Shown here: positions 1 to 64,000 of the stretch, piece after piece
How positions within the stretch are numbered: the first letter of the stretch is position 1
How the letters are laid out: each line of letters opens with the position of its first letter
Source of the DNA: an uncultured Eubacteriales bacterium
GTDB taxonomy: Bacteria > Bacillota > Clostridia > Oscillospirales > Acutalibacteraceae
Assembly: GCA_964470515.1 (NCBI GenBank)
Contig: CAYYDD010000002.1
Span: forward strand, 3,764-67,763
Reading direction: 5' to 3'
Length of the DNA: 64,000 nt
Program-made: the position numbers and the translations under genes
Notes under the pieces: model-generated
Seen by the model: the letters and a program-made list of their open reading frames with translations, nothing else
Databases searched by the model: none
What the model was told of the DNA's origin: nothing

Positions 1-3000
1 CTACTGCAGAGCTGCCCGGCGATCAGTTAACGGATGACGAGCTGCTGGCACAGCTCCGCCGGCGCGGCTGGGGCAATACGCCGAACCCTCGCCTGAAGCA
101 TTTCGTGCTGGGGATCGTGAACAAATTCCGCGGCACCCCCGCCGAGACCGACCTACAGCATCTGGAGCGCCTGTTCACCGAAGCGGTGGAGAACAATCGA
201 TCAAAGGACGTTGCTATTGAAAATGGAAATATTAAATTTTCGATAGCAGAGGACACATCAAGCATTCGAGAACAGATAGCGGCTCATATGGATAAACTTA
301 ATGGAATGAGTCCTGTTTTTGAATCTAATGTTCCTATGGATATACGGCGGAAATATGATGCAGCTCAATGGGCAATCCGGATATTAAAACAAACAGGCTA
401 TCAGGTGGATAGGCAAAATTTTGGCACCATTTATTTTCAGGAAAAGGATATCAAAGCTGCGGCTGAATATGCCGATACGCCTGCTGAAAAAGCGGCTTTT
501 GCGGCTGTTCCAAGAGTCCTTAAAAGAGGGATAGAAATTGGTCGCCATCAAAATCACAAAGGACGCTCTAAAACTACAGTTACCTTTGCGGCACCGGTTG
601 TGCTGAATGGCGTTCGCGGAAATATGGCCGTTGTTGTGAATTTGAATGGAAATCGATACACCGTTCACCGCATAGTTTCTCCCGATGGAAGTGTTTTTTC
701 TTTCTCTGAAAATACGCAAAAAAACACAGAGCAAGAATCGTATCAGGGAGTGCCGCGTGAGCGGTCTCTTGCCGATACCACAAGCTCTGTGTCTAACACC
801 AGTATAGCAAACCAGCCGCCCGGTGTCAATACCTATTCTACGCAGGACGGCACAAAAAAATTCATTGCACCCGAAACGACGGTTGAGCTGCCCGGCGATC
901 AGTTAACGGATGACGAGCTGCTGGCACAGCTCCGCCGGCGCGGCTGGGGCAATACGCCGAACCCTCGCCTGAAGCATTTCGTGCTGGGGATCGTGAACAA
1001 ATTCCGCAGCACCCCCGCCGAGACCGAATTGGAACGCTTGGAGCGGATGTTCGCCGCCGCACTGCCGAAGGCGGAGAGTGCTGGTGATGGGAAAATAAAA
1101 TACTCAATTGGTCTTTCTTTTGCAGAGCAAATCCAACAAATACTGAACGGAACCTTTGACAAAGAACATTCTCATCTCTTTGTTCGGGCGAATACGCCTA
1201 AAGTTTATACAACCTTGGAGAAGGTAAGTATCCCAGATTTGCCGATTGTTATGAGCTACGACAATGCGGTGGTCAGTTTGTTTGATACAAACGAGGGCAC
1301 AAAATCGGATCATAATCACGGCGTGGGAGAAGAAATGATGTGCCTTCTTCCTCAGATGATTGAGGATCCGCTGTATGTCGTGGTGCTTCCTAATGGAAGA
1401 ATTAACGCCATTTTGGAAAATGTGGACAGCAAAGGGCGCCACTATTTTATTTCACTCGAGCTCGAAGTGCAAAAGCCAGTTTCAGAGGTGTACAGCGGTG
1501 GATATAGAGGTAAGCAACATTTGTTGCTGACTGTTTTCGGCGCGCGTGAAAACTACATTAAGAAAATCTTATCGACTCCTGAAAATGTGGTTGTGTATGA
1601 CAAAAAGAAAGATTCGAATCCGCGAGGTAACCCTGAGGGCAATGGCCTCAACATTATCAACGGATCCGAATCTCTTGACCCCAGTATAGCACAACCGCCG
1701 CCCGGTGTCAATGGTTATTCTACGCAGGATGGCACCAAAAAATTCATCGCGCCTGAAACGGCAGAGATCCGTGCTTTTGAAAACAGCGAGGAGCAATTGG
1801 CACGGAACACCGAGGAGATGGCCGAAACGGAAGCGGTATACACCGTGCCGGCGAGTGCTCTGGAGAATTCCGGAAAGCCGATTGCCGACATTTATCGCGG
1901 ATTTTTTACCGCATGGGGCGGTCAATTGTTTTCCGAGGAGCTGGGCGTGATCGATCTGAAGGAATCGAGCATTCGTTCGGAACGCCGACACGGTAATACG
2001 GCACAGAAGATCGCGGCCATCGAAGCGATTCCGGCGGTTATTGCAAACGGCAAGATCATTTTCGTAGGAGAAAAAAACAACGGCCGTGTACAGCGTATCC
2101 TTGTTGCTGCACCAATACGCATAGGCGATAAGCCGTATTACATGGGGATCATGGTTCAACGGGATATACAGAACCAGCGGTTGTACCTTCACGACGTTGC
2201 CATAGAAGAAGAGACGTCCGCAACCTCGCTGGCTGACCTGAGCACGACAGGGGCGAGCGGGGGAGACGAACATCTCTTCACCACCAGTATACTACGGCGT
2301 GCGCTACAAGTCAAGCGGCAGCTTCGTGCGAAGCGTTTTATTGCTCCCGAAACGAGTGCTACCTTTCGTTCGGCTGCAGAACTCAGCGACGAGGAGTTGG
2401 CGGCCGAACTTCGTCGCCGCGGGATGAGCGATCTCCCCAATCCCTTGCAGGTGGCGCAGTTCAAGCCCGCCGACGCACTCACGACGCCGGTACTGCGCCG
2501 TAACGGCCCGATGAACGCCATGGGTGACGGGACGAGTGCTTTTGCCGACAGTGTACAGAATGCCGATATTTTCAGCGACGAGCTGAAACGGCTTGCCGCC
2601 GAGGATGAACAAATCACGCGCTACGACGTGATCACCAACGCAGACACCCTGCGAGAAGCCAACGAGCGTATCAATACGGGCGGCAGAGCCTTTGTGCAGC
2701 GGTTGATGCAACGCGATAGCGACACCTACAGCACCGAGGATCTGGCGGCGGCATTGATCCTCATCAGCCGCTACGAGAAGATCGGCGATCACCGTACCGC
2801 ATTGGTGCTGATGGAAAAGGTGCGCGAGGCAGGGACGGCACACGGTCAAGCGGTGCAGATACTCTCACTCCTCAGCCGTTTAACACCCGACGGTATGGTG
2901 ATGTATGCGCAGCTTGAGCTGTCGCGGGCGTACGAGGTGATGGTGAAGGGAAAGACCAACAAGTGGATCGAGCGGAACAAGGACAGATTTGAACTGACGG

Positions 3001-3305
3001 ACGAGGATATCGAGTTTATCCGCCGGCGCGGCTGGGGCAATACGCCGAACCCTCGCCTGAAGCATTTCGTGCTGGGGATCGTGAACAAATTCCGTGGCAC
3101 GCCCGCCGAGACCGACCTGCAGCGCTTGGAGCGAATGTTCGCCGAAGCGGTGGAGAAAACGCAGGCGACACCTGCTGATGGTGAAAAGAAATTTAGTATT
3201 CAGCGGGATGCCAACGGCGAAAACGTTGTAGTGATAGGGAATGGCCAAAATATTTTTTGGGGGCTGATGAGGCGGATTACCCGAGGATTGCCCGCAATTA
3301 TATAA
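1..3305 (+). CDS. Phage polyvalent (multi-effector) head-packaged protein, upstream part. It is 5'-partial and continues in 3257..7303 after a -1 shift.
   Basis: Frame 3 is open from nt 3, so the start at 105 in the track is an artefact. The translation shows globular modules separated by a recurring linker (GVNxYSTQDGTKKFIAPET). A 60-aa module (LPGDQLTDDELLAQLRRRGWGNTPNPRLKHFVLGIVNKFRGTPAE) recurs. Two modules carry the pattern G.I.F...P.VLK.G...NHK...TFAAPV..NG..G.MAVVV...Y.VHRI, which I recall from nuclease-like domains of polyvalent proteins. Confidence 0.7.
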   Translation, partial: TAELPGDQLTDDELLAQLRRRGWGNTPNPRLKHFVLGIVNKFRGTPAETDLQHLERLFTEAVENNRSKDVAIENGNIKFSIAEDTSSIREQIAAHMDKLNGMSPVFESNVPMDIRRKYDAAQWAIRILKQTGYQVDRQNFGTIYFQEKDIKAAAEYADTPAEKAAFAAVPRVLKRGIEIGRHQNHKGRSKTTVTFAAPVVLNGVRGNMAVVVNLNGNRYTVHRIVSPDGSVFSFSENTQKNTEQESYQGVPRERSLADTTSSVSNTSIANQPPGVNTYSTQDGTKKFIAPETTVELPGDQLTDDELLAQLRRRGWGNTPNPRLKHFVLGIVNKFRSTPAETELERLERMFAAALPKAESAGDGKIKYSIGLSFAEQIQQILNGTFDKEHSHLFVRANTPKVYTTLEKVSIPDLPIVMSYDNAVVSLFDTNEGTKSDHNHGVGEEMMCLLPQMIEDPLYVVVLPNGRINAILENVDSKGRHYFISLELEVQKPVSEVYSGGYRGKQHLLLTVFGARENYIKKILSTPENVVVYDKKKDSNPRGNPEGNGLNIINGSESLDPSIAQPPPGVNGYSTQDGTKKFIAPETAEIRAFENSEEQLARNTEEMAETEAVYTVPASALENSGKPIADIYRGFFTAWGGQLFSEELGVIDLKESSIRSERRHGNTAQKIAAIEAIPAVIANGKIIFVGEKNNGRVQRILVAAPIRIGDKPYYMGIMVQRDIQNQRLYLHDVAIEEETSATSLADLSTTGASGGDEHLFTTSILRRALQVKRQLRAKRFIAPETSATFRSAAELSDEELAAELRRRGMSDLPNPLQVAQFKPADALTTPVLRRNGPMNAMGDGTSAFADSVQNADIFSDELKRLAAEDEQITRYDVITNADTLREANERINTGGRAFVQRLMQRDSDTYSTEDLAAALILISRYEKIGDHRTALVLMEKVREAGTAHGQAVQILSLLSRLTPDGMVMYAQLELSRAYEVMVKGKTNKWIERNKDRFELTDEDIEFIRRRGWGNTPNPRLKHFVLGIVNKFRGTPAETDLQRLERMFAEAVEKTQATPADGEKKFSIQRDANGENVVVIGNGQNIFWGLMRRITRGLPAII
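9..151 (+). repeat. Intragenic direct repeat (linker module copy 1), 142/143 identical to 885..1027.
   Basis: Aligned by eye. The single g/a difference is at 130 versus 1006. Confidence 0.9.
822..983 (+). repeat. Intragenic direct repeat (linker module copy 2), 162 bp identical to 3746..3907.
   Basis: Base-by-base comparison of ggtgtcaatacc...gaagcatttcgtg in both places. Confidence 0.9.
2732..3022 (+). repeat. 291-bp perfect direct repeat, copy A, partner of 5131..5421.
   Basis: All five sequence lines compared are identical at offset 2399. Flanking homologous sequence (2335-2731 versus 4722-5130) is clearly diverged. Confidence 0.9.
3253..3263 (+). other. T6G5 homopolymer junction where the reading frame of the polyvalent gene shifts by -1.
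   Basis: The sequence is aat att ttt tgg ggg. Frame 0 ends 42 nt later at 3305. Frame -1 (ttg ggg gct gat gag) is open to 7303 and continues the protein logically. Confidence 0.75.
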
Positions 3306-6300
3306 ATCAAACCTTTAAAGGTGTGTCGTTGCCCCTTTCCACCCAAAATCTTGTTACGCCGGAAAGTGTTGGTATACAAAAATATATTTATAGCGGAAAA
3401 TCGATAGATACCGATATGCAGTTAGCAAAAATGAAAGTTGCTACAGAATTGGATAATCTGCTTAAAACCTCGAAATTTGTTGGACACTCACCTGATGGGA
3501 AGAATCATCCTTTTGCAAAAGACGGATTTGATTATTATCAAACCAATTTTATTGTGGATGGACAGGTTTTTGAAGGGATTATCGATATTGGTCTAAATGG
3601 AAATAAGCAAACCTTCTATGGAATGACAAATATAAAAAGAGTTACCTCGGATATCGGAAGATACTCCAACCTTTTGTTGGGCTATAACTCCGAATTTTCG
3701 TCGCAAGGTAACTCCACTGACACCACTGTACCACAATATGGTGAAGGTGTCAATACCTATTCTACGCAGGACGGCACAAAAAAATTCATTGCACCCGAAA
3801 CGACGGTTGAGCTGCCCGGCGATCAGTTAACGGATGACGAGCTGCTGGCACAGCTCCGCCGGCGCGGCTGGGGCAATACGCCGAACCCTCGCCTGAAGCA
3901 TTTCGTGACAGGCATCATCAACAAGTTTCGTGGCACTCCTGCCGAATCCGATCTGCAGCGCCTGGAGCGGATGTTCAATGCGGCGATGGAAAACGCAAGA
4001 ACGGCGGAACCCCAGCAAATAGAAAAATCAAATTTCATAAGGCCTGATTTTTACTCAAAATTTGATGAATGGGATGGTATCGCCCCCAATGTAACATTCA
4101 CTATTGGTACAACATCGCAGGCCTTACAATCCATCAATATCAAAGACCAAGAAATCAAATTGCACTCAGGCACAGTAATCAGTAAGATGAGAAAGCATCC
4201 TGAGATGACTCGAGATATTTTCAGACAGATACCTGAACTTTTGGAAAATCCGGTGATTATTCAGTTCTCGGATGCTGTTGATCCTGAAACGGGAAAACCG
4301 AAATACGAATCGAGTATCACGGTTATGGGAGAAGTGTATGCGTTGGACGGCAGGCCAATACTGGTCGCACTTGATTTGTTGCCACAAAAAAAGAAAGGGG
4401 CAAAGATCAAAGACTTTTCAGTTATTAAGAGTGCATACGCTAAAAATGCAAGCCAATTTCAATTGAGCAATAACAGCATCCTATATATTGATCCGAATAA
4501 AAAAAGAACCAATAATTGGCTTTCTCGTACTGGGCTCCAATTGCCGGTCGGAGTAACCAATTATGGTTCTATAAGAAGGATAACATATTCCGATGGAAAA
4601 GTCAAGATTGAAAATTCCTCGAAAATAACTCCTATGGCACTCGCACTTAAAGGAGCCGGTGTTATCGATTCTTACGGTAATAGTATATTCAGCAGAGAAG
4701 AAAATTCTCCAAAAAAGAAAAATTTTATTGCTCCCGAAACTTCTTCCGAAACGGCGGTCGATTCTCGCCCCATTGACCAGTGGAGCGAGGAGGAGATGCA
4801 AGCCGAGCTCAGGCGCCGCCGAGGCAAGACGGATCCCAACCCGCTGCAGGTAGCGCAACTCACACCCGAGGATGCAGTTACCACGCCGCAGATCGCTCCT
4901 CATGGCCGGCTGAATCAGACGGGCGATGGCGCAAGTGCTTTTGCCGACAGCGTGCAGGCATCGGGCATCTTCAGTGATGAACTGAAGCAACTCGCCGTAG
5001 CGGACAGGGAAGTCACCCGATACGATGTCATCACCAATGTGCAAACGCTGGAAGAGGCCAATACCCGTATCAACGAAGGCGGCCGTACGTTCGTGGAGGA
5101 GCTATCCCGTAAAAGCCCGTCGGCTTATACCACCGAGGATCTGGCGGCGGCATTGATCCTCATCAGCCGCTACGAGAAGATCGGCGATCACCGTACCGCA
5201 TTGGTGCTGATGGAAAAGGTGCGCGAGGCAGGGACGGCACACGGTCAAGCGGTGCAGATACTCTCACTCCTCAGCCGTTTAACACCCGACGGTATGGTGA
5301 TGTATGCGCAGCTTGAGCTGTCGCGGGCGTACGAGGTGATGGTGAAGGGAAAGACCAACAAGTGGATCGAGCGGAACAAGGACAGATTTGAACTGACGGA
5401 CGAGGATATCGAGTTTATCCGTCGCCGCACCTGGCAGGCGGCGCAACTACCGAAGGGGCGAGATAAGGATATCCGTCTGGCTGAGATCGCTACGCGGATC
5501 CAGAGCAAGTTCCCGCAGCAGCATGGTCAGGCCTACAAGGCGTTCCAGCGTACGGCTATGCTTCTTAACCCCAAGACCCAGTTGCGTAACGTGCTGGGCA
5601 ATGCCACGATGGCGGGTGCGTTTATCGGCAGCGATACCATCGGCAACCTCATTGACAAGAAAATTGCCAAAAAAACGGGTGTACGCACGACGGCGGGCTT
5701 TCAGTCAGCGGCCGTCAAGGGCTTGAAGCAGGGCTTGTTTGAAAGCTACGACGATTTTGTGAGACATATCAGTACCAGAGACGTTCAGGCCGACCGCTTT
5801 AAGATCAAGCAGAGCAGTCTGGATAATTTCAACGAGAACCATACCGGCAACGCCGCCAAGCTGCGCAACGGTCTGAGCCGCGCACTGAATGCGTTGGATC
5901 GCTTCAACTCGTTTTTGCTGGACGCCGGCGACAGGCTCTTCTATGAGATGTGGTTTATCAATTCGCTGAACGGGCAGATGAAGGCCAACGGTGTGACCGA
6001 GCCGACGTCGGATATGATCGAGATCGCCACACTGGACGCGCTGGAGCGCACGTGGCAGGATAAGAACGCCTTGACGAGATGGCTTTCCAATGTAAAGAAC
6101 GGAATGAACGTCGTCAACGTTCACGGCTACGGTCTGGGTGACGTAGTGCTGAAGTTCGTCAAAACTCCCGCCAACCTCACGAAGGCTATGCTTGAGTTCT
6201 CCCCGGTGGGGCTGGCCAAGGCGATGACGATCGATGCCAAACGATTTTTAACGGCTGTAAACGAGGGAAAGGCCACGCCGCGGATGCAGCGGGCGTTCGT

Positions 6301-7303
6301 CAAAAATCTATCCAACGGTATCGTCGGATCGATCCTTACGGCGATCGCCGCCGGGCTGGCGGCCGCCGGATTGGTGACGGGCGAGCAGGACGAGGATGAC
6401 GATGTGGCTGCGTTTAAAAAGGACGTGCTGGGCTACCAGCCGTATTCCTTTAAGATTGGCAACATCTCGTTTTCTTATGACTGGATGCAGCCCATCGGCG
6501 CGTATGTTGCGATGATGGCGAACTACTACCAGGATAAGGAGAACGCCGAGCTGACCGGCGAAAGGCTGGATGCGTTCAATGCGATCCTCGGGGTGTTCAA
6601 ATCGGGTGGCCGAGCGCTGTTCAATCAATCGTTTATGAAATCCATTCAGACGTTATTTGCCGACGACGATCCGATCACCGGGAAGAACGGTGGACTGGTA
6701 TCGGCAAACATGACCTACGAACAGTGGGCGGCGTTACAGGATACCAAACACGGGACAGGCACCATTGACAAGCTGCGGCGCATGGCGTACAATAGGAGTG
6801 CGGATAAGGCGCAGTTCTATGCGTATAAATCGCGCTTGGGAGCGGACGCGCCGAAAACATTTGCGGAGTTCCAACAAATCAAATACAATGACTCGAAGCG
6901 GTATGCAGATCTTGTTGGATACTACATATACAAAGGCGAAAATCCTGAAAGCGGACACAATTTTTACGAAGCAAATAAAGCAATACAAGAGCTTCGTAGT
7001 GCCGGTGGGATTAAGGCGACAGGAACGATCGTAGCACCACCGCGAGGAAATCAGATAAAGACTCTTAATGACCATGCTAAACTCCGATTTGCTGAACGAG
7101 GCATTGCACAGGCGTGGACTCAGGGAATTGTTGATGGTGCGGATTTTGCCTTAAAACAGCGACTTGGTACACAACATGTTTATTACTCCAATGGTGGTAT
7201 GGTGGTTCTTAACGACATTGGAGAAGTTGGAACGGCAGGAATGCTGGATGAACAGGGAAAACTTCTGTATGATGAGGTGATAAAGTATGTCAGAAAGCAG
7301 TGA
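3257..7303 (+). CDS. Phage polyvalent head-packaged protein, downstream part, occupying the MuF/minor-head-protein slot, with a C-terminal toxin-like domain.
   Basis: The first residues (GADEADYPRIARNYINQTF) continue the sentence broken in the upstream ORF (..ENVVVIGNGQNIF). It contains another linker copy, a MuF-C-like module (KHPEMTRDIFRQIPELLENPVII...SAYAKN...LYID), a duplicated helical region, a roughly 450-aa core with a hydrophobic patch, and a terminal HxxxRxxERGI domain. It sits directly upstream of the scaffold and capsid genes. Confidence 0.7.
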   Translation: MGADEADYPRIARNYINQTFKGVSLPLSTQNLVTPESVGIQKYIYSGKSIDTDMQLAKMKVATELDNLLKTSKFVGHSPDGKNHPFAKDGFDYYQTNFIVDGQVFEGIIDIGLNGNKQTFYGMTNIKRVTSDIGRYSNLLLGYNSEFSSQGNSTDTTVPQYGEGVNTYSTQDGTKKFIAPETTVELPGDQLTDDELLAQLRRRGWGNTPNPRLKHFVTGIINKFRGTPAESDLQRLERMFNAAMENARTAEPQQIEKSNFIRPDFYSKFDEWDGIAPNVTFTIGTTSQALQSINIKDQEIKLHSGTVISKMRKHPEMTRDIFRQIPELLENPVIIQFSDAVDPETGKPKYESSITVMGEVYALDGRPILVALDLLPQKKKGAKIKDFSVIKSAYAKNASQFQLSNNSILYIDPNKKRTNNWLSRTGLQLPVGVTNYGSIRRITYSDGKVKIENSSKITPMALALKGAGVIDSYGNSIFSREENSPKKKNFIAPETSSETAVDSRPIDQWSEEEMQAELRRRRGKTDPNPLQVAQLTPEDAVTTPQIAPHGRLNQTGDGASAFADSVQASGIFSDELKQLAVADREVTRYDVITNVQTLEEANTRINEGGRTFVEELSRKSPSAYTTEDLAAALILISRYEKIGDHRTALVLMEKVREAGTAHGQAVQILSLLSRLTPDGMVMYAQLELSRAYEVMVKGKTNKWIERNKDRFELTDEDIEFIRRRTWQAAQLPKGRDKDIRLAEIATRIQSKFPQQHGQAYKAFQRTAMLLNPKTQLRNVLGNATMAGAFIGSDTIGNLIDKKIAKKTGVRTTAGFQSAAVKGLKQGLFESYDDFVRHISTRDVQADRFKIKQSSLDNFNENHTGNAAKLRNGLSRALNALDRFNSFLLDAGDRLFYEMWFINSLNGQMKANGVTEPTSDMIEIATLDALERTWQDKNALTRWLSNVKNGMNVVNVHGYGLGDVVLKFVKTPANLTKAMLEFSPVGLAKAMTIDAKRFLTAVNEGKATPRMQRAFVKNLSNGIVGSILTAIAAGLAAAGLVTGEQDEDDDVAAFKKDVLGYQPYSFKIGNISFSYDWMQPIGAYVAMMANYYQDKENAELTGERLDAFNAILGVFKSGGRALFNQSFMKSIQTLFADDDPITGKNGGLVSANMTYEQWAALQDTKHGTGTIDKLRRMAYNRSADKAQFYAYKSRLGADAPKTFAEFQQIKYNDSKRYADLVGYYIYKGENPESGHNFYEANKAIQELRSAGGIKATGTIVAPPRGNQIKTLNDHAKLRFAERGIAQAWTQGIVDGADFALKQRLGTQHVYYSNGGMVVLNDIGEVGTAGMLDEQGKLLYDEVIKYVRKQ
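3746..3907 (+). repeat. Intragenic direct repeat (linker module copy 4), partner of 822..983.
   Basis: Identical 162 bp. A shorter 77-bp copy (3021..3097) matches 933..1009. Confidence 0.9.
5131..5421 (+). repeat. 291-bp perfect direct repeat, copy B.
   Basis: See 2732..3022. After the repeat, copy A joins the linker module (RRRGWGNTPNP) and copy B continues into the core (RRRTWQAAQLPKG). Confidence 0.9.
7061..7300 (+). other. C-terminal 80-aa toxin-like domain of the polyvalent protein (DUF4258 / BECR-fold RNase-like).
   Basis: TLNDHAKLRFAERGIAQAW..YYSNGGMVVL matches the remembered DUF4258 signature H-x3-R-x2-ERGI followed by beta strands. The terminal position is as in polymorphic MuF-type phage toxins. 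Confidence 0.4.
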
Positions 7304-7466
7304 AAAGGTGAAGTGCCCCTTGCTGGGTAGAGAAATCGATTGGGGTTATTGCTGGGAACTTTGCAACATTGCCGCCGATGGTGTTTTGCTCAGAGGCGAT
7401 AAAGTGTCAAACTGGGATGAAGCCCAAAAGATCTGCCGAAAGTGCGGTCGGTATTCCGAGGAATGA
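7287..7466 (+). CDS. Small Cys-rich protein (59 aa), candidate immunity or partner protein. Not in the supplied ORF track.
   Basis: The ATG at 7287 overlaps the last 17 nt of the upstream gene. Translation: MSESSEKVKCPLLGREIDWGYCWELCNIAADGVLLRGDKVSNWDEAQKICRKCGRYSEE. It has C10, a CxxxC and a CxxC. An intrinsic terminator follows. Confidence 0.45.
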   Translation: MSESSEKVKCPLLGREIDWGYCWELCNIAADGVLLRGDKVSNWDEAQKICRKCGRYSEE

Positions 7467-7516
7467 TTTCATTGCGCTAGGCAAATCCTTACTACAATTC
7501 AATACGGTTATGAGAA

Positions 7517-7549
7517 GCATGGTGCAGTCAACTGCACAGTGCTTTTTTT
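7517..7549 (+). terminator. Rho-independent terminator after the small Cys-rich ORF.
   Basis: gcatggtgcag-tcaa-ctgcacagtgc followed by T7. Confidence 0.7.
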
Positions 7550-7657
7550 ATACAAAATAACGCCTACCGTGCCGGCATATAACTGCACGGTCGCCACGGC
7601 GCAGAGCTGACTGCGGATTTATAAATCAAAGAAATGTGAGGGCGGGAAAGGAAACCT

Positions 7658-8242
7658 ATGGACTATTTGAAACCCTTATTTGGCGACGGAGCGCTGACCT
7701 ACGATCAGTTTGCTTCCAAAGTGGCCGAAGCCGGCGATGGCATCAAACTTGCCAACCTGGCGGACGGTCACTATGTTTCTCGCGTGAAATACGACGAGGA
7801 CATAGGTGTCGCCAACGGCAAGCTGGAAACGGCGAATGGGACGATCACAACCATGCAGGACGCGCTGAAGAAGTTTGACGGTGTGGATGTGGCTGGCCTG
7901 CAGGACCAACTCCAGCAGTTGCAGCAGAAGTACGACAGCGATATGGTGAGGCTGACGCTGGACGCGGCGATCGCCTCCCGTGTGCGGGATCTCGGCACGC
8001 GGAACCCGCAGTTGGTTGCCGGAGCAATCGATCGTTCACGGATCACGCAGGAGGAGGATGGCACGCTGAGCGGGCTTGATGAGCAGCTGGAAGCTTTAAA
8101 AGCATCTGACGCGTACCTGTTCAACATCACCGAAACACAGAACATCGGCACCGGGCACTGCGGTGGTACACCGCCCGCCGGTGGCGAGACTGACCCTGAA
8201 AAAATGAGTATGAGCGAGTACAAGAAGTACCGCCGACAGTAA
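7658..8242 (+). CDS. Phage scaffolding protein (GP20-like).
   Basis: The N-terminus MDYLKPLFGDGALTYDQFASKV..IKLANLADGHYVSRVKYDE and a Q/E-rich coiled middle are typical of this family. An RBS (gggaaaggaaacc) precedes the ATG. Confidence 0.75.
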   Translation: MDYLKPLFGDGALTYDQFASKVAEAGDGIKLANLADGHYVSRVKYDEDIGVANGKLETANGTITTMQDALKKFDGVDVAGLQDQLQQLQQKYDSDMVRLTLDAAIASRVRDLGTRNPQLVAGAIDRSRITQEEDGTLSGLDEQLEALKASDAYLFNITETQNIGTGHCGGTPPAGGETDPEKMSMSEYKKYRRQ

Positions 8243-8260
8243 AAAGGAGAAAAAAGCACA

Positions 8261-8647
8261 ATGGGAAATACGTTCCTTACCCCAAACATCGTTGCGAAAG
8301 AGGCACTGATGGTGCTGGAAAGCAACCTGACGATGGCCAACTTGGTCCACCGCGATTTTGACGATGAATTTGCGCAGGTGGGCGACACCATCAGTATCCG
8401 CAAGCCTGCTCGTTTCACGGCAAAGAATTTCACCGGTACAACCGAGGCACAGAATATCACCGAGGGCAGCGTGGCGGTAAAGATGGATCGCTTCCGCGAC
8501 GTTACCGTCAACGTCACTGCTAAGCAGATGACGCTGGACATCAAGGATTTTTCCGAGCAGGTGGTCAAACCCGCTATGTCGGCCATCATGTGCAAACAAA
8601 AGTCGAAAAATCGACGTAAAATGCAAAAGTTTCACCCAAGGGGGTAA
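8261..8647 (+). pseudogene. Major capsid protein (P22-coat-like), 5' fragment only.
   Basis: MGNTFLTPNIVAKEALMVLESNLTMANLVHRDFDDEFAQVGDTISIRKPARF is capsid-like for about 110 codons. It then becomes the basic low-complexity tail CKQKSKNRRKMQKFHPRG and stops. Full-length relatives are 300 aa or more. Confidence 0.6.
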
Positions 8648-8716
8648 ATATTTTTTACCGATATCGTTATATAATGGAGAAGTAAATTATTTCCGCAGAA
8701 AGGATGGCAAAACACA

Positions 8717-9430
8717 ATGAAAGTGATCCGTACAAAAACGTATGAAGAAATGAGCTATGAGGCCGCCAAGTTGCTGGCCGCGCAGATCGTGCTACGGCCG
8801 GACTGTGTTCTGGGGCTGGCCACGGGCTCCACACCCATCGGTACATACGATCAGCTCGTCAAATGGTACGAGGAAGGCAAGCTGGATTTCTCCGCTGTCC
8901 GTTCCGTCAATCTGGACGAATACTGCGGCCTTGACGGTGAAAGTGACCAGAGCTATCGCTGGTTTATGGATCATCACCTGTTCGACCGTGTGAACATTGA
9001 CAAGGCGAACACCAACGTTCCCAACGGCAAGGCGGTCGACCCGGAAGCGGAGGGCGCGCGTTACGATGCGCTCATTGAGTCGCTCGGCGGTGTGGATATT
9101 CAGGTGCTCGGCATCGGCTATGACGGCCACATCGGCTTTAACGAGCCCGGCCCGGCGTTCGTCAAGCCCACGCATATGGTGGATCTGGATCCCAGCACCA
9201 TCCAAGCCAACGCCCGTTTCTTTGCCTCGGAGGACGACGTGCCGCGTCAGGCCATCACGATGGGTATGGGCGGTATTATGTCAGCCCGCAAGGTGTTGCT
9301 GATTGCAAACGGCACCGGCAAAAAGGAGATACTGATGAAGTCGCTGTACGGCCCCATCACGCCCGAGGTTCCCGCCTCGCTGCTACAGTTGCACCCCGAC
9401 CTCACGGTCATCTGCGCCGTAGATGAATAA
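8717..9430 (+). CDS. nagB: Glucosamine-6-phosphate deaminase.
   Basis: GLATGSTP, NLDEY, YDGHIGFNEPG motifs. RBS gaaagga. Confidence 0.9.
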   Translation: MKVIRTKTYEEMSYEAAKLLAAQIVLRPDCVLGLATGSTPIGTYDQLVKWYEEGKLDFSAVRSVNLDEYCGLDGESDQSYRWFMDHHLFDRVNIDKANTNVPNGKAVDPEAEGARYDALIESLGGVDIQVLGIGYDGHIGFNEPGPAFVKPTHMVDLDPSTIQANARFFASEDDVPRQAITMGMGGIMSARKVLLIANGTGKKEILMKSLYGPITPEVPASLLQLHPDLTVICAVDE

Positions 9431-9436
9431 GCAATA

Positions 9437-9470
9437 AAAGATCACCACCCGCACGGGTGGTGATCTTTTT
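9437..9470. terminator. Bidirectional terminator between convergent nagB and tlyA.
   Basis: aaagatcaccaccc-gcac-gggtggtgatcttt, flanked by A and T runs. Confidence 0.8.
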
Positions 9471-10272
9471 ATGGCTGATCGTCCGGTTGCTGTGCGACCA
9501 CCTCGGTGATCAGTGCCGTTAGCACTTCCTTGCTCAGCGGTGCATCTTCGGTAAACCGTGCCAGATATTCCACGTTACCGTTGGTGCCGTGGATGGGGGA
9601 GACGGTCAGCCCCTGCACGTACAGCCCGTTTTCCGCCGCTGACTCAAACAACTTCATCAGCAGCGGCGGCAGATCGGCAGGGTTCTTCAGCACGCCGTTT
9701 TTACCGAGCTGACGCGGCTGTGCCTCAAACTGCGGCTTGATAAGGCAGATACACGCCCCCTCCGGCTTTAATATCGCGCGGATGGCGGGATAGATCTTGG
9801 ATAGGGAAATGAACGACACGTCCGCCGTCACCAGATCGCATACCGTGCCGAGCTGCTCAGCGGTCAGACTTCGGGCGTTGGTGCGCTCCAACACCGTCAC
9901 ACGGGGGTCGTTGCGCAGCTCCCACGCCAGAATACCGTAGGCCACGTCCACCGAAAACACGTGCGCCGCACCGTTCTGCAGCAGGCAATCCGTGAAGCCG
10001 CCGTTGCTCGCGCCGATATCGCATACCGTCAGCCCCTCGGTCGGCTGCGCAAACACCTCCAAGGCCTTGGCCAGCTTGTAGCCGGAACGGCTGGCGTATT
10101 TTTTTGTTTTTTGGGTGAGGGTGAGCACCGTGTCAGCGGGGACGGACATTCCCGGTTTGTCTGCCGGTATGTGCCCGATCCAGATGCGACCGGCCATAAT
10201 CAGCCCGGTCGTTTCCTCCGGCGATAACCCGAATTGCTGCATCGCCAGCGTGTCCAAACGTATGTTTTCCAC
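9469..10272 (-). CDS. tlyA: TlyA-family rRNA 2'-O-methyltransferase.
   Basis: S4-like N-terminus plus SRSGYKL and DIGASNGGFTD SAM motif. Confidence 0.85.
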   Translation of the reverse strand: MENIRLDTLAMQQFGLSPEETTGLIMAGRIWIGHIPADKPGMSVPADTVLTLTQKTKKYASRSGYKLAKALEVFAQPTEGLTVCDIGASNGGFTDCLLQNGAAHVFSVDVAYGILAWELRNDPRVTVLERTNARSLTAEQLGTVCDLVTADVSFISLSKIYPAIRAILKPEGACICLIKPQFEAQPRQLGKNGVLKNPADLPPLLMKLFESAAENGLYVQGLTVSPIHGTNGNVEYLARFTEDAPLSKEVLTALITEVVAQQPDDQP

Positions 10273-10398
10273 AGCGTTCCCTCCGTTTCTGCTTCTATTT
10301 TACGAAAAGAAACGGATACTGTCAAGAAAAAGGACTGGACTTTTGCGGCGAAAAAAGGTAAAATAAACGGGGATGTCTCTTGGAATTGAGGAATAGGT

Positions 10399-10941
10399 AT
10401 GGAAAAATGGGATCTGTATGACCGCCACGGTCGCCCCTTGGGGAAAACGATCAACCGCGGTGCCTGCTTTCGGTGGGGCGAATATCATTTAGTGGCTCAC
10501 GTTTGGGTTGTCAATTCCGCCGGTCGGTTGCTCATTCAGCGCCGATCTTCCAAACGGCGGATGATGCCGAATATCTGGGCGATCACCAGCGGCTCAGCCG
10601 TGTCGGGGGAGGACAGTGCCGCCGCTGCTCGCCGCGAACTGGCGGAGGAGCTGGGTATCTCGCTGCCCGCTGACGCATTTATCTCGCTGGGTCGGTTGGT
10701 TCGTCGCAATTCGTTGTGCGATGTGTACTTGGTAAAGCGTGACGTTGCCGTGCCCGATATGAAGTTGCAAAAAGAAGAAGTGTCACAGGTGCGCTGGGTG
10801 ACCGGCGCACAGCTGTACGGTATGGTGAACGAGCGCCGTTTTCATCACTACGGCGATCCGTATTTCCGCTTTGTAGCCGAAGGCATCCGCCGGGAGACCG
10901 GCGTGCTGCTGTTCGGGGAGGAGGATCCTTATGCTGACTGA
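10399..10941 (+). CDS. NUDIX hydrolase.
   Basis: Nudix box GSAVSGEDSAAAARRELAEELGI. Confidence 0.8.
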   Translation: MEKWDLYDRHGRPLGKTINRGACFRWGEYHLVAHVWVVNSAGRLLIQRRSSKRRMMPNIWAITSGSAVSGEDSAAAARRELAEELGISLPADAFISLGRLVRRNSLCDVYLVKRDVAVPDMKLQKEEVSQVRWVTGAQLYGMVNERRFHHYGDPYFRFVAEGIRRETGVLLFGEEDPYAD

Positions 10942-12097
10942 CCTTCTGATCTGCCGCTTCGTGCGGGATGCAGACAATATCCACGATCCCCGTGTGCGCG
11001 GTGCCTATGGTAAGCTCGCAGGCACGGCAGGTATCGCGGCCAACGTACTCTTGTTTCTCGGCAAGCTGCTTGCAGGCGCTTTGTCCGGCAGTGTGGCAGT
11101 GATCGCCGATGCATTCAACAATTTGTCGGATGCCGGCTCCTCCGTTGTTACGCTGGTGGGCTTTCGTTTGTCCGCCGCCCCGCCGGATAAGGAGCATCCG
11201 TTCGGCCACGGCCGCGTGGAATATCTGTCGGCACTCACCGTTGCCGCGCTGATTATGCTGGCCGGTGTGGAACTGGCCTCCTCCGCCGTCGGTAAGATCA
11301 TCACCCCCGATCCCGCGTCGTTTTCGTGGCTGTCTGCCTCCATTTTGGCAGGCTCCATCGCCGTAAAAGCGTGGATGGCTTGCTTTAACCGTGCCATCAG
11401 CAAACGGATCCGTTCGGACGCACTGGCCGCCTCCGCGACTGACAGCCGCAACGATGTCATCTGCACCGGCGTGGTGCTGCTGTCCTCGCTGTTTACGCTG
11501 GTCACCGGTATCAATATCGACGGCTGGGTCGGCGTTGCGGTCGCGTTGTTCGTCATCTGGTCGGGCTTTTCCGTCGTGCGGGAGACCATCTCGCCGCTAC
11601 TCGGCGAAGCCCCTGACCCCGAGCTGGTCAACGGGATCCGCGAGCGTGTGCTGGCGCAGGAGGGTATCATCGGTATCCACGACCTTATCGTCCATAACTA
11701 CGGCCCCGGCCGCTGTATCGTATCCTTGCACGCCGAGGTGCCGAGCAACGGCGATATCCTCAAAAGCCACGAGATCGTGGACGCGGTGGAGCGCCGTCTG
11801 GCCGAGGAGCTGAACGTTGTCGCGTGTATTCATATGGATCCGGTAGACACGGGCGACGAGCGCGTCAGTACGCTACGTGTGCTCACAGAGACTATTTTGC
11901 AGGATATCGACCCGTCGCTCACGCTGCACGACTTTCGCGTCGTGTTCGGTGAGCAACGCAGCAACGTGATCTTTGATGTGGTCGTTCCTTTTGCTATCAA
12001 GGATGTCGCCGCCCTCCAGCCGGAGATCGAGCGGCGGTTGCAGATCGTTGATCCGCGTTTGTACGCGGTGGTGACCATCGACCGGGAGTGGAGCTGA
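10931..12097 (+). CDS. Cation diffusion facilitator family transporter.
   Basis: Six TM segments, a SDAGSS-type motif and a C-terminal cytoplasmic domain (IHDLIVHNYGPGR). RBS ggagga. Confidence 0.8.
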   Translation: MLTDLLICRFVRDADNIHDPRVRGAYGKLAGTAGIAANVLLFLGKLLAGALSGSVAVIADAFNNLSDAGSSVVTLVGFRLSAAPPDKEHPFGHGRVEYLSALTVAALIMLAGVELASSAVGKIITPDPASFSWLSASILAGSIAVKAWMACFNRAISKRIRSDALAASATDSRNDVICTGVVLLSSLFTLVTGINIDGWVGVAVALFVIWSGFSVVRETISPLLGEAPDPELVNGIRERVLAQEGIIGIHDLIVHNYGPGRCIVSLHAEVPSNGDILKSHEIVDAVERRLAEELNVVACIHMDPVDTGDERVSTLRVLTETILQDIDPSLTLHDFRVVFGEQRSNVIFDVVVPFAIKDVAALQPEIERRLQIVDPRLYAVVTIDREWS

Positions 12098-12103
12098 GGT
12101 TTT

Positions 12104-12997
12104 ATGGCAGGCTACGTCATCTATAACGGATTTTGGAACGCGGTCCCGCCCGATCCCGCACAGCGGATGGTCACGGCAGCCGCGGCCCACGGTGTCACAC
12201 TGTCGGTTTGTCCGAACACCTCGTTCGTGACGTCGGTCGCCCCGCTGTGCGTGAATGCGCCGGACGGTGCTACGCTGTCCTCGGCCGATTACGTGCTGTT
12301 CTGGGATAAGGATACCCGCCTTGCCAAAACGCTGGAAAGCGCCGGCGTGCGGGTGTATAACCCCGCCCACGCTATTGAAATTTGTGACGATAAAAGCGAG
12401 ACCCACCGTATTCTGGCGGCTGCGGGTATCCCGCAGCCGGAAACGCTGCTCGCCCCGATGACCTATACCGAGATCACCGCCCCTGTGGAAGCGTTTCTGG
12501 AATCGGGCGCACAGCGCCTTGGCTTCCCGCTGGTGGTCAAGGAATGTTACGGCTCGTTCGGCGATCAGGTGTCGCTGGCACACGATATGGACGAGTTGCG
12601 TACAAAAGCCTACGCAATGGATTCCCGCCCCTTTATGCTGCAGCACTTTATCCACGAGGCGGCGGGCGAGGATGTGCGTCTGTACGTGGTGGGTGGCCGC
12701 GTGGCCGCCGCGATGCGCCGCTGGTCGGATGGCACGGATTTCCGCGCCAATCTGCGGCAGGGCGGCTCGGCTGTGCCGTATACGCCCACGCCTGCAGAGG
12801 AGGAGCTTGCGTTGCGCTGCTGCCGTGAACTGGGTTTGTGCTTCGGCGGTGTCGATCTGTTGCACACGGCAGACGGCGTGGTGGTATGTGAAGTCAATTC
12901 CAACGCCCATTTAGCGGGCATTATCGCCTGCACCGGCATAGACGTGGCGGATGTCATCGTCTCGTGGGTGCTGGAACAAGAAAGAAAGGAACGGTGA
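12104..12997 (+). CDS. RimK-type ATP-grasp ligase.
   Basis: DDKSETHRILAAAGIPQP, FPLVVKECYGSFG, DFRANLRQGG. Confidence 0.7.
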   Translation: MAGYVIYNGFWNAVPPDPAQRMVTAAAAHGVTLSVCPNTSFVTSVAPLCVNAPDGATLSSADYVLFWDKDTRLAKTLESAGVRVYNPAHAIEICDDKSETHRILAAAGIPQPETLLAPMTYTEITAPVEAFLESGAQRLGFPLVVKECYGSFGDQVSLAHDMDELRTKAYAMDSRPFMLQHFIHEAAGEDVRLYVVGGRVAAAMRRWSDGTDFRANLRQGGSAVPYTPTPAEEELALRCCRELGLCFGGVDLLHTADGVVVCEVNSNAHLAGIIACTGIDVADVIVSWVLEQERKER

Positions 12998-13001
12998 CCC
13001 G

Positions 13002-13598
13002 ATGGACGAAATGAAGGCTGTATTTGCCGCTAACCTCATCCACCTGCGTACGCAGGCGGGGTTGACTCAGGCCGAGCTGGCGGAGAAGATACATTATTCC
13101 GATAAATCCGTGTCCAAATGGGAACGCGCGGAATCGCTGCCCGACCTGCAGGTCGCGCAGGAGCTGGCGCAGGTGTTCGGCGTTACGGTGGATTTCCTTA
13201 TCACGCCCCACGACGCGTGGGAGGGCAAACCCGTACGCGTGCCGTACCGCACCGAGGTCATCACCTCGCTGTCCATTGTCGGTATCTGGACGTTGGCACT
13301 GCTCGTATTCCTCGTTTTGTTCTGGATATTTGAAAAGCTGTTCTGGGTCGTGTTTCTGGTCGCCGTCCCGGTGTCGCTCATCACATTGCTGGTGCTCAAC
13401 AGCGTGTGGGGCAAGTATAAGTATCATCCCTACGTCGTGTCGATGCTGCTGCTCGGCGTGTTCGTGTTGTTATATTATATTCTGCACGCCTACGTTCACC
13501 TCCACCATCCGTGGGGTCTGGCGTTCCTGTGGCTGCCGGCGCAGATCATCGTCGCGCTCAGCTTTTGTATCCGTCGCCGTAACAAGGACGAAACGTAA
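13002..13598 (+). CDS. XRE-family HTH protein with C-terminal membrane domain.
   Basis: The start is moved to MDEMKAV (RBS gaaagga; the upstream gene ends at 12997). HTH LTQAELAEKIHYSDKSVSKWE, followed by 4 TM helices. Confidence 0.75.
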   Translation: MDEMKAVFAANLIHLRTQAGLTQAELAEKIHYSDKSVSKWERAESLPDLQVAQELAQVFGVTVDFLITPHDAWEGKPVRVPYRTEVITSLSIVGIWTLALLVFLVLFWIFEKLFWVVFLVAVPVSLITLLVLNSVWGKYKYHPYVVSMLLLGVFVLLYYILHAYVHLHHPWGLAFLWLPAQIIVALSFCIRRRNKDET

Positions 13599-13735
13599 GA
13601 AGCTCCGTTCTTGCGAACGGCTGTTTTCACATCGCGTAGCCGTCAAAAACCGATGAAGTAACAGCGGAACGACCACGCCGTCTTTTGGAATACCAATAAA
13701 TTTTGAGGATTTATGGTTGTTTTTTGATTTTCCAC

Positions 13736-13763
13736 TTGACATTCCTCCGGATTTTGTTATAAT
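13736..13763 (+). promoter_or_regulatory. Near-consensus sigma-A promoter of tRNA-Pro.
   Basis: TTGACA (13736-41), 16-nt spacer, TATAAT (13758-63), 20 nt upstream of the tRNA. Confidence 0.75.
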
Positions 13764-13783
13764 AGTTGTCACAGCTGAAAAAT

Positions 13784-13860
13784 CCGGGTGTAGCGCAGAT
13801 TGGTAGCGCGCTTGAATGGGGTTCAAGAGGCCGCAGGTTCGACTCCTGTCACTCGGACCA
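13784..13860 (+). tRNA. tRNA-Pro (anticodon GGG), with encoded CCA.
   Basis: Manual cloverleaf: acceptor CCGGGTG/CACTCGG (one G-T pair), U8, D stem GCGC/GCGC, anticodon stem CTTGA/TCAAG with loop A-T-GGG-G-T, T arm GCAGG-TTCGACT-CCTGT, discriminator A, CCA. Total 77 nt. Confidence 0.9.
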
Positions 13861-13865
13861 TATTA

Positions 13866-13900
13866 GCACGATGGTTTTGATACGAAACCATTGTGCTTTT
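13866..13900 (+). terminator. Rho-independent terminator of the tRNA.
   Basis: gcacgatggttt-tgatac-gaaaccattgtgc (12 bp stem, one G-T pair) followed by tttt. Confidence 0.8.
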
Positions 13901-13956
13901 CTATGTTCAAAAAGCCTTGTGTTGCAAGACTTTTTGCTACTTCTACAATAGCATTA

Positions 13957-14130
13957 GTTTCATTGTATCAAAGCAGCCTGCATGAAAGTCCGAGTTAGAG
14001 GACTTAATCCTCCCATTTTTCTATGTACAAACATTGCAATGAAACTTTTATTTTGGATTAGTTTCGTTGTGGTGAGAAAAGTTTCATCGTGACTGAAATA
14101 GTATCATTGTGCCATGTATATGTTTCATTG
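13957..14130 (+). repeat. Left array of the GTTTCATTG-type motif (6 copies).
   Basis: gtttcattg at 13957; caatgaaac (inverted) at 14037; gtttcgttg at 14061; gtttcatcg at 14081; gtatcattg at 14101; gtttcattg at 14122. The last four are spaced 20/20/21 bp. Confidence 0.8.
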
Positions 14131-14136
14131 ATAAAT

Positions 14137-14176
14137 AAAAAGGACTTCCAATACGGTGATTAGTATTGGAAGTCCT
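14137..14176 (-). terminator. Terminator of the restriction endonuclease gene.
   Basis: aggacttccaatac-ggtgatta-gtattggaagtcct (14 bp perfect stem), with a T run on the minus strand. Confidence 0.85.
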
Positions 14177-14181
14177 AAATA

Positions 14182-14808
14182 TTAGTCTAAATATTTTTTG
14201 AGATACGCATTAAAATGGTGTATCAATTCTTCATTTCCCATTTGTGGACGCCACATAAAGAAATTTTTGTCATATGTATCGAACCAAAATGCAATTTCAC
14301 GGTTTCGCTTCGGATCTCTCGTGATATCACCTTCAAGAACAACCCAAAAAGGAAGAACTTCCGTATCAGTTATACCGCTTGCCTCGCGATACTTTTTTAT
14401 CAATCCCGGAGTGAACAGCTTGCACATTCTTTCGTGCGCATTTCCTCTGCCTGCACTTGGGTCTTTTCCTTCGACCCATCCATCTTGGCGTTTAATTTCT
14501 CCGAATAAAATTTTACCCGTTCTTGTATTTTGAATCGAAAAGTCGGGAGAGACACCCCAACCACGACTCCTGGCGGTTTCCATAGTTCTTTCATCAGGAC
14601 AAAAAATTTGTGCGAGCGTTTCCTCACTTAATACCACACTCTCATAGATGTGCTTTAAGTCTGTGGGATGGTCATTGATAACATACTCTGTCCCCACGAA
14701 CGCTGCTCGGAATGCCTGTAACAAGTTCTTCTCGGCAGTTCCCGCAAGGCCTCCAGGACCAGACTCCGTCTGCCAATTATCACGTTTGCTGAGTTCTGCT
14801 TTTGCCAT
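14182..14808 (-). CDS. Type II restriction endonuclease, PD-(D/E)XK, MunI/EcoRI-like.
   Basis: The catalytic pattern SPDFSI..(13 aa)..GEIKRQ is PD...E-I-K as in R.MunI. Its size (208 aa) is close to the roughly 200 aa of R.MunI. It follows a C protein and faces an MT-A70 methyltransferase, which is the munI locus layout as I remember it. Confidence 0.65.
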   Translation of the reverse strand: MAKAELSKRDNWQTESGPGGLAGTAEKNLLQAFRAAFVGTEYVINDHPTDLKHIYESVVLSEETLAQIFCPDERTMETARSRGWGVSPDFSIQNTRTGKILFGEIKRQDGWVEGKDPSAGRGNAHERMCKLFTPGLIKKYREASGITDTEVLPFWVVLEGDITRDPKRNREIAFWFDTYDKNFFMWRPQMGNEELIHHFNAYLKKYLD

Positions 14809-14819
14809 GATATTTACAC

Positions 14820-15026
14820 CTACAGCTCTCTAAATAATTCTTCGAGTGATATATCTAAACCTTTTGCGATTTTTTCGATATTCACTATTGAGATGTTTCT
14901 TTTGCCATTCTCTACGGAAGCATAGTATGTTCTATCCATATCAATCGAAATGGCAAATTTTTCTTGACTAAGTCCTTTGCTTAGTCGTAATTGTTTAATT
15001 CTTTCGCCAAATCTAACCGTTATCAT
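14820..15026 (-). CDS. R-M controller (C) protein, XRE-type HTH, 68 aa.
   Basis: The start is moved to MITVRFGERIKQLR (RBS ggggggaaag). HTH LSQEKFAISIDMDRTYYASVENGKRNIS is typical of C proteins. It lies 12 nt upstream of the endonuclease gene. Confidence 0.75.
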   Translation of the reverse strand: MITVRFGERIKQLRLSKGLSQEKFAISIDMDRTYYASVENGKRNISIVNIEKIAKGLDISLEELFREL

Positions 15027-15157
15027 TACTTTCCCCCCTATACAACAATATTCTACAGCAACTGATGCCAATAAGACAACGGACTATAAGCAACATTTGT
15101 GTTGACTTTCATACATGGTGGGTGTATAATAATAAAAAAATAAAAGGATTTACCGAA
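15027..15157. promoter_or_regulatory. Divergent promoter/operator region of the R-M cassette.
   Basis: Plus strand: TTGACT (15102-07), 17-nt spacer, TATAAT (15125-30) for the methyltransferase. Minus strand: TTGTCT, 18-nt spacer, TAGAAT for the C and R genes. The inverted repeat CAACA-tttg-TGTTG (15091-15104) overlaps the -35 of the methylase promoter. Confidence 0.5.
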
Positions 15158-15847
15158 ATGAGAGAAAATAAAGACATAACCGCATACTCCTTGTATAGCG
15201 TACAAGCAAGGCAGAGAACAAAGGTCAATCCATTAGAGGATGTGTACCCGCCTTTACCAGACAAAAAATATCAAGTGATATATGCTGACCCACCATGGGA
15301 TTATGGTGGAAAAATGCAATTTGATAAAACAACCATCAAGGATGAGAATGTCGGTTTTGAGAAAAAGATTTTCCTCAGTTCTGCTACCTTCAAATATCCC
15401 ACCCTCAAACTCAAACAACTAAAAGAGTTAGATGTTGCTTCGATTGCGGCAGATGATTGTTTGCTGTTTATGTGGACTACTGGCCCTCAAATGAGCAACG
15501 CTATCGAATTAGGAACAGCATGGGGGTTTGAGTATAAAACGGTCGCTTTTGTGTGGGATAAAATGGTTCACAATCCTGGTAGATACACATTAAGTCAAAC
15601 AGAGTTTGTACTTGCCTTTAAGAAGGGTAAGTTCCCTCAACCCAGAGGAGCAAGAAATGTGCGACAAATGGTACAGGTCCATCGCGGCGCACATAGCGTT
15701 AAGCCTATCGAAGTGATTGCTGGAATTACTAAAATGTTCCCCGAACAAGGAAAAATTGAATTGTTTGCAAGAAACAACTATGTGGGCTGGGATAACTGGG
15801 GTCTTGAAATTCCCGATAGTAAAATCGATATTAAAACTGGTATATAA
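15158..15847 (+). CDS. MT-A70 family N6-adenine DNA methyltransferase (M.MunI-like).
   Basis: The DPPW motif (VIYADPPWDYGG) is followed by CLLFMWTT. The start is moved to MRENKD (RBS aaagga). Confidence 0.8.
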   Translation: MRENKDITAYSLYSVQARQRTKVNPLEDVYPPLPDKKYQVIYADPPWDYGGKMQFDKTTIKDENVGFEKKIFLSSATFKYPTLKLKQLKELDVASIAADDCLLFMWTTGPQMSNAIELGTAWGFEYKTVAFVWDKMVHNPGRYTLSQTEFVLAFKKGKFPQPRGARNVRQMVQVHRGAHSVKPIEVIAGITKMFPEQGKIELFARNNYVGWDNWGLEIPDSKIDIKTGI

Positions 15848-15873
15848 AATCTAATTGGTCTTGTTCATAAGGA

Positions 15874-15943
15874 GGTTTCACTTTCCGTGCTATGGTTTCA
15901 TTTTCAAGTGAAACCTTTTGAAACCATATGAAACCGTATCATT
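15874..15943 (+). repeat. Right array of the GGTTTCA/TGAAACC motif (5 copies plus a gtatcatt variant).
   Basis: ggtttca at 15874 and 15894 (20 bp apart). tgaaacc at 15909, 15919 and 15929 (10 bp apart, inverted). gtatcatt at 15936. Confidence 0.8.
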
Positions 15944-16050
15944 ATTATCAAAATAATTCAAGTAAAGATAATCCGAACGCAATCTTCCAAAATGGAGACG
16001 TGTTCGGATTTTCCGTTTCTATTGATAATATTCTTTAATGCACATAAAAA

Positions 16051-16077
16051 CTGCGCTCAACTGGAGCGCGGTTTTTT
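16051..16077 (+). terminator. Rho-independent terminator in the island with no intact gene directly upstream.
   Basis: ctgcgctc-aactg-gagcgcgg followed by tttttt. Confidence 0.65.
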
Positions 16078-16163
16078 GCGTGGTTTTGAGATTTGTATGA
16101 TATAGTATTGTTAAAATCAGATTGGGCGGTACCGGTATAGTTGTTGCAATTCATCCAAAAGCA

Positions 16164-16239
16164 TTGAATTTAACAAAAAATGCTGTATAATTAAAAAACA
16201 GGTTGTCATTTTTTCTGTCAAAAGGTGTACCTTTTGACA
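16164..16239 (+). promoter_or_regulatory. Orphan promoter plus perfect palindrome.
   Basis: TTGAAT (16164-69), 16-nt spacer, TATAAT (16186-91). Then TGTCAAAAGG-tgta-CCTTTTGACA (16216-16239). Only a 24-codon ORF follows (16249..16323, MVNSKKLREKTVMPLTENQAAQIA). Confidence 0.45.
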
Positions 16240-16330
16240 AGGCCATTCATGGTTAATTCTAAAAAACTGCGAGAGAAAACCGTGATGCCCTTAACGGAGA
16301 ATCAAGCAGCTCAAATTGCATAAAGTTCCA

Positions 16331-16507
16331 TTATAAGCCGAGGCGGAAAATCAAAGCTTTATGTAAGTATTTTTTCAATAGTTCGGTGGCAGGCGGATCG
16401 GTGGGATCGTTCGTGCCCAGCTTGCCACGGAAGGCATCGGCAAGGATAGACTTTTTTATAAGGTCGATTATATTCAGTATTTGTTCTTTAATTATATCAA
16501 CATTTAT
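16331..16507 (-). pseudogene. Relic of a type I R-M specificity subunit (hsdS), C-terminal roughly 58 codons.
   Basis: The minus-strand translation is ..IIKEQILNIIDLIKKSILADAFRGKLGTNDPTDPPATELLKKYL... This is the conserved HsdS C-terminal helix motif (AFRGxL..QDPxDEPAxxLL). It has no start codon and is preceded by a stop. Confidence 0.6.
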
Positions 16508-16673
16508 TCTTAATAATCAAGTATACAATTCGATTACAGGATTGTAACGTTGTAGGTGTTACAATGATGTGTGACACCTACAGAGTCACGCACTGTTTTT
16601 CTTTTGAACTGTTGAATTGTGGGGCGGGGTGTGATACAATGAGCAAAATCGCAAGGCACAAGGAGGGGACAGT

Positions 16674-17288
16674 ATGAAACTGATCGACATAACCCGTGAG
16701 CTGATGAAGGCACCGGTATATCCGGGCGATCCCGCACCGCAGATGATAAAGCTGACCACTATGGCGGCGGGTGACCCGTGCAATACCACGGTGTTAACTG
16801 CGTGCCTGCACAACGGCACACATATGGATGCGCCGCGGCATTTCTTCCCGCAGGGCGACGGTATCGACAAGGTGTCGCTGGATGCCTGCATCGGGGAGTG
16901 CATCGTCGTGGAATGCAGCGGCCTGCTGCTCGGTGACGCGGCGGAGGAGCTGCTCCCGAAGCTGAAAAGCAAACAGCGCGTACTGTTCAAAGGTGATCTG
17001 CAGCTGACTCCCAGTGCGGCGTTCGTGTTGTCCTGCGCCGGACTTGTGCTGCTCGGCGTGGAAAGCTCCTCAGTGGCTCCGATCACTTATACCGAGGAGG
17101 TGCACCGTCAGCTGCTCGGTGCAGGCATTGTGCTCCTGGAGGGACTGGATCTCTCCAAGGCCGAGCCGGATGTGCCGTATCTGCTGATGGCTGCACCGCT
17201 GTGTATCGCGGGAGCGGACGGTGCGCCCGTGCGTGCCGTGCTGGCGGAATCTCAGCGCATTGATTGGGACGAGCATACCTGGCGCTGA
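16674..17288 (+). CDS. Cyclase-family protein (kynurenine formamidase-like).
   Basis: HNGTHMDAPRHF motif. Promoter TTGAAT-17-TGaTACAAT upstream. Confidence 0.75.
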   Translation: MKLIDITRELMKAPVYPGDPAPQMIKLTTMAAGDPCNTTVLTACLHNGTHMDAPRHFFPQGDGIDKVSLDACIGECIVVECSGLLLGDAAEELLPKLKSKQRVLFKGDLQLTPSAAFVLSCAGLVLLGVESSSVAPITYTEEVHRQLLGAGIVLLEGLDLSKAEPDVPYLLMAAPLCIAGADGAPVRAVLAESQRIDWDEHTWR

Positions 17289-17492
17289 TAAAGCAAGGAG
17301 AACTTCCGGTGTATCAAATGTGCCTCGAAGAACTGAATGAATACCGCCCAAATCAAAGATTTGGAGCCCCACTCATCCCCTGACAAGGGGAGCCGGTAAA
17401 GATAGCAACCCGTTTACGGGTTGCCGATAATCTATGCACGGTTGGTCGGCCAATAATAACCGCACTTTTTTATTTTAGGAGTTGGAAAATCA

Positions 17493-18098
17493 ATGAAATG
17501 AAAACTGCTTGCGCTAGTGCTCGTCGTTTTGTTGCTGTTCAGTATGACCGCGTCCACCACGGCAACACCCACCACAACGGGGTGCCAGCACAGCTACGGG
17601 GTGATCAATAAGTCTCATTCCTTTGATTATCTGGCGAATTGGATAATGACTAACGGCACGGTATATGCTGACAACATTTACGTGGAATATCAGATAGACG
17701 ACAATGAAACATTACAAGTAGCATATTCCCCAGAGACATCGGAAGGCCTAAAATGATTTGTTTTTCTCTTATGAGTATTAGCCAAGTATCAACCAATCGG
17801 ATGCTATATTTTAGATATTTACTCGGATCTGTCGTCCAGCCGCTGTGTTTATATGGGTGGCTCTTTGGAGGGGGTCGAGTATTCGATAAACGGTTGGATC
17901 GACAGTGGAAAATTCAACGATAAGTATCCGTTGCCTTATGATGACTACACCTTAGCAGCGTCCTATACGACGGCTCTTGATCTAGCCGATGATGCCGGAC
18001 AGAACGTTCTTTATATAATGGATCAAGTACGCTGGATTCTTTCGGCCAATAACGTGGGGCTCACGTTGGCCGACCTCGGTTTCACCTCGTTTCAATAA
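17493..18098 (+). pseudogene. Secreted/lipoprotein-like gene interrupted by three in-frame TGA codons.
   Basis: One frame reads ATG AAA TGA AAA CTG..., giving MK*KLLALVLVVLLLFSMTASTTA (signal peptide). Further TGA codons lie at 17754 and 17772. There are no frameshifts, and RBS aggag sits 10 nt upstream. Confidence 0.55.
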
Positions 18099-18106
18099 TT
18101 CGTCGA

Positions 18107-18131
18107 AAAACCGCCCGACAAGGGCGGTTTT
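18107..18131 (+). terminator. Rho-independent terminator.
   Basis: aaaaccgccc-gacaa-gggcggtttt. Confidence 0.8.
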
Positions 18132-18204
18132 CTCATTTCCTGCCCTTGAATTTCCCCGGTCATTCTGTTACAATGTTACATATATGATACAAAGAGGTGC
18201 GCGT

Positions 18205-18882
18205 ATGGAACAAAAGCCGGTATCTGCCGTCATCGTTGCGGCGGGACATTCCACCCGCATGGGGACGAATAAGCAACTGCTGATGCTGGGTGACCGCCCG
18301 GTCATCGCGCACACGCTGGCGGCGTTCCAGTGCAGCTCCGTTATCCGTGAGATCGTGCTGGTTACCCGCGCGGAGGATACCGATGCCCTGTGTACGCTTG
18401 CCGCACAGTACGGCATCACCAAACTGGCCGCCGTGGTTGTGGGCGGTGCCGAGCGGCAGGACTCGGTGGCGAGCGGCGTGGCGGCTTGCAGTGAGGAGAC
18501 GGCGTATTTCGCCATTCACGACGGTGCGCGTCCGCTCATTACGCCCGAGCTCATCGCCGCTGTGGTTGAGGCGGCACAGCGCGACGGCGCGGCGGCCGCG
18601 GCTGTGCGGGTCAAGGATACCGTCAAGGTTGCGGACGAGCACGGTTTTATCGTGGACACCCCCGACCGCGCGACGCTGTGGAACGTGCAGACCCCACAGG
18701 TGTTTGAGCGGGCACTGTACTTAAACGCTTTGGAGAAAGCCCGTCGGCAGGGGCTGAGGGTTACCGACGATTGCCGTCTGGCAGAGGTCGCAGGCTACCC
18801 GGTGCGGCTCGTGGAGAGTAGCTATGCCAATCTTAAGATCACTACACCGGAGGATATTCGCATCGCGGAGGGATGGTTATGA
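18205..18882 (+). CDS. ispD: 2-C-methyl-D-erythritol 4-phosphate cytidylyltransferase.
   Basis: [12 protein letters not shown] and IHDGARP motifs. Start at MEQKPVS with an RBS. Confidence 0.9.
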
Positions 18883-19364
18883 TAGGTTTACGCATCGGCC
18901 ACGGCTATGACGTTCATCGCTTGGTCGAGGGTCGTCCGCTGATTCTGGGAGGGGTCACGATTCCGTGGGAGAAAGGGCTACTCGGTCACTCGGATGCCGA
19001 CGTGCTCGCGCACGCCATCGCCGATTCCCTGCTCGGTGCGGCGGCGCTGGGGGATATCGGCGGCTTGTTTCCCGATACCGACCCGCAATACAAGGGTGCT
19101 GATAGCCTGAAGCTACTCCGTGAGGTGGTGCGTGTGCTGCGTGAGGCGGGGTATGCGCCTGTCAATATCGACGCTACCGTGCTGGCGCAGGCTCCCAAGC
19201 TCAAGCCGCACGTTCCCGCGATGCGGGAGCGTCTGGCGGCGGCCTGCGGGATGAATACGGCGGCGGTCAGTATCAAGGCCACCACCGAAGAAGGACTGGG
19301 ATTTACCGGCAGCGGTGAGGGGATGGCGGCACACGCCGTTTGCCTCATTGCTCCAATCAAATAA
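18873..19364 (+). CDS. ispF: 2-C-methyl-D-erythritol 2,4-cyclodiphosphate synthase.
   Basis: [10 protein letters not shown] and [10 protein letters not shown] motifs. Confidence 0.9.
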
Positions 19365-19370
19365 GAAAGG

Positions 19371-19577
19371 ATGATAACGATGGTATTACACGTTCAAGGT
19401 ATGGCCTGCAAGCATTGCAGCAGCCGCGTGGAAAAGGTGTTAAACGCGCTACCCGGCGTGAGAGCCGCAGTGGATCTGGAGACCGAGACGGCGACCGTCA
19501 CCGGTGAGGTATCGGTCGAGCAGCTGCGCGAAACGGTGGAGGCACTGGGCTTTACAGTGACCTCCGCAGAGGTGTGA
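19371..19577 (+). CDS. Heavy-metal-associated (CopZ-like) domain protein.
   Basis: GMACKHC metal-binding motif in a 68-aa ferredoxin-like protein. Confidence 0.8.
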   Translation: MITMVLHVQGMACKHCSSRVEKVLNALPGVRAAVDLETETATVTGEVSVEQLRETVEALGFTVTSAEV

Positions 19578-19581
19578 TCGG

Positions 19582-21444
19582 ATGCCCCCTATGCAGCCTC
19601 CGGGCGGGGGAATGCGCGGCCCCGGCCGTCATCGCCCGCTGACCGAGGAGGAAAAGCGTCAGGCACCGAAGCTCAGCGGTGCGCTGCTGAAGCGTATCTT
19701 TTCGTATATGATCCCCTACTGGCGGCGGCTCATTCTGGTGATGCTTATTATTCTGCTGTCGGCGGGATTGGGGTTGCTGCCCTCGGTGCTTACCGGCCGT
19801 ATGATCGACGAGGGCCTCATCGCGCGTGACCTGGACGTGCTGATCCAGCTTATCTTGCTGTCGCTGCTCGTCACGGTGGTTTCCAATCTCATCCATATTC
19901 TCCAAAGCTATTTAAATGCCACCATCGCGCAGAACATCACCTACGATATGAAAAACCAGATGTATGCGCATCTGGAGCGGATGTCCCATCGGTTTTACAC
20001 CAACCGCCCGCAGGGCGAGCTTATCACGCGGATGACGGGGGATATCAGCGGCGTGCAAGCCGTGATCGCAAATACGATGACGGGGTTGCTGTCCAACGTC
20101 GCGGTGCTGGTGACCTCGCTGGTGGCGATGTATCAGATCCATTGGGTGCTCGCCACCGTCGGTGTGCTGCTGTTGCCGTTCTTTGTACTGCCCGCGCGTA
20201 TTGTGGCGGGCTATCGCTGGAGGATCGCGTCCCGCACGCAGGAAAAATGGGATGAGATGAACCAGATTTTGAACGAGACGATGAGCGTCAGCGGTCAGAT
20301 GCTGGTCAAGCTGTTTAACAAGGAAGAAATTGAGTACGAGAAATTCCGCACCGTCAATGGCGCGACCCGCCGCCTCAGCATCCGCGAAACGGTGGCGAGC
20401 GGTTGGTTCCGTATGGCGATCGATACGTTTATCGGCATCGGTCCGCTGCTGATGTACCTCATTGGCGGACTGCTGATGCTGAAATGGGCCATCGGCCCGG
20501 AGCTGACCGTCGGTGATATCACCATTATGGTGACACTGCTGAATCGGATGTTCCGTCCGGTCGATCAGCTGCTCAATATCGGTGTGGATATCACACGCTC
20601 GTTGGCACTGTTCGCCCGTATTTTTGAGTATCTGGATATCAAGCCGGAGATTGAGGATCGCCCCGATGCACGGGAGCCCGAGACCATCCGCGGTGATCTG
20701 TGCTTTGAGCACGTTGCGTTTTCGTATCATCCCGAGAAGCCGGTGCTGCGGGATATCCATTTTTCCGTGGAGCACGGTAAGAATATCGCGGTGGTCGGCA
20801 CCTCCGGTGCCGGTAAGACCACGCTTATCAGCCTGATCCCGCGCTTGTACGACGTGACCGGCGGCCGCATCACGGTGGACGGTATCGATCTGCGCGATAT
20901 CAAGCTGAAGACCCTGCGCCGCAGCATCGGTATGGTTACGCAGGATACGTATCTGTTCAACGATACCATCCGCGAAAACCTGCTGTATGCGAAGCCCGAG
21001 GCCACGCAGGAGGAGCTGGAGGATGCTTGCCGCAAGGCCAACATCCACGACTTTATCGCCGGTCTGCCGAACGGCTACGATACCGTGGTGGGCAACCGCG
21101 GGCTGAAGCTGTCGGGCGGTGAAAAGCAGCGTGTGTCGCTGGCACGGGTGATTCTGAAAAACCCGCCCATCCTGCTGTTGGATGAGGCGACCTCGTCGCT
21201 GGATTCCATTTCCGAGAGTCATATTCAGGATGCCATTCAGCCGCTGTTGAAAAATCGCACGTCGCTGGTTGTGGCGCACCGTCTGTCCACCATTCTGTCG
21301 GCGGATGAGATACTGGTCGTAGAGGATGGTGTCGTCGTCGGTCGCGGTCCGCATCATCGCTTGGTGGAGGAGAGCCACCGCTACCGCGAGTTGTACGAAA
21401 CGCAGTTCCTGCGTCCGCTTGAAAATGCCAAGAGAAACGATTAA
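19582..21444 (+). CDS. ABC transporter, fused permease/ATPase (MsbA-type exporter).
   Basis: Six TM segments, then Walker A GTSGAGKTT, signature LSGGEKQR and Walker B ILLLDEATS. Confidence 0.9.
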   Translation: MPPMQPPGGGMRGPGRHRPLTEEEKRQAPKLSGALLKRIFSYMIPYWRRLILVMLIILLSAGLGLLPSVLTGRMIDEGLIARDLDVLIQLILLSLLVTVVSNLIHILQSYLNATIAQNITYDMKNQMYAHLERMSHRFYTNRPQGELITRMTGDISGVQAVIANTMTGLLSNVAVLVTSLVAMYQIHWVLATVGVLLLPFFVLPARIVAGYRWRIASRTQEKWDEMNQILNETMSVSGQMLVKLFNKEEIEYEKFRTVNGATRRLSIRETVASGWFRMAIDTFIGIGPLLMYLIGGLLMLKWAIGPELTVGDITIMVTLLNRMFRPVDQLLNIGVDITRSLALFARIFEYLDIKPEIEDRPDAREPETIRGDLCFEHVAFSYHPEKPVLRDIHFSVEHGKNIAVVGTSGAGKTTLISLIPRLYDVTGGRITVDGIDLRDIKLKTLRRSIGMVTQDTYLFNDTIRENLLYAKPEATQEELEDACRKANIHDFIAGLPNGYDTVVGNRGLKLSGGEKQRVSLARVILKNPPILLLDEATSSLDSISESHIQDAIQPLLKNRTSLVVAHRLSTILSADEILVVEDGVVVGRGPHHRLVEESHRYRELYETQFLRPLENAKRND

Positions 21445-21506
21445 CGATAAACAAGCGCCCCGAAAGGGGTGCCTTCCATAAAGCAGGTTTTACCTGCCGA
21501 AAAAAC

Positions 21507-21542
21507 AAAAGGAGTACGGACATTTTTGTTCGTACTCCTTTT
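21507..21542. terminator. Bidirectional terminator hairpin.
   Basis: aaaaggagtacg-(12 nt)-cgtactcctttt. Confidence 0.7.
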
Positions 21543-21600
21543 CACACACCTTGCTCTGCAAGGTATATGTGTTACACCTTTTTTGATGTGCGGTAGCATA

Positions 21601-21700
21601 GCCTCGCCCCATGGGAGAAGCGGCAGCCGAAGGCTGACAGAGAGAGTGATATTCACGCCCTCTCACCCGCTGTCGCGGGAGCTCTCCCGGAGGGAGAGCC
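21601..21700. repeat. Inverted pair of REP-like units, each made of two small GC hairpins.
   Basis: Unit 2 has cccgc-tgtc-gcggg and gctctccc-gga-gggagagc. Unit 1, in the opposite orientation, has cagcc-gaa-ggctg and a degenerate second hairpin. Confidence 0.55.
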
Positions 21701-21809
21701 TTTGATTTATGCGCCCCGAAAGTCCGTCAATTTTCCTGACAAGCACGGCTTTTGTGGACACAAAAACGAAGCCCCGCGCGAGGCGGGGCAATAATTTATT
21801 TGCACTCAG

Positions 21810-23032
21810 TCAAAAATCAATGGAATACACGGTATTTACTTTTTCAAATCCCAATTCAAATGCATTAAATCCTCCGTGCTTTTTTGCATATTCATCAAAT
21901 TGAGCATCTTCAAAAGGAATATATCCTTTCTCCATAGCTGCATTTGTCGCCGTTAGATAAAGATATCTGATTGCATCTTTAGGAGTATCGGGTAAATTAG
22001 GTGTATGAACACAGTTGTTCAAGCAAAAGCCGTGTGTGCTCTGTAACCCGTCATAGGATATAGAAAGTAGCTTCTTGCCATCAAAAACACCAAACGGTTG
22101 CGAAAGAGGTCTTTGTTCAAGTGGCTTTTTTAGCAAGTTTTTAAGCCCGAACCCACCCGATTTCTTAAATATTTCATCGGGGTATTCTGCAATAAATTCG
22201 TCAACTGCTTCCAAATCTTGAGTCTGCAACACATGAATATCATACTTCTGTGCTTCTTTAGACAGAACAAACGGCTCTCCGAAATACATGGTTTCGTTTC
22301 TTTCTTTTATACCTTTGAATTGAATGCCCTCAAGTGCAGATTTCACATCTTCAAAGGCCACATCTTTATGAAATATACAATCAATATTGCTGGGTTTAAA
22401 AAGTAGGAGCTTATCAATATAATCTCGAAGATTGCCCAAATCGTCAAGAACAAGTGTTAAATAAGGATTTTCGAAAAAATTATCGATTGTAACAAATCCG
22501 TTTTCAAAAGGTCTTTGTCCGAAACGATTTTTGATCCGTTAAATGCAATCGTTACTGCCGTATATCCGTAACGTTTCGCGTCTTTTTCAAGAAGCCAATC
22601 GATAACCTCGTCGGCATCTTTTTCAAAGAAGTCGGGAAGAACATGACGAAATTCAGCAACAGCGGTAGCATTCAGTTCGTTGTCGGCCCAAACAAGCGGA
22701 TATGCTTTCAGTTTTTCACGATATTCACTGGGCGTTTTACCGTATTGGTCCTTAAATGCGCACGTAAATCCTTCATGACTTTCATATCCGCACTCTAAGG
22801 CGATAGATAAAATATCACGTTCGGGAGATGTACGAAGCATGCGTGCGGCACGGTTTAATTTCCTGAATTTTACGTATTCCATAACGTTAAATCCCGTATG
22901 GTTACGAAAAATACGATTAAAGTAATCCGTAGAAAACCCCGCATTTTTTGCAACATCATCGAGAGTAGTTGTATTAGAACCCAAATTGTTGATATATTTT
23001 ACAGCATTTTTATCAAGTCTCTGTTTTCCATT
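21810..23032 (-). pseudogene. AraC-family regulator (N-terminal HTH plus a roughly 250-aa C-terminal domain), low GC, disrupted by two frameshifts at homopolymer runs.
   Basis: ATG with RBS (gaggaggtaagaaATG) at 23032 reads MENRDLIKML*. The AraC frame (..LDKNAVKYINNLGSNTTTLDDVAKNAGFSTDYFNRIF) is +1 relative to it, across an A5 run. A second shift occurs at a T6 run (near 22470-22475) between ORFs 22457..22984 and 21810..22439. Confidence 0.6.
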
Positions 23033-23192
23033 TCTTACCTCCTCTAATGGATAAATAAGCGGTTGGCCTCCTGCTTGTGATAATATTATATCATATCAAT
23101 TTCTGTTTGTCTTGACGAAAAACGCTGAATTTAAAATGGCGTACCTGCTTTATCGCAGGTACGCCAACGGGGTGCTTGTTGTCTTTTGCGCA

Positions 23193-24401
23193 TTATTCGC
23201 GTATCAGCCCGGTTGTATGATCTTCGCCGCAGGGGAGGGGCTGCTCAAAGGCGAGCCCGTACAGATCGGTCACGCGGTTTTCCAGTGTCCACAAGGTCTG
23301 ACATTCCCGGTCGAGTTTTGCTACCTGCGACGAGCGGTACAGCAGCGGCACCGTCGGCTTGGAGACGGAGAGGATCTCCTTGCCGCGCTCGTTGGCGGCC
23401 AGCACCCGCGCATACGGCGGGCGGCGGGTGGCATACCCCGTGGGGATGCCCAGATACGCCGACCAGATCAGCCGCCGTACCCGCGTCAGCGGATATCGCT
23501 TGGTCTTGATAGTCTCTTCCAATTCCGCCAGCGTTTTTGCCTTACGGATGGCGTTATACACCCGATTTTCCAAGCCCTCGGAGATGCCCGGCACCGCCTG
23601 CAGCTCCGAGGGCGTCATCCGCCGCAACCGCGCGAGGACGGCGCGTTCGATCAGCACGGCATCCGCGGGAACGCGTCCCTTTTGCGCGGCATCCGATAAG
23701 GTCGCCGCACACGGGGCGGGCATATACGGCAGGGCGTTTATCAATCGGTCGGAGGACAGCAGCGTGCGCAGATAGGTGGCGGATGCCGTATCCCCGATGG
23801 GGGCGAGGCTGTCGTGTGCGCTGCCCTGCCGCTGCACCGTAAACGGCGCGATACGGCTGTTCAGTCGCCGCAACGCCTTGATGTATTCAATACCCAGTGT
23901 GTTGTTGGGGGTGGCGAGCACTGCCGCGACCTTTTCGCCGCCGATCTCCGTCAGTGCTTTTTGCTGTGCCTCGGGAAACGCGATGCCCATCCCCATAAAA
24001 TATTTCAGCAACGAGCCGTAGCGCGGTGACTCCATCAGCACCACCGCTTTTTCCAACGGCGCCAGTGCTCCGGCTTCACTGCCGAAGCTCAGCACGTCCA
24101 CACAGCCCAAGGAGTCCAGCAGCGAGACCGCGCCGAGCGCAAACCCCTCTGCCGAGGATAAGCACCACGGTGCCGGCAACTCGATGACCAGGTCGGCTCC
24201 GCCGGCCAGTGCCGCGCGGGCGCGGTCAAACTTCGGCAGGATGGCCGGCTCACCTCGTTGCACAAAGCTGCCGCTCATCACCGCGACGATATGCGTGGCC
24301 TCACAGCCGCCGTTCTTCGCCCGCGTTTTTTCCAGATGCCGGGCGTGCCCGTTGTGGAAAGGATTGTACTCCGCTATCACACCTGCAATACGCATCGGCA
24401 A
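23193..24401 (-). CDS. tmcAL: tRNA(Met) cytidine acetate ligase (nucleotidyltransferase, UPF0348).
   Basis: N-terminal GVIAEYNPFHNGHARHL signature. Confidence 0.75.
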   Translation of the reverse strand: MPMRIAGVIAEYNPFHNGHARHLEKTRAKNGGCEATHIVAVMSGSFVQRGEPAILPKFDRARAALAGGADLVIELPAPWCLSSAEGFALGAVSLLDSLGCVDVLSFGSEAGALAPLEKAVVLMESPRYGSLLKYFMGMGIAFPEAQQKALTEIGGEKVAAVLATPNNTLGIEYIKALRRLNSRIAPFTVQRQGSAHDSLAPIGDTASATYLRTLLSSDRLINALPYMPAPCAATLSDAAQKGRVPADAVLIERAVLARLRRMTPSELQAVPGISEGLENRVYNAIRKAKTLAELEETIKTKRYPLTRVRRLIWSAYLGIPTGYATRRPPYARVLAANERGKEILSVSKPTVPLLYRSSQVAKLDRECQTLWTLENRVTDLYGLAFEQPLPCGEDHTTGLIRE

Positions 24402-24513
24402 ACACCTCCGTGACTTTTTTCGAAAAAGCCTTGAAAAATTTTCCGTTTCGTACTATTATAGTATACAGTAAATGATTACAAAAATCAATATCAGGGAATA
24501 GAGGCGTATGTAA

Positions 24514-25707
24514 ATGAAAATTCTGGTTATCAACGCAGGCAGTTCTTCGCTCAAGTATCAGCTTATTGATATGGACGGCGAGCTGGTCGTCGCCAAGGGT
24601 CTTTGCGAGCGCATCGGCATCGACGGTCGTTTCACGCACAAGACCGGGGATGGCCGCGTCGTTCAGCTCGACGTGGCTATGCCGGATCACGCTACCGCGT
24701 TCGAGCAGGTCAAGCAGGCACTGACCTCGGGTGAGGGCAAGGTCGTAAACGATCTGTCCGAGATCACCGCTATCGGCCATCGCGTCGTGCAGGGAGGCTC
24801 GAAGTACGACCGCTCGGTGCGTATCGACGAGGACGTGCTGAAGGCTGTCCGTGAATACGAGATCCTGGCTCCGTTGCACAACCCCGCTTGCCTGAAGGGC
24901 ATCGAGGCGGCAACGGAAGCGTTCGGCACCGAGATCCCGCAGGTCGCGGTGTTCGATACCGCGTTCCATCAGACGATGCCCGAGGTGGCGTATCTGTGGG
25001 GTCTGCCGTATGAGTACTATGAGAAGTACGGTCTGCGCCGCTACGGCTATCACGGCACGTCGCACCGCTTCGTTTCGGCACGCTGCTGCGAGCTGCTCGG
25101 CAAGCCGGACGGCAAGGGCACCCGCATCATCACCTGTCACCTCGGCAACGGCTCCTCGCTGGCCGCTCTGCGTGACGGCAAGGTCATCGACACCACGATG
25201 GGTCTGACCCCGCTGGATGGCTTCCTAATGGGTACCCGTAGCGGTGCTGTTGATCCCTCCGCCGTGACGTTCCTGATGGAAAAAGAGGGCCTCACCCCCG
25301 AAGAGATGGATTCTCTGATGAATAAGAAGTCCGGTATGCTTGGTATTTCCGGCGTGTCCAGTGACGACCGCGATATCACCGCCGCGATGGATGCGGGCAA
25401 TCCCCGCGCCAAGCTCGCGTGGGATCTGCGCAGCTACCAGATCCTCAAGTACATCGGCGGCTACGTGGCGGCGCTGGGGGGCTTAGATGCCATCGTTTTT
25501 ACCGCCGGTATCGGTGAAAACCAGGATCGTCTGCGCGCCGAGCTGTTGGAGAGTCTGGCGTATCTGGGCATCAAGGTGGATGCCGAGGCGAATAAGGTAC
25601 GCGGCAAGGAGCAGGAGATCACCACGCCGGATTCTGCCGTGCGTGCGTTCATCATCCCCACCAACGAGGAGCTTGTTATTGCCCGCGACACGAAGGCTCT
25701 TATCTGA
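24514..25707 (+). CDS. ackA: Acetate kinase.
   Basis: MKILVINAGSSSLKYQL and GYHGTSH motifs. Confidence 0.95.
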   Translation: MKILVINAGSSSLKYQLIDMDGELVVAKGLCERIGIDGRFTHKTGDGRVVQLDVAMPDHATAFEQVKQALTSGEGKVVNDLSEITAIGHRVVQGGSKYDRSVRIDEDVLKAVREYEILAPLHNPACLKGIEAATEAFGTEIPQVAVFDTAFHQTMPEVAYLWGLPYEYYEKYGLRRYGYHGTSHRFVSARCCELLGKPDGKGTRIITCHLGNGSSLAALRDGKVIDTTMGLTPLDGFLMGTRSGAVDPSAVTFLMEKEGLTPEEMDSLMNKKSGMLGISGVSSDDRDITAAMDAGNPRAKLAWDLRSYQILKYIGGYVAALGGLDAIVFTAGIGENQDRLRAELLESLAYLGIKVDAEANKVRGKEQEITTPDSAVRAFIIPTNEELVIARDTKALI

Positions 25708-25720
25708 GCACAAAATCAAA

Positions 25721-25750
25721 ACAGGGCCGCCTGCAGGCGACCCTGTTTTT
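25721..25750. terminator. Terminator between convergent ackA and the DUF378 gene.
   Basis: cagggccgcc-tgca-ggcgaccctg followed by ttttt. Confidence 0.7.
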
Positions 25751-25757
25751 CCAATGT

Positions 25758-25973
25758 TCAGCGGTTGTCGTGTTGCTCCGGCAGCGAATTGCGGCGGCGG
25801 AATAGCAGGGTAATGCACCAAATACCCGCCAGCGCGACCAGTGTGTAGATCACACGGCTGATCGGACCGCTCTGCCCGCCGAAGATCCACGCCACCACGT
25901 CAAACTGAAACAAACCGATGCCGCCCCAGTTGAGCGCGCCGATGATCACCAAGATCAAGGCGATCGTATCCAT
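25758..25973 (-). CDS. DUF378 small membrane protein.
   Basis: IIGALNWGGIGLFQFDVVAWIFGG signature. Confidence 0.8.
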   Translation of the reverse strand: MDTIALILVIIGALNWGGIGLFQFDVVAWIFGGQSGPISRVIYTLVALAGIWCITLLFRRRNSLPEQHDNR

Positions 25974-26133
25974 AGAAGTCGTCCCTCCTCATTTGCGAAT
26001 ACCTGCATAATTTGCTTTCGCAACCTTAGTATAGGCGGCTTTTTGAGGAATATGCGGCACACTTTCGCAAAATATTTACAAATCTTTCATACTCTGTCGG
26101 CAAAATGATGTATCATACTATAAGGGTGAAGGT

Positions 26134-27018
26134 ATGTTCGGCTACATTAAAACGTATCAACCGGAACTGAAAATGAGTGAATTTGAGCAATACCGCGGTC
26201 TGTACTGCTCGCTGTGCCGTCGGCTCGGCAAGCGATACGGTCCGTCTGCGCAAATGACCCTCAGCTACGATATGACGTTTTTGCTGCTTCTGTACCTCGC
26301 GTTGGCCGAGGAGTGTCCCGGCCATCACAAAGCCCGCTGTCCGTACAACCCGCTGAAAAAGCGGATGTGTTGCGGCGAGTCCCCGTGGCTGGATCGCTGT
26401 GCCGATGCATCGGTGCTGTTGGTCTACTACAAAACGCAGGACACCATTGCCGACAGTGCGTTTTTCAAACGCCTTGCGGCTCGATTGGCATTGATCCCGG
26501 CCGCACGTCATCGCCGCCGTGCCCTCGGGTACGAGCCGGAGATGGACAAGGCGATGGCCGCATATATCGCGGCCCAGACGGCGGTGGAGCAGGCGCGTAC
26601 GTTCTCAACCGATGCCGCGGCAGAGCCGACGGCGCAGTTGTTGTCGTTTTTATGCACACGGCCCGCCCGCAACGAAAATGAACGCCGTGTTCTGGAGCGT
26701 TTCGGCTACTGCCTCGGCCGCTGGGTGTATTTGATGGACGCGGCAGACGATCTGGAAGGTGACAGCCGCACCGGCAACTACAATCCGTTGCTGGAGGATC
26801 ACCGCGGTGAGCCGATCACACCCGAGCTGCTGGCCGCGTGCCGCGAGCGTGTGCGCTTTGCACTCAATGCCTCGCTGGCGGAATGTAAAGCCGCGTACGA
26901 GCTGTTGGAGATCCGTCGGTACGACGGTATCCTGCGCAACGTTCTGGAATACGGTATGGCCGGTGTACAGCACTCCGTGCTGGACGGCAGTCCCAAAATC
27001 CAAAACTGGGAGGTTTAA
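26134..27018 (+). CDS. DUF5685-like protein of unknown function.
   Basis: N-terminal MFGYIKTYQPELKMSEFEQYRGLYCSLCRRLGKRYG, as remembered for DUF5685. An acidic DAADDLEGD motif is present. Confidence 0.6.
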   Translation: MFGYIKTYQPELKMSEFEQYRGLYCSLCRRLGKRYGPSAQMTLSYDMTFLLLLYLALAEECPGHHKARCPYNPLKKRMCCGESPWLDRCADASVLLVYYKTQDTIADSAFFKRLAARLALIPAARHRRRALGYEPEMDKAMAAYIAAQTAVEQARTFSTDAAAEPTAQLLSFLCTRPARNENERRVLERFGYCLGRWVYLMDAADDLEGDSRTGNYNPLLEDHRGEPITPELLAACRERVRFALNASLAECKAAYELLEIRRYDGILRNVLEYGMAGVQHSVLDGSPKIQNWEV

Positions 27019-27021
27019 ACG

Positions 27022-27615
27022 ATGAAAGATCCTTATCAGATACTCGGTATTGACCGTAACGCGACCGACGACGAGGTGAAAGACGCTTACCGTCAGCTGG
27101 CGCGCAAGTATCATCCCGATAATTACGGCGATAATCCGCTGTCCGATCTCGCGAAGGAAAAAATGCAGGAGATCAACGAGGCATACGATACCATCATCCG
27201 CGAGCGTCGCTCCGGCCATCGGCAGGGGAGTGGCAGCACGTCCTCCGGTAGCTCGCATTATGAGGATATCCGCAATCTGATCCGCACCGGCCGCACGGCC
27301 GACGCGGAGACGTTGCTGGACGGTGTTCCCGCACCCTTGCGCGATGCGGAATGGTATTTCCTCAAGGGCAGTGTTCTCTACAAAAAAGGCTGGCTGGACG
27401 ATGCGTACAGCCATTTCTCCACCGCCACGCGGATGGATCCCGGCAACGCGGAATACCGCGCGGCGCATAACCAGCTGGAGCGTCAGCGCCAGACCGGTGC
27501 GTACCGCACGCACGGCTCCTCCGGCGGTTGCTCGGGCTGTGACGTGTGTCAGGGTCTCATTTGTGCCGACTGTTGCTGTGAATGTATGGGCGGCGACCTG
27601 ATCCGCTGTTGCTAA
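27022..27615 (+). CDS. J-domain protein with TPR-like middle and Cys-rich tail.
   Basis: DPYQILGI...KYHPD J-domain. C-terminus GGCSGCDVCQGLICADCCCECMGGDLIRCC. Confidence 0.8.
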   Translation: MKDPYQILGIDRNATDDEVKDAYRQLARKYHPDNYGDNPLSDLAKEKMQEINEAYDTIIRERRSGHRQGSGSTSSGSSHYEDIRNLIRTGRTADAETLLDGVPAPLRDAEWYFLKGSVLYKKGWLDDAYSHFSTATRMDPGNAEYRAAHNQLERQRQTGAYRTHGSSGGCSGCDVCQGLICADCCCECMGGDLIRCC

Positions 27616-27633
27616 GCAAAGGGGCGTTGGTGT

Positions 27634-28173
27634 ATGAAACGTACGGCACGGATCGCGTGGAGCGGTCTGATGGGCGCGCTGGCGCTGGTGTGCTTGCTGC
27701 TCACGGTGTTCCCCTTTGCCACCTATGCGCTGCCCGCGCTGGCCTCGGTGTTTCTGATGCCGGTGGTCATCGAGTGCGGCAAGCGCTGGGCATTGGCGGT
27801 GTATGCCGCCGTGAGCTTGCTGGCGTTGCTCATCGTATCGGATATGGAGGCGCGGCTGTTGTTCGTGTTCTTCTTCGGGTATTATCCCATCATCAAATCG
27901 TGGGCTGAGCAGCGTCATCGCGCTGTAGAATGGCTGTGTAAGCTGGGGATCTTTAATGCCGCCGTGGTATTGGCCTATACCGTGTTGTCCGCCGTCGGTT
28001 TTTCGCTTGCGGTGTTCAGTATCCCGGGTGTGGCGCTGCCGCTCGGGGTATTTCTCGCGGCGTTTCTGCTGGCGGGTAACGTGATCTTCGTGCTGTACGA
28101 TATCGGCCTGACACGGCTACTCCCGCTGTACTTTTCGCGGCTTCAGCCATTGCTGCGCCGCCTCTTTCGATGA
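27634..28173 (+). CDS. Integral membrane protein (5 TM), function unknown.
   Basis: Hydrophobic profile. Tightly linked to the two preceding genes. Confidence 0.6.
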   Translation: MKRTARIAWSGLMGALALVCLLLTVFPFATYALPALASVFLMPVVIECGKRWALAVYAAVSLLALLIVSDMEARLLFVFFFGYYPIIKSWAEQRHRAVEWLCKLGIFNAAVVLAYTVLSAVGFSLAVFSIPGVALPLGVFLAAFLLAGNVIFVLYDIGLTRLLPLYFSRLQPLLRRLFR

Positions 28174-28237
28174 AAAAGCCCTTGCATTTTCCCTGAAAAT
28201 GCGGTACACTTAACAAACTACCGCCAAGAAGGGTCGG

Positions 28238-29131
28238 ATGACGTTGAAGATCGATCTCATTGCTCATATCACCCGGCAGATGCCGGATTTTTCGAAGGGT
28301 CAGCGGCTCATTGCTGCCTATATTCTGGAGCATTACGATTCCGCCGCGTTTATGACGGCGTACGCCCTCGGCGATGCCGTCGGCGTCAGCGAATCCACCG
28401 TGGTGCGCTTTGCGACGGAGCTGGGCTTCTCCGGCTATCCGCGTCTTCAAAAGGCGATGCAGGAGCTGGTGCGCAGTAAGCTCACGAGTGTGCAACGCGT
28501 GGAGGTCACCCGCGCCCGTATGCGGGACGATGAGGTGCTGGAAAACGTGATGTCCTACGATATGGCCAACATCCGTCAGACCTTAGCGGAGCTTGATCCG
28601 CAGGTGTTTGATGCCTCGGTGGATGCACTGGTACGCGCCCGCCGTGTGTATATTTTCGGTGCGGGCAGCTGCCGCGCACTGGCCAACTTCTTAGCGTATT
28701 ATCTGAAATTACTTCTGCCGGATGTCCGGCTGATCTCCACCTCGGGCGAAACCGAGATTCTGGAGGAGATGTTCCCCATCAGCGTGGAGGATGCCATCAT
28801 CGGTATCACCTTCCCGCGGTATTCGGCACGTGCCGTCAAGGCACTGCACTTTGCTCATTCCCGCGGTGCGCAGGTCATCGCCGTTACTGATAGCCAGCGT
28901 TCACCCATTGCGGATTTTGCTACCTACCTGCTGCTGGCACACAGCGATATGGCCACCATCGTGGATTCGCTGGTCGCGCCGCTCAGTGTCATCAATGCGC
29001 TGACGGTCGCTATCTCGCTCAAGCGGATGGAGGCCAACCGTGCCACACTCACCGAGCTGGAATCGCTGTGGGAGACTTATCAGGTCTACCAGCCCATGGA
29101 AAAGCACATAGCGGAGGCTACCGATGAGTGA
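28238..29131 (+). CDS. MurR/RpiR family transcriptional regulator.
   Basis: N-terminal HTH (VGVSESTVVRFATELGFSGY) plus SIS domain. Confidence 0.85.
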   Translation: MTLKIDLIAHITRQMPDFSKGQRLIAAYILEHYDSAAFMTAYALGDAVGVSESTVVRFATELGFSGYPRLQKAMQELVRSKLTSVQRVEVTRARMRDDEVLENVMSYDMANIRQTLAELDPQVFDASVDALVRARRVYIFGAGSCRALANFLAYYLKLLLPDVRLISTSGETEILEEMFPISVEDAIIGITFPRYSARAVKALHFAHSRGAQVIAVTDSQRSPIADFATYLLLAHSDMATIVDSLVAPLSVINALTVAISLKRMEANRATLTELESLWETYQVYQPMEKHIAEATDE

Positions 29132-30359
29132 GCCGTTACACGTTGTTATTGTCGGCGGCGGCGGCGCCGGACTGATGGCAGCAGGCTGTGCCGCACGGCG
29201 TGGCTTTCGTGTCACGGTGGTCGAGCGTAACGAACGTCCCGCCCGCAAGGTGATGATTACCGGCAAGGGTCGCTGTAATGTCACAAACGACAGCACGCCC
29301 GCCGATTGTGTCGCCAATGTCCCCGGCAACGGTCGGTTTTTGTACAGTGCGTTTTCCGCGTTTTCTCCGCAGGATACGGTGCAGATGTTTACCAAACTCG
29401 GCGTTCCGCTCAAGACTGAACGCGGTCGCCGGGTGTTTCCGCAGTCGGATAAGGCCGTGGACATCGTGGATGCGCTGGTGCGCTATGCCCGCTTCGGCAG
29501 CACACGGTTTATCACGGGTCGCGTTACCCGCTTGCTGATCGAGGACGGCGTGTGCTGCGGCGTTGCTTTGGAGAATGGACAGGAGCTGCCCGCCTACGGT
29601 GTCATCGTGTGCACGGGCGGATGCTCGTATCCGGGCACCGGCTCCACCGGCGACGGCTATGAGCTTGCCCGTCAGGCGGGGCACACCATCATTCCGCCGC
29701 GTCCGTCGCTGGTGCCTCTGGAGATCAGCGAGCCGTGCTGTGCAGATATGCAGGGTCTCTCTCTGCGGAACTGTTCATTGTCTGTCACCGATACCGTTAC
29801 CGGCAAACCGGTGTTTGAGGAATTTGGTGAGATGCTGTTTACACACTTCGGCGTATCCGGCCCGCTGGTGCTCAGTGCCAGTGCCCATCTGCGCGATATG
29901 GTGCCCGGTCGCTATCGACTGTCTGTCGATCTCAAGCCCGCGCTTACGCCCGAGCAGGTGGATGCGCGGCTGGTGCGTGAGTCGGAGGAAAAGCCCAACG
30001 CGTGCGTCGGCAATATGCTGGCAGCGTTGCTACCGAGGTCGCTCATTGCTCCCGTGCTGCGGGCGGCGCAGGTGGCGGGGGAGACCAAGTGTCATTCCGT
30101 GCCCCGCGAGGCGCGGCAGCGGCTCGGTGCGGCGCTCAAGGGCTTCCCGCTGACTGTGCAGGGCTTTCGCCCTATTGCTGAGGCGATCGTCACGGCGGGT
30201 GGGGTCAGCACCAAGGAGCTGAACAGCAAAACGATGGCTTCGCGCTTGGTCAGCGGGCTGTCGTTCGCCGGGGAGGTCATCGACGTGGATGCGTATACCG
30301 GTGGCTTCAATCTTCAAATCGCCTTTTCCACCGGCGTGGCCGCGGGGAATTATATTTAA
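29124..30359 (+). CDS. HI0933/BaiN-like FAD-dependent oxidoreductase.
   Basis: VVIVGGGGAGLMAA dinucleotide fold, GRCNVTN, C-terminal FAGEVIDVDAYTGGFNLQ. Confidence 0.8.
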   Translation: MSEPLHVVIVGGGGAGLMAAGCAARRGFRVTVVERNERPARKVMITGKGRCNVTNDSTPADCVANVPGNGRFLYSAFSAFSPQDTVQMFTKLGVPLKTERGRRVFPQSDKAVDIVDALVRYARFGSTRFITGRVTRLLIEDGVCCGVALENGQELPAYGVIVCTGGCSYPGTGSTGDGYELARQAGHTIIPPRPSLVPLEISEPCCADMQGLSLRNCSLSVTDTVTGKPVFEEFGEMLFTHFGVSGPLVLSASAHLRDMVPGRYRLSVDLKPALTPEQVDARLVRESEEKPNACVGNMLAALLPRSLIAPVLRAAQVAGETKCHSVPREARQRLGAALKGFPLTVQGFRPIAEAIVTAGGVSTKELNSKTMASRLVSGLSFAGEVIDVDAYTGGFNLQIAFSTGVAAGNYI

Positions 30360-30630
30360 CCGCAACTGACGCATTCAAGCCCGCCTAAAACGGCGGATTT
30401 GTGGCGCTTTGTGGCTTGTTATCATCGCAAGGCGGGCGCCTTGTTTCTTCTGCCGCACCCCAAATCATCCCCCAATCCGTCCGTTTATAGGTCGGAGAAT
30501 TTACTTTGAGGGAACTGGTGTGGGTGCAAGAGCAAACACAGTAAATCCTTTTGGATTTACGAGTATTTTAGGGCAACAGACGTAGCGTTTTCCCAAAGTA
30601 AATCGGGTTAGAATGCGTCAGTTGTGGTTA
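30357..30630. repeat. 274-bp element bounded by 20-nt inverted repeats (19/20). MITE-like, inverton-like or a structured RNA.
   Basis: taaccGcaactgacgcattc (30357-76) pairs with gaatgcgtcagttgTggtta (30611-30). Pairing extends through agcccg/cgggtt. Internal complementary pair atttactttgaggg/cccaaagtaaat, and hairpin gtaaatcc-tttt-ggatttac. Confidence 0.7.
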
Positions 30631-30644
30631 GAGGATGTTGACTT

Positions 30645-31325
30645 ATGATGAACACGACCGTAGCTGTAGCCATTGACGGGCCGTCCGGTGCCGGGAAGAG
30701 CACCATTGCCCGTATTCTGGCGACCGATCTGGGCTTTGTGTATGTCGATACCGGTGCTTTGTACCGCGCTGTTGGTCTGGCGATGCTGAGCCGCGGCATC
30801 GACCCGCACGACGAAGCCGCCGTTACGCCGCTGCTGTCGGAGTTGCAGGTGTCGCTCGGCTACGTTGACGGTGCCCAGCGCGTGTTTTTAAACGGCGAGG
30901 ATGTCAGTGACCGCATCCGCACCCCCGAGGTGTCGATGGCGGCCTCTGCCGTGTCGGCGTTGCCGCCGGTGCGTCGGTTCCTGTTCGATCTGCAGCAGGA
31001 TACCGCCCGCCGTCAGAACGTCATTATGGATGGTCGCGATATCGGCACCGTCGTGTTGCCGTTTGCCAAGGTTAAGGTGTTTCTTACCGCTTCGGCCGAG
31101 GATCGGGCACAGCGTCGCTTTGAGGAATTACAGCAAAAGGGCGTTGCCACCACCTATGACGAGGTGCTCCGCGATATGAAGGAGCGCGATCACAACGATT
31201 CCCACCGCGTTGCGGCACCGCTGCGTCCTGCGGAGGATGCCGTGCTGGTGGATACCAGCGGCAACACGCTGGAGCAGTCGGTGGCACTGCTCAAAGCACT
31301 GGTCAAAGAACGTCTGAAAGGATGA
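30645..31325 (+). CDS. cmk: Cytidylate kinase.
   Basis: IAIDGPSGAGKST P-loop and DGRDIGTVV. Confidence 0.9.
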   Translation: MMNTTVAVAIDGPSGAGKSTIARILATDLGFVYVDTGALYRAVGLAMLSRGIDPHDEAAVTPLLSELQVSLGYVDGAQRVFLNGEDVSDRIRTPEVSMAASAVSALPPVRRFLFDLQQDTARRQNVIMDGRDIGTVVLPFAKVKVFLTASAEDRAQRRFEELQQKGVATTYDEVLRDMKERDHNDSHRVAAPLRPAEDAVLVDTSGNTLEQSVALLKALVKERLKG

Positions 31326-31954
31326 CGGAGCGTATGTGGTTGGGTCGATTCCTGGTGTATCTGCTGACACCGCCGGTGCGTGCACTGATGCGTGTCAGGA
31401 TCATCGGTAAAGAGAATATACCGCCCGTGGGCGAAAAACTCGTGCTGTGCTGCAATCATATCTCCAACTGGGATCCCGTAGTGCTGGAGGTCGCGCAGCC
31501 TACACGGCACATCTATTTTATGGCGAAAGCCGAGCTGTTTAGCAACCGTCTGTTTGCGTGGTTTCTGGGCAAGCAGATCGGTGCGTTTGCCGTCCACCGC
31601 GGCACCGGGGATACCGACGCACTGGCTACCGCCAAGCAACTGGTGGAGGACGGAAAAATTATGGGTATCTTCCCGGAAGGCACCCGTTCGAAGGATGGTA
31701 AGCTGATGCGTGCCAAATCCGGCACCGCGCTCATCGTGGCGCAGACCAGGGCTACCGTATTGCCGGTAGCGATCGTGGGGCGCGGCCAGCGTCTGCGGCC
31801 GTTGCGCCGTACGCTGGTGGTCTACGGCAAGCCTGTCTCGCCGACCGAGCTGCATCTTGATGGGGAAAAGCCGGATATTCGGTATGCCTCCCGTCGGCTG
31901 ATGGAGATCATCGGCGAGCTTATTGAGCAACACCGCGCGGAGGTGGAGCGATGA
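31322..31954 (+). CDS. plsC: 1-acyl-sn-glycerol-3-phosphate acyltransferase.
   Basis: NHISNWD (HX4D) and FPEGTRS motifs. ATGA overlap with cmk. Confidence 0.8.
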   Translation: MTERMWLGRFLVYLLTPPVRALMRVRIIGKENIPPVGEKLVLCCNHISNWDPVVLEVAQPTRHIYFMAKAELFSNRLFAWFLGKQIGAFAVHRGTGDTDALATAKQLVEDGKIMGIFPEGTRSKDGKLMRAKSGTALIVAQTRATVLPVAIVGRGQRLRPLRRTLVVYGKPVSPTELHLDGEKPDIRYASRRLMEIIGELIEQHRAEVER

Positions 31955-33996
31955 CGATCCGAGTTGCGGAATCCGCCGGCTTCTGCTTCGGTGTGAAGCG
32001 GGCGGTGGATGCGGTGTACGAGCTGTTGGACAGCGGTAAGACCGTCTGTACACTCGGTCCTATTATCCACAATCCGCAAATGGTGGAGCAGCTCTCGCAG
32101 CGCGGAGTCCGTATCGTGGACGATGTATCGCAGGTGCCGCCGGGCGCCACGCTGGTCATTCGTTCCCACGGTGTGCCCGAACGTGTATATCAGGCGTTGG
32201 AAAACGCCGGTATTGAGTATCACGATGCCACCTGCCCGTTTGTTGCGAAGATCCATCGCATCGTGGCCGAGCAGTCGGCCAAGGGAGCGTCGGTGCTGAT
32301 AGCGGGAGATAAGGATCACCCCGAGGTTATCGGTATCCGCGGTCATCTGCACGGGTCGTCGTATGTGTTTTCCACCGAGCAGGAGCTGCGGGAACTCATC
32401 GAACGGGGCGTTCCTGCCGCCGATGAGCCGCTGATTTTGGTGGCGCAGACGACTTTTCACACAGATATCTGGAAAAAATGTTCGGAAATCTCAAAAAAAC
32501 ACTATACAAATCTTCAAATCTTTGATACAATATGTAACGCAACTGCGCGTCGGCAGGCGGAAGCAGTTGCCCTGTCACGGGAAAGTGATGTTATGGTTAT
32601 TGTCGGTGGACGCCAGAGCTCCAATACCGCGAAGCTTCGGGATGTCTGTCAGCAAGGCTGCTGTACGGTGCTTATCGAAACGGCTGCCGAGCTTACGGCG
32701 GAACAATTCTCCGGTGCTCGTGCCGTTGGGATCACCGCAGGAGCGTCTACGCCCGCCGATATTATAAAGGAGGTACTTTCTACTATGTCCGAGATCGTCA
32801 ACAACAGCGAAGTCAAAGAAACCGAGGTGGCGGAGGCTACCGAAACTGTCAAATCCTTTGACGAAATGAGTTTTGAGGAGGCACTGGAAGCTTCTCTTCA
32901 AAGTTTAACTACAGACGAAAGAGTGCGCGGCATCGTCATTGCCATTGCTCCCAATGAGGTGCAGGTAGAGGTCATCGGCCGCAAGCAGACGGGCTACATC
33001 CCGGCTGACGAGCTGTCCGCCGAGGGCACCGATCCCGCGAAGCTGGTCAACATCGGCGATGAGCTGGAGCTGCTCATTATGCGTACCAACGATCAGGAAG
33101 GCACCATTATGCTGTCCAAGAAGCGCGTGGATGCCAAGAAGGGCTGGGATACCATCGTCGCCGCCGGTGAGAGCGGTGAGATTCTCGAGGGTGTCGTGAC
33201 CGACATCATCAAGGGCGGTATGCTGGTCGTGTCTCACGGTGTCAAGGTGTTCGTGCCTGCCTCCCACGCGTCGCTCGCGCGTATGGAGGATCTCAGCCCC
33301 CTGCTGAAGACCACCGTTCGCTTCAAGATTCTGGAGACCAATCAGGCCCGCCGCCGCGCTGTCGGCTCGGTGCGTGAGGTCGCCCGTGCGGAGCGCAAGG
33401 AAAAGGAAGTGGCGTTCTTCGCTCAGGCGGAGGTCGGCCAGAAGTACACCGGCACGGTACGCTCGCTGACCTCTTACGGCGCGTTCGTCGATCTGGGCGG
33501 TGTGGATGGTATGGTCCACGTGTCCGAGCTGTCTTGGAAGCGCATCAAGCATCCCTCTGAGGTCGTCAACGTCGGCGACGTCGTCGAGGTGTACATCCGC
33601 GATCTGGACGTTGAGAAGCGCAAGATCTCGCTGGGCTACCGCCGTGCGGAGGATAATCCGTTTGAGATTTTCAAGAGTCAGTATGCCGAGGGCGACGTCG
33701 TCACCGCCAAGATCGTGGGTATGACCACGTTCGGTGCTTTCGCCCAGATCCTGCCCAGCGTGGATGGTCTCATCCATATTTCGCAGATCGCCAACCGCCG
33801 TATCGACAAGCCGCAGGATGCGCTGAAGGTCGGCGAAGAGGTGCAGGTCAAGATCACCGGCATCGACGTGGAGCACAAGCGCATCAGCCTGTCCATCCGT
33901 GCCCTGCTGGAGGACGCTCCCGCTACAGAGACTGCTCCCGAAGCCGCTGACGAGGCTGTTGAGGAAGTTGCCGACGATAAGGCCGACGAGGAGTAA
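31951..33996 (+). CDS. ispH: Bifunctional 4-hydroxy-3-methylbut-2-enyl diphosphate reductase / ribosomal protein S1 fusion.
   Basis: N-terminal LytB ([18 protein letters not shown]), followed by four S1 repeats (Gx[14 protein letters not shown]). Confidence 0.9.
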
Positions 33997-34010
33997 GCAT
34001 CAAAACAAAA

Positions 34011-34040
34011 AAGGAAACGGGTCTCCCGTTTCCTTTTTTT
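34011..34040 (+). terminator. Rho-independent terminator.
   Basis: aaggaaacggg-tctc-ccgtttcctt followed by ttttt. Confidence 0.85.
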
Positions 34041-34066
34041 GAAACAACGATTGAGGAGGAACTGTA

Positions 34067-34513
34067 ATGATCGCTATTGCTTGTGACCACGCCGGCCCCG
34101 CTTTGAAGGAAGAGATCAAGGGTCTGCTTACCGAAATGGGCTATACCTACCGTGACTTCGGCACCGACACGTCGGACAGCGTGGATTATCCCGTCTACGC
34201 ATCCCGCGCGGCTCGAGCCGTTGCCTGCGGCGAATGTGAAAAGGGCATCGTTATTTGCGGTACCGGCATCGGTATCAGCATTTCCGCCAACAAGGTCAAG
34301 GGCATCCGCTGTGCACTGTGCAGTGAGCCGTTGTCCGCCAAGCTTACCCGCCAGCACAACGATGCCAATATGGTGGCCATCGGTGCCCGCGTGACCGGCG
34401 GCGAGTTGGCGAAGGCGATCGTTCGTGCGTTCCTTACCACCGAGTTTGAGGGCGGCCGCCATCAGCGTCGCGTTGATCTGATAACAGCGGTGGAAAACGG
34501 TGAGGTGCTCTGA
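34067..34513 (+). CDS. rpiB: Ribose-5-phosphate isomerase B.
   Basis: MIAIACDHAG and ICGTGIGISISANK motifs. Confidence 0.9.
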   Translation: MIAIACDHAGPALKEEIKGLLTEMGYTYRDFGTDTSDSVDYPVYASRAARAVACGECEKGIVICGTGIGISISANKVKGIRCALCSEPLSAKLTRQHNDANMVAIGARVTGGELAKAIVRAFLTTEFEGGRHQRRVDLITAVENGEVL

Positions 34514-34514
34514 T

Positions 34515-35171
34515 ATGCGTAGTACGTCTGTTGCCGCGCTGGAGAGCGTGGCTGCGGCACTGCGCCGTAACAATATGTATGCTGTGTGCGTCGGCACTGC
34601 CGCTGAGGTGGTGCCGGTACTGCGCACTATCCTGAAGCCGGGGGACACCGTGGCCGTCGGAGGCTCGCGTACGCTGGAGGAGACTGGGGTGTTGCCTCTG
34701 CTGCGCGACGGCGACTATCGGTTCCTGGATCGGTACGCACCGGGTCTGACCCCGGAGCAGATCCGTGAGGTGTTTGTGGCCAGCCTCGGTGCCGACGTAT
34801 ATCTGTGCTCGGCCAACGCCGTCACCGAACAGGGCGAGATATACTGCGTGGACGGCAACGCCAACCGTATTGCCGCGCTGTGCTACGGTCCGCGTACGGT
34901 AGTGCTGGTGGTCGGCTGCAACAAGCTCGTTCCGGATATCGCGGCGGCACAGTATCGTGTCAAGACCGTGGCGGCCCCCCGCAACACTGCCCGCTTGAAC
35001 TGTGCTACCCCGTGCGCCGCGACCGGCATCTGCTGCAAGGCGGACAGCCCCGTGGCCACCGACGGTTGCTCCTCTGCGGCCCGCATCTGCTGCTCGTATC
35101 TCGCGCTGGGATACCAGCGCATACCCGACCGAATCAAGGTGATTTTGGTGAACGAGCCGCTTGGCTTTTAA
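34515..35171 (+). CDS. LUD-domain (lactate utilization C-like) protein.
   Basis: GGSRTLEETGV and NAVTEQGEIY..DGNANR motifs. Start at MRSTSV with an RBS. Confidence 0.6.
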   Translation: MRSTSVAALESVAAALRRNNMYAVCVGTAAEVVPVLRTILKPGDTVAVGGSRTLEETGVLPLLRDGDYRFLDRYAPGLTPEQIREVFVASLGADVYLCSANAVTEQGEIYCVDGNANRIAALCYGPRTVVLVVGCNKLVPDIAAAQYRVKTVAAPRNTARLNCATPCAATGICCKADSPVATDGCSSAARICCSYLALGYQRIPDRIKVILVNEPLGF

Positions 35172-35412
35172 GCTGACAAAAATTCACAATTTTTGTCGGT
35201 GGCAAAACCTTTCGCGTTTAAAGCCGAAAACAGCGCCTATACTATATGTAGTGGTTTGGATGAAAAAATTCCGCTTTTTTACAGAAAATGTTTGATTTTT
35301 CTAAAAACTATGGTATACTGGTTTGTGGAGTATAACAAGGGGTCGTTCTGTCCCTTGATAACAGCCATCCTACATAGCGAACTTTCAATCAAGCTTGCGG
35401 GGAGTGGGTAGT

Positions 35413-36699
35413 TTGGATAAGTATATCATCTGCGGTGAACGGCGCTTGGCCGGCACGGTGGATATCAGCGGCGCGAAAAACGCCGTGGTGGCTATTTTGC
35501 CGGCCACGGTGCTCGCCAACGGTGTCTGCCGCATAGAGAACATTCCGAACATTGCCGATGTGAACACGGCACTGGAGATCTTAGATTCTCTGGGGGCTAC
35601 CGTGCGCCGCATCGATAAGCATACCGTCGAGATCGATTCGCGTACCATCGTCACCCAAACGGTGCCGCACGACCTCGCCAAGAAAATGCGTGCATCGTAT
35701 TATTTTATCGGTGCGTTGCTGGGTCGTTTCGGCAAGGCCAGTGTTCCGATGCCGGGCGGTTGCTATTTCGGCGTTCGTCCCATTGATCAGCATCTCAAGG
35801 GTTTCACCGCGCTGGGCGCGCAGGTGTTGCCGATGAAAAACGGGATGATCAGCGCGTGTGCCGAGGAGCTTGTCGGCAACTCCGTGTATCTGGATATGGT
35901 GTCGGTGGGTGCTACCGTCAACATTATGCTGGCGGCAGTATATGCGCAGGGCACCACCGTCATCGAAAACGCGGCGAAGGAGCCGCATATCGTTGATCTG
36001 GCCAACTTCCTGAACTCGATGGGCGCGGATGTCCGCGGCGCGGGCACCGATGTTATCAAGGTGCGCGGTGTCACCCGCTTGTATGGTACCACCTATTCCA
36101 TCATTCCCGACCAGATCGAAGCCGGCACCTATATGGCGGCGGCTGTGGCCACGGGTGGTGATGTGACGGTGCGCAACGTCATTCCGAAGCATCTGGAATC
36201 CATTACCGCCAAGCTACAGGAAATGGGTGCTCGGATCGAGGAATTTGACGAGGAGATCCGCGTGTGCGCGGGCGAGAGCATGTGCCACTGCAATGTGAAA
36301 ACGATGCCGCATCCCGGTTTCCCCACGGATATGCAGCCGCAGATCGCGGTGTTGCTGTCGATGGCGGAGGGGACAAGCATCATCAACGAGGGCGTGTGGG
36401 AAAACCGCTACCGCTACGTGGACGAGCTACGGCGTATGGGTGCCGAGATCCAGGTGGACGGCAAGCTCGCCGTCATTCAGGGCGTTCCGCATTTAACGGC
36501 GGCTCCCGTCAAGGCGATGGATCTGCGCGCCGGTGCTGCGATGGTCATCGCGGCTCTGGCGGCTCACGGTGTCACCGAGATCGAGGATATTCAATACATC
36601 GAGCGCGGCTACGAGGATCTGGTAGAAAAGTTGCGTGGTCTCGGCGCGGATATTCGCCGCGTTTCCGAAGACGAGCCCGCATTACAATCCGCACAATAA
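35413..36699 (+). CDS. murA: UDP-N-acetylglucosamine 1-carboxyvinyltransferase.
   Basis: A TTG start gives MDKYIICGERRLAGTVDISGAKNA. Active-site loop PGGCYFGVRPID. Confidence 0.9.
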   Translation: MDKYIICGERRLAGTVDISGAKNAVVAILPATVLANGVCRIENIPNIADVNTALEILDSLGATVRRIDKHTVEIDSRTIVTQTVPHDLAKKMRASYYFIGALLGRFGKASVPMPGGCYFGVRPIDQHLKGFTALGAQVLPMKNGMISACAEELVGNSVYLDMVSVGATVNIMLAAVYAQGTTVIENAAKEPHIVDLANFLNSMGADVRGAGTDVIKVRGVTRLYGTTYSIIPDQIEAGTYMAAAVATGGDVTVRNVIPKHLESITAKLQEMGARIEEFDEEIRVCAGESMCHCNVKTMPHPGFPTDMQPQIAVLLSMAEGTSIINEGVWENRYRYVDELRRMGAEIQVDGKLAVIQGVPHLTAAPVKAMDLRAGAAMVIAALAAHGVTEIEDIQYIERGYEDLVEKLRGLGADIRRVSEDEPALQSAQ

Positions 36700-36709
36700 G
36701 CTGTTTGGC

Positions 36710-36742
36710 GGCGCACACTGGTTTGAGTGTGCGCCGTTTTTT
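36710..36742 (+). terminator. Rho-independent terminator.
   Basis: ggcgcacac-tggtttga-gtgtgcgcc followed by gtttttt. Confidence 0.85.
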
Positions 36743-36757
36743 AAGAAAGGAAGTATT

Positions 36758-37546
36758 ATGGCTCGGTTTTCTCCCTTATTCAGCGGCAGCAGCGGCAACT
36801 GCCTGTACGTCGGCACCGGCGAGGCTGGTTTGCTGGTGGACGCGGGTGTCAGTGCCCGCCGCATCGAACGCGCACTGTGGGCACGGGAGATTGATCCCGG
36901 CAGTATCCGCGCGGTGCTCGTTACCCACGAGCATACCGACCACGTCACCGGTCTGCGGGTGCTGTGCAAGCGATTCCGCATCCCGGTGTACGCCAGCGTC
37001 GGCACCGGTGAGGCCCTGCGCGCGGGCGGCTTGTTGGAGCCGCAAACGCTGTGCCTACCTATCACCGATGACCAACAGATCGGCGAGTTCAAGGTTACGC
37101 CGTTTGCGACCTCGCACGATTGCCGCGAAAGCTATGGCTACCGCATCACGTTGCCGGATGACCGCTGCGTCGGTGTGGCGACCGACCTCGGCGTGATGAC
37201 GCAGACGGTGCGGGATCATCTGCGCGGCTGCGATCTGATACATATCGAATCCAATCACGATATCCGTATGCTGGAAAACGGCCCGTATCCGTATCCGCTC
37301 AAGCGACGTATCCTGTCCGATCGCGGGCATTTATCCAATGCAGCGTGTGCCCGTGAGCTACCGAGTCTGGTGCGGGACGGAACGACCCGCATTTTCCTCG
37401 GCCATTTAAGTCGGGAGAATAACGTCCCTGAACTCGCGTACGCCACCGCGCAGGCGGAGCTGAACGCTTGCGGCCTGATAGAGAATATCGACTACGTGTT
37501 GCGTATTGCGCCGCCGGAGAATGACGGCGCGTATCTGGTCTTTTAG
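36758..37546 (+). CDS. MBL-fold metallo-hydrolase.
   Basis: MARFSPLFSGSSGNC and THEHTDH motifs. The track start lies inside the murA terminator, so it is moved. Confidence 0.8.
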   Translation: MARFSPLFSGSSGNCLYVGTGEAGLLVDAGVSARRIERALWAREIDPGSIRAVLVTHEHTDHVTGLRVLCKRFRIPVYASVGTGEALRAGGLLEPQTLCLPITDDQQIGEFKVTPFATSHDCRESYGYRITLPDDRCVGVATDLGVMTQTVRDHLRGCDLIHIESNHDIRMLENGPYPYPLKRRILSDRGHLSNAACARELPSLVRDGTTRIFLGHLSRENNVPELAYATAQAELNACGLIENIDYVLRIAPPENDGAYLVF

Positions 37547-37562
37547 AAAGGGGTGAACGACG

Positions 37563-38045
37563 GTGCTGACAGTCACGCTGGCCTGCGTAGGCAAGCTCAA
37601 GGAAGCCTATTGGCGGGAGGCGTGTGCCGAGTACGAGAAACGTCTCGGTGCGTTTTGCCGCCTGCAGATCGTGGAGGTCGCGGAGGAACGCTTGCCCGAT
37701 GCCCCGTCTGCCGCACAGATCACCTCCGCCATTGAGGCGGAGGGTCAGCGGTTGTTATCCCGTATTCCCGCCGGTGCGTCGCTGATCGCCTTGTGCATTG
37801 AGGGCAGGGAAATGCCGTCCGAGGCCTTGTCAAAGCAGTTGTCGCAATGGACGGTGGACGGTGTCAGCCACGTGGCGTTCGTCATCGGCGGTTCGTTCGG
37901 CTTGTCGGATGCCGTCAAGCGTGAGGCACGCTTGAGGCTGTCCTTCTCGCCGATGACCTTCCCGCATCAGTTGGCGCGTATTTTGACATTGGAACAGATC
38001 TACCGGGCGTTCCATATCGCCTCGGGTGGGAAATATCACAAGTAA
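37563..38045 (+). CDS. rlmH: 23S rRNA (pseudouridine1915-N3)-methyltransferase.
   Basis: SPOUT fold. VGKLKE..Y.KR and FVIGGSFG motifs. Confidence 0.85.
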   Translation: MLTVTLACVGKLKEAYWREACAEYEKRLGAFCRLQIVEVAEERLPDAPSAAQITSAIEAEGQRLLSRIPAGASLIALCIEGREMPSEALSKQLSQWTVDGVSHVAFVIGGSFGLSDAVKREARLRLSFSPMTFPHQLARILTLEQIYRAFHIASGGKYHK

Positions 38046-38057
38046 GGAGAGACTGCT

Positions 38058-38351
38058 ATGGCACGCAACCGCGTAAAACTCACCATCGCCGGTACGGAGT
38101 ATATCCTTGTTTCGGATGAGCCGATCGCCTATGTGGCACAGCTCGGTCGCGAGATAGATGCTGCTCTGACAGAGCTGACGGATGATGGCCGTATGCCCCC
38201 GATGAAAGCCGCGGTGCTGACCGCGATCACCGAGTGCGACAAGGCGCACAAGGCGGAAGCCGCGGCAGATCACCTGCGTGACCGGCTGCGGGAATACCTT
38301 GCCGAAAACAATGCCCTGCATGCCGAAGTGGAGCGTCTGCGTCGTGGTTAA
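38058..38351 (+). CDS. zapA: Cell division protein ZapA.
   Basis: VKLTIAGTEYILVSDE pattern, 97 aa. Confidence 0.75.
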   Translation: MARNRVKLTIAGTEYILVSDEPIAYVAQLGREIDAALTELTDDGRMPPMKAAVLTAITECDKAHKAEAAADHLRDRLREYLAENNALHAEVERLRRG

Positions 38352-40374
38352 GCCGGAGCTGCTGTCACCGGCAGGCTCGCAGGAGTCGCTGGTCGCCGCC
38401 GTCCGCGCGGGCGCGGATGCGGTGTATCTCGGGGTGGGGACGTTCAATGCCCGCCGCAACGCCCGCAATTTTTCCATAGAAGCTACAGACGATGCGGCCT
38501 GCTCCTTGGAGGAGGCGGTATCGTTTTGTCATACCCGCGGTGTTCAGGTGCATCTGGCGCTCAATACGCTGGTGCGTGACCGTGAACTGCCGGAGGCGCA
38601 GCGCATTGCCGAAGCGGCCTGCGCTGCGGGCGTGGATGCGCTCATCGTGCAGGATCGCGGGCTGGCTCGTTTGCTGCACGCCGCCGCACCGACGATGCCC
38701 CTGCACGCGTCCACGCAGTTATCCTGCCACACCCCGGCGGGCGTTGAAGCACTGCGTGATGCCGGCTTTTCGCGGGTGGTGCTGGCCAGAGAAATGACCC
38801 GAGAGGAGATTGCCGCCTGCCGTGACCTCGGCTGTGAGCTGGAGGTGTTTGTACACGGTGCCTTGTGTATGAGCGTGTCGGGTCAATGCGAGCTGTCCGC
38901 CCTGCTCGGTGGGCGAAGCGGTAACCGGGGCTTATGTGCTCAGCCCTGCCGTCTGCCGTTTGCCGTGGGTCGTGCCCCGCGTGGGGGTGAGACGGCTCTC
39001 AGTCTGAAGGATCAGTCGCTGTATGCGCATCTGGATGAACTGCGCGGGCTTGGTGTGGCTTCGCTGAAGATCGAGGGGCGGATGAAGCGCCCCGAGTACG
39101 TCGCTGCCGCTACGGCGGTGCTGCGCCTCCTGCTGGACGGCAAAACGCCCGACTCACAGCTTATGGATGACCTGCAAGCGGTGTTCTCCCGCTCCGGCTT
39201 TACCGACGGCTATTTTACGGGCAAGCGCGATGCCGCGATGTTCGGCAGTCGCCGCGAGGCGGACGTGGCTACACCCGCAGTGCTCTCACGCCTTGGGCGG
39301 CTGTACGACCGCGAGATGCCCCGCGTTCCCGTCACCCTGACGCTGACGGATGCTCCTTTGACACTCACCGCGGAGGACAGCGACGGCAACACCGTCTCGG
39401 TCACCGCGCCGACGGATACGCCCGTGCTGGATCGTGCATTGGATACCGAGCGGGCTAAGGCTCAGCTCGGTAAGACCGGCGGTACGCCGTTTATCGCCAC
39501 GGTGACCGAGGCTTGCTCGCCTGCGGTGCCGTTGTCGGCGATCAACGCCCTGCGCCGTGCCGCATTGGATGAGTTGTCGCAGAAGCGTGGGCAACCCCGA
39601 CCTGTCGCGTATACGGCCGCACAGCCGTCGTTCGTGGCACTGCCGTCGGGGTTGCTGCACGGCTTGGTCGCCCGCGTGGAGCGTGAGGAGCAGATCGCGG
39701 GGGAGGCGGAGCATTGGATCGTGCCGCTCGGTTGCCGTCCCGCTGTGCCGCACTGGGGTGTGGAGATACCGCGCGGCTTGTTCGGTAGGGAGGAGACGGT
39801 GCGCCGCGCTCTGCGGGAAGCCGCGACGGCGGGTGCCTGGTTTGCGTTGTGCAATAACGTCGGCGCGGTGCCTCTCGCACGGGAGGTCGGTCTGCCTCCG
39901 GTCGTCGGTTCTTTCTGGAATATCACCAATGCCGAGGCATTGGCGGCAGCCGCCGGGGACGGTGCGGCCGCAGCCGTTGTGTCGTTTGAGCTGACCTTCC
40001 CGCAACTACGGTTTGCGGAGAGAAACGGCTGTACCGGCTTGTTTGCCTATGGCCGTCAGCCGCTGATGCTGCTGCGGAATTGCCCGGTCTCTGCGGCGAA
40101 GGGCTGTGCGTCGTGCGACGGAGGCTCGGAGCTTGTTGACCGTACGGGGGCGCGTTTCCCGGTGCGCTGTCACGGTGGCTGCGGTGATCTGCTCAACGCG
40201 GTGCCGCTGTATCTGGCCGACTGCTTGGAGGAACTGCCGCAAACGGCGTTCCGATATTTGCATTTTACCGACGAAGCGCCCGAACGGGTCGCCGAGGTAC
40301 TGCGTGAGTACCGTGTCGGTGCCCCCCCGCCGCCCGCCTTTACCCGCGGGCTGTATAAGCGGGGCGTGGAATAA
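38344..40374 (+). CDS. U32 family peptidase.
   Basis: A GTG start gives MVKPELLSPAGS. Also AGADAVYLG and E.FVHGALCMSVSGQC motifs. Confidence 0.8.
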   Translation: MVKPELLSPAGSQESLVAAVRAGADAVYLGVGTFNARRNARNFSIEATDDAACSLEEAVSFCHTRGVQVHLALNTLVRDRELPEAQRIAEAACAAGVDALIVQDRGLARLLHAAAPTMPLHASTQLSCHTPAGVEALRDAGFSRVVLAREMTREEIAACRDLGCELEVFVHGALCMSVSGQCELSALLGGRSGNRGLCAQPCRLPFAVGRAPRGGETALSLKDQSLYAHLDELRGLGVASLKIEGRMKRPEYVAAATAVLRLLLDGKTPDSQLMDDLQAVFSRSGFTDGYFTGKRDAAMFGSRREADVATPAVLSRLGRLYDREMPRVPVTLTLTDAPLTLTAEDSDGNTVSVTAPTDTPVLDRALDTERAKAQLGKTGGTPFIATVTEACSPAVPLSAINALRRAALDELSQKRGQPRPVAYTAAQPSFVALPSGLLHGLVARVEREEQIAGEAEHWIVPLGCRPAVPHWGVEIPRGLFGREETVRRALREAATAGAWFALCNNVGAVPLAREVGLPPVVGSFWNITNAEALAAAAGDGAAAAVVSFELTFPQLRFAERNGCTGLFAYGRQPLMLLRNCPVSAAKGCASCDGGSELVDRTGARFPVRCHGGCGDLLNAVPLYLADCLEELPQTAFRYLHFTDEAPERVAEVLREYRVGAPPPPAFTRGLYKRGVE

Positions 40375-40385
40375 CGAAATACAAC

Positions 40386-40421
40386 GGCGGATGCGTGATG
40401 CATCCGCCGCTTCTCTTTTTT
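40386..40421 (+). terminator. Rho-independent terminator.
   Basis: ggcggatgc-gtgat-gcatccgcc followed by a T-rich tail. Confidence 0.75.
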
Positions 40422-40430
40422 ATCAGCTTG

Positions 40431-40460
40431 TCATAAACGCGTCACCAGCCTCATAGGAAT
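40431..40460 (+). promoter_or_regulatory. Possible sigma-E type promoter of spoIVA.
   Basis: tcATAa, 16-nt spacer, CATAggAaT. This resembles the remembered sigma-E consensus (ATA ... CATACA-T). Confidence 0.3.
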
Positions 40461-40492
40461 GTACAAACAATGATGTGAGCGGAGGAAGGACT

Positions 40493-41974
40493 ATGACAGC
40501 GAGCAATACCATATATCAGGATATCGCCACCCGAACCGGCGGGGACATTTACATCGGCGTGGTCGGGCCGGTACGAACGGGTAAATCCACCTTTATCAAG
40601 CAGTTTATGGATACGTTGGTGCTGCCCAACATTGACAGCGAATACAGCCGCGAGCGCGCGGTGGATGAGCTGCCTCAGTCGTCGGCAGGTCGTACCATTA
40701 TGACCACCGAGCCGAAGTTTATCCCCGAGCAGGCGGTGGGCATCACCGTCAGCGGTACGGCGGGGATGCGGGTACGTATGATCGACTGCGTGGGCTACGT
40801 TGTGCCGTCGGCGCTGGGCTACATCGAAGAAAACGCCCCGCGTATGGTCAAGACCCCGTGGTTTGACGAGGAGGTCCCGTTCAATATGGCGGCGGAGGTT
40901 GGTACGCAAAAGGTCATTGCGGAGCATTCAACCATCGGTCTGGTCGTTACTACCGACGGTAGCATCACCGAGATCCCGCGGGAGGAGTACGCCGAGGCGG
41001 AGGAGCGTGTTATCCGTGAATTACAGGCGATCAACAAGCCGTTTGCGGTACTGCTCAACACCACCGACCCGGGCAGCGACGCGACGCGTGCGCTGTGCGG
41101 TGAGCTGGGCGAGAAATACGGTGTGCCGGTATGCCCGGTCAACTGTCTGGAGATCGGCGAGGAAAAAATCCGGGAGATCCTCAAAACCATTTTGTTTGAG
41201 TTTCCCATCCGTGAGATCGGATTCAAAATGCCGCCGTGGGTGATGGAGCTGGAGCGCGAGCATCCCGTGCGCCGCAGCATCGTCGGTACGGTGCGCGAGG
41301 CGGTCAGCGGCGTGCAGAAGATCCGCGAGCTGAACGCGGTCAGCCGTGCTCTGGCCGAATGTGACCACCTCAGCGGCGTGTCGCTGGAGGAGATCGATCT
41401 CGGCAGTGGTAGCGGTGTGGTGGAGCTGACGGTGCTACCTGAATTGTTCTATCAGGTGCTCAGCGAGACCACGGGTATCCCCGTCGCCGACGAGGGTGAG
41501 CTGATGACCCGTATGAACGAGCTGGCGGATATCCGCCGCCGGTACGATAAGATTAAGGCTGCACTGGATCAGGTGGAGGCTACGGGCTACGGTATTGTGA
41601 TGCCGTCGCTGGACGAAATGGCACTGGATGAGCCGGAGATTATCAAGCAGAGCGGACGGTACGGTGTCCGTCTGCGCGCGAGTGCGCCGTCTATCCATAT
41701 GATGAAGGCCAACATCACCACCGAGGTCGCGCCCATCGTCGGCTCGGAAAAGCAATCCGAGGAGCTGGTCAACTACCTGCTGCGTGAGTTTGAGGAGGAT
41801 CCCTCGAAGATCTGGGATTCCAATATTTTCGGCACCTCGCTGTACGGGCTGGTGAACGAGGGCCTGCACAACAAGCTGTACCGTATGCCGGGTGATGCGC
41901 GTCTAAAGCTGAAGGATACGGTCGAGCGCATTATCAACGAGGGCTGTAACGGTCTGATCTGTATTATTGTATAA
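40493..41974 (+). CDS. spoIVA: Stage IV sporulation protein A.
   Basis: IYQDIATRTGGDIYIGVVGPVRTGKSTFIK. C-terminal EGCNGLICIIV. Confidence 0.95.
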   Translation: MTASNTIYQDIATRTGGDIYIGVVGPVRTGKSTFIKQFMDTLVLPNIDSEYSRERAVDELPQSSAGRTIMTTEPKFIPEQAVGITVSGTAGMRVRMIDCVGYVVPSALGYIEENAPRMVKTPWFDEEVPFNMAAEVGTQKVIAEHSTIGLVVTTDGSITEIPREEYAEAEERVIRELQAINKPFAVLLNTTDPGSDATRALCGELGEKYGVPVCPVNCLEIGEEKIREILKTILFEFPIREIGFKMPPWVMELEREHPVRRSIVGTVREAVSGVQKIRELNAVSRALAECDHLSGVSLEEIDLGSGSGVVELTVLPELFYQVLSETTGIPVADEGELMTRMNELADIRRRYDKIKAALDQVEATGYGIVMPSLDEMALDEPEIIKQSGRYGVRLRASAPSIHMMKANITTEVAPIVGSEKQSEELVNYLLREFEEDPSKIWDSNIFGTSLYGLVNEGLHNKLYRMPGDARLKLKDTVERIINEGCNGLICIIV

Positions 41975-41987
41975 GGAGGCACTTACT

Positions 41988-42668
41988 ATGGCAGAACAAC
42001 GTCGCACGCGATCCCGCTTATCGCTGATCGCGGTACAGAGCATCGTGTGCGGCGTTATCCTGCTGCTGGCACTGCTGCTGCGGCTGATCGGCGGGGATAC
42101 GTGGGATCAGTTGCGCACCGTTTTTCAGCACTGGATGACCGACGACGGCCTCGCGGCCCTGGTGGAGCCGGAGCCCGAGGCCGCCGGTGGGCGGGATATC
42201 CCGGTCGGGGAGGCGGTATCGGTGCTCGTGCCGCCCGAGGGGGCGACGTTTGCACCGATTTCGCTGCCGACCACCGGGGTCGCACCGTTGCACAGCGGTG
42301 AGGTGACCTCGGTATTCGGCTACCGTACCGATCCCATCCGCGGAGGGACAGGCTTTCACACCGGTACGGACGTTTCCGCACAGGAGGGGGAGGCACTTTA
42401 CGCGCCGTATGACGGCACGGTGACTGCGGCGGCGTGGGATAACAGCTACGGCTATTACGTCACCGTGCGTGCAGGTGACGTTGACATTCTATATGCGCAT
42501 TGCTCGGTGCTGTTATGCCGTGAGGGCGACGATGTTAAAGCTGGGGATACCGTGGCTCGCGTGGGTAGCACGGGCGATTCCACCGGTAACCATGTGCATA
42601 TCGAGCTGCACCGTGCGGGCATCTGCTACGATCCCGCACCGCTTATCCCGGAGACGTGGTATGCTTGA
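41988..42668 (+). CDS. M23 family metallopeptidase with N-terminal TM (SpoIVFA-like position).
   Basis: HTGTD ... GNHVHIELH motifs. It lies upstream of an M50 protease gene. Confidence 0.75.
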   Translation: MAEQRRTRSRLSLIAVQSIVCGVILLLALLLRLIGGDTWDQLRTVFQHWMTDDGLAALVEPEPEAAGGRDIPVGEAVSVLVPPEGATFAPISLPTTGVAPLHSGEVTSVFGYRTDPIRGGTGFHTGTDVSAQEGEALYAPYDGTVTAAAWDNSYGYYVTVRAGDVDILYAHCSVLLCREGDDVKAGDTVARVGSTGDSTGNHVHIELHRAGICYDPAPLIPETWYA

Positions 42669-43233
42669 ATGGCGTTGGTGGGGCGTGCGCTTTCGGCTGA
42701 GTCTCCTGTTCCCTGCGGCAGTGATCGTGATGCTGTCGCTTGACAAAAGCGGGTTGACCGCGCTGTGCCTGGCGGCCTCGCTTCTTCACGAGCTGGGGCA
42801 TTTTGTGATGATGCTGCTGTGCCGTGACCACCCCGCGTGTGTGACACTGGATGTGTTTGGGATGCGGGTAGAGCGTCGCCCGACACAGCGACTGGGTTAC
42901 CCCGCGCTGTGCGCGGTATCGCTGGCAGGCCCCCTGATAAACGCCGCGTGTACCGCGGTACTGCCGTCCGAGGCGGCACTGGTGCACGGGGTGCTGGCAG
43001 TGTTTCATCTCCTGCCCGTCACGTCGCTCGACGGCGGTGAGGCGCTGTATGCGCTGTTGTGTTGCCGCTTGTCAGAAGAACGCGCCGCGCGGATACTGCG
43101 CGGCTCATCGGCGGTGATACTGCTGCCGCTGGCAGCCCTCGGCTTTTGGCTATTATTCGGCTACCGCAACTTTACGTTGCTTTTTGTCAGCCTCTATTTG
43201 ATTTTACGAATGTTTTTGCACGAGGGGCATTGA
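42661..43233 (+). CDS. Site-2 protease family (M50, SpoIVFB-like) membrane metalloprotease.
   Basis: HELGH and LLPVTSLDGG motifs, multi-TM. Start at MLEWRWW. Confidence 0.7.
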   Translation: MLEWRWWGVRFRLSLLFPAAVIVMLSLDKSGLTALCLAASLLHELGHFVMMLLCRDHPACVTLDVFGMRVERRPTQRLGYPALCAVSLAGPLINAACTAVLPSEAALVHGVLAVFHLLPVTSLDGGEALYALLCCRLSEERAARILRGSSAVILLPLAALGFWLLFGYRNFTLLFVSLYLILRMFLHEGH

Positions 43234-43294
43234 AAAATCGCGTCAAATATCGTATACTGGGGTTACAGAGTTACGCCTTTATAGGAGGTACGAT

Positions 43295-45136
43295 ATGGCG
43301 CTGACATTGGACGAGTTATTTGAGCGGGTGCAAAAGCCCGCCCGCTATACCGGCGGTGAGCTTAACAGCATCGTGAAGGATAAGAACAAAGTCAATGTCC
43401 GATTTGCGTTTTGCTTTCCCGATCTGTACGAGGTGGGAATGTCGCATCTGGGTATGAAGATTCTCTACGGTCTCAAAAACGCCGTGGAGGATTTTTGGTG
43501 CGAGCGCGTATTTGCGCCCGATACCGATATGGAAACGCTGATGCGGGGAAATAATATCCCGTTGTTTGCGCTGGAAAGCCGCGATCCCATCCGGGACTTT
43601 GATTTCGTCGGCTTTACGCTGCAATATGAGATGTGCTACACCACCATCTTAAATATGCTGGATCTCGCCGGCATCCCACTGCGCGCCGATCGGCGCGGGA
43701 GCGATATGCCGCTCGTCATTGCGGGCGGCCCGTGTGCCTGCAACCCCGAGCCGCTCGCGGATTTCTTTGATATCTTTGTGATGGGTGAGGGAGAGGAAGT
43801 CAATCTGGAATTGATGGAGCTGTACCGTGAGCATAAAAACTGCGGCTACGATAAGCACACGTTCCTGAAAGCCGCCGCGCAGCTCGAGGGTGTGTATGTC
43901 CCCGCGTTTTACAAGGTCACGTATCACGAGGATGGTCGCGTCAAGGCCGTCACTCCGTGCGAGGGTGCTCCCTCCACGGTACGCAAGCGCATTGTCAAGG
44001 AGCTGGATACAGCGTATTACCCGGAGTCCTTTGTCGTGCCGTTCATTGATATCGTGCACGACCGCGCGATGAGCGAGATCTTCCGCGGCTGCATTCGCGG
44101 CTGCCGCTTCTGTCAGGCGGGCTTTATCTACCGCCCGGTACGTGAAAAATCGGTGGAGACCATCAACCGCCAGAGCCGCTGCCTGTGCGAGACCAGCGGA
44201 TACGAGGAATTTTCGCTGTCGTCGCTGTCTACCAGCGACTACCCCCATCTGGAGGAGCTGCTGACGCAGTTGCTCTCGTGGGCGGAGGAGCAGCACACCA
44301 ATATTTCGGTGCCGTCGTTGCGTGTGGACGGCTTTTCCGAGGAGCTGGCCAATCGGCTGAACGTGTTGCGCCGTAACGGACTGACCTTTGCCCCCGAGGC
44401 GGGTACGCAGCGGTTGCGCGATGCGATTAATAAAAATCTCACCGAGGATGAAATTCTGGAGACCGCCCGCCGCGCGTTTGCCGGTGGCTGGACGTCGGTG
44501 AAGCTGTATTTTATGATGGGTCTGCCCACCGAAACCGACGAGGATATCGTGGGTATCAACACGCTGGGTCAGAAGATAGTCAACTGCTTTTACCAAAACC
44601 CGAACAAGCCCAAGGGCAAAGGCGTGACGGTATCGGTCAGTGTGTCCTGCTTTGTGCCGAAGCCGTTTACCCCGTTTCAGTGGGAGCCGCAGGACAGTCT
44701 GGCACAGATGGAGGACAAGCAGTGCCTGCTGCGTGAATCCGTAACCACCAAAAAGGTATCTCTGAGCTGGCACGATGCCAAGACCAGCTATCTGGAAGCG
44801 GTGCTTGCCCGCGGTGATCGCCGCTTGGGCGCGGTGCTGGAGGAGGCGTTCCACCGCGGCTTTAATCTGGACGCGTGGTCCGAGCACTTTGATTTTGATA
44901 TGTGGATGGCCATTTTCCGCGACAAGGGTCTTGACCCGAATTTTTATGCTGGCCGCCGCCGAGAGGCAGACGAGGTATTCCCGTGGGATCACATCGATGT
45001 GGGCGTCAGCAAGACGTTTTTGTGGGCAGAAAATCAGCGTGCGCACGAGGCGGTGACTACGCCGAACTGCCGTCAGGAATGCTCGCATTGCGGTGCCGCC
45101 TGCTTCAAAGGAGGGATCTGCGTTGAACGACGTTAA
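43295..45136 (+). CDS. B12-binding-domain radical SAM protein (TIGR03960-like).
   Basis: CIRGCRFCQAG cluster motif. N-terminal ARYTGGE. Confidence 0.8.
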   Translation: MALTLDELFERVQKPARYTGGELNSIVKDKNKVNVRFAFCFPDLYEVGMSHLGMKILYGLKNAVEDFWCERVFAPDTDMETLMRGNNIPLFALESRDPIRDFDFVGFTLQYEMCYTTILNMLDLAGIPLRADRRGSDMPLVIAGGPCACNPEPLADFFDIFVMGEGEEVNLELMELYREHKNCGYDKHTFLKAAAQLEGVYVPAFYKVTYHEDGRVKAVTPCEGAPSTVRKRIVKELDTAYYPESFVVPFIDIVHDRAMSEIFRGCIRGCRFCQAGFIYRPVREKSVETINRQSRCLCETSGYEEFSLSSLSTSDYPHLEELLTQLLSWAEEQHTNISVPSLRVDGFSEELANRLNVLRRNGLTFAPEAGTQRLRDAINKNLTEDEILETARRAFAGGWTSVKLYFMMGLPTETDEDIVGINTLGQKIVNCFYQNPNKPKGKGVTVSVSVSCFVPKPFTPFQWEPQDSLAQMEDKQCLLRESVTTKKVSLSWHDAKTSYLEAVLARGDRRLGAVLEEAFHRGFNLDAWSEHFDFDMWMAIFRDKGLDPNFYAGRRREADEVFPWDHIDVGVSKTFLWAENQRAHEAVTTPNCRQECSHCGAACFKGGICVERR

Positions 45137-45785
45137 GGATTTCACCACCGTGCGTATCGTGTTTTCCAAGATGGGATGCGCACGGTACATCTCGCATCTG
45201 GATCTCAACCGCACGATGACCCGTGCTGTGCGCCGTGCGGGGTTGCCTATCTGGTACACCGAGGGATTTAACAAGCACCCGTATCTCACGTTTGCGTCAC
45301 CGCTGTCGCTCGGCTACGAGGGCGAGCGGGAAACGATGGATCTGCGCTTGGCGGGGGAGATGGAGCTTCTCGAGCTGGTGCAGCGGCTGGATGCCGTGAT
45401 GCCGGAGGGACTGCATATCCTCAGTGCCGCGCCTGCTGTGAAAAAGGCGGGCGAGGTGGCGTGTGCTGTGTATCGGCTGTCGCTCGGCTGTACAGCCGCG
45501 GCGGTAGAGGAGCTACTCTCTCAGTCGTCGGTCACGGCGGTCAAGCGTACCAAGAAAAAGGAGCTCGTTACCGTGGAGCTGAAGCCCGTGCTGGATGCGG
45601 CGGGCAGTGTTATCACGCAGATCGAGAACGGTGTGCAGTGGGAGCTGACACTGCCGTGTAGCAGTGAGCAGTCGGTGAATCCGGCACTCATCGTGGCCGC
45701 CCTGCGTGAAAAGGAGGGCGCGGATCTGCGTTGCTCGGTGCGCCGTTTGCGCGTGTTGGCGCGTGACGGCAGCGAGTTTGCATAA
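45123..45785 (+). CDS. Radical SAM-associated protein (TIGR03936/DUF2344-like).
   Basis: VRIVFSKMGCARYISHLDLNRTMTRAVRRAGLP. TTG start overlapping the upstream gene. Confidence 0.7.
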   Translation: MNDVKDFTTVRIVFSKMGCARYISHLDLNRTMTRAVRRAGLPIWYTEGFNKHPYLTFASPLSLGYEGERETMDLRLAGEMELLELVQRLDAVMPEGLHILSAAPAVKKAGEVACAVYRLSLGCTAAAVEELLSQSSVTAVKRTKKKELVTVELKPVLDAAGSVITQIENGVQWELTLPCSSEQSVNPALIVAALREKEGADLRCSVRRLRVLARDGSEFA

Positions 45786-45799
45786 TTTTCAAAAAAGTG

Positions 45800-45977
45800 C
45801 TTGCTTTTTTGAAAAGGGCGTAGTATACTGTATCAGTATGAATGTCCGTCCCGCCATCATCCGGGCGGGATGGGGATGAATGCCGAGCGAAAGCGAGACA
45901 TGAAAGCGGGCATTCCTCTGTCGGCGGCAGTAGCCGGTCTGGGCAAGAATGTCTGAAAAAACAAGGAGGATTTTCTA
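45800..45977 (+). ncRNA. Possible rplS (L19) leader with its promoter.
   Basis: TTGCTT-17-TATACT promoter, then a roughly 140-nt structured 5' UTR (gtcccgcc..gggcgggat; gaatgcc..gggcattc) before the RBS. Confidence 0.3.
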
Positions 45978-46322
45978 ATGGATGCGTTGAAACTCATTGC
46001 CTCGGATAGTATCAAGGAGGCGGCTCCCCAGTTTGCGATCGGTGATACCGTTCGTGTCGATGTTAAGATCCGTGAAGGCGACCGCGAGCGTATTCAGGCG
46101 TTCGAGGGTACTGTTATTGCCAAGAAGGGCTCCGGCGTGGCCGAGACCTTTACGGTGCGCCGTGTGTCCTACGGTGTCGGTGTGGAGCGCGTGTTCCCGT
46201 TGCATTCTCCCAATGTGGCGGCTGTCACCATCGTGCGTCACGGTAAGGTTCGCCGTAGCAAGCTGTACTACCTGCGTGATCGCGTCGGTAAGGCTGCGAA
46301 GGTCAAAGAACTCATTAAATAA
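45978..46322 (+). CDS. rplS: 50S ribosomal protein L19.
   Basis: [26 protein letters not shown].. Confidence 0.95.
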
Positions 46323-46331
46323 GGTGGATAG

Positions 46332-46361
46332 GGGAGAAAACGGTGCGTTTTCTCCCTTTTT
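46332..46361 (+). terminator. Terminator/attenuator after rplS.
   Basis: gggagaaaac-ggtgc-gttttctccc followed by ttttt. Confidence 0.7.
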
Positions 46362-46387
46362 CTTATTACGGGAAAGGAGAGCGTGCC

Positions 46388-46939
46388 GTGGACGGACGTC
46401 ACGAAAAAACCGAATGGCGGAAAGCGGCGCGCCGTTTTCTTCCGGGTGCGTATTACGTGCTGTCGTGTTTGTGCGTATTCACCGTGGTGCTGGTGTTGCT
46501 GACGGCGTTTTTTCGCCCATGTACCGTGCAAGGGGGGTCTATGATCCCTACGTTGCAGGACGGCGACCAGCTGTTGCTGAGTTGCTGGGAGCGTGAGCCG
46601 CAGTACGGTGATATCGTGGCCATCCGCCGCGAGAACGAGACACCGCTTATCAAGCGGGTGATCGCCGTGGCGGGAGATACGCTGTATATCGACGGTGACA
46701 CCGGTGAGGTCTACCGCAACGGGATGCTGCTGGACGAGCCGTATCTGTCGGAAAGCACACCGCCCAAGGACTTAGCCGGTGAGATCACGGTGCCGGAGGG
46801 GCAGATGTTCGTGATGGGCGATAACCGCAGTGATTCGCACGACAGCCGCTATAAGGATATCGGTCTGGTGTTGGTGGACAACGTCATCGGCACGGCGGTG
46901 TTTCGGTTTTATCCGCTGTCCGAGTGGGGAGGGCTGTAA
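46388..46939 (+). CDS. lepB: Signal peptidase I.
   Basis: GGSMIPTL and GDNRSDSHDSR motifs. Start moved to the GTG after RBS ggaaaggagag, because the track start lies inside the terminator. Confidence 0.8.
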   Translation: MDGRHEKTEWRKAARRFLPGAYYVLSCLCVFTVVLVLLTAFFRPCTVQGGSMIPTLQDGDQLLLSCWEREPQYGDIVAIRRENETPLIKRVIAVAGDTLYIDGDTGEVYRNGMLLDEPYLSESTPPKDLAGEITVPEGQMFVMGDNRSDSHDSRYKDIGLVLVDNVIGTAVFRFYPLSEWGGL

Positions 46940-46941
46940 GT

Positions 46942-47799
46942 ATGGAGCAAAAGAATATTCAGTGGTTTCCGGGGCATATGACCCGCACCCGCCGCCGCAT
47001 CATCGACAAGCTGCCGCTGGTGGATCTGGTGGCCGAGATCATTGATGCGCGTATCCCCGTCAGCAGCCGAAATCCGGAGCTGGACGGCCTCATCGCGGGC
47101 AAGCCGCGGCTGATCGTATTGAATAAGACCGATATTGCCGACGAAGCCGCCACCAATGCGTGGCTGTCGCACTTCGCGACCAATGGTATCCCCGCCATCG
47201 CGGTGGATTGCAAAAGCGGTCGCGGTGTGCAAAAATTCGTACCGCTGTTGCGTGAGATACTGCGGGATAAGCTCGCCGCGTGGGAGCAGCGCGGGATGAC
47301 TAACCGCGCTATCCGTGTGATGGTGGTGGGTATCCCCAACTGCGGGAAATCGTCGTTTATCAACCGTATGGCCAAGGGCGGCAAGGCCAAGGCCGAGGAC
47401 CGTCCCGGTGTCACGCGGGAACAGCAATGGTTCGTGATCGACAGCGGTGCACAGCTCTTGGATACACCGGGTGTGCTGTGGCCGAAATTCGAGGATCAGA
47501 CCGTAGCGCAGCGTCTGGCCTATACCGGTGCGATCCGCGATGAGGTGCTGGATAGCGAGGAGCTGGCCTGCGGCCTTCTGGAGATACTGCGCGAGCAGTA
47601 TGAGCCGATGCTGCGGGAACGGTATAAGCTGACAGGCGAGCTGCCCGAGGAGGCTTACGAGCTGTTGGAGCTGATCGGTCGCAAGCGCGGGATGCTGGTC
47701 TCCGGAGGTGAGGTCAATACCGAGCGCGCCTCCATTATGCTGCTGGATGAATTTCGCGGCGGTAAGCTCGGGCGCATCACGCTGGAGCGGCCGCGTTGA
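46942..47799 (+). CDS. rbgA: Ribosome biogenesis GTPase A (YlqF).
   Basis: IQWFPGHM, circularly permuted G motifs NKTD .. GIPNCGKSS. Confidence 0.9.
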   Translation: MEQKNIQWFPGHMTRTRRRIIDKLPLVDLVAEIIDARIPVSSRNPELDGLIAGKPRLIVLNKTDIADEAATNAWLSHFATNGIPAIAVDCKSGRGVQKFVPLLREILRDKLAAWEQRGMTNRAIRVMVVGIPNCGKSSFINRMAKGGKAKAEDRPGVTREQQWFVIDSGAQLLDTPGVLWPKFEDQTVAQRLAYTGAIRDEVLDSEELACGLLEILREQYEPMLRERYKLTGELPEEAYELLELIGRKRGMLVSGGEVNTERASIMLLDEFRGGKLGRITLERPR

Positions 47800-47822
47800 C
47801 CGAAACGGAAAGGAGCCGTACG

Positions 47823-48353
47823 ATGGAACAGCCAAAGAAGCGAAATAGCTGGTACGAGTGGGCGCAGATCATCTGCGGCGCACTCGTATTCATCACGCTG
47901 CTGTATACGTTTTTGTTCCGGATGGTGGATGTCAGCGGCTCGTCGATGGACTACACGCTGAGTGACGGTGAGCGTCTGGTGCTATCCAGCCTGCCGTATG
48001 TGCCTGAGTATGAGGATATCGTTGTCATCAGCCGTGGTGACACGGCGGAGCCACTTATCAAGCGGGTTATCGGTCTGCCGGGGGATACCATCCGCGTGGA
48101 TGCCGCCACCGGGGCGGTATACCGCAACGAGGTACTGCTCACGGAAGCCTACGTCCACGATCCTACCGATGCGGAGCAGCTGGACGGGTCGGTCACCGTG
48201 CCGGAGGGTCAGCTCTTTGTGATGGGGGATAACCGTGCGAAAAATCATTCGCTGGACAGCCGTACCTTCGGCTGTATTCCGATAGACAACGTGGTGGGCA
48301 AGGCGGTGTACCGCTTGTTCCCGCTGGATCGGATGGGAGGCATCTACGAATGA
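47823..48353 (+). CDS. lepB: Signal peptidase I (second paralog).
   Basis: SGSSMDYTL and [13 protein letters not shown] motifs. Confidence 0.85.
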
Positions 48354-48949
48354 CCAATGCCGAATTTGATGAACTGATCCGCGCGGAGGGCACGTCCCTG
48401 CTGTGCGGGGTGGACGAGGCCGGACGCGGGCCGTTGGCCGGGCCGGTATTTGCCGCAGCGGTCATTCTGCGTCCCGACGCGGTGCCGGAGGGACTGAACG
48501 ACTCCAAAAAGCTGTCGGAGAAAAAGCGCGAGGCCCTGTTTGATGATATCTGTCGTGACGCGCTGGCCTACGGCATTGCCTCGGCATCGGTCGAGGAGAT
48601 CGAGGAATACAACATTTTGCAGGCGACGTTTTTGGCTATGCGGAGAGCAGTGGAGAGCCTGTCGGTCACGCCGGAGCTGCTACTGATTGACGGTAACCGC
48701 ACCCCGTCGGGGCTCACCGTGCCGTCGCGGACGCTTATCAAGGGGGATGCGCTATCCGCCTCGGTAGGTGCGGCCTCCATTCTGGCGAAAGTCAGCCGTG
48801 ACCGGCTGATGCTAGAGCTGGATCGGCAGTATCCGGAATACGCGTTTGCCAAGCACAAGGGCTATGGCACGGCGTTGCATTATGAGAAGCTGGCGGCCTA
48901 CGGGCTGTCACCTGTGCATCGTCCCAGCTTTCTCAAGAAGCTGCACTAA
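48350..48949 (+). CDS. rnhB: Ribonuclease HII.
   Basis: [19 protein letters not shown]. Confidence 0.9.
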
Positions 48950-48961
48950 GGGGGATACACG

Positions 48962-49327
48962 GTGGCCGGAGTATCCAAGGGGGCAGCCGGTGAGGTGCTG
49001 GCTGCCCGTTATTTACGCGATCAGGGCTATGAGCTGCTCGGGGCAAATTACCGCACTCGCTTCGGTGAGATCGACATAATCGCCGCGGACGGCACGTATA
49101 TTGTGTTCGTAGAGGTCAAGACCCGTGCACAGAATTCGTTTTACGCCCCGCGTGAGGCGGTGACAGCGGCAAAACAGCGGCGCATCGTCAAAACGGCACT
49201 GTTGTTTTTGGCGCAGCACCCTACCAAGCTGCAACCGCGCTTTGACGTTATCGAGGTCATCACCGCCGTGGGGCAGCCGATGACGTTGGTGGAGCTGAAT
49301 CATTTGAAAAATGCGCACGGAGGCTGA
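48962..49327 (+). CDS. YraN family (UPF0102) endonuclease-like protein.
   Basis: GEIDIIA...VFVEVKTR pattern. Confidence 0.8.
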   Translation: MAGVSKGAAGEVLAARYLRDQGYELLGANYRTRFGEIDIIAADGTYIVFVEVKTRAQNSFYAPREAVTAAKQRRIVKTALLFLAQHPTKLQPRFDVIEVITAVGQPMTLVELNHLKNAHGG

Positions 49328-49341
49328 CCCTCAGCGGAGGG

Positions 49342-50292
49342 ATGTGTGTGCGGTTATTCGACATTCATTGCGACACTCTGGCCGAATGTTATCGGGACAG
49401 AGCGTCGCTTTGCCGCAATGAGCGGCAGATTGATCTGAAACGGGGGCGGCAGTATCGACCGTGGTGCCAGGTGTTTGCCGTGTGGGTGCCCGATACCCTG
49501 CGGGGTACGGCGGCGTTCCGCTATACCCGTCGGGTGCTGGAATTTGCGCGTGCGGAGGAGAAGCGGTATCCGCAGCAGCTCGCAATCGTGACCGACCGCG
49601 ACGGGCTGGAAGCTGCCGTGCGCACCGAGCGATGCGCCGGACTGCTGGCGGTGGAAAGCGGCGCTGCTTTGGGAGGTCGTCTTGAGCGGGTGTCCCGTCT
49701 GGCGACGCTCGGGGTGCGTATCATCACCCTAACGTGGAACGGCAGTAACGAACTGGGACACGGCTGTCTCGCGGAAAACGGCGGAGGATTGACCCCGTTT
49801 GGGCGGTGCGCTGTGCGTGAAATGTATCGGTGGGGAATCATTCCGGATGTGTCGCATCTGAACGAGGCTGGGTTTTGGGATGCGGCGACGCTGAGCGATC
49901 AACCGTTTATGGCCAGCCACTCGCTGTCACGGGCGGTGTGTGACCATCCGCGCAATCTGACCGATGCGCAGTTCAAGGAGCTTCGGCGGCGCGGCGGCTT
50001 GGTCGGGCTGAACTTCTGCGAGGCACAGCTGGGCGAGCAGAGCTTTGACGTGGTGTACCGTCATTTGTCGCACTACCTGGAGCTGGGCGGCGAAAGCACC
50101 GTTGCGTTCGGCGGCGATCTGGACGGCACTGACCTTCCGGAGACGTGGCAGGGGATCGCCGTTTACGGGCAGCTTGGGGCATATCTGTTGAAGAAAGGGA
50201 TACCGGAGGCGGCGTTAGACCGTTTGTTTTTTCAAAATGCGTTTGATTTTTTCTACAACACTTTACAAGCGGCGGAAAATGAAGTACAATAA
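49342..50292 (+). CDS. Membrane dipeptidase (M19 family).
   Basis: LFDIHCDTL, ITLTWNG.N and DVSH motifs. The true start may be the GTG at 49348. Confidence 0.75.
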   Translation: MCVRLFDIHCDTLAECYRDRASLCRNERQIDLKRGRQYRPWCQVFAVWVPDTLRGTAAFRYTRRVLEFARAEEKRYPQQLAIVTDRDGLEAAVRTERCAGLLAVESGAALGGRLERVSRLATLGVRIITLTWNGSNELGHGCLAENGGGLTPFGRCAVREMYRWGIIPDVSHLNEAGFWDAATLSDQPFMASHSLSRAVCDHPRNLTDAQFKELRRRGGLVGLNFCEAQLGEQSFDVVYRHLSHYLELGGESTVAFGGDLDGTDLPETWQGIAVYGQLGAYLLKKGIPEAALDRLFFQNAFDFFYNTLQAAENEVQ

Positions 50293-50327
50293 AAAGTAAT
50301 TTGAAAGCAAAGGCGAGGTCGGTAGCA

Positions 50328-51824
50328 ATGATGTATACCAGCACACGTGACCGTTCTGTTTCTGCGACAGCGGCGCAGGCGATCACACAGGGCATTTCCA
50401 ACGAGGGCGGTCTGTTCGTACCTGAGCAGCTTCCGCAGTTCAGCAAAGACGAATTGGCGGCAATGGTGCCGCAGAATTATATTGAGCGCGCCGTGACCGT
50501 GCTGTCTCGTTTTCTGACGGACTTCACTGCGGACGAGGTGCGTGACTGTGCCCAGTCGGCGTATGGCACCGGCCGTTTTCTGGCACCGGAGGTCGCGCCC
50601 GTTCATTCGCTGAAGGATGGCGTACACGTGCTGGAGCTGTGGCACGGCCCGACCTGCGCGTTCAAGGATATGGCGTTGCAGATCCTGCCGCACTTGATGC
50701 GCGTTTCGGCGCAGAAAACGGCGGACGGCAAGGAGATCGTCATTCTGGTCGCTACTTCCGGAGATACCGGTAAGGCGGCATTGGAGGGCTTCCGCGACGC
50801 GGCGCATACCCGCATTCTGGTGTTCTATCCCGAAAACGGTGTCAGCCCGATGCAGAAGCTCCAGATGACCACGCAGGAGGGCACCAACGTCGGTGTGTGC
50901 GCCATCCGCGGCAACTTTGACGATGCGCAGAGCGGTGTCAAAACCATTTTTACCGATCCTGCGATGCGGGCGGTGTTGGCCGAGCAGGGGATGATGTTCT
51001 CGTCGGCGAACTCCATCAACTGGGGGCGTCTGGTGCCGCAGATCGTGTATTACTTCTCGGCGTACTGTGAATTGGTCTCCGCAGGCTCCATCGCGATGGG
51101 CGACGCGGTCAATGTCGCGGTACCCACCGGCAATTTCGGCAACATTCTGGCCGCCTACTACGCCCGCGAGATGGGTCTGCCCATCGCGCGGCTGATCTGC
51201 GCGTCCAACTGTAATAACGTACTGACGGATTTCATCCGTACCGGTACGTATGACCGTCAGCGCGCGTTCCACACCACCATCTCGCCGTCAATGGATATTC
51301 TCATCTCCTCCAATCTGGAGCGTCTGCTGTACCATCTGTCCGGCTGTGATGCCGAGTTGGTGGCAGGCCTGATGAAGCAGTTGCAGGAGACCGGCCGCTA
51401 CACCGTGCCGGCTGAACTGATGGAGAAGCTCCGTGCGCTATTCTCCGCCGGCTGGTGCGACGATGAGCAGACGATGCAGGCGATCCGCGATACCTATGAG
51501 CAGCAGGGCTATCTGTGCGACACGCACACCGCAGTGGCGGTGTCTGTGTGCGAGCAGTACCGTGCCGAGAACGGTGATAACACGCCCATCATTCTGGCAT
51601 CCACCGCCGATCCGTATAAATTCTCTGCCAGCGTGCTACGTGCGCTGGGTGCCGAACGCGAGGATGAGGACGAGTTCGACAAGGTAGAGCGTCTGAACGC
51701 CCTCACCGGCGCGCCCATCCCGCCGTCCCTGGCGGCACTGAAGGGCCGTCAGCCGCGGTTTACGCAGGTGTGCGACCGCGACACGATGGAGCAGACCGTG
51801 CGGGCCCTGCTGTCCGTGCAATAA
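50328..51824 (+). CDS. thrC: Threonine synthase (long form).
   Basis: MMYTSTRD.., ELWHGPTCAFKD PLP-lysine motif. Confidence 0.9.
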   Translation: MMYTSTRDRSVSATAAQAITQGISNEGGLFVPEQLPQFSKDELAAMVPQNYIERAVTVLSRFLTDFTADEVRDCAQSAYGTGRFLAPEVAPVHSLKDGVHVLELWHGPTCAFKDMALQILPHLMRVSAQKTADGKEIVILVATSGDTGKAALEGFRDAAHTRILVFYPENGVSPMQKLQMTTQEGTNVGVCAIRGNFDDAQSGVKTIFTDPAMRAVLAEQGMMFSSANSINWGRLVPQIVYYFSAYCELVSAGSIAMGDAVNVAVPTGNFGNILAAYYAREMGLPIARLICASNCNNVLTDFIRTGTYDRQRAFHTTISPSMDILISSNLERLLYHLSGCDAELVAGLMKQLQETGRYTVPAELMEKLRALFSAGWCDDEQTMQAIRDTYEQQGYLCDTHTAVAVSVCEQYRAENGDNTPIILASTADPYKFSASVLRALGAEREDEDEFDKVERLNALTGAPIPPSLAALKGRQPRFTQVCDRDTMEQTVRALLSVQ

Positions 51825-51839
51825 GAACGGGGTGAACAC

Positions 51840-52532
51840 GTGGCACTGTTCGTGTTATCCGACACCCATCTGTCGCTGAGCGCGGACAAGTCGATGACTG
51901 TGTTCCGCGGCTGGGACGATTACGTGGAGCGTCTGGAGAAAAACTGGCGGGCACTGGTGCGTCCCGGGGATACGGTGGTCATCGGGGGGGACGTTTGCTG
52001 GGCGATGGCACTGGAGGATACGCTGGCCGATTTTACGTTTCTAAACGCGTTGCCCGGTCGCAAGCTGCTGCTCAAGGGTAACCACGATTATTGGTGGTGT
52101 ACCCGTCGTAAGATGGATACGTTTTTGAGCGATAACGGGCTGGACACGCTCGCCATCGTGCATAACGATGCGGTGGCAGTGGACGACCGCTTCGCCGTGT
52201 GCGGTACGCGCGGCTGGTTTTACGATGAGAGCGAGCCCGATAACGGCAAAATTTTGCGTCGTGAGGCTGCGCGCTTGCAGACCTCACTGGACGCGGCACT
52301 GAAAACGGGGCTGGAGCCCATCGTCTTTTTGCACTACCCGCCGCTGTTTGACGGTCGCGAATGTGTGGAGCTTTTGGATGTGCTGCGGGCTTCGCCGGTC
52401 AAGCGGTGCTATTACGGGCACGTTCACGGAGCCGGAATACGGCAGGCGTTTCAGGGCGAATGGCAGGGAATACAGTTCCGGCTTACCTCGTGTGACGCAT
52501 TAAGCTTCTGTCCGATGCTCATTCCGGATTAA
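51840..52532 (+). CDS. Metallophosphoesterase.
   Basis: LSDTHL, GGD and GNHDYWW motifs. Confidence 0.8.
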   Translation: MALFVLSDTHLSLSADKSMTVFRGWDDYVERLEKNWRALVRPGDTVVIGGDVCWAMALEDTLADFTFLNALPGRKLLLKGNHDYWWCTRRKMDTFLSDNGLDTLAIVHNDAVAVDDRFAVCGTRGWFYDESEPDNGKILRREAARLQTSLDAALKTGLEPIVFLHYPPLFDGRECVELLDVLRASPVKRCYYGHVHGAGIRQAFQGEWQGIQFRLTSCDALSFCPMLIPD

Positions 52533-52588
52533 AAACTTAAGAAAACACCGAAAAATTCGGAAAATATAGTGGAAATTTTCTTCAGAAT

Positions 52589-52630
52589 ATGATACAATAA
52601 CTTGTATTTATGATACAATAACTTGTATTC
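52589..52630 (+). repeat. Tandem 2 x 21-bp duplication in the tig promoter region.
   Basis: atgatacaataacttgtattt | atgatacaataacttgtattc (20/21). Each copy holds TGaTACAAT (extended -10) and the palindrome ATACAA-taac-TTGTAT. Confidence 0.85.
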
Positions 52631-52661
52631 AAGGATTTACAAATCGTAGGAGGCAACAATC

Positions 52662-53978
52662 ATGGCATTGAAGCAGGCAAACAAAGTGGAGACCAACCGC
52701 GTCGAGTTGGAGATCGAGGTCAGCGCCGAGGCGTTTGAGGCCGCGGTTTCCGCCGCGTATCGCAAGAACGTCGGCAAGATCAACGTCCCCGGCTTCCGTA
52801 AGGGCAAGGCACCCCGCGCGATCGTGGAGAAGAGATACGGCACCGGCGTGTTTTACGAGGATGCGATCAACGATCTGTATCCGACTGCGCTGGATGAGGC
52901 GATCCGCGAGTCCGGCTACGAGTATGTGGAGGATAAGATCGATCTGGATGTCGTCTCTGTCGGCCCGGAGGGTCTGTGCTTTAAGGCCGTCATCACCGTC
53001 AAGCCCGAGATCGAGCTGACCGAGTACAAGGGCCTGAAGGGCAAGAAAAAGACCGTTTCCGTGAAGGAAGACGAGGTCAAGGCCGAGCTGGAGAAGTTGC
53101 AGGAGCGCAACTCCCGTTTGGTGACGGTGGAGGATCGCGCCGCTGCTGACGGCGACACGGTTGTGTTCGATTTCGACGGTTACGTGGACGACGTGGCCTT
53201 TGAGGGCGGCAAGGCGGAGAACTATTCGCTGGTGCTTGGCTCCGGCCAGTTCATCCCCGGCTTTGAGGAGCAGATCGTCGGTAAGAAGCCCGAAGAGGCG
53301 TTTGACGTGAACGTTACGTTCCCCGAGGATTATCACGCCGCCGAGCTTGCCGGCAAGCCCGCCGTTTTCAAGTGCGTGCTACACGAGGTCAAGGTGAAGG
53401 AGCTGCCCGAGCTGAACGACGATTTTGCGAAGGATTGCAGTGAATTTGATACGCTGGACGAGTTGAAGGCCGATACCAAGGCGAAGCTGAAGCAACAGAA
53501 GGAGCGTGCCGCTGACGAGGCGTTCGAGACCGAGCTGATGGATCAGCTGTGCGCTGCGGTGCAGGGCGAGATCCCGGAGGCTATGTACGAGAACCGCATC
53601 AACGAGAGCGTGCAGGATTTTGGCTACCGTCTGCAGATGCAGGGCTTGGAGCTGGACACCTACCTGAAGTACACGGGTATGGATATGGCGGCGTTCCGCG
53701 CCGGCTTCCGCGAGCAGGCTGAGCGTTCCGTCAAGGTGCGTCTGGCACTGGAGAAGGTCGCGCAGCTGGAGGGCATCGCTCCCACTGATGAGGAAGTGGA
53801 GGCCGAGCTCCAGAAGTACGCCGATCAGTACTCGATGGAGCTTGAGAAGATCAAGTCCCTCATTCCCGAAGCCAGTGTGCGCGGCGATCTGGCCGTGCAG
53901 AAGGCGATGGAGCTGGTAAAGGCAAATGCCGTGGCTCCCGCCAAGACTGCCAAGAAGAAGGCTGAAAAGGCGGAATAA
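52662..53978 (+). CDS. tig: Trigger factor.
   Basis: PGFRKGKAP motif, FKBP-like middle domain. Confidence 0.95.
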
Positions 53979-54025
53979 GAGCCGCTTTCCCGTCCCATAT
54001 TAACACAGAAGAAAGGATGAGCGTT

Positions 54026-54610
54026 ATGAGTTTTATTCCCTATGTTGTAGAACAGACCAGCCGTGGTGAACGTAGCTACGATATTTTCTCCCGTCTGCTG
54101 AATGACCGTATCATTCTGTTGTCGGATCAGGTTAACGACACGACGGCCTCGTTGGTCGTGGCTCAGCTTCTGTTCTTGGAGGGGCAGGATCCCGATAAGG
54201 ATATCCATCTGTATATCAACTCACCCGGCGGCTCCATTTCCGCCGGTATGGCGATCTACGATACGATGCAGTTCATCAAGTGTGACGTATCCACTATCTG
54301 CGTCGGTCTGGCGGCAAGTATGGGCTCGTTTCTGCTGGCCGCCGGCACGCCCGGTAAGCGTCTGGCGCTGCCTAATAGTGAAATCATGATCCATCAGCCG
54401 CTCGGCGGTGCGCAGGGTCAGGCCAGTGATATCAAGATCCAGGCCGACCACATCCTGTTTATCCGTAATCGGATGAACACGCTGCTTTCGCAGATGACCG
54501 GCCAGCCGATGGAGATCATCGAGCGCGATACCGACCGTGACAACTGGATGACGGCGCAGCAGGCCGTGGAATACGGTATTATCGATAAGATCGTGGAGAA
54601 GCGTCCCTAA
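54026..54610 (+). CDS. clpP: ATP-dependent Clp protease proteolytic subunit.
   Basis: [20 protein letters not shown]; GLAASMGS; MIHQP. Confidence 0.95.
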
Positions 54611-54648
54611 GCTTACGACCGATAACTAAGACGGAGAGGATATGACAC

Positions 54649-55950
54649 ATGCCGAAGAACGACGAAAACCGGTCGATCTGCTGTTCCTTTTGCGGAAAAG
54701 CGCAGGACGAGGTATACCGCCTGATCGCGGGTCCCGGCGTTTACATCTGCAACGAATGCATTGAGTTGTGCACCGAGATCCTGGAGGACGGTGCGCATTT
54801 CAGTAAGCGTGCGCTGGATTCCGATACCTCGTTTACGCTGCCCACGCCGAAGGAGATCAAAAAATCACTGGATGAATACGTTGTCGGGCAGGATGCCGCG
54901 AAGGTGGCACTGTCGGTGGCGGTGTATAACCATTACAAACGCATTTATATGCAAAAAGAGGGCGATGTGGAGATTGGCAAGAGCAACGTGCTGTTGCTCG
55001 GTCCCACCGGTGTGGGTAAGACCGCACTGGCCCAGACCTTAGCCAAGACCCTCAATGTCCCGTTCGCCATCGCGGATGCGACCACGCTGACCGAGGCCGG
55101 TTATGTGGGCGAGGACGTGGAGAACATCCTGCTTCGCCTGATCCAAGCGGCAGAGGGCAATATCGAGCGTGCGCAGCGCGGCATCATCTATGTAGATGAG
55201 ATCGATAAGATCGCCCGCCGCAGCGAGAACCCCTCGATTACCCGCGACGTCAGCGGCGAGGGCGTGCAGCAGGCACTGCTGAAAATTCTGGAGGGTACGG
55301 TGTCTAACGTTCCCCCGAACGGCGGCCGCAAGCACCCGCAGCAGGATTTTATTCAGATCGATACCAGCAACATCCTGTTCATTCTGGGAGGTGCGTTCGA
55401 CGGCATCGAAAAGATCGTGGAGAAGCGTGTTTCGTCCGGCGCGATAGGCTTCGGCAACGAGGTCAAATCTAAAAAGGATTTTGAGCAGGGCGAGATGTAT
55501 CGTCAGATCGTGCCGCAAGATCTCATCAAATACGGTCTGATCCCCGAACTGGTCGGTCGTATGCCGGTCATTACGGCACTGCAACCGCTGGATGTGGACG
55601 CGCTGGTGCAAATTCTGAGCAAGCCGCGCAACGCACTGCTAAAGCAGTACGTCAGCCTGCTGAAGATGGACGGCGTGGAGCTTGTGTTTGAGCCGGATGC
55701 TCTGGCGGCCGTGGCGGAAAAAACGTTGAAACGCAACACAGGTGCCCGCGGTCTGCGGTCGGTGATGGAGGAGCTTCTTACCGAGCTGATGTTTGCTCTG
55801 CCCACTGACTACACGGTGGAGAAGGTCATCGTGACCCGTGCCTGCGTGGAGAATGGCGCTATGCCGGAGCTTATCAAAAACCCCGAGAAAAAGCCGACCC
55901 GCATCAAAACGCCGGGTAAGAAATCTGCCCGCCGCAAGGTGACAGCATAA
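54649..55950 (+). CDS. clpX: ATP-dependent Clp protease ATP-binding subunit ClpX.
   Basis: Zinc finger CSFCGK..CNEC. Walker A GPTGVGKT. Confidence 0.95.
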
Positions 55951-55959
55951 GCTGATCCA

Positions 55960-55998
55960 GTCAGCAATCGGCGCGGTACGCTGTCGATTGCTGACTTT
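55960..55998 (+). terminator. Hairpin terminator/attenuator between clpX and lon.
   Basis: gtcagcaatcg-(14 nt)-cgattgctgac followed by tttt. Confidence 0.65.
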
Positions 55999-56025
55999 TC
56001 GCTACACACAGGAGTGACTGATACT

Positions 56026-58359
56026 ATGAGTTCGTTACAAAGGCGGGTGTCCCGCATCACCACGCTACCGCTGCTGGCACTGCGCGGTCTGGTGGTGTTC
56101 CCGCAAACATCGGTGCATTTCGATGTGGGACGTGAAAAATCAATAGCCGCATTGCATGAGGCTATGGCCGCCGATCAATGCTTGTTTTTGGTGTCGCAGA
56201 CTAATGTTGAGGACGAGGAACCGAACGTCGATCAGCTGTGCGCGACCGGTGTGGTGGTGCGCGTTCGTCAGGTGCTGCGTATGCCGTCGGATACGCTACG
56301 CATTATGGTGGAGGCGCAATACCGCGCCCGTATCCGCACCGTGGTACAGAGCGATCCGGTGTGTATGGTCGAGGTTAAGGAATGCTTGACCCGCGGCTTG
56401 ACTGATCCGGCAGAGGCGACTGCCTACCGTCGGGAATGCCACGCGTATTTTGACCGTTACGCCGCGCTTTCCGGTGAGATCGACGAAGAAACGCGTCGCC
56501 GCATTGGTATGTGCCGCGATATTGAGGTATTACCCGATATCATTACTGATTCTCTGCCTGCGCCTTCCGAGGAAAAGCAGCCGATACTGGATGCGCTGTC
56601 GCTGGAAACGCGGTTGCATACGGTGCTTCGGTTGCTGGCATCGGAGATCGATATTCTGGAGCTGGAACGCGGCATCGAACAGCGGGTGCAGACCGCTATT
56701 GATAAAAATCAGCGCGACTATTACCTGCACGAGCAGATGAAGGTCATCGCGTCCGAGCTGGGCGAGGAGGATGACCCTGTGGGTGAGGCCGAGGAGTTGC
56801 GCCGCACCGTCCGGGAGCGTCATCTGCCGGTGGAGGTCGAGCAGAAGCTACTCAAGGAATGTGACAAGCTGGCCAAAATGCCGTTCGGCTCGCACGAGGC
56901 GACGGTGGTGCGGCTGTACTTAGATACCTGTCTCAGCCTGCCGTGGGGTACCTACTCCGAGGAACAGCTGGATCTGGAGGCGGCAAGCCGTATTCTGGAG
57001 CGCGATCATTACGGCTTGAAAAAGGTGAAAGAACGCATTCTCGATCTGCTCGCGGTGCGCTGTCTTACCGGCGGTACAAAGGGACAGATCATTTGCCTGG
57101 TCGGCCCTCCCGGTGTGGGTAAGACCTCAATCGCCAAGTCCATTGCTGAGGCTCTGGGGCGTGCGTACGTGCGTGTGTCGCTGGGTGGTGTGCGTGACGA
57201 AGCGGAGATCCGTGGTCACCGCCGCACCTATATCGGCTCCAAGGCCGGGCGTATCATTGAGGCGATTATGCAGGCCAAGACCTCCAATCCGCTGATCCTG
57301 CTGGACGAGATCGACAAGCTGGCTTCCTCGCCGAACGGCGATCCGTCCTCGGCCTTGCTGGAGGTGCTGGATACCGAGCAGAATTTCTCGTTCCGCGATC
57401 ATTATCTGGAGTTGCCGTACGATCTGTCGCAGGTGCTGTTCATCACCACCGCCAACAACGCAGAGGATATCCCCGCCCCGTTGTATGACCGTATGGACGT
57501 GATCACGCTGTCCAGCTACACGGAGGAGGAGAAATTTCATATCGCCCGCGAGCATCTGGTGAAGAAGCAGCTGAAGCAAAACGGCTTGAACGGCCGTCAG
57601 CTTCGTGTTACGGATGCCGCGCTCCGTTTACTGATCGACGGGTACACCCGCGAGGGTGGCGTGCGTAATCTGGAACGTTCGCTGGGCACACTGTGCCGCA
57701 AAAGTGCGCAGAAGATCGTGTCGGGTGAAGCTAAGAGCATCAACATCCGCCCCGAATCGGTGGAGAGCTATCTCGGTCCGCGCCGCTTTAAGGACGATGA
57801 GACCTCCAAGGTGGATGAGATCGGCGTGGTCAACGGCTTGGCGTGGACGGCTGTCGGCGGCGAGACGATGCCCGTTGAGGTCGCTGTGATGGACGGCACG
57901 GGCAAGGTGGAGCTGACCGGCTCGCTCGGTGACGTGATGAAGGAATCCGCCCGTGCGGCGATCAGCTACGTGCGATCCCGAGCGGATCGCTGGCATATCG
58001 ACGGCGATTTTTATAAGACCAAGGATATCCATATCCACGTGCCGGAGGGTGCGGTGCCGAAGGATGGCCCGTCCGCCGGTGTGACGATGGCGACGGCGAT
58101 GGTGTCGGCGCTGACGGGTATTCCGGTGCGCCACGATGTGGCGATGACCGGTGAGATTTCGCTACGCGGCCGGGTGTTGCCCATCGGTGGCTTGAAGGAA
58201 AAAACGATGGCGGCGTATCGCCATCATCTGACCACGGTGGTCATTCCGCAGGCGAACGAGCCGGATCTGGCCGAGCTGGACGACGTGGTGCGCAGTAAGC
58301 TGCGTTTCGTGACGGCGCAGAGTATGGATACCGTGCTGGAAACGGCACTGAGAATGTGA
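56026..58359 (+). CDS. lon: Endopeptidase La (Lon protease).
   Basis: LPLLALRGLVVFP, GPPGVGKTS, DGPSAGVTM catalytic serine. Confidence 0.95.
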   Translation: MSSLQRRVSRITTLPLLALRGLVVFPQTSVHFDVGREKSIAALHEAMAADQCLFLVSQTNVEDEEPNVDQLCATGVVVRVRQVLRMPSDTLRIMVEAQYRARIRTVVQSDPVCMVEVKECLTRGLTDPAEATAYRRECHAYFDRYAALSGEIDEETRRRIGMCRDIEVLPDIITDSLPAPSEEKQPILDALSLETRLHTVLRLLASEIDILELERGIEQRVQTAIDKNQRDYYLHEQMKVIASELGEEDDPVGEAEELRRTVRERHLPVEVEQKLLKECDKLAKMPFGSHEATVVRLYLDTCLSLPWGTYSEEQLDLEAASRILERDHYGLKKVKERILDLLAVRCLTGGTKGQIICLVGPPGVGKTSIAKSIAEALGRAYVRVSLGGVRDEAEIRGHRRTYIGSKAGRIIEAIMQAKTSNPLILLDEIDKLASSPNGDPSSALLEVLDTEQNFSFRDHYLELPYDLSQVLFITTANNAEDIPAPLYDRMDVITLSSYTEEEKFHIAREHLVKKQLKQNGLNGRQLRVTDAALRLLIDGYTREGGVRNLERSLGTLCRKSAQKIVSGEAKSINIRPESVESYLGPRRFKDDETSKVDEIGVVNGLAWTAVGGETMPVEVAVMDGTGKVELTGSLGDVMKESARAAISYVRSRADRWHIDGDFYKTKDIHIHVPEGAVPKDGPSAGVTMATAMVSALTGIPVRHDVAMTGEISLRGRVLPIGGLKEKTMAAYRHHLTTVVIPQANEPDLAELDDVVRSKLRFVTAQSMDTVLETALRM

Positions 58360-58378
58360 GAACAGAGGAGGCGGCAGA

Positions 58379-58963
58379 GTGAAGATCGAATCCGCACAAT
58401 TTGAATTATCGGTAGGACTCGGCAGTCAGCTGCCGCCGTCCGAACTGCCGGAGGTGGCAGTATCGGGCCGTTCCAACGTGGGGAAATCCTCGCTTATCAA
58501 CCGACTGCTCAATCGCAGATCGCTGGCGCGCACCAGTGCCACGCCGGGCAAGACCGTCACAGTCAACTTTTACCGGCTGGATACGATGCGACTGGTCGAT
58601 CTTCCCGGTTACGGATATGCGAAGCTGTCGCGTTCCGAAAAGCAGCGGTTTTCCGATGCGATCGGCAAGTATCTGGGTGATGACCGCGACCTGCGCTTGG
58701 TGTTGCAACTTATTGATATGCGACATCCGCCCACGGAGGATGACTGTCAAATGCTGGAGGCTCTGGCCGAAAGCGGGCTACCGTTCCTCGTGGTGCTCAC
58801 GAAGTCGGATAAGCTTAACCGCACTGAACGCGCAGCGCAGCTCAAGCTGTTTGAAGAAGCATTTGCCGAGTATGAGGGCTTGCAGGTCCTTCCGTTTTCG
58901 TCGCAAAACGGCGAGGGCGTGGAGACACTACGTGAGATATTGGCTGAGGTTACCGCAGAATGA
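58379..58963 (+). CDS. engB: Ribosome biogenesis GTP-binding protein YsxC/EngB.
   Basis: GRSNVGKSSLIN, DLPGYGYA, TKSDK. Confidence 0.9.
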   Translation: MKIESAQFELSVGLGSQLPPSELPEVAVSGRSNVGKSSLINRLLNRRSLARTSATPGKTVTVNFYRLDTMRLVDLPGYGYAKLSRSEKQRFSDAIGKYLGDDRDLRLVLQLIDMRHPPTEDDCQMLEALAESGLPFLVVLTKSDKLNRTERAAQLKLFEEAFAEYEGLQVLPFSSQNGEGVETLREILAEVTAE

Positions 58964-58971
58964 AAGGACGG

Positions 58972-59133
58972 ATGATGATGGTTATCGAAAAGAAGACCTA
59001 CGAATCCCCTGATATGGAGTTCTTGACACTGACGACACCCGAGGAGTTGGCCTCTCTCAGTGTGGACGATACGTCGGATGAGCCACAGCCCTACGCTACA
59101 ACGAGCGACAGCAAATGGACACCGTGGATATGA
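58972..59133 (+). CDS. Small acidic protein (53 aa), hypothetical. Not in the ORF track.
   Basis: RBS aaagga, then ATGATGATG. Translation: MMMVIEKKTYESPDMEFLTLTTPEELASLSVDDTSDEPQPYATTSDSKWTPWI. Confidence 0.35.
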   Translation: MMMVIEKKTYESPDMEFLTLTTPEELASLSVDDTSDEPQPYATTSDSKWTPWI

Positions 59134-59241
59134 CGCGTTGATTTTAAATTTTTCCAACTGTGTATTGTTTCCCAAAGCAGGACAAACTATAGCTGACGAA
59201 TGTATCTCATTCGTCGGATCTCAGCTGAAGGAGGTACCGGT

Positions 59242-59415
59242 ATGGAAATCAATACTTGCAAGGAAAACAAGGCGATCCAGTGTTCGGTGCAGCAGTGCCG
59301 CTATCATTGCACGGAAGGCAACTACTGCTCGCTGAATTCGATCAAGGTGGGTACGCACGAAATGAATCCCACCGATTGTCAGTGCACGGATTGCCAGTCG
59401 TTCGAGTGCAAATAA
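59242..59415 (+). CDS. DUF1540 domain protein.
   Basis: C-x-V-x-x-C-x-Y-H repeats (CSVQQCRYH, CQCTDCQSFEC). RBS gaaggagg. Confidence 0.75.
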   Translation: MEINTCKENKAIQCSVQQCRYHCTEGNYCSLNSIKVGTHEMNPTDCQCTDCQSFECK

Positions 59416-59430
59416 GCTGACAAACAAAAA

Positions 59431-59463
59431 CGGAGAAAGACCACACGGTCTTTCTCCGTTTTT
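59431..59463. terminator. Bidirectional terminator (DUF1540 gene / dapB).
   Basis: cggagaaagacc-acac-ggtctttctccg, flanked by A and T runs. Confidence 0.85.
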
Positions 59464-59475
59464 CATTACGACGTG

Positions 59476-60228
59476 TTACGACATCAGATCCTTCATCGTA
59501 TACAGCCGGGCGGGGCGGCCGACGAGGAACTGGGCGGCGCTGACAGCACCGGCGGCGAAAATTTCCTTGGACATTGCGGAGTGGGACAGGCTGATGCATT
59601 CATCGTGCCCGGCAAACAGGATTTCGTGCTCGCCCACGATGGTGCCTCCGCGCACCGAGCTGAAGCCGATCTCGTGCGGATCACGCTTTTCGCGGACGGC
59701 GTGGCGGTCGTACACCGATTTCGGCGCATAGGGGAGCCCCTCGGCCACCGCGTCGGCCAGCATCAGTGCCGTGCCGGACGGAGCGTCGATCTTCTGGTTA
59801 TGGTGCTTTTCGATGATCTCCACATCAAACGATGCGCCGAGAATGGAAGCCGCTTTCTTGGCAAGCTCGGCGAGCAGACTGACACCCAGCGACATATTGG
59901 CACTGGAAAACAGTGCGATGTGCTGTGCCGCGTCATTTACCAGAGCACGGTCTTCATCTGACAAGCCCGTGGTGGCGATGACAGCGCCCATCCCATGCTC
60001 CTCAGCGTAGCGAAGCACGCCGGGCAGTGCTGAGGGGTGTGAAAAATCAATGACGACATCCGCCGTGATATCACAGTTTTGTGGGTTGGCGTACACCGGA
60101 AACCCGGCGGCGGAATCAGTGTTGCGGTCAAATCCCGCGACGATCTCGCAATCCATCCGTTCTTTGACGCACGCGGTAACGGCGCGTCCCATCTTGCCGT
60201 TGCAGCCGCAAACGATCAGCCTGGTCAT
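59476..60228 (-). CDS. dapB: 4-hydroxy-tetrahydrodipicolinate reductase.
   Basis: GCNGKMG, EKHHNQKIDAPSGTA. Confidence 0.9.
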   Translation of the reverse strand: MTRLIVCGCNGKMGRAVTACVKERMDCEIVAGFDRNTDSAAGFPVYANPQNCDITADVVIDFSHPSALPGVLRYAEEHGMGAVIATTGLSDEDRALVNDAAQHIALFSSANMSLGVSLLAELAKKAASILGASFDVEIIEKHHNQKIDAPSGTALMLADAVAEGLPYAPKSVYDRHAVREKRDPHEIGFSSVRGGTIVGEHEILFAGHDECISLSHSAMSKEIFAAGAVSAAQFLVGRPARLYTMKDLMS

Positions 60229-60240
60229 ACAAACAATCCT

Positions 60241-61128
60241 TTACTTTATAAGATCATACCGCTCTAGCACCGCCCGCAGCTTTTCCTTGGCGGCGGCATC
60301 CATTTCGTACAGCGGGAGTCGGCATTCACCGACGTTCATTCCCATCATATTCATCGCTTCCTTGACGGGAATGGGGTTGACATCCATAAACAGCGCGTTG
60401 GCCAGCTCCAGATACTTCAGCTGCAACCGTAGGCTTTTCTCCGGCTTACCCTCAAACCACGCGGTGCACAACTCGTGCACGGCACGCGGTACGACGTTGG
60501 ACAACACCGAGATGACACCCTTGCCGCCGAGAGCCAGCGTGGGGATGATGAGATCGTCGTTGCCGGAGTAGATCGGAATATCGCACAGCGAGGCGAGCAC
60601 TGTCGTTTCCGACAGATTGCTACTGGCCTGCTTGATGGCGTTGATCTGCGGGATCTTATACAGCTCTGCCACCGTTTCCGGCTTGAGGTTCACACCGGTG
60701 CGGCTGGGGACGTTGTACAGGATCATCGGCAGATCCACCGACGCAGCGATCTTGGTGTAATGCGCGATCAGCCCGCGCTGTGAGGATTTGTTATAATACG
60801 GGGTGACGAGCAACAGACCGTCCGCGCCCATTGCGCGGGATTCGCGTGACATATAAATGGCGTGCCCGGTGTTGTTCGAGCCGGTGCCCGCGATGACGGG
60901 AACACGTCCTGCCGTATGCTCGATGGCGACTCGTAGCGCTTCCAGATGCTCATCGTCATCCAGTGTGGGCGCTTCGCCGGTGGTACCGACGGCGATGAGG
61001 GCATCGGTGCCGTTTTCGATCTGGAAATCAATGAGCTCGCGGTACTTCCCGAAATTGATACTTCCGTCCGGATTCATAGGTGTGATAAGTGCCACGCCTG
61101 CCCCGGTAAAGATGGCCGGTTTACTCAT
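60241..61128 (-). CDS. dapA: 4-hydroxy-tetrahydrodipicolinate synthase.
   Basis: GAGVALITPM, GTTGE, and a catalytic Lys region (IKQAS). Start at MSKPAIF with RBS ggagg. Confidence 0.9.
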   Translation of the reverse strand: MSKPAIFTGAGVALITPMNPDGSINFGKYRELIDFQIENGTDALIAVGTTGEAPTLDDDEHLEALRVAIEHTAGRVPVIAGTGSNNTGHAIYMSRESRAMGADGLLLVTPYYNKSSQRGLIAHYTKIAASVDLPMILYNVPSRTGVNLKPETVAELYKIPQINAIKQASSNLSETTVLASLCDIPIYSGNDDLIIPTLALGGKGVISVLSNVVPRAVHELCTAWFEGKPEKSLRLQLKYLELANALFMDVNPIPVKEAMNMMGMNVGECRLPLYEMDAAAKEKLRAVLERYDLIK

Positions 61129-61154
61129 ACGTTGACCTCCTTGAAAATGAATGC

Positions 61155-62231
61155 TCAGTCCATATAGCCCTCGGCGCACAGCAACTCAGCGAGCAGCACG
61201 GCACCGCCGGCCGCACCGCGCAGGGTGTTGTGCGACAGACCGACAAACTTATAGTCGTACTGCGAGTCTTCACGCAGGCGACCCAGCGAGATGGCCATAC
61301 CGCCCTCAAGACCGCGATGCAGACGGGTCTGCGGCATATTGTTCTCCTCGAAATAATGCAGGAACTGCTTGGGGGCGCTGGGCAGATCGAGCTCCTGCGC
61401 ACGGCCGCGGAACGAGGCCCAGGTCTGCAGAATTTCCTCGCGGGTGGGCTTCTTCTCAAACGAGCAGAATACCGCTGCGAAGTGACCGTCCGTCACCGGG
61501 ACACGCAGGCACTGTGCCGTGAACGCGGGGGAGGTGGCGGGAACAATAACACCATTCTCCACATGACCCCAGATCTTCAGCGGCTCCTGCTCGGACTTTT
61601 CTTCCTCACCGCCGATGTAGGGAATGAGGTTATCTACCATTTCGGGCCAACGCTCAAAGGTTTTGCCCGCGCCGGAGATGGCCTGATAGGTGCAGACCAG
61701 CGATTTGGTGATACCCCACTTGGACAGCGGGAACAGCGCGGGCACGTAGCTCTGGAGCGAGCAGTTGGACTTGACCGCCACAAAGCCGCGCTTGGTGCCC
61801 AGACGCTTGCGCTGATAGGGGATGACCTCCACGTGATCGGCATTTAGCTCGGGGATAATCATCGGGACGTCCGCTGTGCTGCGGTGAGCACTGTTGTTGG
61901 ATACCACAGGGCACTCGGCCTTGGCATATGCTTCTTCCAGTGCACGGATCTCATCCTTTTTCATATCCACGGCACAGAATACAAAATCTGACTGCGCGGC
62001 GACTTCCTCGACTTTTGAGGCATCATACACCGTCATCTTCTTGAGGGACTCGGGCATCGGGACGGTCATCGCCCAGCGATCACCCACGGCCTCCTCGTAG
62101 GTCTTACCGGCGGAGCGGGGGCTGGCGGCCAGCACGCTGACCTTAAACCACGGGTGCTCTGCCAGCAGGGTGGCGAAGCGCTGACCCACCATACCGGTGC
62201 AGCCGATGATACCGACATTGTACGTTTTCAT
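61155..62231 (-). CDS. asd: Aspartate-semialdehyde dehydrogenase.
   Basis: GIIGCTGMVGQR, SNCS active-site Cys region, and C-terminal SHNTLRGAAGGAVL. Confidence 0.9.
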   Translation of the reverse strand: MKTYNVGIIGCTGMVGQRFATLLAEHPWFKVSVLAASPRSAGKTYEEAVGDRWAMTVPMPESLKKMTVYDASKVEEVAAQSDFVFCAVDMKKDEIRALEEAYAKAECPVVSNNSAHRSTADVPMIIPELNADHVEVIPYQRKRLGTKRGFVAVKSNCSLQSYVPALFPLSKWGITKSLVCTYQAISGAGKTFERWPEMVDNLIPYIGGEEEKSEQEPLKIWGHVENGVIVPATSPAFTAQCLRVPVTDGHFAAVFCSFEKKPTREEILQTWASFRGRAQELDLPSAPKQFLHYFEENNMPQTRLHRGLEGGMAISLGRLREDSQYDYKFVGLSHNTLRGAAGGAVLLAELLCAEGYMD

Positions 62232-62309
62232 TGGTAATGCATTCCTTTCGGGAAAAGATGGTCTGAGAATAGGGGATATGCAGATATCACTTGACTTTTC
62301 TCGTTTCCT

Positions 62310-62338
62310 ATTGTAGCATTAAGAGAAGGAGTTGTCAA
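62310..62338 (-). promoter_or_regulatory. Sigma-A promoter of the asd-dapA-dapB operon.
   Basis: On the minus strand: TTGACA, 17-nt spacer, TACAAT. Confidence 0.6.
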
Positions 62339-62380
62339 TAATTGCGGGGCGTTTGTAAGCCCGTAGGAGCACGATTTTTA

Positions 62381-63412
62381 ATGGAAATGAAACGCACAGA
62401 CTTTAATTATGACCTGCCGCAGGAGCTGATCGCGCAGGAGCCGCTGGAGCCACGGGATCATTCACGCCTTTTGGTGCTCGACCGTGCGACCGGCGAACGC
62501 CGTGACCGGCATTTTTACGATATTGAGGAATTTTTGAACGAGGGCGATTGCCTCATTCTCAATGACAGCCGCGTGTTGCCGGCCCGCCTTTACGGTAACC
62601 GTAAGGAAACGGGTGCCGCAGTGGAATTGCTGCTACTCAGCCCGCACGGGAGCGACGTGTGGGAGGTTCTGGCCGGCCCCGGTCGCAAGGCGCGTCCCGG
62701 CAACGTGCTGATCTTCGGCGGAGGTTTGCTGGAGGCCGAGGTGCTGGAGATCTTAGACGGTGGCAACCGTCTGGTAAAATTCCGCTATGAGGGCAATTTT
62801 TACGCACTGCTGGAGCAGATCGGGCAGATGCCGCTGCCACATTATATTACGCACGAGCTGAAAGAGAAAGAACGCTACCAGACGGTTTATTCCCGCGAAC
62901 TCGGCTCGGCGGCCGCACCGACGGCGGGCTTGCATTTTACCCCCGAGCTGCTGGAACGATTAAAAAACAAGGGCGTGCGCATCGGGTTTGTCACACTGCA
63001 CGTCGGGCTCGGCACGTTTCGCCCGGTAAAAGAGGAGAACATTCTCAACCATAAGATGCATTCCGAGCATTACGAGCTGTCGGAGGAAACGGCGTCTCTG
63101 ATAAACCGCACCCGCGCCGAGGGCGGCCGCGTATTCGCGGTGGGTACGACGAGCTGCCGTACGCTGGAAAGCGTGGGTCTGCGCGACGGTCGGATGCCTG
63201 CCGCCGAGGGGTGGACGGAAATATTCATTTACCCCGGTTATCAATTTCAGGTATTGGACGGGCTCATCACCAATTTCCACCTGCCGGAAAGCACACTCAT
63301 TATGCTGGTATCCGCCTTTGCAGGGCACGAGCTGACGATGGAAACATATCGATATGCGGTGGAGCAGCAGTATCGCTTCTTCAGTTTCGGCGATGCAATG
63401 CTCATAGTATAG
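62381..63412 (+). CDS. queA: S-adenosylmethionine:tRNA ribosyltransferase-isomerase.
   Basis: [25 protein letters not shown] (here [12 protein letters not shown]), SFGDAMLI. Confidence 0.9.
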
Positions 63413-63492
63413 GTGTAAATTTGCAGGGGACGATGCCCACATCGTCTCGCAGGCGGATGAAGGGCATCAAATTGATAATATAGGAGAATACA

Positions 63493-64000
63493 ATGAAAAT
63501 TTTAACGACCTGCGGTGCCGCGCGCCGCGGTGCATTGGAGACCCCGCACGGCACGGTGCAAACGCCGGCTTTTATGAACGTGGCGACCTGCGGTGCCATC
63601 AAGGGCGCGGTATCGGCCTACGATCTGCGGGACATCAAATGTCAGGTACAGCTCTGCAACACCTATCATCTGCATCTGCGCCCCGGCGAACAACTGGTGC
63701 GCGATATGGGCGGTCTGCACCGCTTTACCGGGTGGGACGGCCCGATCTTGACGGATAGTGGCGGCTTTCAGGTGTTTTCACTGGCCAAGCTGCGAAAAAT
63801 ACGGGAGGAGGGTGTGACCTTCTCGTCTCACGTCGACGGCCAGCGGCTGTTTATCGGGCCGGAGGAGAGTATGCAGATTCAATCCAAGCTCGGCTCCACC
63901 ATTGCGATGGCATTTGACGAGTGCGTGGAAAACCCCGCCAAATACGACTATTCTGCGCGTTCCTGCGAACGCACGACCCGTTGGCTGAAACGCTGTATCG
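63493..64000 (+). CDS. tgt: Queuine tRNA-ribosyltransferase, 3'-partial (runs off the window).
   Basis: MKILTTCGAARRGALETPHGTVQTPAFMNVAT..; TDSGGFQV. Open to the window end, hence absent from the track. Confidence 0.9.
   Translation, partial: MKILTTCGAARRGALETPHGTVQTPAFMNVATCGAIKGAVSAYDLRDIKCQVQLCNTYHLHLRPGEQLVRDMGGLHRFTGWDGPILTDSGGFQVFSLAKLRKIREEGVTFSSHVDGQRLFIGPEESMQIQSKLGSTIAMAFDECVENPAKYDYSARSCERTTRWLKRCI

What the first reader, a model, noticed from the sequence alone, without database searches (positions are those of the whole stretch)
1..7303. Giant phage polyvalent protein in the MuF/minor-head slot, continuous only with a -1 shift at a T6G5 run
ORFs 1..3305 and 3257..7303 overlap by 49 nt and read as one sentence across the run aatATTTTTTGGGGGctg: ..ENVVVIGNGQNIF | GADEADYPRIARNYINQTF... 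Joined, they give a protein of more than 2,400 aa that is still 5'-partial. It sits immediately upstream of the scaffold and capsid genes, the position of SPP1 gp7/MuF-type proteins that are packaged into heads. The body is a chain of small globular modules. At least three look like the nuclease-type effector domains of the 'polyvalent protein' class, and two look like MuF-C-type modules. There is also a large core with a hydrophobic patch. The break could be a programmed -1 or transcriptional slip that makes two products, a homopolymer sequencing error, or decay of a dead prophage.
Basis: partly seen in the sequence, partly recalled or inferred. Interest (0 to 1): 0.7.

Follow-up and report, generated by a model that had tools for sequence, protein, structure and literature searches.

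The report
Broken polyvalent gene in prophage remnant
A giant multi-domain phage "polyvalent" virion-protein gene is split by a one-base loss inside one of its domains, and because it sits in a rearranged, truncated prophage fragment the break is best read as ordinary gene decay (or a sequencing slip), not a programmed frameshift.

Summary
ORF1 (3..3305, 5'-partial) and ORF2 (3257..7303) overlap by 49 nt at a T6G5 run (3253-3263). A -1 shift joins them into a protein of at least 2,433 aa.

Homology confirms the join. 136 of 147 representative homologues read straight through the site, across a conserved motif (DTDQxIFxG...YxKIAR) inside an LPD3-like domain.

The protein is a polyvalent protein: three LPD3-type modules, two MuF-C (PBECR) modules, four copies of a HeH/LEM-like linker, and a roughly 640-aa all-helical core.

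The locus is a wreck:
- The coat gene stops after about 109 real codons and abuts host genes.
- The core lacks a 200-270-aa C-terminal part that 92 homologues keep. It is fused to the 3' end of a true MuF gene, without the MuF domain.
- A 220-aa piece of the core is duplicated and joined to a linker with 4 bp of microhomology.

Intact relatives of the core sit in the internal-virion/tail region of podovirus-like prophages, not in the MuF slot.

There is no slippery heptamer and no downstream structure, and the run is absent in the one relative whose DNA I could read.

Verdict: an unprogrammed one-base indel in a defective prophage. It is probably a real mutation, but a sequencing error is not excluded. 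Low interest.

The parts
3..188 (+). Linker repeat copy 1 (ELPGDQLTDDELLAQLRRRGWGNTPNPRLKHFV...LERLF), with a HeH/LEM-like motif. The window starts inside it.
   Evidence: Direct repeat family D1. DNA alignment of the four copies. The Pfam LEM hit (E 3.5e-8 for the whole of ORF1) has its best stretch on a related motif at ORF1 aa 792-809.
225..878 (+). Module M1, LPD3-like. It ends in ...GVNTYSTQDGTKKFIAPET.
   Evidence: PF18798 E 9.3e-6, 26.3 bits, just under the 27-bit cutoff. P0001 residues 3-111 align to it.
879..1064 (+). Linker repeat copy 2.
1065..1760 (+). Module M2, MuF-C (PBECR-type) domain.
   Evidence: PF18819 E 5.8e-6 and a weak PBECR2 hit.
1761..2354 (+). Module M3, LPD3 domain.
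   Evidence: PF18798: whole-ORF1 E 1.1e-12, 48.5 bits, with its best stretch in this module. The module scanned alone gives E 3.6e-7, 30.8 bits.
2355..3020 (+). Duplicated N-terminal ~220 aa of the core. The last 300 nt are 99% identical to 5126-5425. It ends at an illegitimate junction ...IEFIRRR|GWGNTPNP.
   Evidence: Repeat D3. Secondary HSPs of about 90 homologues at joined aa ~813-1006. Junction microhomology is TCCG only.
3021..3152 (+). Linker repeat copy 3, lacking its first third.
3180..3802 (+). Module M4, LPD3-like domain, interrupted by the frameshift 26 residues from its start.
   Evidence: PF18798 E 1.1e-3. 737 homologues, most inside proteins of 2,000-3,800 aa. Conserved motif across the break.
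3253..3263 (+). T6G5 run, the site of the -1 frame change. The 0-frame stop is at 3303-3305.
3803..3988 (+). Linker repeat copy 4.
3989..4741 (+). Module M5, MuF-C (PBECR-type) domain.
   Evidence: PF18819 E 1.9e-13, 50.8 bits.
4742..6676 (+). Conserved all-helical core of an internal-virion-protein-like family, with a hydrophobic helix at joined aa 2106-2125. It is truncated and lacks the family's conserved C-terminal 200-270 aa.
   Evidence: 94 homologues. Matches end at aa ~2219-2227. 92 homologues share the missing tail, which is absent from the window. phrog_6651. AF2 model pLDDT 76. BFVD matches.
6677..6931 (+). Helical 'post-MuF' tail (DPITGK..ANMTYEQW...KYNDSKRY), which in real MuF proteins follows the Phage_Mu_F domain.
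   Evidence: phrog_21033.
6932..7303 (+). C-terminal ~120-aa domain shared with short MuF proteins. It is a possible toxin-type domain, function not shown.
   Evidence: 56-57% identity to P0109/P0110/P0112, which carry PF04233. No Pfam hit. The AF2 model is poor.
7287..7466 (+). 59-aa Cys-rich ORF overlapping the ORF2 stop by 17 nt. Candidate partner or immunity protein of the C-terminal domain.
   Evidence: 72% identity to the 62-aa ORF in the same position and with the same overlap after the MuF gene of L017. Such small ORFs follow 89.4% of MuF toxin genes (PMC5576092).
7522..7550 (+). Terminator-like hairpin followed by a T run.
   Evidence: This is a consensus match only.
7658..8242 (+). 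Head scaffolding protein gene, apparently intact.
   Evidence: PF06810 E 1.1e-28; phrog_194.
8261..8647 (+). Stump of a P22-type coat gene. About 109 coat-like codons are followed by 19 unrelated codons and a stop.
   Evidence: PF11651 positions 1-112 of 423; phrog_283 positions 1-114 of 385. The same junction is present in an independent unitig, L007.
8717..9430 (+). First chromosomal gene (glucosamine-6-P isomerase / 6-phosphogluconolactonase family). It marks the end of the phage DNA.
   Evidence: PF01182. Higher GC and GC3 from here on.

Best explanation
Window 1-8650 is the right-hand end of a defective, rearranged prophage. Its main gene once encoded a single giant polyvalent virion protein. 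That protein is a string of small effector-type modules (LPD3 x3, MuF-C/PBECR x2) separated by a repeated HeH-like linker and attached to a helical internal-virion-protein-like core. In intact relatives this core is presumably packed into the capsid and ejected into the host with the DNA.

In this lineage the gene has been scrambled. An N-terminal piece of the core was duplicated and joined to a linker. The core lost its conserved C-terminal third and became fused, in frame, to the 3' end of a MuF minor-head gene belonging to a different head module (MuF tail, small ORF, scaffold, coat). That head module was in turn cut off inside the coat gene.

The break at 3253-3263 is an unprogrammed loss of one base in a homopolymer, most simply T7 to T6. 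It splits a conserved motif of an LPD3-like domain. If it is real, the upstream 1,100+ codons end 16 codons later, and the downstream 1,348 codons have no proper start, so the gene is a pseudogene.

Shown: the frames, the domain content, continuity across the break in homologues, the truncations and the fusions. Inferred: that the indel is a real mutation rather than an error, the order of events, and virion delivery by the core.
For: Frames and run.

The break lies inside a domain:
- Pfam LPD3 hit.
- P0001 reads through in one frame.
- 136 of 147 representatives span the site in one HSP, motif V[VI][VI]DTDQx[IL]FxG...YxKIA[RK]. The residue at x is never W and is L in 4, which favours T7 over G6 as the ancestral state.

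The prophage is defective:
- The coat matches only profile positions 1-112 of 423 and is followed directly by host genes.
- The coat/host junction and the core::MuF junction are both in an independent Logan unitig that is 100% identical over 5392-9607.

The core is truncated:
- Homologue matches stop at aa ~2219-2227 and have 200-470 further residues.
- 92 homologues share that tail, and tblastn finds none of it in the window.
- 15 nearly invariant columns lie beyond our end.

The C-terminus comes from a MuF gene.

The core family is not in the MuF slot in relatives: L013, L014, L015.

Internal duplication with 4-bp microhomology.

Not programmed:
- 0-frame codons are ATT TTT TGG, so there is no X XXY YYZ heptamer.
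- The downstream fold has z -0.16.
- Homologue L012 has TTG TTT GTA GGC at this site, with no run.

The assembly looks otherwise clean:
- Eleven other runs of 6 or more bases in the gene are in frame.
- All host genes checked give full-length domain matches.
Against: - No reads were available, so a homopolymer miscall cannot be excluded.
- There is only one frame break in 7.3 kb, and both rearrangement junctions are in frame. The gene was therefore under selection until recently, or still is, and the rearrangements may predate the death of the phage.
- Iyer et al. 2017 report frequent domain duplication and rearrangement in intact polyvalent genes.
- The 5' end of the gene and everything upstream lie outside the window, so an upstream MuF domain, portal and terminase cannot be ruled in or out.
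- The DNA-level comparison at the slip site rests on one homologue at 52% identity.
Confidence: 0.6

Rival explanations
1. Sequencing or assembly error. The true genome has T7G5 or T6G6 and the polyvalent gene is one intact ORF of more than 2,433 codons. It would still lie in a truncated prophage.
For: - The break is exactly at an 11-nt double homopolymer, the classic place for indel errors.
- It is the only frame break in 7.3 kb, and the reading frame is otherwise perfectly preserved, including across two rearrangement junctions.
Against: - Eleven other runs of 6-7 bases in the same gene, and 14 runs of 7 in the window, cause no frame problems.
- Host genes checked are full length.
- An independent unitig is 100% identical over 4.2 kb, though it does not cover the site.
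- The gene is in a demonstrably defective element, where inactivating mutations are expected.
Confidence: 0.3
2. Programmed -1 ribosomal frameshift or transcriptional slippage. This would make a short product (modules M1-M3 plus stub) and a full-length product carrying the core and the MuF tail.
For: - tRNA-Phe at TTT (3255-3257) could re-pair perfectly one base back on the T run.
- The next 0-frame codon is TGG.
- The -1 product restores the conserved domain sequence.
Against: - There is no canonical X XXY YYZ heptamer in the 0 frame.
- There is no stable or unusual downstream structure (z -0.16 and +1.14).
- T6 is short for efficient polymerase slippage (established knowledge).
- The shift falls inside a conserved motif of a globular domain, not at a module boundary, so the 0-frame product ends in a useless stub.
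- The one homologue with readable DNA has no run.
- The element lacks a coat gene, so no virion can be loaded.
Confidence: 0.04
3. The rearranged gene is a functional chimera. A phage replaced the MuF domain of its minor head protein with a polyvalent array plus core and kept the MuF tail. The locus is a recently inactivated or domesticated module rather than random wreckage.
For: - Both internal junctions are in frame (about 1 in 9 by chance).
- The MuF tail, C-terminal domain and small ORF are conserved as a cassette, at 57% and 72% identity to L017.
- Polyvalent genes are known to evolve by such shuffling (PMC5512222).
Against: - Apart from the self-hit P0004, none of the 93 core homologues has this C-terminus, and all homologues of the C-terminal cassette that retain their N-terminal part carry the Phage_Mu_F domain.
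- The core lacks 15 nearly invariant positions.
- The coat gene next door is destroyed.
Confidence: 0.15

Closest known systems
Polyvalent proteins of phages and conjugative elements (Iyer, Burroughs, Anand, de Souza, Aravind 2017, J Bacteriol; PMC5512222)
   Same: - Many small effector-type domains in one giant polypeptide.
- The specific Pfam families defined in that work: LPD3 PF18798 and MuF_C PF18819 (a PBECR-type predicted RNase).
- A virion-gene neighbourhood.
- Evidence of duplication and shuffling of modules.
- The M4 module occurs in hundreds of proteins of 2,000-3,800 aa.
   Different: - No zincin MPTase (HExxH) in the 2,433 aa visible here, although relatives P0100 and P0028 contain an HExxH motif that may mark one (read by eye; not tested with any profile).
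- The gene is frameshifted, its core is truncated, and it lies in a defective prophage.
Internal virion (ejection) proteins of podoviruses: phrog_6651, and the 'internal virion protein' of T7-like cyanophages and pelagiphages
   Same: - The ~640-aa helical core hits phrog_6651 (E 9.4e-9).
- Its AF2 model matches BFVD models of polyvalent gut-phage proteins (E down to 2.5e-41) and cyanophage/pelagiphage internal virion proteins (E 1e-9 to 1e-6).
- Relatives sit beside tail-fibre and lysis genes in SU10-portal-type prophages.
   Different: - Here the conserved C-terminal 200-270 aa is missing.
- No solved structure matches.
- Ejection has not been shown for any member.
MuF / SPP1 gp7 minor head proteins and MuF polymorphic toxins (Jamet et al. 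2017, BMC Biol; PMC5576092)
   Same: - The last ~210 aa are 56-57% identical to the C-terminal part of proteins that carry Phage_Mu_F.
- A conserved small ORF follows, as for 89.4% of MuF toxins.
- The position directly upstream of the scaffold gene matches L017: portal, MuF, small ORF, scaffold, capsid.
   Different: - The defining Phage_Mu_F domain (PF04233) is absent from the visible sequence.
- Homology begins only after the point where that domain ends in L002 and P0112.
- Toxicity of the C-terminal domain is unproven, and its model was too poor to classify.
Programmed -1 frameshift sites (dnaX, IS elements, phage tail-assembly chaperone G/GT)
   Same: Two overlapping ORFs are joined by a -1 shift at a T-rich run.
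   Different: - No X XXY YYZ heptamer, no stimulatory structure and no conservation.
- The site lies within a folded domain.

Membership tests
Polyvalent proteins (Iyer et al. 2017) | Two or more distinct effector or associated domains of the polyvalent repertoire in one polypeptide | tested here: met
   The LPD3 hits for M3 and the MuF_C hit for M5 are above the Pfam cutoffs. M1, M2 and M4 are just below.
Polyvalent proteins (Iyer et al. 2017) | Encoded among virion or transfer-apparatus genes of a mobile element | tested here: met
   Scaffold and coat stump lie downstream. Relatives lie in phage structural modules.
Polyvalent proteins (Iyer et al. 2017) | Processing peptidase (zincin MPTase); frequent but not obligatory | tested here: not met
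   No HExxH in the 2,433 aa and no peptidase Pfam hit. The N-terminus is outside the window.
MuF / SPP1 gp7 minor head protein (PF04233) | Phage_Mu_F domain | tested here: not met
   No PF04233 hit even at E up to 1. Homologues that have it align only downstream of the domain. The unseen 5' end could not be tested.
MuF / SPP1 gp7 minor head protein (PF04233) | Gene directly after the portal gene and before scaffold and capsid | tested here: inconclusive
   It lies before the scaffold. The upstream side is outside the window.
MuF polymorphic toxins (Jamet et al. 2017) | Variable C-terminal toxin domain followed by a small immunity ORF | tested here: inconclusive
   A conserved C-terminal domain and a 59-aa ORF are present. 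No known toxin family was hit and the structural model is unreliable.
Programmed -1 ribosomal frameshift | Slippery heptamer X XXY YYZ in the 0 frame | tested here: not met
   0-frame codons are AAT ATT TTT TGG.
Programmed -1 ribosomal frameshift | Downstream stimulatory hairpin or pseudoknot | tested here: not met
   MFE -23 kcal/mol against a shuffle mean of -22.4; z -0.16.
Programmed -1 ribosomal frameshift | Conservation of the site and of the two-frame layout in relatives | tested here: not met
   L012 has no run and is in frame at this point. 136 of 147 homologous proteins are continuous across it. No close (over 60% identity) relative was available.
Internal virion protein-like core family (phrog_6651 and about 94 homologues) | Conserved ~640-aa helical region with a hydrophobic helix | tested here: met
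Internal virion protein-like core family (phrog_6651 and about 94 homologues) | Conserved C-terminal 200-270 aa continuation | tested here: not met
   It is absent. Homologue matches end at aa ~2225 and the tail is not found anywhere in the window.

The most novel reading that the evidence does not exclude
The core::MuF-tail chimera with its repeated HeH-like linkers could be a working design rather than wreckage. In that reading, a head-targeted polyvalent protein shuffles its modules by recombination at the near-identical linker repeats, and the T6G5 site is used at low level to make two products from one gene. The conserved inter-module motif (VNTxxTQDGxK[YF][SI][VA]P, also seen in P0100 and P0028) would then be a processing or recombination signal worth testing.
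Probability: 0.05. Interest if true: 0.6.

Novelty: new member of a known kind. Interest (0 to 1): 0.2.

Why it matters
The direct result is practical. This locus should be annotated as a frameshifted polyvalent-protein pseudogene in a prophage remnant, not as a recoding site or a novel MuF protein.

Two side results have modest value:
- The ~640-aa helical core defines a sizeable family with no Pfam domain assigned to the core itself. I found 94 or more members in gut Clostridia phages. These carry interchangeable effector heads (ART-PolyVal, PBECR3, MuF-C, LPD3, LPD23, ParB) and resemble podovirus internal virion proteins by predicted fold. That points to the core as the delivery part of these polyvalent proteins.
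- The locus preserves clear scars of how such genes are rebuilt: linker repeats, a microhomology junction and an in-frame fusion to a MuF tail.

Tried and rejected
Searches for the source genome or a close orthologue, to read the run length there:
- The genome-contig scan found only distant MuF tails.
- Exact-pattern scans of viral and metagenome contigs found nothing.
- Exact-protein look-ups of ORF2 failed three times.
- The scaffold and first host protein exist only on one 4.2-kb Logan unitig, which does not reach the frameshift.

Structure and family searches:
- PDB sequence searches of both halves gave nothing.
- PDB Foldseek on the core gave nothing (best E 0.27).
- The AF2 model of the C-terminal domain was too poor (pLDDT under 55 in the domain) to search, so the BECR/toxin idea stays untested.
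- hhalign against the MuF-C module was negative. One search was a mis-specified comparison and carries no information.

Looking for the rest of the phage in the window: tblastn with the ORFs of seven related loci found only the core and the MuF tail.

Rejected ideas:
- ORF2 as an independently initiated gene. Its TTG start has no well-spaced Shine-Dalgarno sequence and would begin mid-domain.
- A chimeric assembly as the cause of the core::MuF and coat::host junctions. Both are in unitig L007.

Full report
**1. Observation**

The sequence at 3240-3270 is aatggccaaaatATTTTTTGGGGGctgatg, with T6 at 3253-3258 and G5 at 3259-3263.

- The frame-0 reading is open from window base 3 to a stop at 3303-3305. 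That is 1,100 codons with no start, so it is 5'-partial.
- The -1 frame is open from 3257 to 7303, 1,348 codons.
- The overlap is 49 nt. Joining the two gives 2,433 aa.

**2. The two ORFs were once one gene, and the break is inside a domain**

- The region around the break is an LPD3-like module: PF18798, E 1.1e-3 on the joined module and E 1.2e-3 on ORF2 alone.
- The closest homologue, P0001 (52% identity), reads NVVVIDTDQGLFVGADESEYRKIAK in one frame.
- An exhaustive HMMER search of 1.84 billion representatives with the joined module found 737 homologues, 339 of them at E of 1e-10 or better. Most are embedded in proteins of 2,000-3,800 aa.
- 136 of the 147 with a BLAST alignment span the junction in a single HSP. 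They share the motif V[VI][VI]DTDQx[IL]FxG...YxKIA[RK], with exactly one residue between F and G.
- Our sequence VVIGNGQNIF-x-GADEADYPRIAR fits with one residue at x. At that position the homologues have D, E, K, V, N, A, L or I but never W. This mildly favours an ancestral TTT TTG GGG (T7G5, F-L-G) over T6G6 (F-W-G).
- The 0-frame product would end 16 codons after the run, in a stub of the domain.

**3. What the protein is**

The order is:

1. Linker.
2. M1, LPD3-like (E 9.3e-6).
3. Linker.
4. M2, MuF_C (E 5.8e-6).
5. M3, LPD3 (E 3.6e-7 alone; the whole-ORF1 hit of E 1.1e-12 has its best stretch here).
6. A 220-aa copy of the N-terminal part of the core.
7. Partial linker.
8. M4, LPD3-like, frameshifted.
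9. Linker.
10. M5, MuF_C (E 1.9e-13).
11. Core, ~645 aa.
12. An 85-aa helical tail.
13. A ~120-aa C-terminal domain.

Further points:

- According to Iyer et al. 2017 (PMC5512222), MuF-C is a PBECR-type predicted RNase domain. The functions of LPD1-40 'remain elusive', and LPD3 is not among those the authors flag as likely enzymes. 'Two MuF-C modules' is supported.
- The ~62-aa linker (ELPGDQLTDDELLAQLRRRGWGNTPNPRLKHFV...LERMF) occurs four times. Its central ~80 nt is identical in copies 1-3 and diverges somewhat in copy 4. A related HeH/LEM-like motif is scored by Pfam LEM (E 3.5e-8).
- Modules end in ...GVNTYSTQDGTKKFIAPET. A related motif separates modules in P0100 and P0028.
- There is no HExxH peptidase motif in the visible 2,433 aa.

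**4. The core**

- The core has 94 homologues at E of 1e-3 or better. They are 570-2,204 aa long and come from Clostridia, Oscillospiraceae and phage metagenomes.
- Their N-terminal heads vary: ART-PolyVal, MuF_C, LPD3, LPD23, ParB-N and, for cluster member P0100, PBECR3.
- The core hits phrog_6651 'internal virion protein' (E 9.4e-9).
- An AlphaFold model built from 51 sequences is all-helical, with pLDDT 76 and pTM 0.70.
- The model has no PDB match (best E 0.27).
- In BFVD it matches polyvalent gut-phage proteins (E 2.5e-41 to 1e-12). More distantly it matches the 'internal virion protein' of T7-like cyanophages and a pelagiphage (E 1e-9 to 1e-6).
- In relatives the gene sits in the virion/tail part of podovirus-like prophages:
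  - L013: terminase, major head protein, SU10-type portal, virion structural protein, the 2,204-aa polyvalent protein, then a tail-fibre-like gene.
  - L014: an ORF with a faint SU10-adaptor hit, an LPD23 protein, ART-PolyVal plus core, tail-fibre-like genes, lysis genes, integrase.
  - L015: capsid ... holin, endolysin, a 675-aa protein, the core protein, recombinase.
- None of these relatives has the gene in a MuF slot.
- The inference is that the core is the packaged and ejected carrier and the N-terminal modules are its cargo. This follows from context and fold resemblance. It has not been shown.

**5. The locus is a rearranged remnant**

(a) The coat gene is a stump.
- It matches only positions 1-112 of the 423-position P22 coat profile and 1-114 of 385 in phrog_283.
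- Nineteen unrelated codons and a stop follow, then an AT-rich stretch and a chromosomal gene.
- From there on the window holds densely packed host-type genes with higher GC and GC3.

(b) The core is truncated.
- Essentially all homologue alignments stop at joined aa ~2219-2227, and the homologues continue for 200-470 aa.
- 92 homologues share a conserved continuation that tblastn cannot find anywhere in the window.
- The family alignment has 15 nearly invariant columns beyond our end.

(c) The core is fused to the 3' end of a MuF gene.
- The core is followed by DPITGKNGGLVSANMTYEQW....
- In L001-L006, and in P0109, P0110 and P0112, this segment comes directly after the Phage_Mu_F domain of ordinary minor head proteins.
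- Examples: in L002, PF04233 covers residues 195-299 and the tail covers 317-395. P0112 reads ...APPFHPWCRGTT...KDMTYKDW....
- The last ~200 aa are 56-57% identical to those MuF proteins.
- The following 59-aa Cys-rich ORF (7287-7466, 17-nt overlap) is 72% identical to the 62-aa ORF in the same position in L017.
- L017 is a canonical prophage with terminase, SPP1-type portal, MuF, small ORF, scaffold, capsid and sheath genes.
- So the ORF is a fusion: polyvalent core lacking its C-terminus, joined to MuF lacking its N-terminus. The parts come from two different kinds of phage module.

(d) Part of the core is duplicated.
- The piece at 2355-3020 is joined to a linker at ...ATCCG|CCGGCGCGGCTGGGG, with only about 4 bp of microhomology.
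- Its last 300 nt are 99% identical to 5126-5425.

Junctions (a) and (c) are real in the reads. A Logan unitig from SRR14307646 is 100% identical to window 5392-9607. The unitig begins at the edge of the 300-nt repeat, as expected for a repeat-limited unitig.

**6. Is the shift programmed?**

- The 0-frame codons are AAT ATT TTT TGG, so there is no X XXY YYZ heptamer. Only a single P-site slip of tRNA-Phe is conceivable.
- The 90 nt downstream fold no better than shuffles (z -0.16), and the 200-nt context gives z +1.14.
- The homologue with readable DNA has CAA GGT TTG TTT GTA GGC GCT at this place, with no run.
- The shift would cut a folded domain.
- The element cannot make capsids.

I put a programmed event at about 4%.

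**7. Real mutation or error?**

In favour of a real mutation:
- Eleven other runs of 6-7 bases in the gene and 14 runs of 7 in the window are harmless.
- Every host gene checked gives full-length domain matches.
- The independent unitig agrees perfectly where it overlaps.
- The gene lies in a defective element.

In favour of an error:
- The site is a double homopolymer.
- It is the only lesion in 7.3 kb.
- Both rearrangement junctions are in frame, so the reading frame has been kept until very recently.

I could not reach reads or any close orthologue. My split is about 0.6 real, 0.3 error. Either way the break is unprogrammed.

**8. Comparison with known systems**

- The protein is a member of the polyvalent-protein class of Iyer et al. 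2017.
- Its core belongs to an internal-virion-protein-like family that Pfam does not cover.
- Its C-terminal 210 aa and the following small ORF belong to a MuF gene of the kind discussed by Jamet et al. 2017 (PMC5576092). [quoted passage not shown]
- The defining MuF domain is missing, and toxicity is untested.
- It does not meet any tested criterion of a programmed frameshift site.

**9. Verdict**

The identification as a polyvalent protein is correct. The 'MuF slot' is an artefact of a gene fusion. The frame break is an ordinary indel in a decaying prophage fragment. Interest is low (0.2). The novelty class is a new, broken member of a known kind. The residual novel reading, a functional chimera with low-level recoding or meaningful linker repeats, gets about 5%.

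Noticed in passing
window 13784-15850: A tRNA-Pro(GGG) gene at 13784-13860 is followed by a low-GC island (GC 0.39 against about 0.58). The island carries a MunI-type restriction endonuclease (14182-14808, minus strand; PF11407, E 8e-61) and an MT-A70 methyltransferase (15065-15847). This looks like a tRNA-adjacent restriction-modification island.
   Followed up: partly
L012 (contig of P0001), about 1700-2750: The closest relative of module M4 is also split. Its polyvalent reading frame changes twice (frame 1 to 3 to 2) close to copies of its own repeated linker (ITVPQNEQSVNTNIS...). Broken or misassembled polyvalent genes may be common where linkers are repeated.
   Followed up: partly
L008-L011, gene at L008 10001-11245 (P0003): A stand-alone 414-aa relic (end of linker, LPD3-like module, first ~170 aa of the core) sits between ordinary chromosomal genes (Sm_multidrug_ex and APH). 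It is identical in four independent contigs. This is another fossil of the same gene family.
   Followed up: no
window 7287-7466 and L017 9626-9814: A small Cys-rich ORF (VKCPLLxxEIDWGYCWELCNIAxD...CxKCGRYS) is conserved at 72% identity. In both loci it overlaps the end of the MuF-type gene by 17 nt. It may be a zinc-binding partner or immunity protein of the conserved C-terminal domain.
   Followed up: partly
window 3-188, 879-1064, 3021-3152, 3803-3988; also P0100 and P0028: The inter-module linkers are near-identical at the DNA level over about 80 nt. Each is preceded by a motif (VNTYSTQDGTKKFIAPET here; VNTQYTQDGAKYSVPP and similar in relatives) that is conserved across proteins only about 56% identical in the core. 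It could be a cleavage site or a recombination handle.
   Followed up: no
L001 8993-10756: The MuF protein of this Eubacteriales MAG carries, after the same ANMTYEQW tail, a long C-terminal extension with a Cys motif (MCDSCKG). It looks like a typical MuF polymorphic toxin with a different warhead.
   Followed up: no
L017 about 8650-8760: The MuF gene of this reference prophage contains a run of N (a scaffold gap). Its 267-aa gene call is therefore an artefact, and the real gene starts just after the portal gene.
   Followed up: yes

What the first reader, a model, noticed from the sequence alone, without database searches (positions are those of the whole stretch)
13957..15943. Helically phased GTTTCA-core repeat arrays bracket the R-M cassette on both sides
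Left flank: GTTTCATTG-type 9-mers lie at 13957, 14061, 14081, 14101 (gtatcattg variant) and 14122. There is one inverted copy at 14037. The last four direct copies are spaced 20, 20 and 21 bp apart. Right flank: GGTTTCA lies at 15874 and 15894 (20 bp apart). Three inverted TGAAACC copies follow at 15909, 15919 and 15929 (10 bp apart), then a gtatcatt variant. That is eleven copies of a 6-7 nt core in about 250 bp of non-coding DNA, at one- and two-turn spacing, with opposite orientation dominating at the two ends. This is not explained by the promoters or terminators I can see.

Possible meanings:
- multi-site recombinase or transposase binding ends of a non-autonomous cargo element inserted downstream of a tRNA gene, resembling Tn7-like ends (spaced sites at one end, packed sites at the other)
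- iterons or a centromere of a decayed plasmid or ICE
- an operator array for an unknown regulator
Basis: seen in the sequence. Interest (0 to 1): 0.65.

Follow-up and report, generated by a model that had tools for sequence, protein, structure and literature searches.

The report
Orphan phage attachment-site arms around R-M genes
The two repeat arrays are the left and right attachment-site arms of a family of gut temperate phages that insert at the CCA end of tRNA genes; here the phage body is missing and only a restriction-modification cassette sits between the arms.

Summary
The arrays do not belong to the MunI-like R-M cassette: in 29 other genomes the cassette's homology stops at its stop codons and no arrays are present.

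Both arrays are conserved modules at the two ends of tailed prophages in IMG/VR. The left module directly follows the CCA end of a tRNA. The right module follows the lysis genes and, in most but not all cases, an operon of a small HTH/zinc-finger protein plus two large serine recombinases (LSRs). In two unintegrated-form contigs the right module runs directly into the start of the left module. The join is a 48-bp imperfect palindrome (GTATCAAAAyTATC...GATArTTTTGATAC) centred on the CA of CCA, which is an LSR-type attP.

The window keeps both half-sites at exact spacing (13858-13883 and 15936-15960). This defines a 2.1-kb recombinase-less element, 13861-15960. The R-M cassette sits in the family's usual cargo slot for restriction and other defence genes, just inside the left array.

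The heptamers are invariant while their spacers vary. One relative flips their orientation, and diverged relatives use other motifs in the same slots. The arrays are therefore most likely binding sites for a phage-encoded accessory protein of the recombination system; this step is inferred. The Tn7-like, plasmid and ICE readings are not supported.

The parts
13784..13860 (+). tRNA-Pro(GGG). Its 3' CCA (13858-13860) is the integration point, the B arm of attB.
   Evidence: ARAGORN and Rfam. Other tRNAs with different acceptor ends are joined to the same element sequence at their CCA.
13858..13883 (+). attL P' half-site, CCATATTAGCACGATGGTTTTGATAC (26 nt). The inferred crossover is at CA, 13859-13860.
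   Evidence: Same 26-nt spacing as 11 relatives, which read CCAAATAAG-N9-TTTTGATAC. TTTTGATAC occurs only once in the 64-kb window.
13865..13897 (+). Element-supplied terminator hairpin for the tRNA. Its loop carries the outer part of the P' half-site.
   Evidence: Terminator scan. DNA fold z-score -7.95. In relatives the stem sequence differs while the loop TTTTGATAC is kept, by eye; pairs were not counted formally.
13956..13966 (+). Distal single left-arm site, AGTTTCATTGT.
   Evidence: A site at the same position, about 95-110 nt from the CCA, is present in L050, L064, L067, L069, L075, L089/L120 and L124.
14036..14046 (-). Inverted left-arm site (AGTTTCATTGC on the minus strand).
   Evidence: An inverted ACRMTGAAAC lies 15-17 nt before the tandem array in relatives of this array type.
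14060..14131 (+). Left tandem array: four 11-nt sites (14060, 14080, 14100, 14121) with a 20-21 bp period.
   Evidence: Homologous arrays in relatives have 2-7 copies. No single-strand structure (z-score -0.06).
14141..14176 (-). Terminator hairpin of the restriction endonuclease gene, convergent with the left array.
   Evidence: and repeat I3. L047 has a hairpin at the same position after its array.
14182..14808 (-). MunI-family type II restriction endonuclease (cargo).
   Evidence: Pfam PF11407, E = 8e-61. Relatives in 29 genomes.
14820..15026 (-). Small HTH (XRE-type) protein upstream of the endonuclease gene, read as a probable controller (C) protein (cargo).
   Evidence: Pfam HTH_3. The gene as called in Logan contig L001 is 68 aa. 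The controller role is inferred from position and is not tested.
15158..15847 (+). MT-A70-family N6-adenine methyltransferase (cargo).
   Evidence: Pfam PF05063. Gene call of 229 aa in L001.
15874..15900 (+). Right-arm distal sites: GGTTTCA at 15874 and 15894.
   Evidence: The same two sites at the same spacing occur in L033, L034, L040, L046 and L073. L036 keeps only the second (the first reads GGTTCCA), and L041 has both flipped to TGAAACC.
15909..15935 (-). Right-arm proximal sites: three TGAAACC with a 10-bp period, abutting the P half-site.
   Evidence: The heptamers and their spacing are the same in all eight relatives carrying this module, apart from one substitution in L073, while the 3-nt spacers vary.
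15936..15960 (+). attR P half-site, GTATCATTATTATCAAAATAATTCA (25 nt). The inferred crossover is at CA, 15959-15960.
   Evidence: All 12 P half-sites compared span 25 nt from their first base (GTATCA in 10, with a one-base variant in L312 and L301) to the CA. The pattern is unique in the window. L301 and L380 also end in TTCA.
15961..16028 (+). B' arm: the displaced original tRNA terminator of the host (AGTAAAGATAATCCGAAC...GTTCGGATT).
   Evidence: 75-81% identical to the terminator that directly follows the CCA of many uninterrupted tRNA genes, including empty tRNA-Pro(GGG) sites in L264, L283 and L256.

Best explanation
**What it is.** Window 13861-15960 is a 2.1-kb element with attachment-site junctions at both ends and no recombinase of its own. 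It derives from a family of temperate tailed phages of gut Firmicutes that integrate at the 3' CCA of tRNA genes using large serine recombinases (LSRs).

**The recombination site.**
- The family's attP is a 48-bp imperfect palindrome, GTATCAAAAyTATC-N-CA-N-GATArTTTTGATAC.
- Integration splits it. The P' half goes to the tRNA side (attL) and the P half to the far side (attR).

**Where the arrays sit.**
- On the P side, three heptamers at 10-bp spacing abut the half-site, with two more about 14 and 34 bp further out.
- On the P' side there are two hairpins, one single site, one inverted site, and then a tandem array with a 20-bp period.

**Why they bracket the R-M cassette.** The slot just inside the left array is this family's usual place for restriction and other defence cargo. 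In this window everything between that cargo and the right arm is absent, probably deleted.

**How the arrays most likely work (inferred, not shown).**
- They are double-stranded DNA binding sites for a phage-encoded accessory protein of the recombination module.
- That protein would assemble on one face of the helix beside the P and P' half-sites. It would control integrase access, attL x attR pairing, or the direction of recombination.
- The best candidate is the fast-evolving 130-aa HTH/zinc-finger protein (phrog_2308) encoded just upstream of the two LSR genes.
- No such protein or LSR is encoded in this window. The sites here are orphan and could act only with a related helper phage in trans.
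For: **The arrays are not part of the R-M cassette.** In 29 genomes homology is confined to window 14177-15850, and there is no GTTTCA clustering in their flanks.

**The right module is conserved in phage contigs.**
- It recurs in eight IMG/VR contigs, directly after the last gene of the late/lysis region.
- In L032, L034/L040 and L036 that region ends with the operon of the HTH protein and two LSRs.
- The module aligns without gaps.

**The left module is conserved and follows a tRNA.**
- It directly follows the CCA of tRNAs that have different acceptor ends.
- Inside it come cargo genes, then in L047 and L120 an immA/immR immunity region, and in L047 cro-like and early phage genes.

**All four site forms are seen.**
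- attP: the right module runs straight into the P' half in L073, and for the 20 nt available in L033.
- attL and attR: many contigs.
- attB: empty sites, tRNA-CCA followed by AAAGATAATCCGAAC.
- One 61-kb contig carries tRNA-Pro plus the left array (L124), and the LSR operon plus the right array (L040/L309), on the same strand.

**Half-site geometry is exact.** P is 25 nt in 12 of 12 cases and P' is 26 nt in 12 of 12. The two arm consensuses agree at 13 of their 16 outer positions. The centre falls on CA. The window fits, and each half-site occurs once in 64 kb.

**The sites behave like protein-binding sites.**
- The heptamers are invariant while the spacers vary freely.
- L041 has both distal sites flipped in place.
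- The predicted hairpin is therefore not conserved: z-score -3.9 in the window against -1.5 in L041.
- Sites occur only in the arrays, not in the immunity region.

**Diverged LSR relatives keep the arrangement with other motifs.** TAGTTTG/CAAACTA in L317, AGTTTCA/TGAAAC in L312, TGCACACC in L366, L357 and L380, and GGTTGCA/TGCAACC in L301.

**The operon and the candidate binder.** The operon HTH130-LSR428-LSR528 is complete in the 13 of 14 checked loci that hold enough upstream sequence. HTH130 diverges fastest, at 36-78% identity against 62-88% for LSR528.

**The cargo slot.**
- R-M systems beside the left array: HpaII-type in L047, C5 methylases plus an unnamed 197-aa ORF in L053, a MutH-like endonuclease and a C5 methylase in L064, and HaeII-type in L120.
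- Other nucleases: GmrSD in L106, a McrC-like protein in L075 and an HNH protein in L083. The last two were read from sequence motifs only.
-.

**A second mini-element.** A related host (L301) has about 1 kb at the same tRNA-Pro, with both modules around a single 135-aa ORF. It shares the CCATATT and ATAATTCA junction variants with the window.
Against: - No binding protein has been identified, and nothing here tests DNA binding.
- Characterised serine integrases use simple 40-50 bp sites without accessory sites, according to abstracts listed. An accessory role would be unprecedented for this family.
- L041 and L073 carry the right module with no LSR in the 5-8 kb held. Their integrase was not seen.
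- L073 pairs a GGTTTCA right array with an AATCGTTGAA left array. The two arms may therefore bind different proteins or have different jobs.
- No syntenic empty site was found for this host, because the neighbourhood of the cyclase gene is rearranged in every relative examined. The boundaries rest on family-level junction comparison.
- The inner part of the window's P half (AAATAATT against CTGTTGC) and its P' start (TATTAG against AATAAG) differ from the main consensus. L301 and L380 share parts of these variants, but decay cannot be excluded.
- Most LSR relatives below about 85% identity show no array recognisable by my simple 7-mer count.
Confidence: 0.6

Rival explanations
1. Replication or partition element. 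The 20-bp-period left array, with or without the right array, is an iteron origin or a ParR/TubR-type centromere. The excised, circular phage would use it once both arms are rejoined around attP.
For: - There are 4-7 tandem direct repeats at two-helical-turn spacing, plus one inverted copy, which is the classic iteron or parC layout.
- The motif changes between phage lineages, as iterons do.
- The heptamer resembles the box A of P1 parS and half of the chromosomal parS. This comparison is from my own knowledge and was not tested.
Against: - No Rep, ParA/ParB, ParM/ParR or TubZ/TubR gene lies next to either array in any locus annotated.
- The arrays sit at the attachment site, not in the replication module. 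The DUF2800 exonuclease region of L047 is about 7 kb away.
- These phages integrate.
- The three 10-bp slots keep an exact register against the integrase half-site across lineages.
Confidence: 0.12
2. Transcriptional operators or roadblocks. The arrays bind a phage regulator that controls the integrase operon or the cargo slot, or that insulates the tRNA from convergent cargo transcription. They would have no role in recombination.
For: - The right array lies between the stop codon of the last gene and the terminator.
- The left array lies between the tRNA-side terminators and the terminator of the convergent cargo gene.
- Weak promoter-like matches overlap the right array.
- In L050 the gene next to the left array runs in the same direction as the array and starts about 150 nt after it.
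Against: - In the window and in L047, L053, L064, L075, L106 and L120 the adjacent cargo gene is convergent, so the array is not upstream of a gene it could regulate.
- No copy of the motif occurs in the immR-cro intergenic region of L047, or elsewhere in the parts of these phages that are held.
- The promoter-like matches score only 9 of 12.
Confidence: 0.12
3. Structured nucleic acid. The GGTTTCA and TGAAACC copies pair to form a hairpin in the 3' UTR of the integrase operon, or in single-stranded DNA, and the fold rather than a bound protein is the functional unit.
For: The right array folds better than every one of 200 shuffles, in both the window and L034 (z-score about -3.9).
Against: - L041 has all five sites in one orientation and does not fold beyond chance (z-score -1.5).
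- The heptamers are invariant rather than covarying.
- The left array has no structure (z-score -0.06).
- No Rfam family matches.
Confidence: 0.05
4. Tn7-like or other transposase-bound ends of a non-autonomous transposon carrying the R-M cassette.
For: Several short sites lie at both ends, spaced at one end and packed at the other, with opposite orientation dominating.
Against: - No DDE transposase or TnsABC-like gene was found in the window or in relatives, among the ORFs that were annotated. The window was annotated only around the island and was searched whole only for the LSRs and HTH130.
- There is no target-site duplication. The junctions share only the CA/CCA.
- The same arms flank 40-60 kb tailed prophages.
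- attP, attB, attL and attR forms fit conservative site-specific recombination.
Confidence: 0.03

Closest known systems
Serine-integrase (large serine recombinase) attachment sites, e.g. phiC31, Bxb1, A118, TP901-1, SPbeta
   Same: - A core of about 48 bp that is an imperfect inverted repeat with a central dinucleotide.
- attP, attB, attL and attR related by simple half-site exchange.
- An adjacent Resolvase + Recombinase + Zn_ribbon_recom protein, with SPbeta and TP901-1 integrases and TnpX among its PDB sequence matches.
   Different: - Characterised systems need no DNA beyond the 40-50 bp site, and their directionality factors bind the integrase rather than DNA. The first point is from abstracts, the second from my own knowledge.
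- Here conserved arrays of phased heptamers flank the core.
- Two LSR genes and a small HTH/zinc-finger gene form one operon.
- The target is the CCA end of several different tRNA genes.
Arm-type and Xis sites of tyrosine-integrase attP (lambda P1, P2, P'1-3 and X1-X2; mycobacteriophage L5)
   Same: - Short repeats in direct and inverted orientation on both sides of a core at a tRNA gene.
- Three adjacent sites at about 10-bp spacing on one arm.
- The arms are separated into attL and attR after integration.
   Different: - No tyrosine integrase was found in any annotated locus.
- The core is a 48-bp LSR-type palindrome, not 7-9 bp core-type sites around a 6-8 bp overlap region.
- The only identity between attP and attB is CCA, not a tRNA 3' segment.
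CIMEs (cis-mobilizable elements) and grounded prophage remnants
   Same: The element is bounded by attL and attR, lacks its own recombinase, is derived from an autonomous integrative element, and retains an adaptive cargo.
   Different: CIMEs were described for ICEs and IMEs with tyrosine integrases in streptococci (from my own knowledge). This one derives from an LSR phage, is only 2.1 kb long and carries a single R-M system. A second mini-element of the same build occurs in a related host (L301).
Prophage-encoded defence hotspots (P2/P4-type; Rousset et al. 2022, PMC9122126, listed)
   Same: A fixed slot near a prophage end holds interchangeable defence systems.
   Different: The phage family and host phylum are different. 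The slot lies between the attL-side array and the immA/immR genes. In this window the hotspot has outlived the phage.
Tn7 ends; plasmid iterons; parC and parS centromeres
   Same: Several helically phased short sites, spaced at one end and packed at the other.
   Different: No cognate transposase, Rep or Par gene is present, there are no target duplications, and the location is tied to a site-specific recombination core.

Membership tests
LSR (serine integrase) attachment site | A 40-50 bp imperfect inverted repeat centred on a crossover dinucleotide | tested here: met
   The attP in L073 is 48 bp. The P and P' consensuses agree at 13 of their 16 outer positions, and the centre falls on CA. 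The window's two half-sites have the exact 25- and 26-nt lengths.
LSR (serine integrase) attachment site | attP, attB, attL and attR related by half-site exchange with no duplication | tested here: met
   - attP: L073 and L033.
- attL: 12 loci at various tRNAs.
- attR: 9 or more loci.
- attB: empty tRNA-Pro sites L264, L283 and L256.

All forms come from different contigs, not from one strain pair.
LSR (serine integrase) attachment site | A cognate large serine recombinase encoded by the element | tested here: not met
   - The window has no LSR within 64 kb (tblastn).
- Relatives L032, L034/L040 and L036 have two LSRs immediately upstream of the right module, and L046 has LSRs several kb away.
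- L041 and L073 have none in the DNA held.
- The window element is therefore a recombinase-less derivative, not an autonomous member.
LSR (serine integrase) attachment site | Recombination activity of the integrase on these sites | not testable with these tools
   This needs an in vitro or in vivo recombination assay.
Tyrosine-integrase attP with arm-type sites | A tyrosine recombinase gene in the element | tested here: not met
   None was found among the ORFs annotated in L032, L034, L036, L041, L046, L047, L050, L053, L064, L106 and L120. Most of these contigs are incomplete.
Tyrosine-integrase attP with arm-type sites | Repeated short sites on both arms of the core | tested here: met
   This is a resemblance in layout only.
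Tn7-like transposon ends | TnsB-type transposase, a short target-site duplication, and terminal inverted repeats at the extreme ends | tested here: not met
   No transposase was found among the ORFs annotated in the window or relatives. The junctions share only CCA/CA. The outermost element sequences are the two LSR half-sites.
Iteron origin or ParR-type centromere | Tandem, helically phased direct repeats | tested here: met
   The left array has a 20-21 bp period and 4-7 copies.
Iteron origin or ParR-type centromere | An adjacent gene for the cognate initiator or partition protein | tested here: not met
   The neighbours are restriction or other cargo genes on one side and a tRNA or hairpins on the other. 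No Rep or Par domain was found.
att-flanked non-autonomous element (CIME-like prophage remnant) | attL and attR present, no recombination genes, and related autonomous elements exist | tested here: met
   A full-length relative with both modules lies on contig IMGVR_UViG_3300045988_168310 (L124 plus L040/L309).
att-flanked non-autonomous element (CIME-like prophage remnant) | Mobilisation in trans by a helper's recombinase | not testable with these tools
   The end of Logan contig L001 at 13862 is suggestive but ambiguous.
Type II R-M system with a controller protein (MunI-like) | Endonuclease, methyltransferase and a small HTH protein arranged as a cassette | tested here: met
   PF11407 (E = 8e-61), PF05063 and HTH_3. 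The cassette is conserved as a unit in 29 genomes. Recognition-site specificity and the controller role were not tested.

The most novel reading that the evidence does not exclude
A widespread family of gut-Firmicute phages uses a three-gene recombination module: a small HTH/zinc-finger protein (phrog_2308) and two large serine recombinases. Its attP would not be the 'simple' site assumed for serine integrases. It would have arm-like arrays of phased heptamers, bound by the small protein or by the second recombinase, that set direction or pair attL with attR. Miniature att-flanked cassettes holding only a defence system, such as this 2.1-kb MunI-like unit and the 1-kb unit in L301, would then be excised and moved between tRNA CCA ends by helper phages. 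That would make them a phage-dependent vehicle for R-M systems.
Probability: 0.28. Interest if true: 0.75.

Novelty: new variant of a known kind. Interest (0 to 1): 0.55.

Why it matters
**For this window.** The analysis resolves an odd repeat pattern into a precise annotation: attL, attR, a cargo slot and the displaced tRNA terminator. It also explains how a low-GC R-M cassette came to sit beside tRNA-Pro in a high-GC genome.

**For serine integrases.** They are prized as genome-engineering tools because their sites are short and need no accessory factors. A natural family with conserved accessory arrays, a tandem recombinase pair and a generic target (the CCA end plus a shared tRNA terminator) would be a new regulatory layout. 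It might also offer integrases with multiple, predictable targets.

**For defence-system mobility.** The recurring restriction and other defence genes just inside the left array, and the survival of that slot together with both attachment-site arms after the phage is lost, bear on how defence systems spread and persist in gut bacteria.

Tried and rejected
1. **Arrays as part of the R-M cassette.** Rejected. In 29 relatives homology ends at the stop codons, and there is no motif clustering in their flanks.
2. **Curated phage and plasmid collections.** Neither INPHARED nor PLSDB gave a match to the right module.
3. **Rfam.** There was no family besides the tRNA.
4. **A loose pattern for the P half-site**. 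Only L212 was informative, with a CGCTAACGATTTAT array beside a GTATCAAAATTATCA half-site.
5. **A syntenic empty site.**
   - I retrieved relatives through the neighbouring cyclase gene, using one protein search and four contig look-ups.
   - The neighbourhood is rearranged in all of them, so no direct empty-site comparison was possible.
   - The search did uncover the L301 mini-element.
6. **Exact-protein look-ups** of the upstream HTH gene and of the long methyltransferase ORF. These failed because the gene starts on record differ.
7. **Literature searches** for accessory sites of serine integrases, or for tRNA-CCA-targeting tandem LSR phages. These found no description. The Roseburia phage Shimadzu paper concerns a different site, inside the int gene.
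8. **Repressor operators.** Rejected for the immunity region, which has no motif copies.
9. **NCBIfam naming.** Abandoned after a coordinate error.


Full report
**Observation.** The motifs are not over-represented across the whole 64-kb window. Their clustering is: six of the 20 near-matches to GTTTCATTG fall within 175 bp, and five of the eight GGTTTCA fall within 62 bp. Simulated sequences with the island's own AT-rich dinucleotide content never produced a cluster larger than two in 5000 trials, for either array. The region is a low-GC island (about 38%) in a 56-60% GC host, and it starts right after tRNA-Pro(GGG) at 13784-13860.

**The genes between the arrays.** They form a compact type II R-M cassette:
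- a MunI-family endonuclease (14182-14808, minus strand)
- a small HTH protein, probably a controller (14820-15026, minus strand)
- an MT-A70 methyltransferase (15158-15847, plus strand)

**The arrays are not part of that cassette.** A scan of species-representative genomes found the cassette in 29 loci. They come from Acutalibacteraceae, Lachnospiraceae, Oscillospiraceae, Negativicutes, Sphaerochaetaceae and Desulfovibrionaceae. In all of them DNA homology to the window covers only 14177-15850, from stop codon to stop codon, and their flanks hold no GTTTCA clusters.

**Both arrays are conserved modules of phage ends.**
- *Right module.*
  - Searching IMG/VR for three TGAAACC at 10-bp spacing found eight contigs with the window's whole right-hand layout. 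It consists of two GGTTTCA 20 bp apart, three TGAAACC 10 bp apart, and then GTATCAAtATTATCAAcTGTTGCCA.
  - The layout aligns without gaps.
  - The module sits directly after the last gene of a tailed phage's late region. In L032, L034/L040 and L036 the order is holin, Amidase_2-LysM endolysin, a 130-aa HTH/zinc-finger protein, a 428-aa LSR and a 528-aa LSR, sometimes followed by one extra gene.
- *Left module.*
  - Searching for the left-array pattern found contigs with the window's whole left-hand layout.
  - The order is a tRNA 3' end, CCA, AATAAG, a hairpin with loop TTTTGATAC, a second hairpin, one GTTTCATTGT, 70-90 nt, an inverted copy, and then 2-7 tandem copies with a 20-bp period.
  - Inside the array come cargo genes. 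In L047 and L120 an immA/immR immunity pair follows, and in L047 also cro-like and early genes such as a DUF2800 exonuclease.
- *Both on one contig.* One 61-kb contig has tRNA-Pro plus the left module (L124), and the LSR operon plus the right module (L040/L309), on the same strand.

**The recombination core.**
- In L073 the right module runs straight into the start of the left module...TGAAACC GTATCATTATTATCAACTGTTGCC|AAATAAGAACCGTAATTTTGATAC.... L033 shows the same join for the 20 nt that the contig holds.
- This is the unintegrated attP. It is a 48-bp imperfect palindrome.
- The P arm is 25 nt from its first base to the CA in 12 of 12 cases. It starts GTATCA in 10 of them, with a one-base variant in L312 and L301.
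- The P' arm is 26 nt from CCA to GATAC in 12 of 12 cases.
- The two arm consensuses agree at 13 of their 16 outer positions, and the centre falls on the CA of CCA.
- On the tRNA side, different tRNAs with different acceptor stems are joined at their CCA to the same element sequence. On the far side, near-identical phages (L034 and L040) diverge immediately after ...TTGCCA.
- A metagenome scan showed that many uninterrupted tRNA genes of gut Firmicutes, including tRNA-Pro(GGG), are followed directly by CCA|rACAAAGATAATCCGAAC...GTTCGGATTATTTG. This is the empty attB. The same terminator follows the window's right half-site at 15961-16028.
- Size, symmetry, a central dinucleotide, half-site exchange without duplication, and adjacent Resolvase/Recombinase/Zn-ribbon proteins related to SPbeta and TP901-1 integrases and to TnpX together identify a serine-integrase system.

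**The window's element.**
- The P' half (CCATATTAGCACGATGGTTTTGATAC, 13858-13883) and the P half (GTATCATTATTATCAAAATAATTCA, 15936-15960) are each unique in the window and have the exact family spacing.
- This bounds the element at 13861-15960.
- No LSR or HTH130 homologue is encoded anywhere in the 64 kb.
- The R-M cassette occupies the slot just inside the left array. In relatives that slot holds:
  - R-M genes: an HpaII-type system (L047), C5 methylases with an unnamed ORF (L053), a MutH-like endonuclease plus a methylase (L064), and a HaeII-type system (L120)
  - other nucleases: GmrSD (L106), and McrC-like or HNH proteins inferred from sequence motifs (L075, L083)
- The simplest history is a prophage of this family carrying a MunI-like system in its cargo slot, which then lost everything between that cargo and its right arm.
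- A related host (cyclase 83% identical at the protein level, GCA_017503785.1, L301) has a mini-element of about 1 kb at the same tRNA-Pro.
  - It carries a P' half, a decayed left array, one 135-aa ORF, a right array built from GGTTGCA/TGCAAyC, and a P half.
  - It shares the CCATATT and ATAATTCA junction variants with the window.
- Such minimal att-flanked units therefore recur.

**What the arrays do (inferred).**
- The three proximal heptamers are the same in sequence and 10-bp register in all eight relatives with this module, apart from one substitution in L073. Their 3-nt spacers vary freely.
- L041 has the two distal sites in the same positions but flipped. This removes the hairpin potential seen elsewhere: z-score -1.5 against -3.9.
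- The left array has no fold at all (z-score -0.06).
- This pattern fits recognition of double-stranded DNA by a protein, not an RNA or DNA structure.
- The sites occur nowhere else in the parts of these phages that are held, including the immunity region.
- Diverged LSR relatives keep repeats next to the same half-site but with other motifs: TAGTTTG/CAAACTA, AGTTTCA/TGAAAC and TGCACACC. The left tandem array also switches motif between lineages, for example AATCGTTGAA and CGTTTCATTTTT. This points to a partner that co-evolves and is phage-encoded.
- The operon HTH130-LSR428-LSR528 is complete in the 13 of 14 checked loci that hold enough upstream sequence. HTH130 (phrog_2308) diverges fastest. 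It has an N-terminal HTH with weak Sleeping-Beauty-PAI-like matches and C-terminal zinc fingers.
- I therefore propose that the arrays are accessory binding sites of the recombination machinery, with HTH130 the leading candidate binder. They would act like the arm and Xis sites of tyrosine-integrase systems, although the catalytic core is a serine-integrase site.
- This is not shown. Characterised serine integrases need no such sites (abstracts). L073 shows that the two arms can carry unrelated motifs.

**Rivals.**
- An iteron or centromere role fits the 20-bp tandem layout. It lacks any Rep or Par neighbour, and it does not explain the fixed register against the integrase half-site.
- An operator or roadblock role is possible. 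However, the neighbouring cargo genes are usually convergent, and the motif is absent from the immunity region.
- A structural-RNA role is contradicted by L041 and by the lack of covariation.
- A Tn7-like transposon is contradicted by the absence of a transposase and of target duplications, and by the set of attP, attB, attL and attR forms.

**Unexplained.**
- The matching Logan contig L001 spans exactly 13862-15939. Its left end is within 2 nt of the attL crossover, but its right end is 21 nt short of attR.
- It is not clear why so many different tRNA genes share one downstream terminator.

**Verdict.** The element is a recombinase-less remnant or hitch-hiker derived from a serine-integrase phage that targets the tRNA CCA end. 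It is not a Tn7-like transposon or a plasmid relic. The arrays belong to the phage attachment-site arms, not to the R-M system.

Noticed in passing
window 15961-16028; loci L245-L300: Many different tRNA genes (Leu, Ser, Pro and others) in gut-metagenome contigs are followed directly after CCA by the same terminator, rACAAAGATAATCCGAAC...GTTCGGATTATTTGTTTT. This gives the phage family a common B' arm at several tRNAs. Why unrelated tRNA genes share this terminator is unknown.
   Followed up: partly
window 14177-15850; loci L003-L031: The MunI-like endonuclease/HTH/methyltransferase cassette is shared with 29 species-level genomes across several phyla, mostly at 60-85% protein identity for the endonuclease. 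DNA homology ends at the stop codons, which implies repeated gene-only transfer by an unknown route.
   Followed up: partly
L301 about 5520-5861 (GCA_017503785.1): A full tRNA-Pro is followed, after about 190 nt of GC-rich DNA, by a copy of roughly 36 nt of the tRNA 3' half and then the P' half-site. This looks like accretion of a second, different integrative element at the same tRNA.
   Followed up: no
window 13719-16673 compared with L301 and L306: In two related genomes tRNA-Pro is divergent from the cyclase gene and shares its intergenic region. In the window the tRNA plus the element are inverted relative to that arrangement, and about 700 bp of extra AT-rich DNA precedes the cyclase gene.
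   Followed up: no
window 16029-16548: An AT-rich stretch with no ORF longer than 53 aa. It contains several hairpins, including a perfect 11-bp palindrome at 16216-16239 and a terminator-like hairpin on the minus strand at 16053-16069. It has no Rfam hit and no similarity to any fetched locus.
   Followed up: partly
L306 2219-5506: A related genome carries an Eco57I-like type IIG R-M gene downstream of the same tRNA-Pro, without the phage arm modules. The locus is a defence-gene hotspot regardless of this element.
   Followed up: no
L365 and L378, downstream of the LSR gene: The arrangement is mirrored in a diverged LSR subfamily. The half-site GTATCAAAATTGGTGTCCAGTTA|TGG on the LSR side abuts what reads as the CCA end of a tRNA on the opposite strand (by eye; ARAGORN was not run). 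L378 also has three copies of a palindrome, CACGCTCacgtgGAGCGTG.
   Followed up: no
L001 (Logan SRR14307646) = window 13862-15939: The only public contig encoding this exact endonuclease begins 1-2 nt after the attL crossover and ends inside the right arm. This may reflect assembly-graph branching with a related element in the same sample, or simply low coverage.
   Followed up: partly
L046 4733-7558: Between the LSR operon and the right module this contig carries a third serine recombinase (610 aa) and an AAA_25 (RepA/KaiC-like) ATPase. It may be a second element nested inside the prophage end.
   Followed up: no
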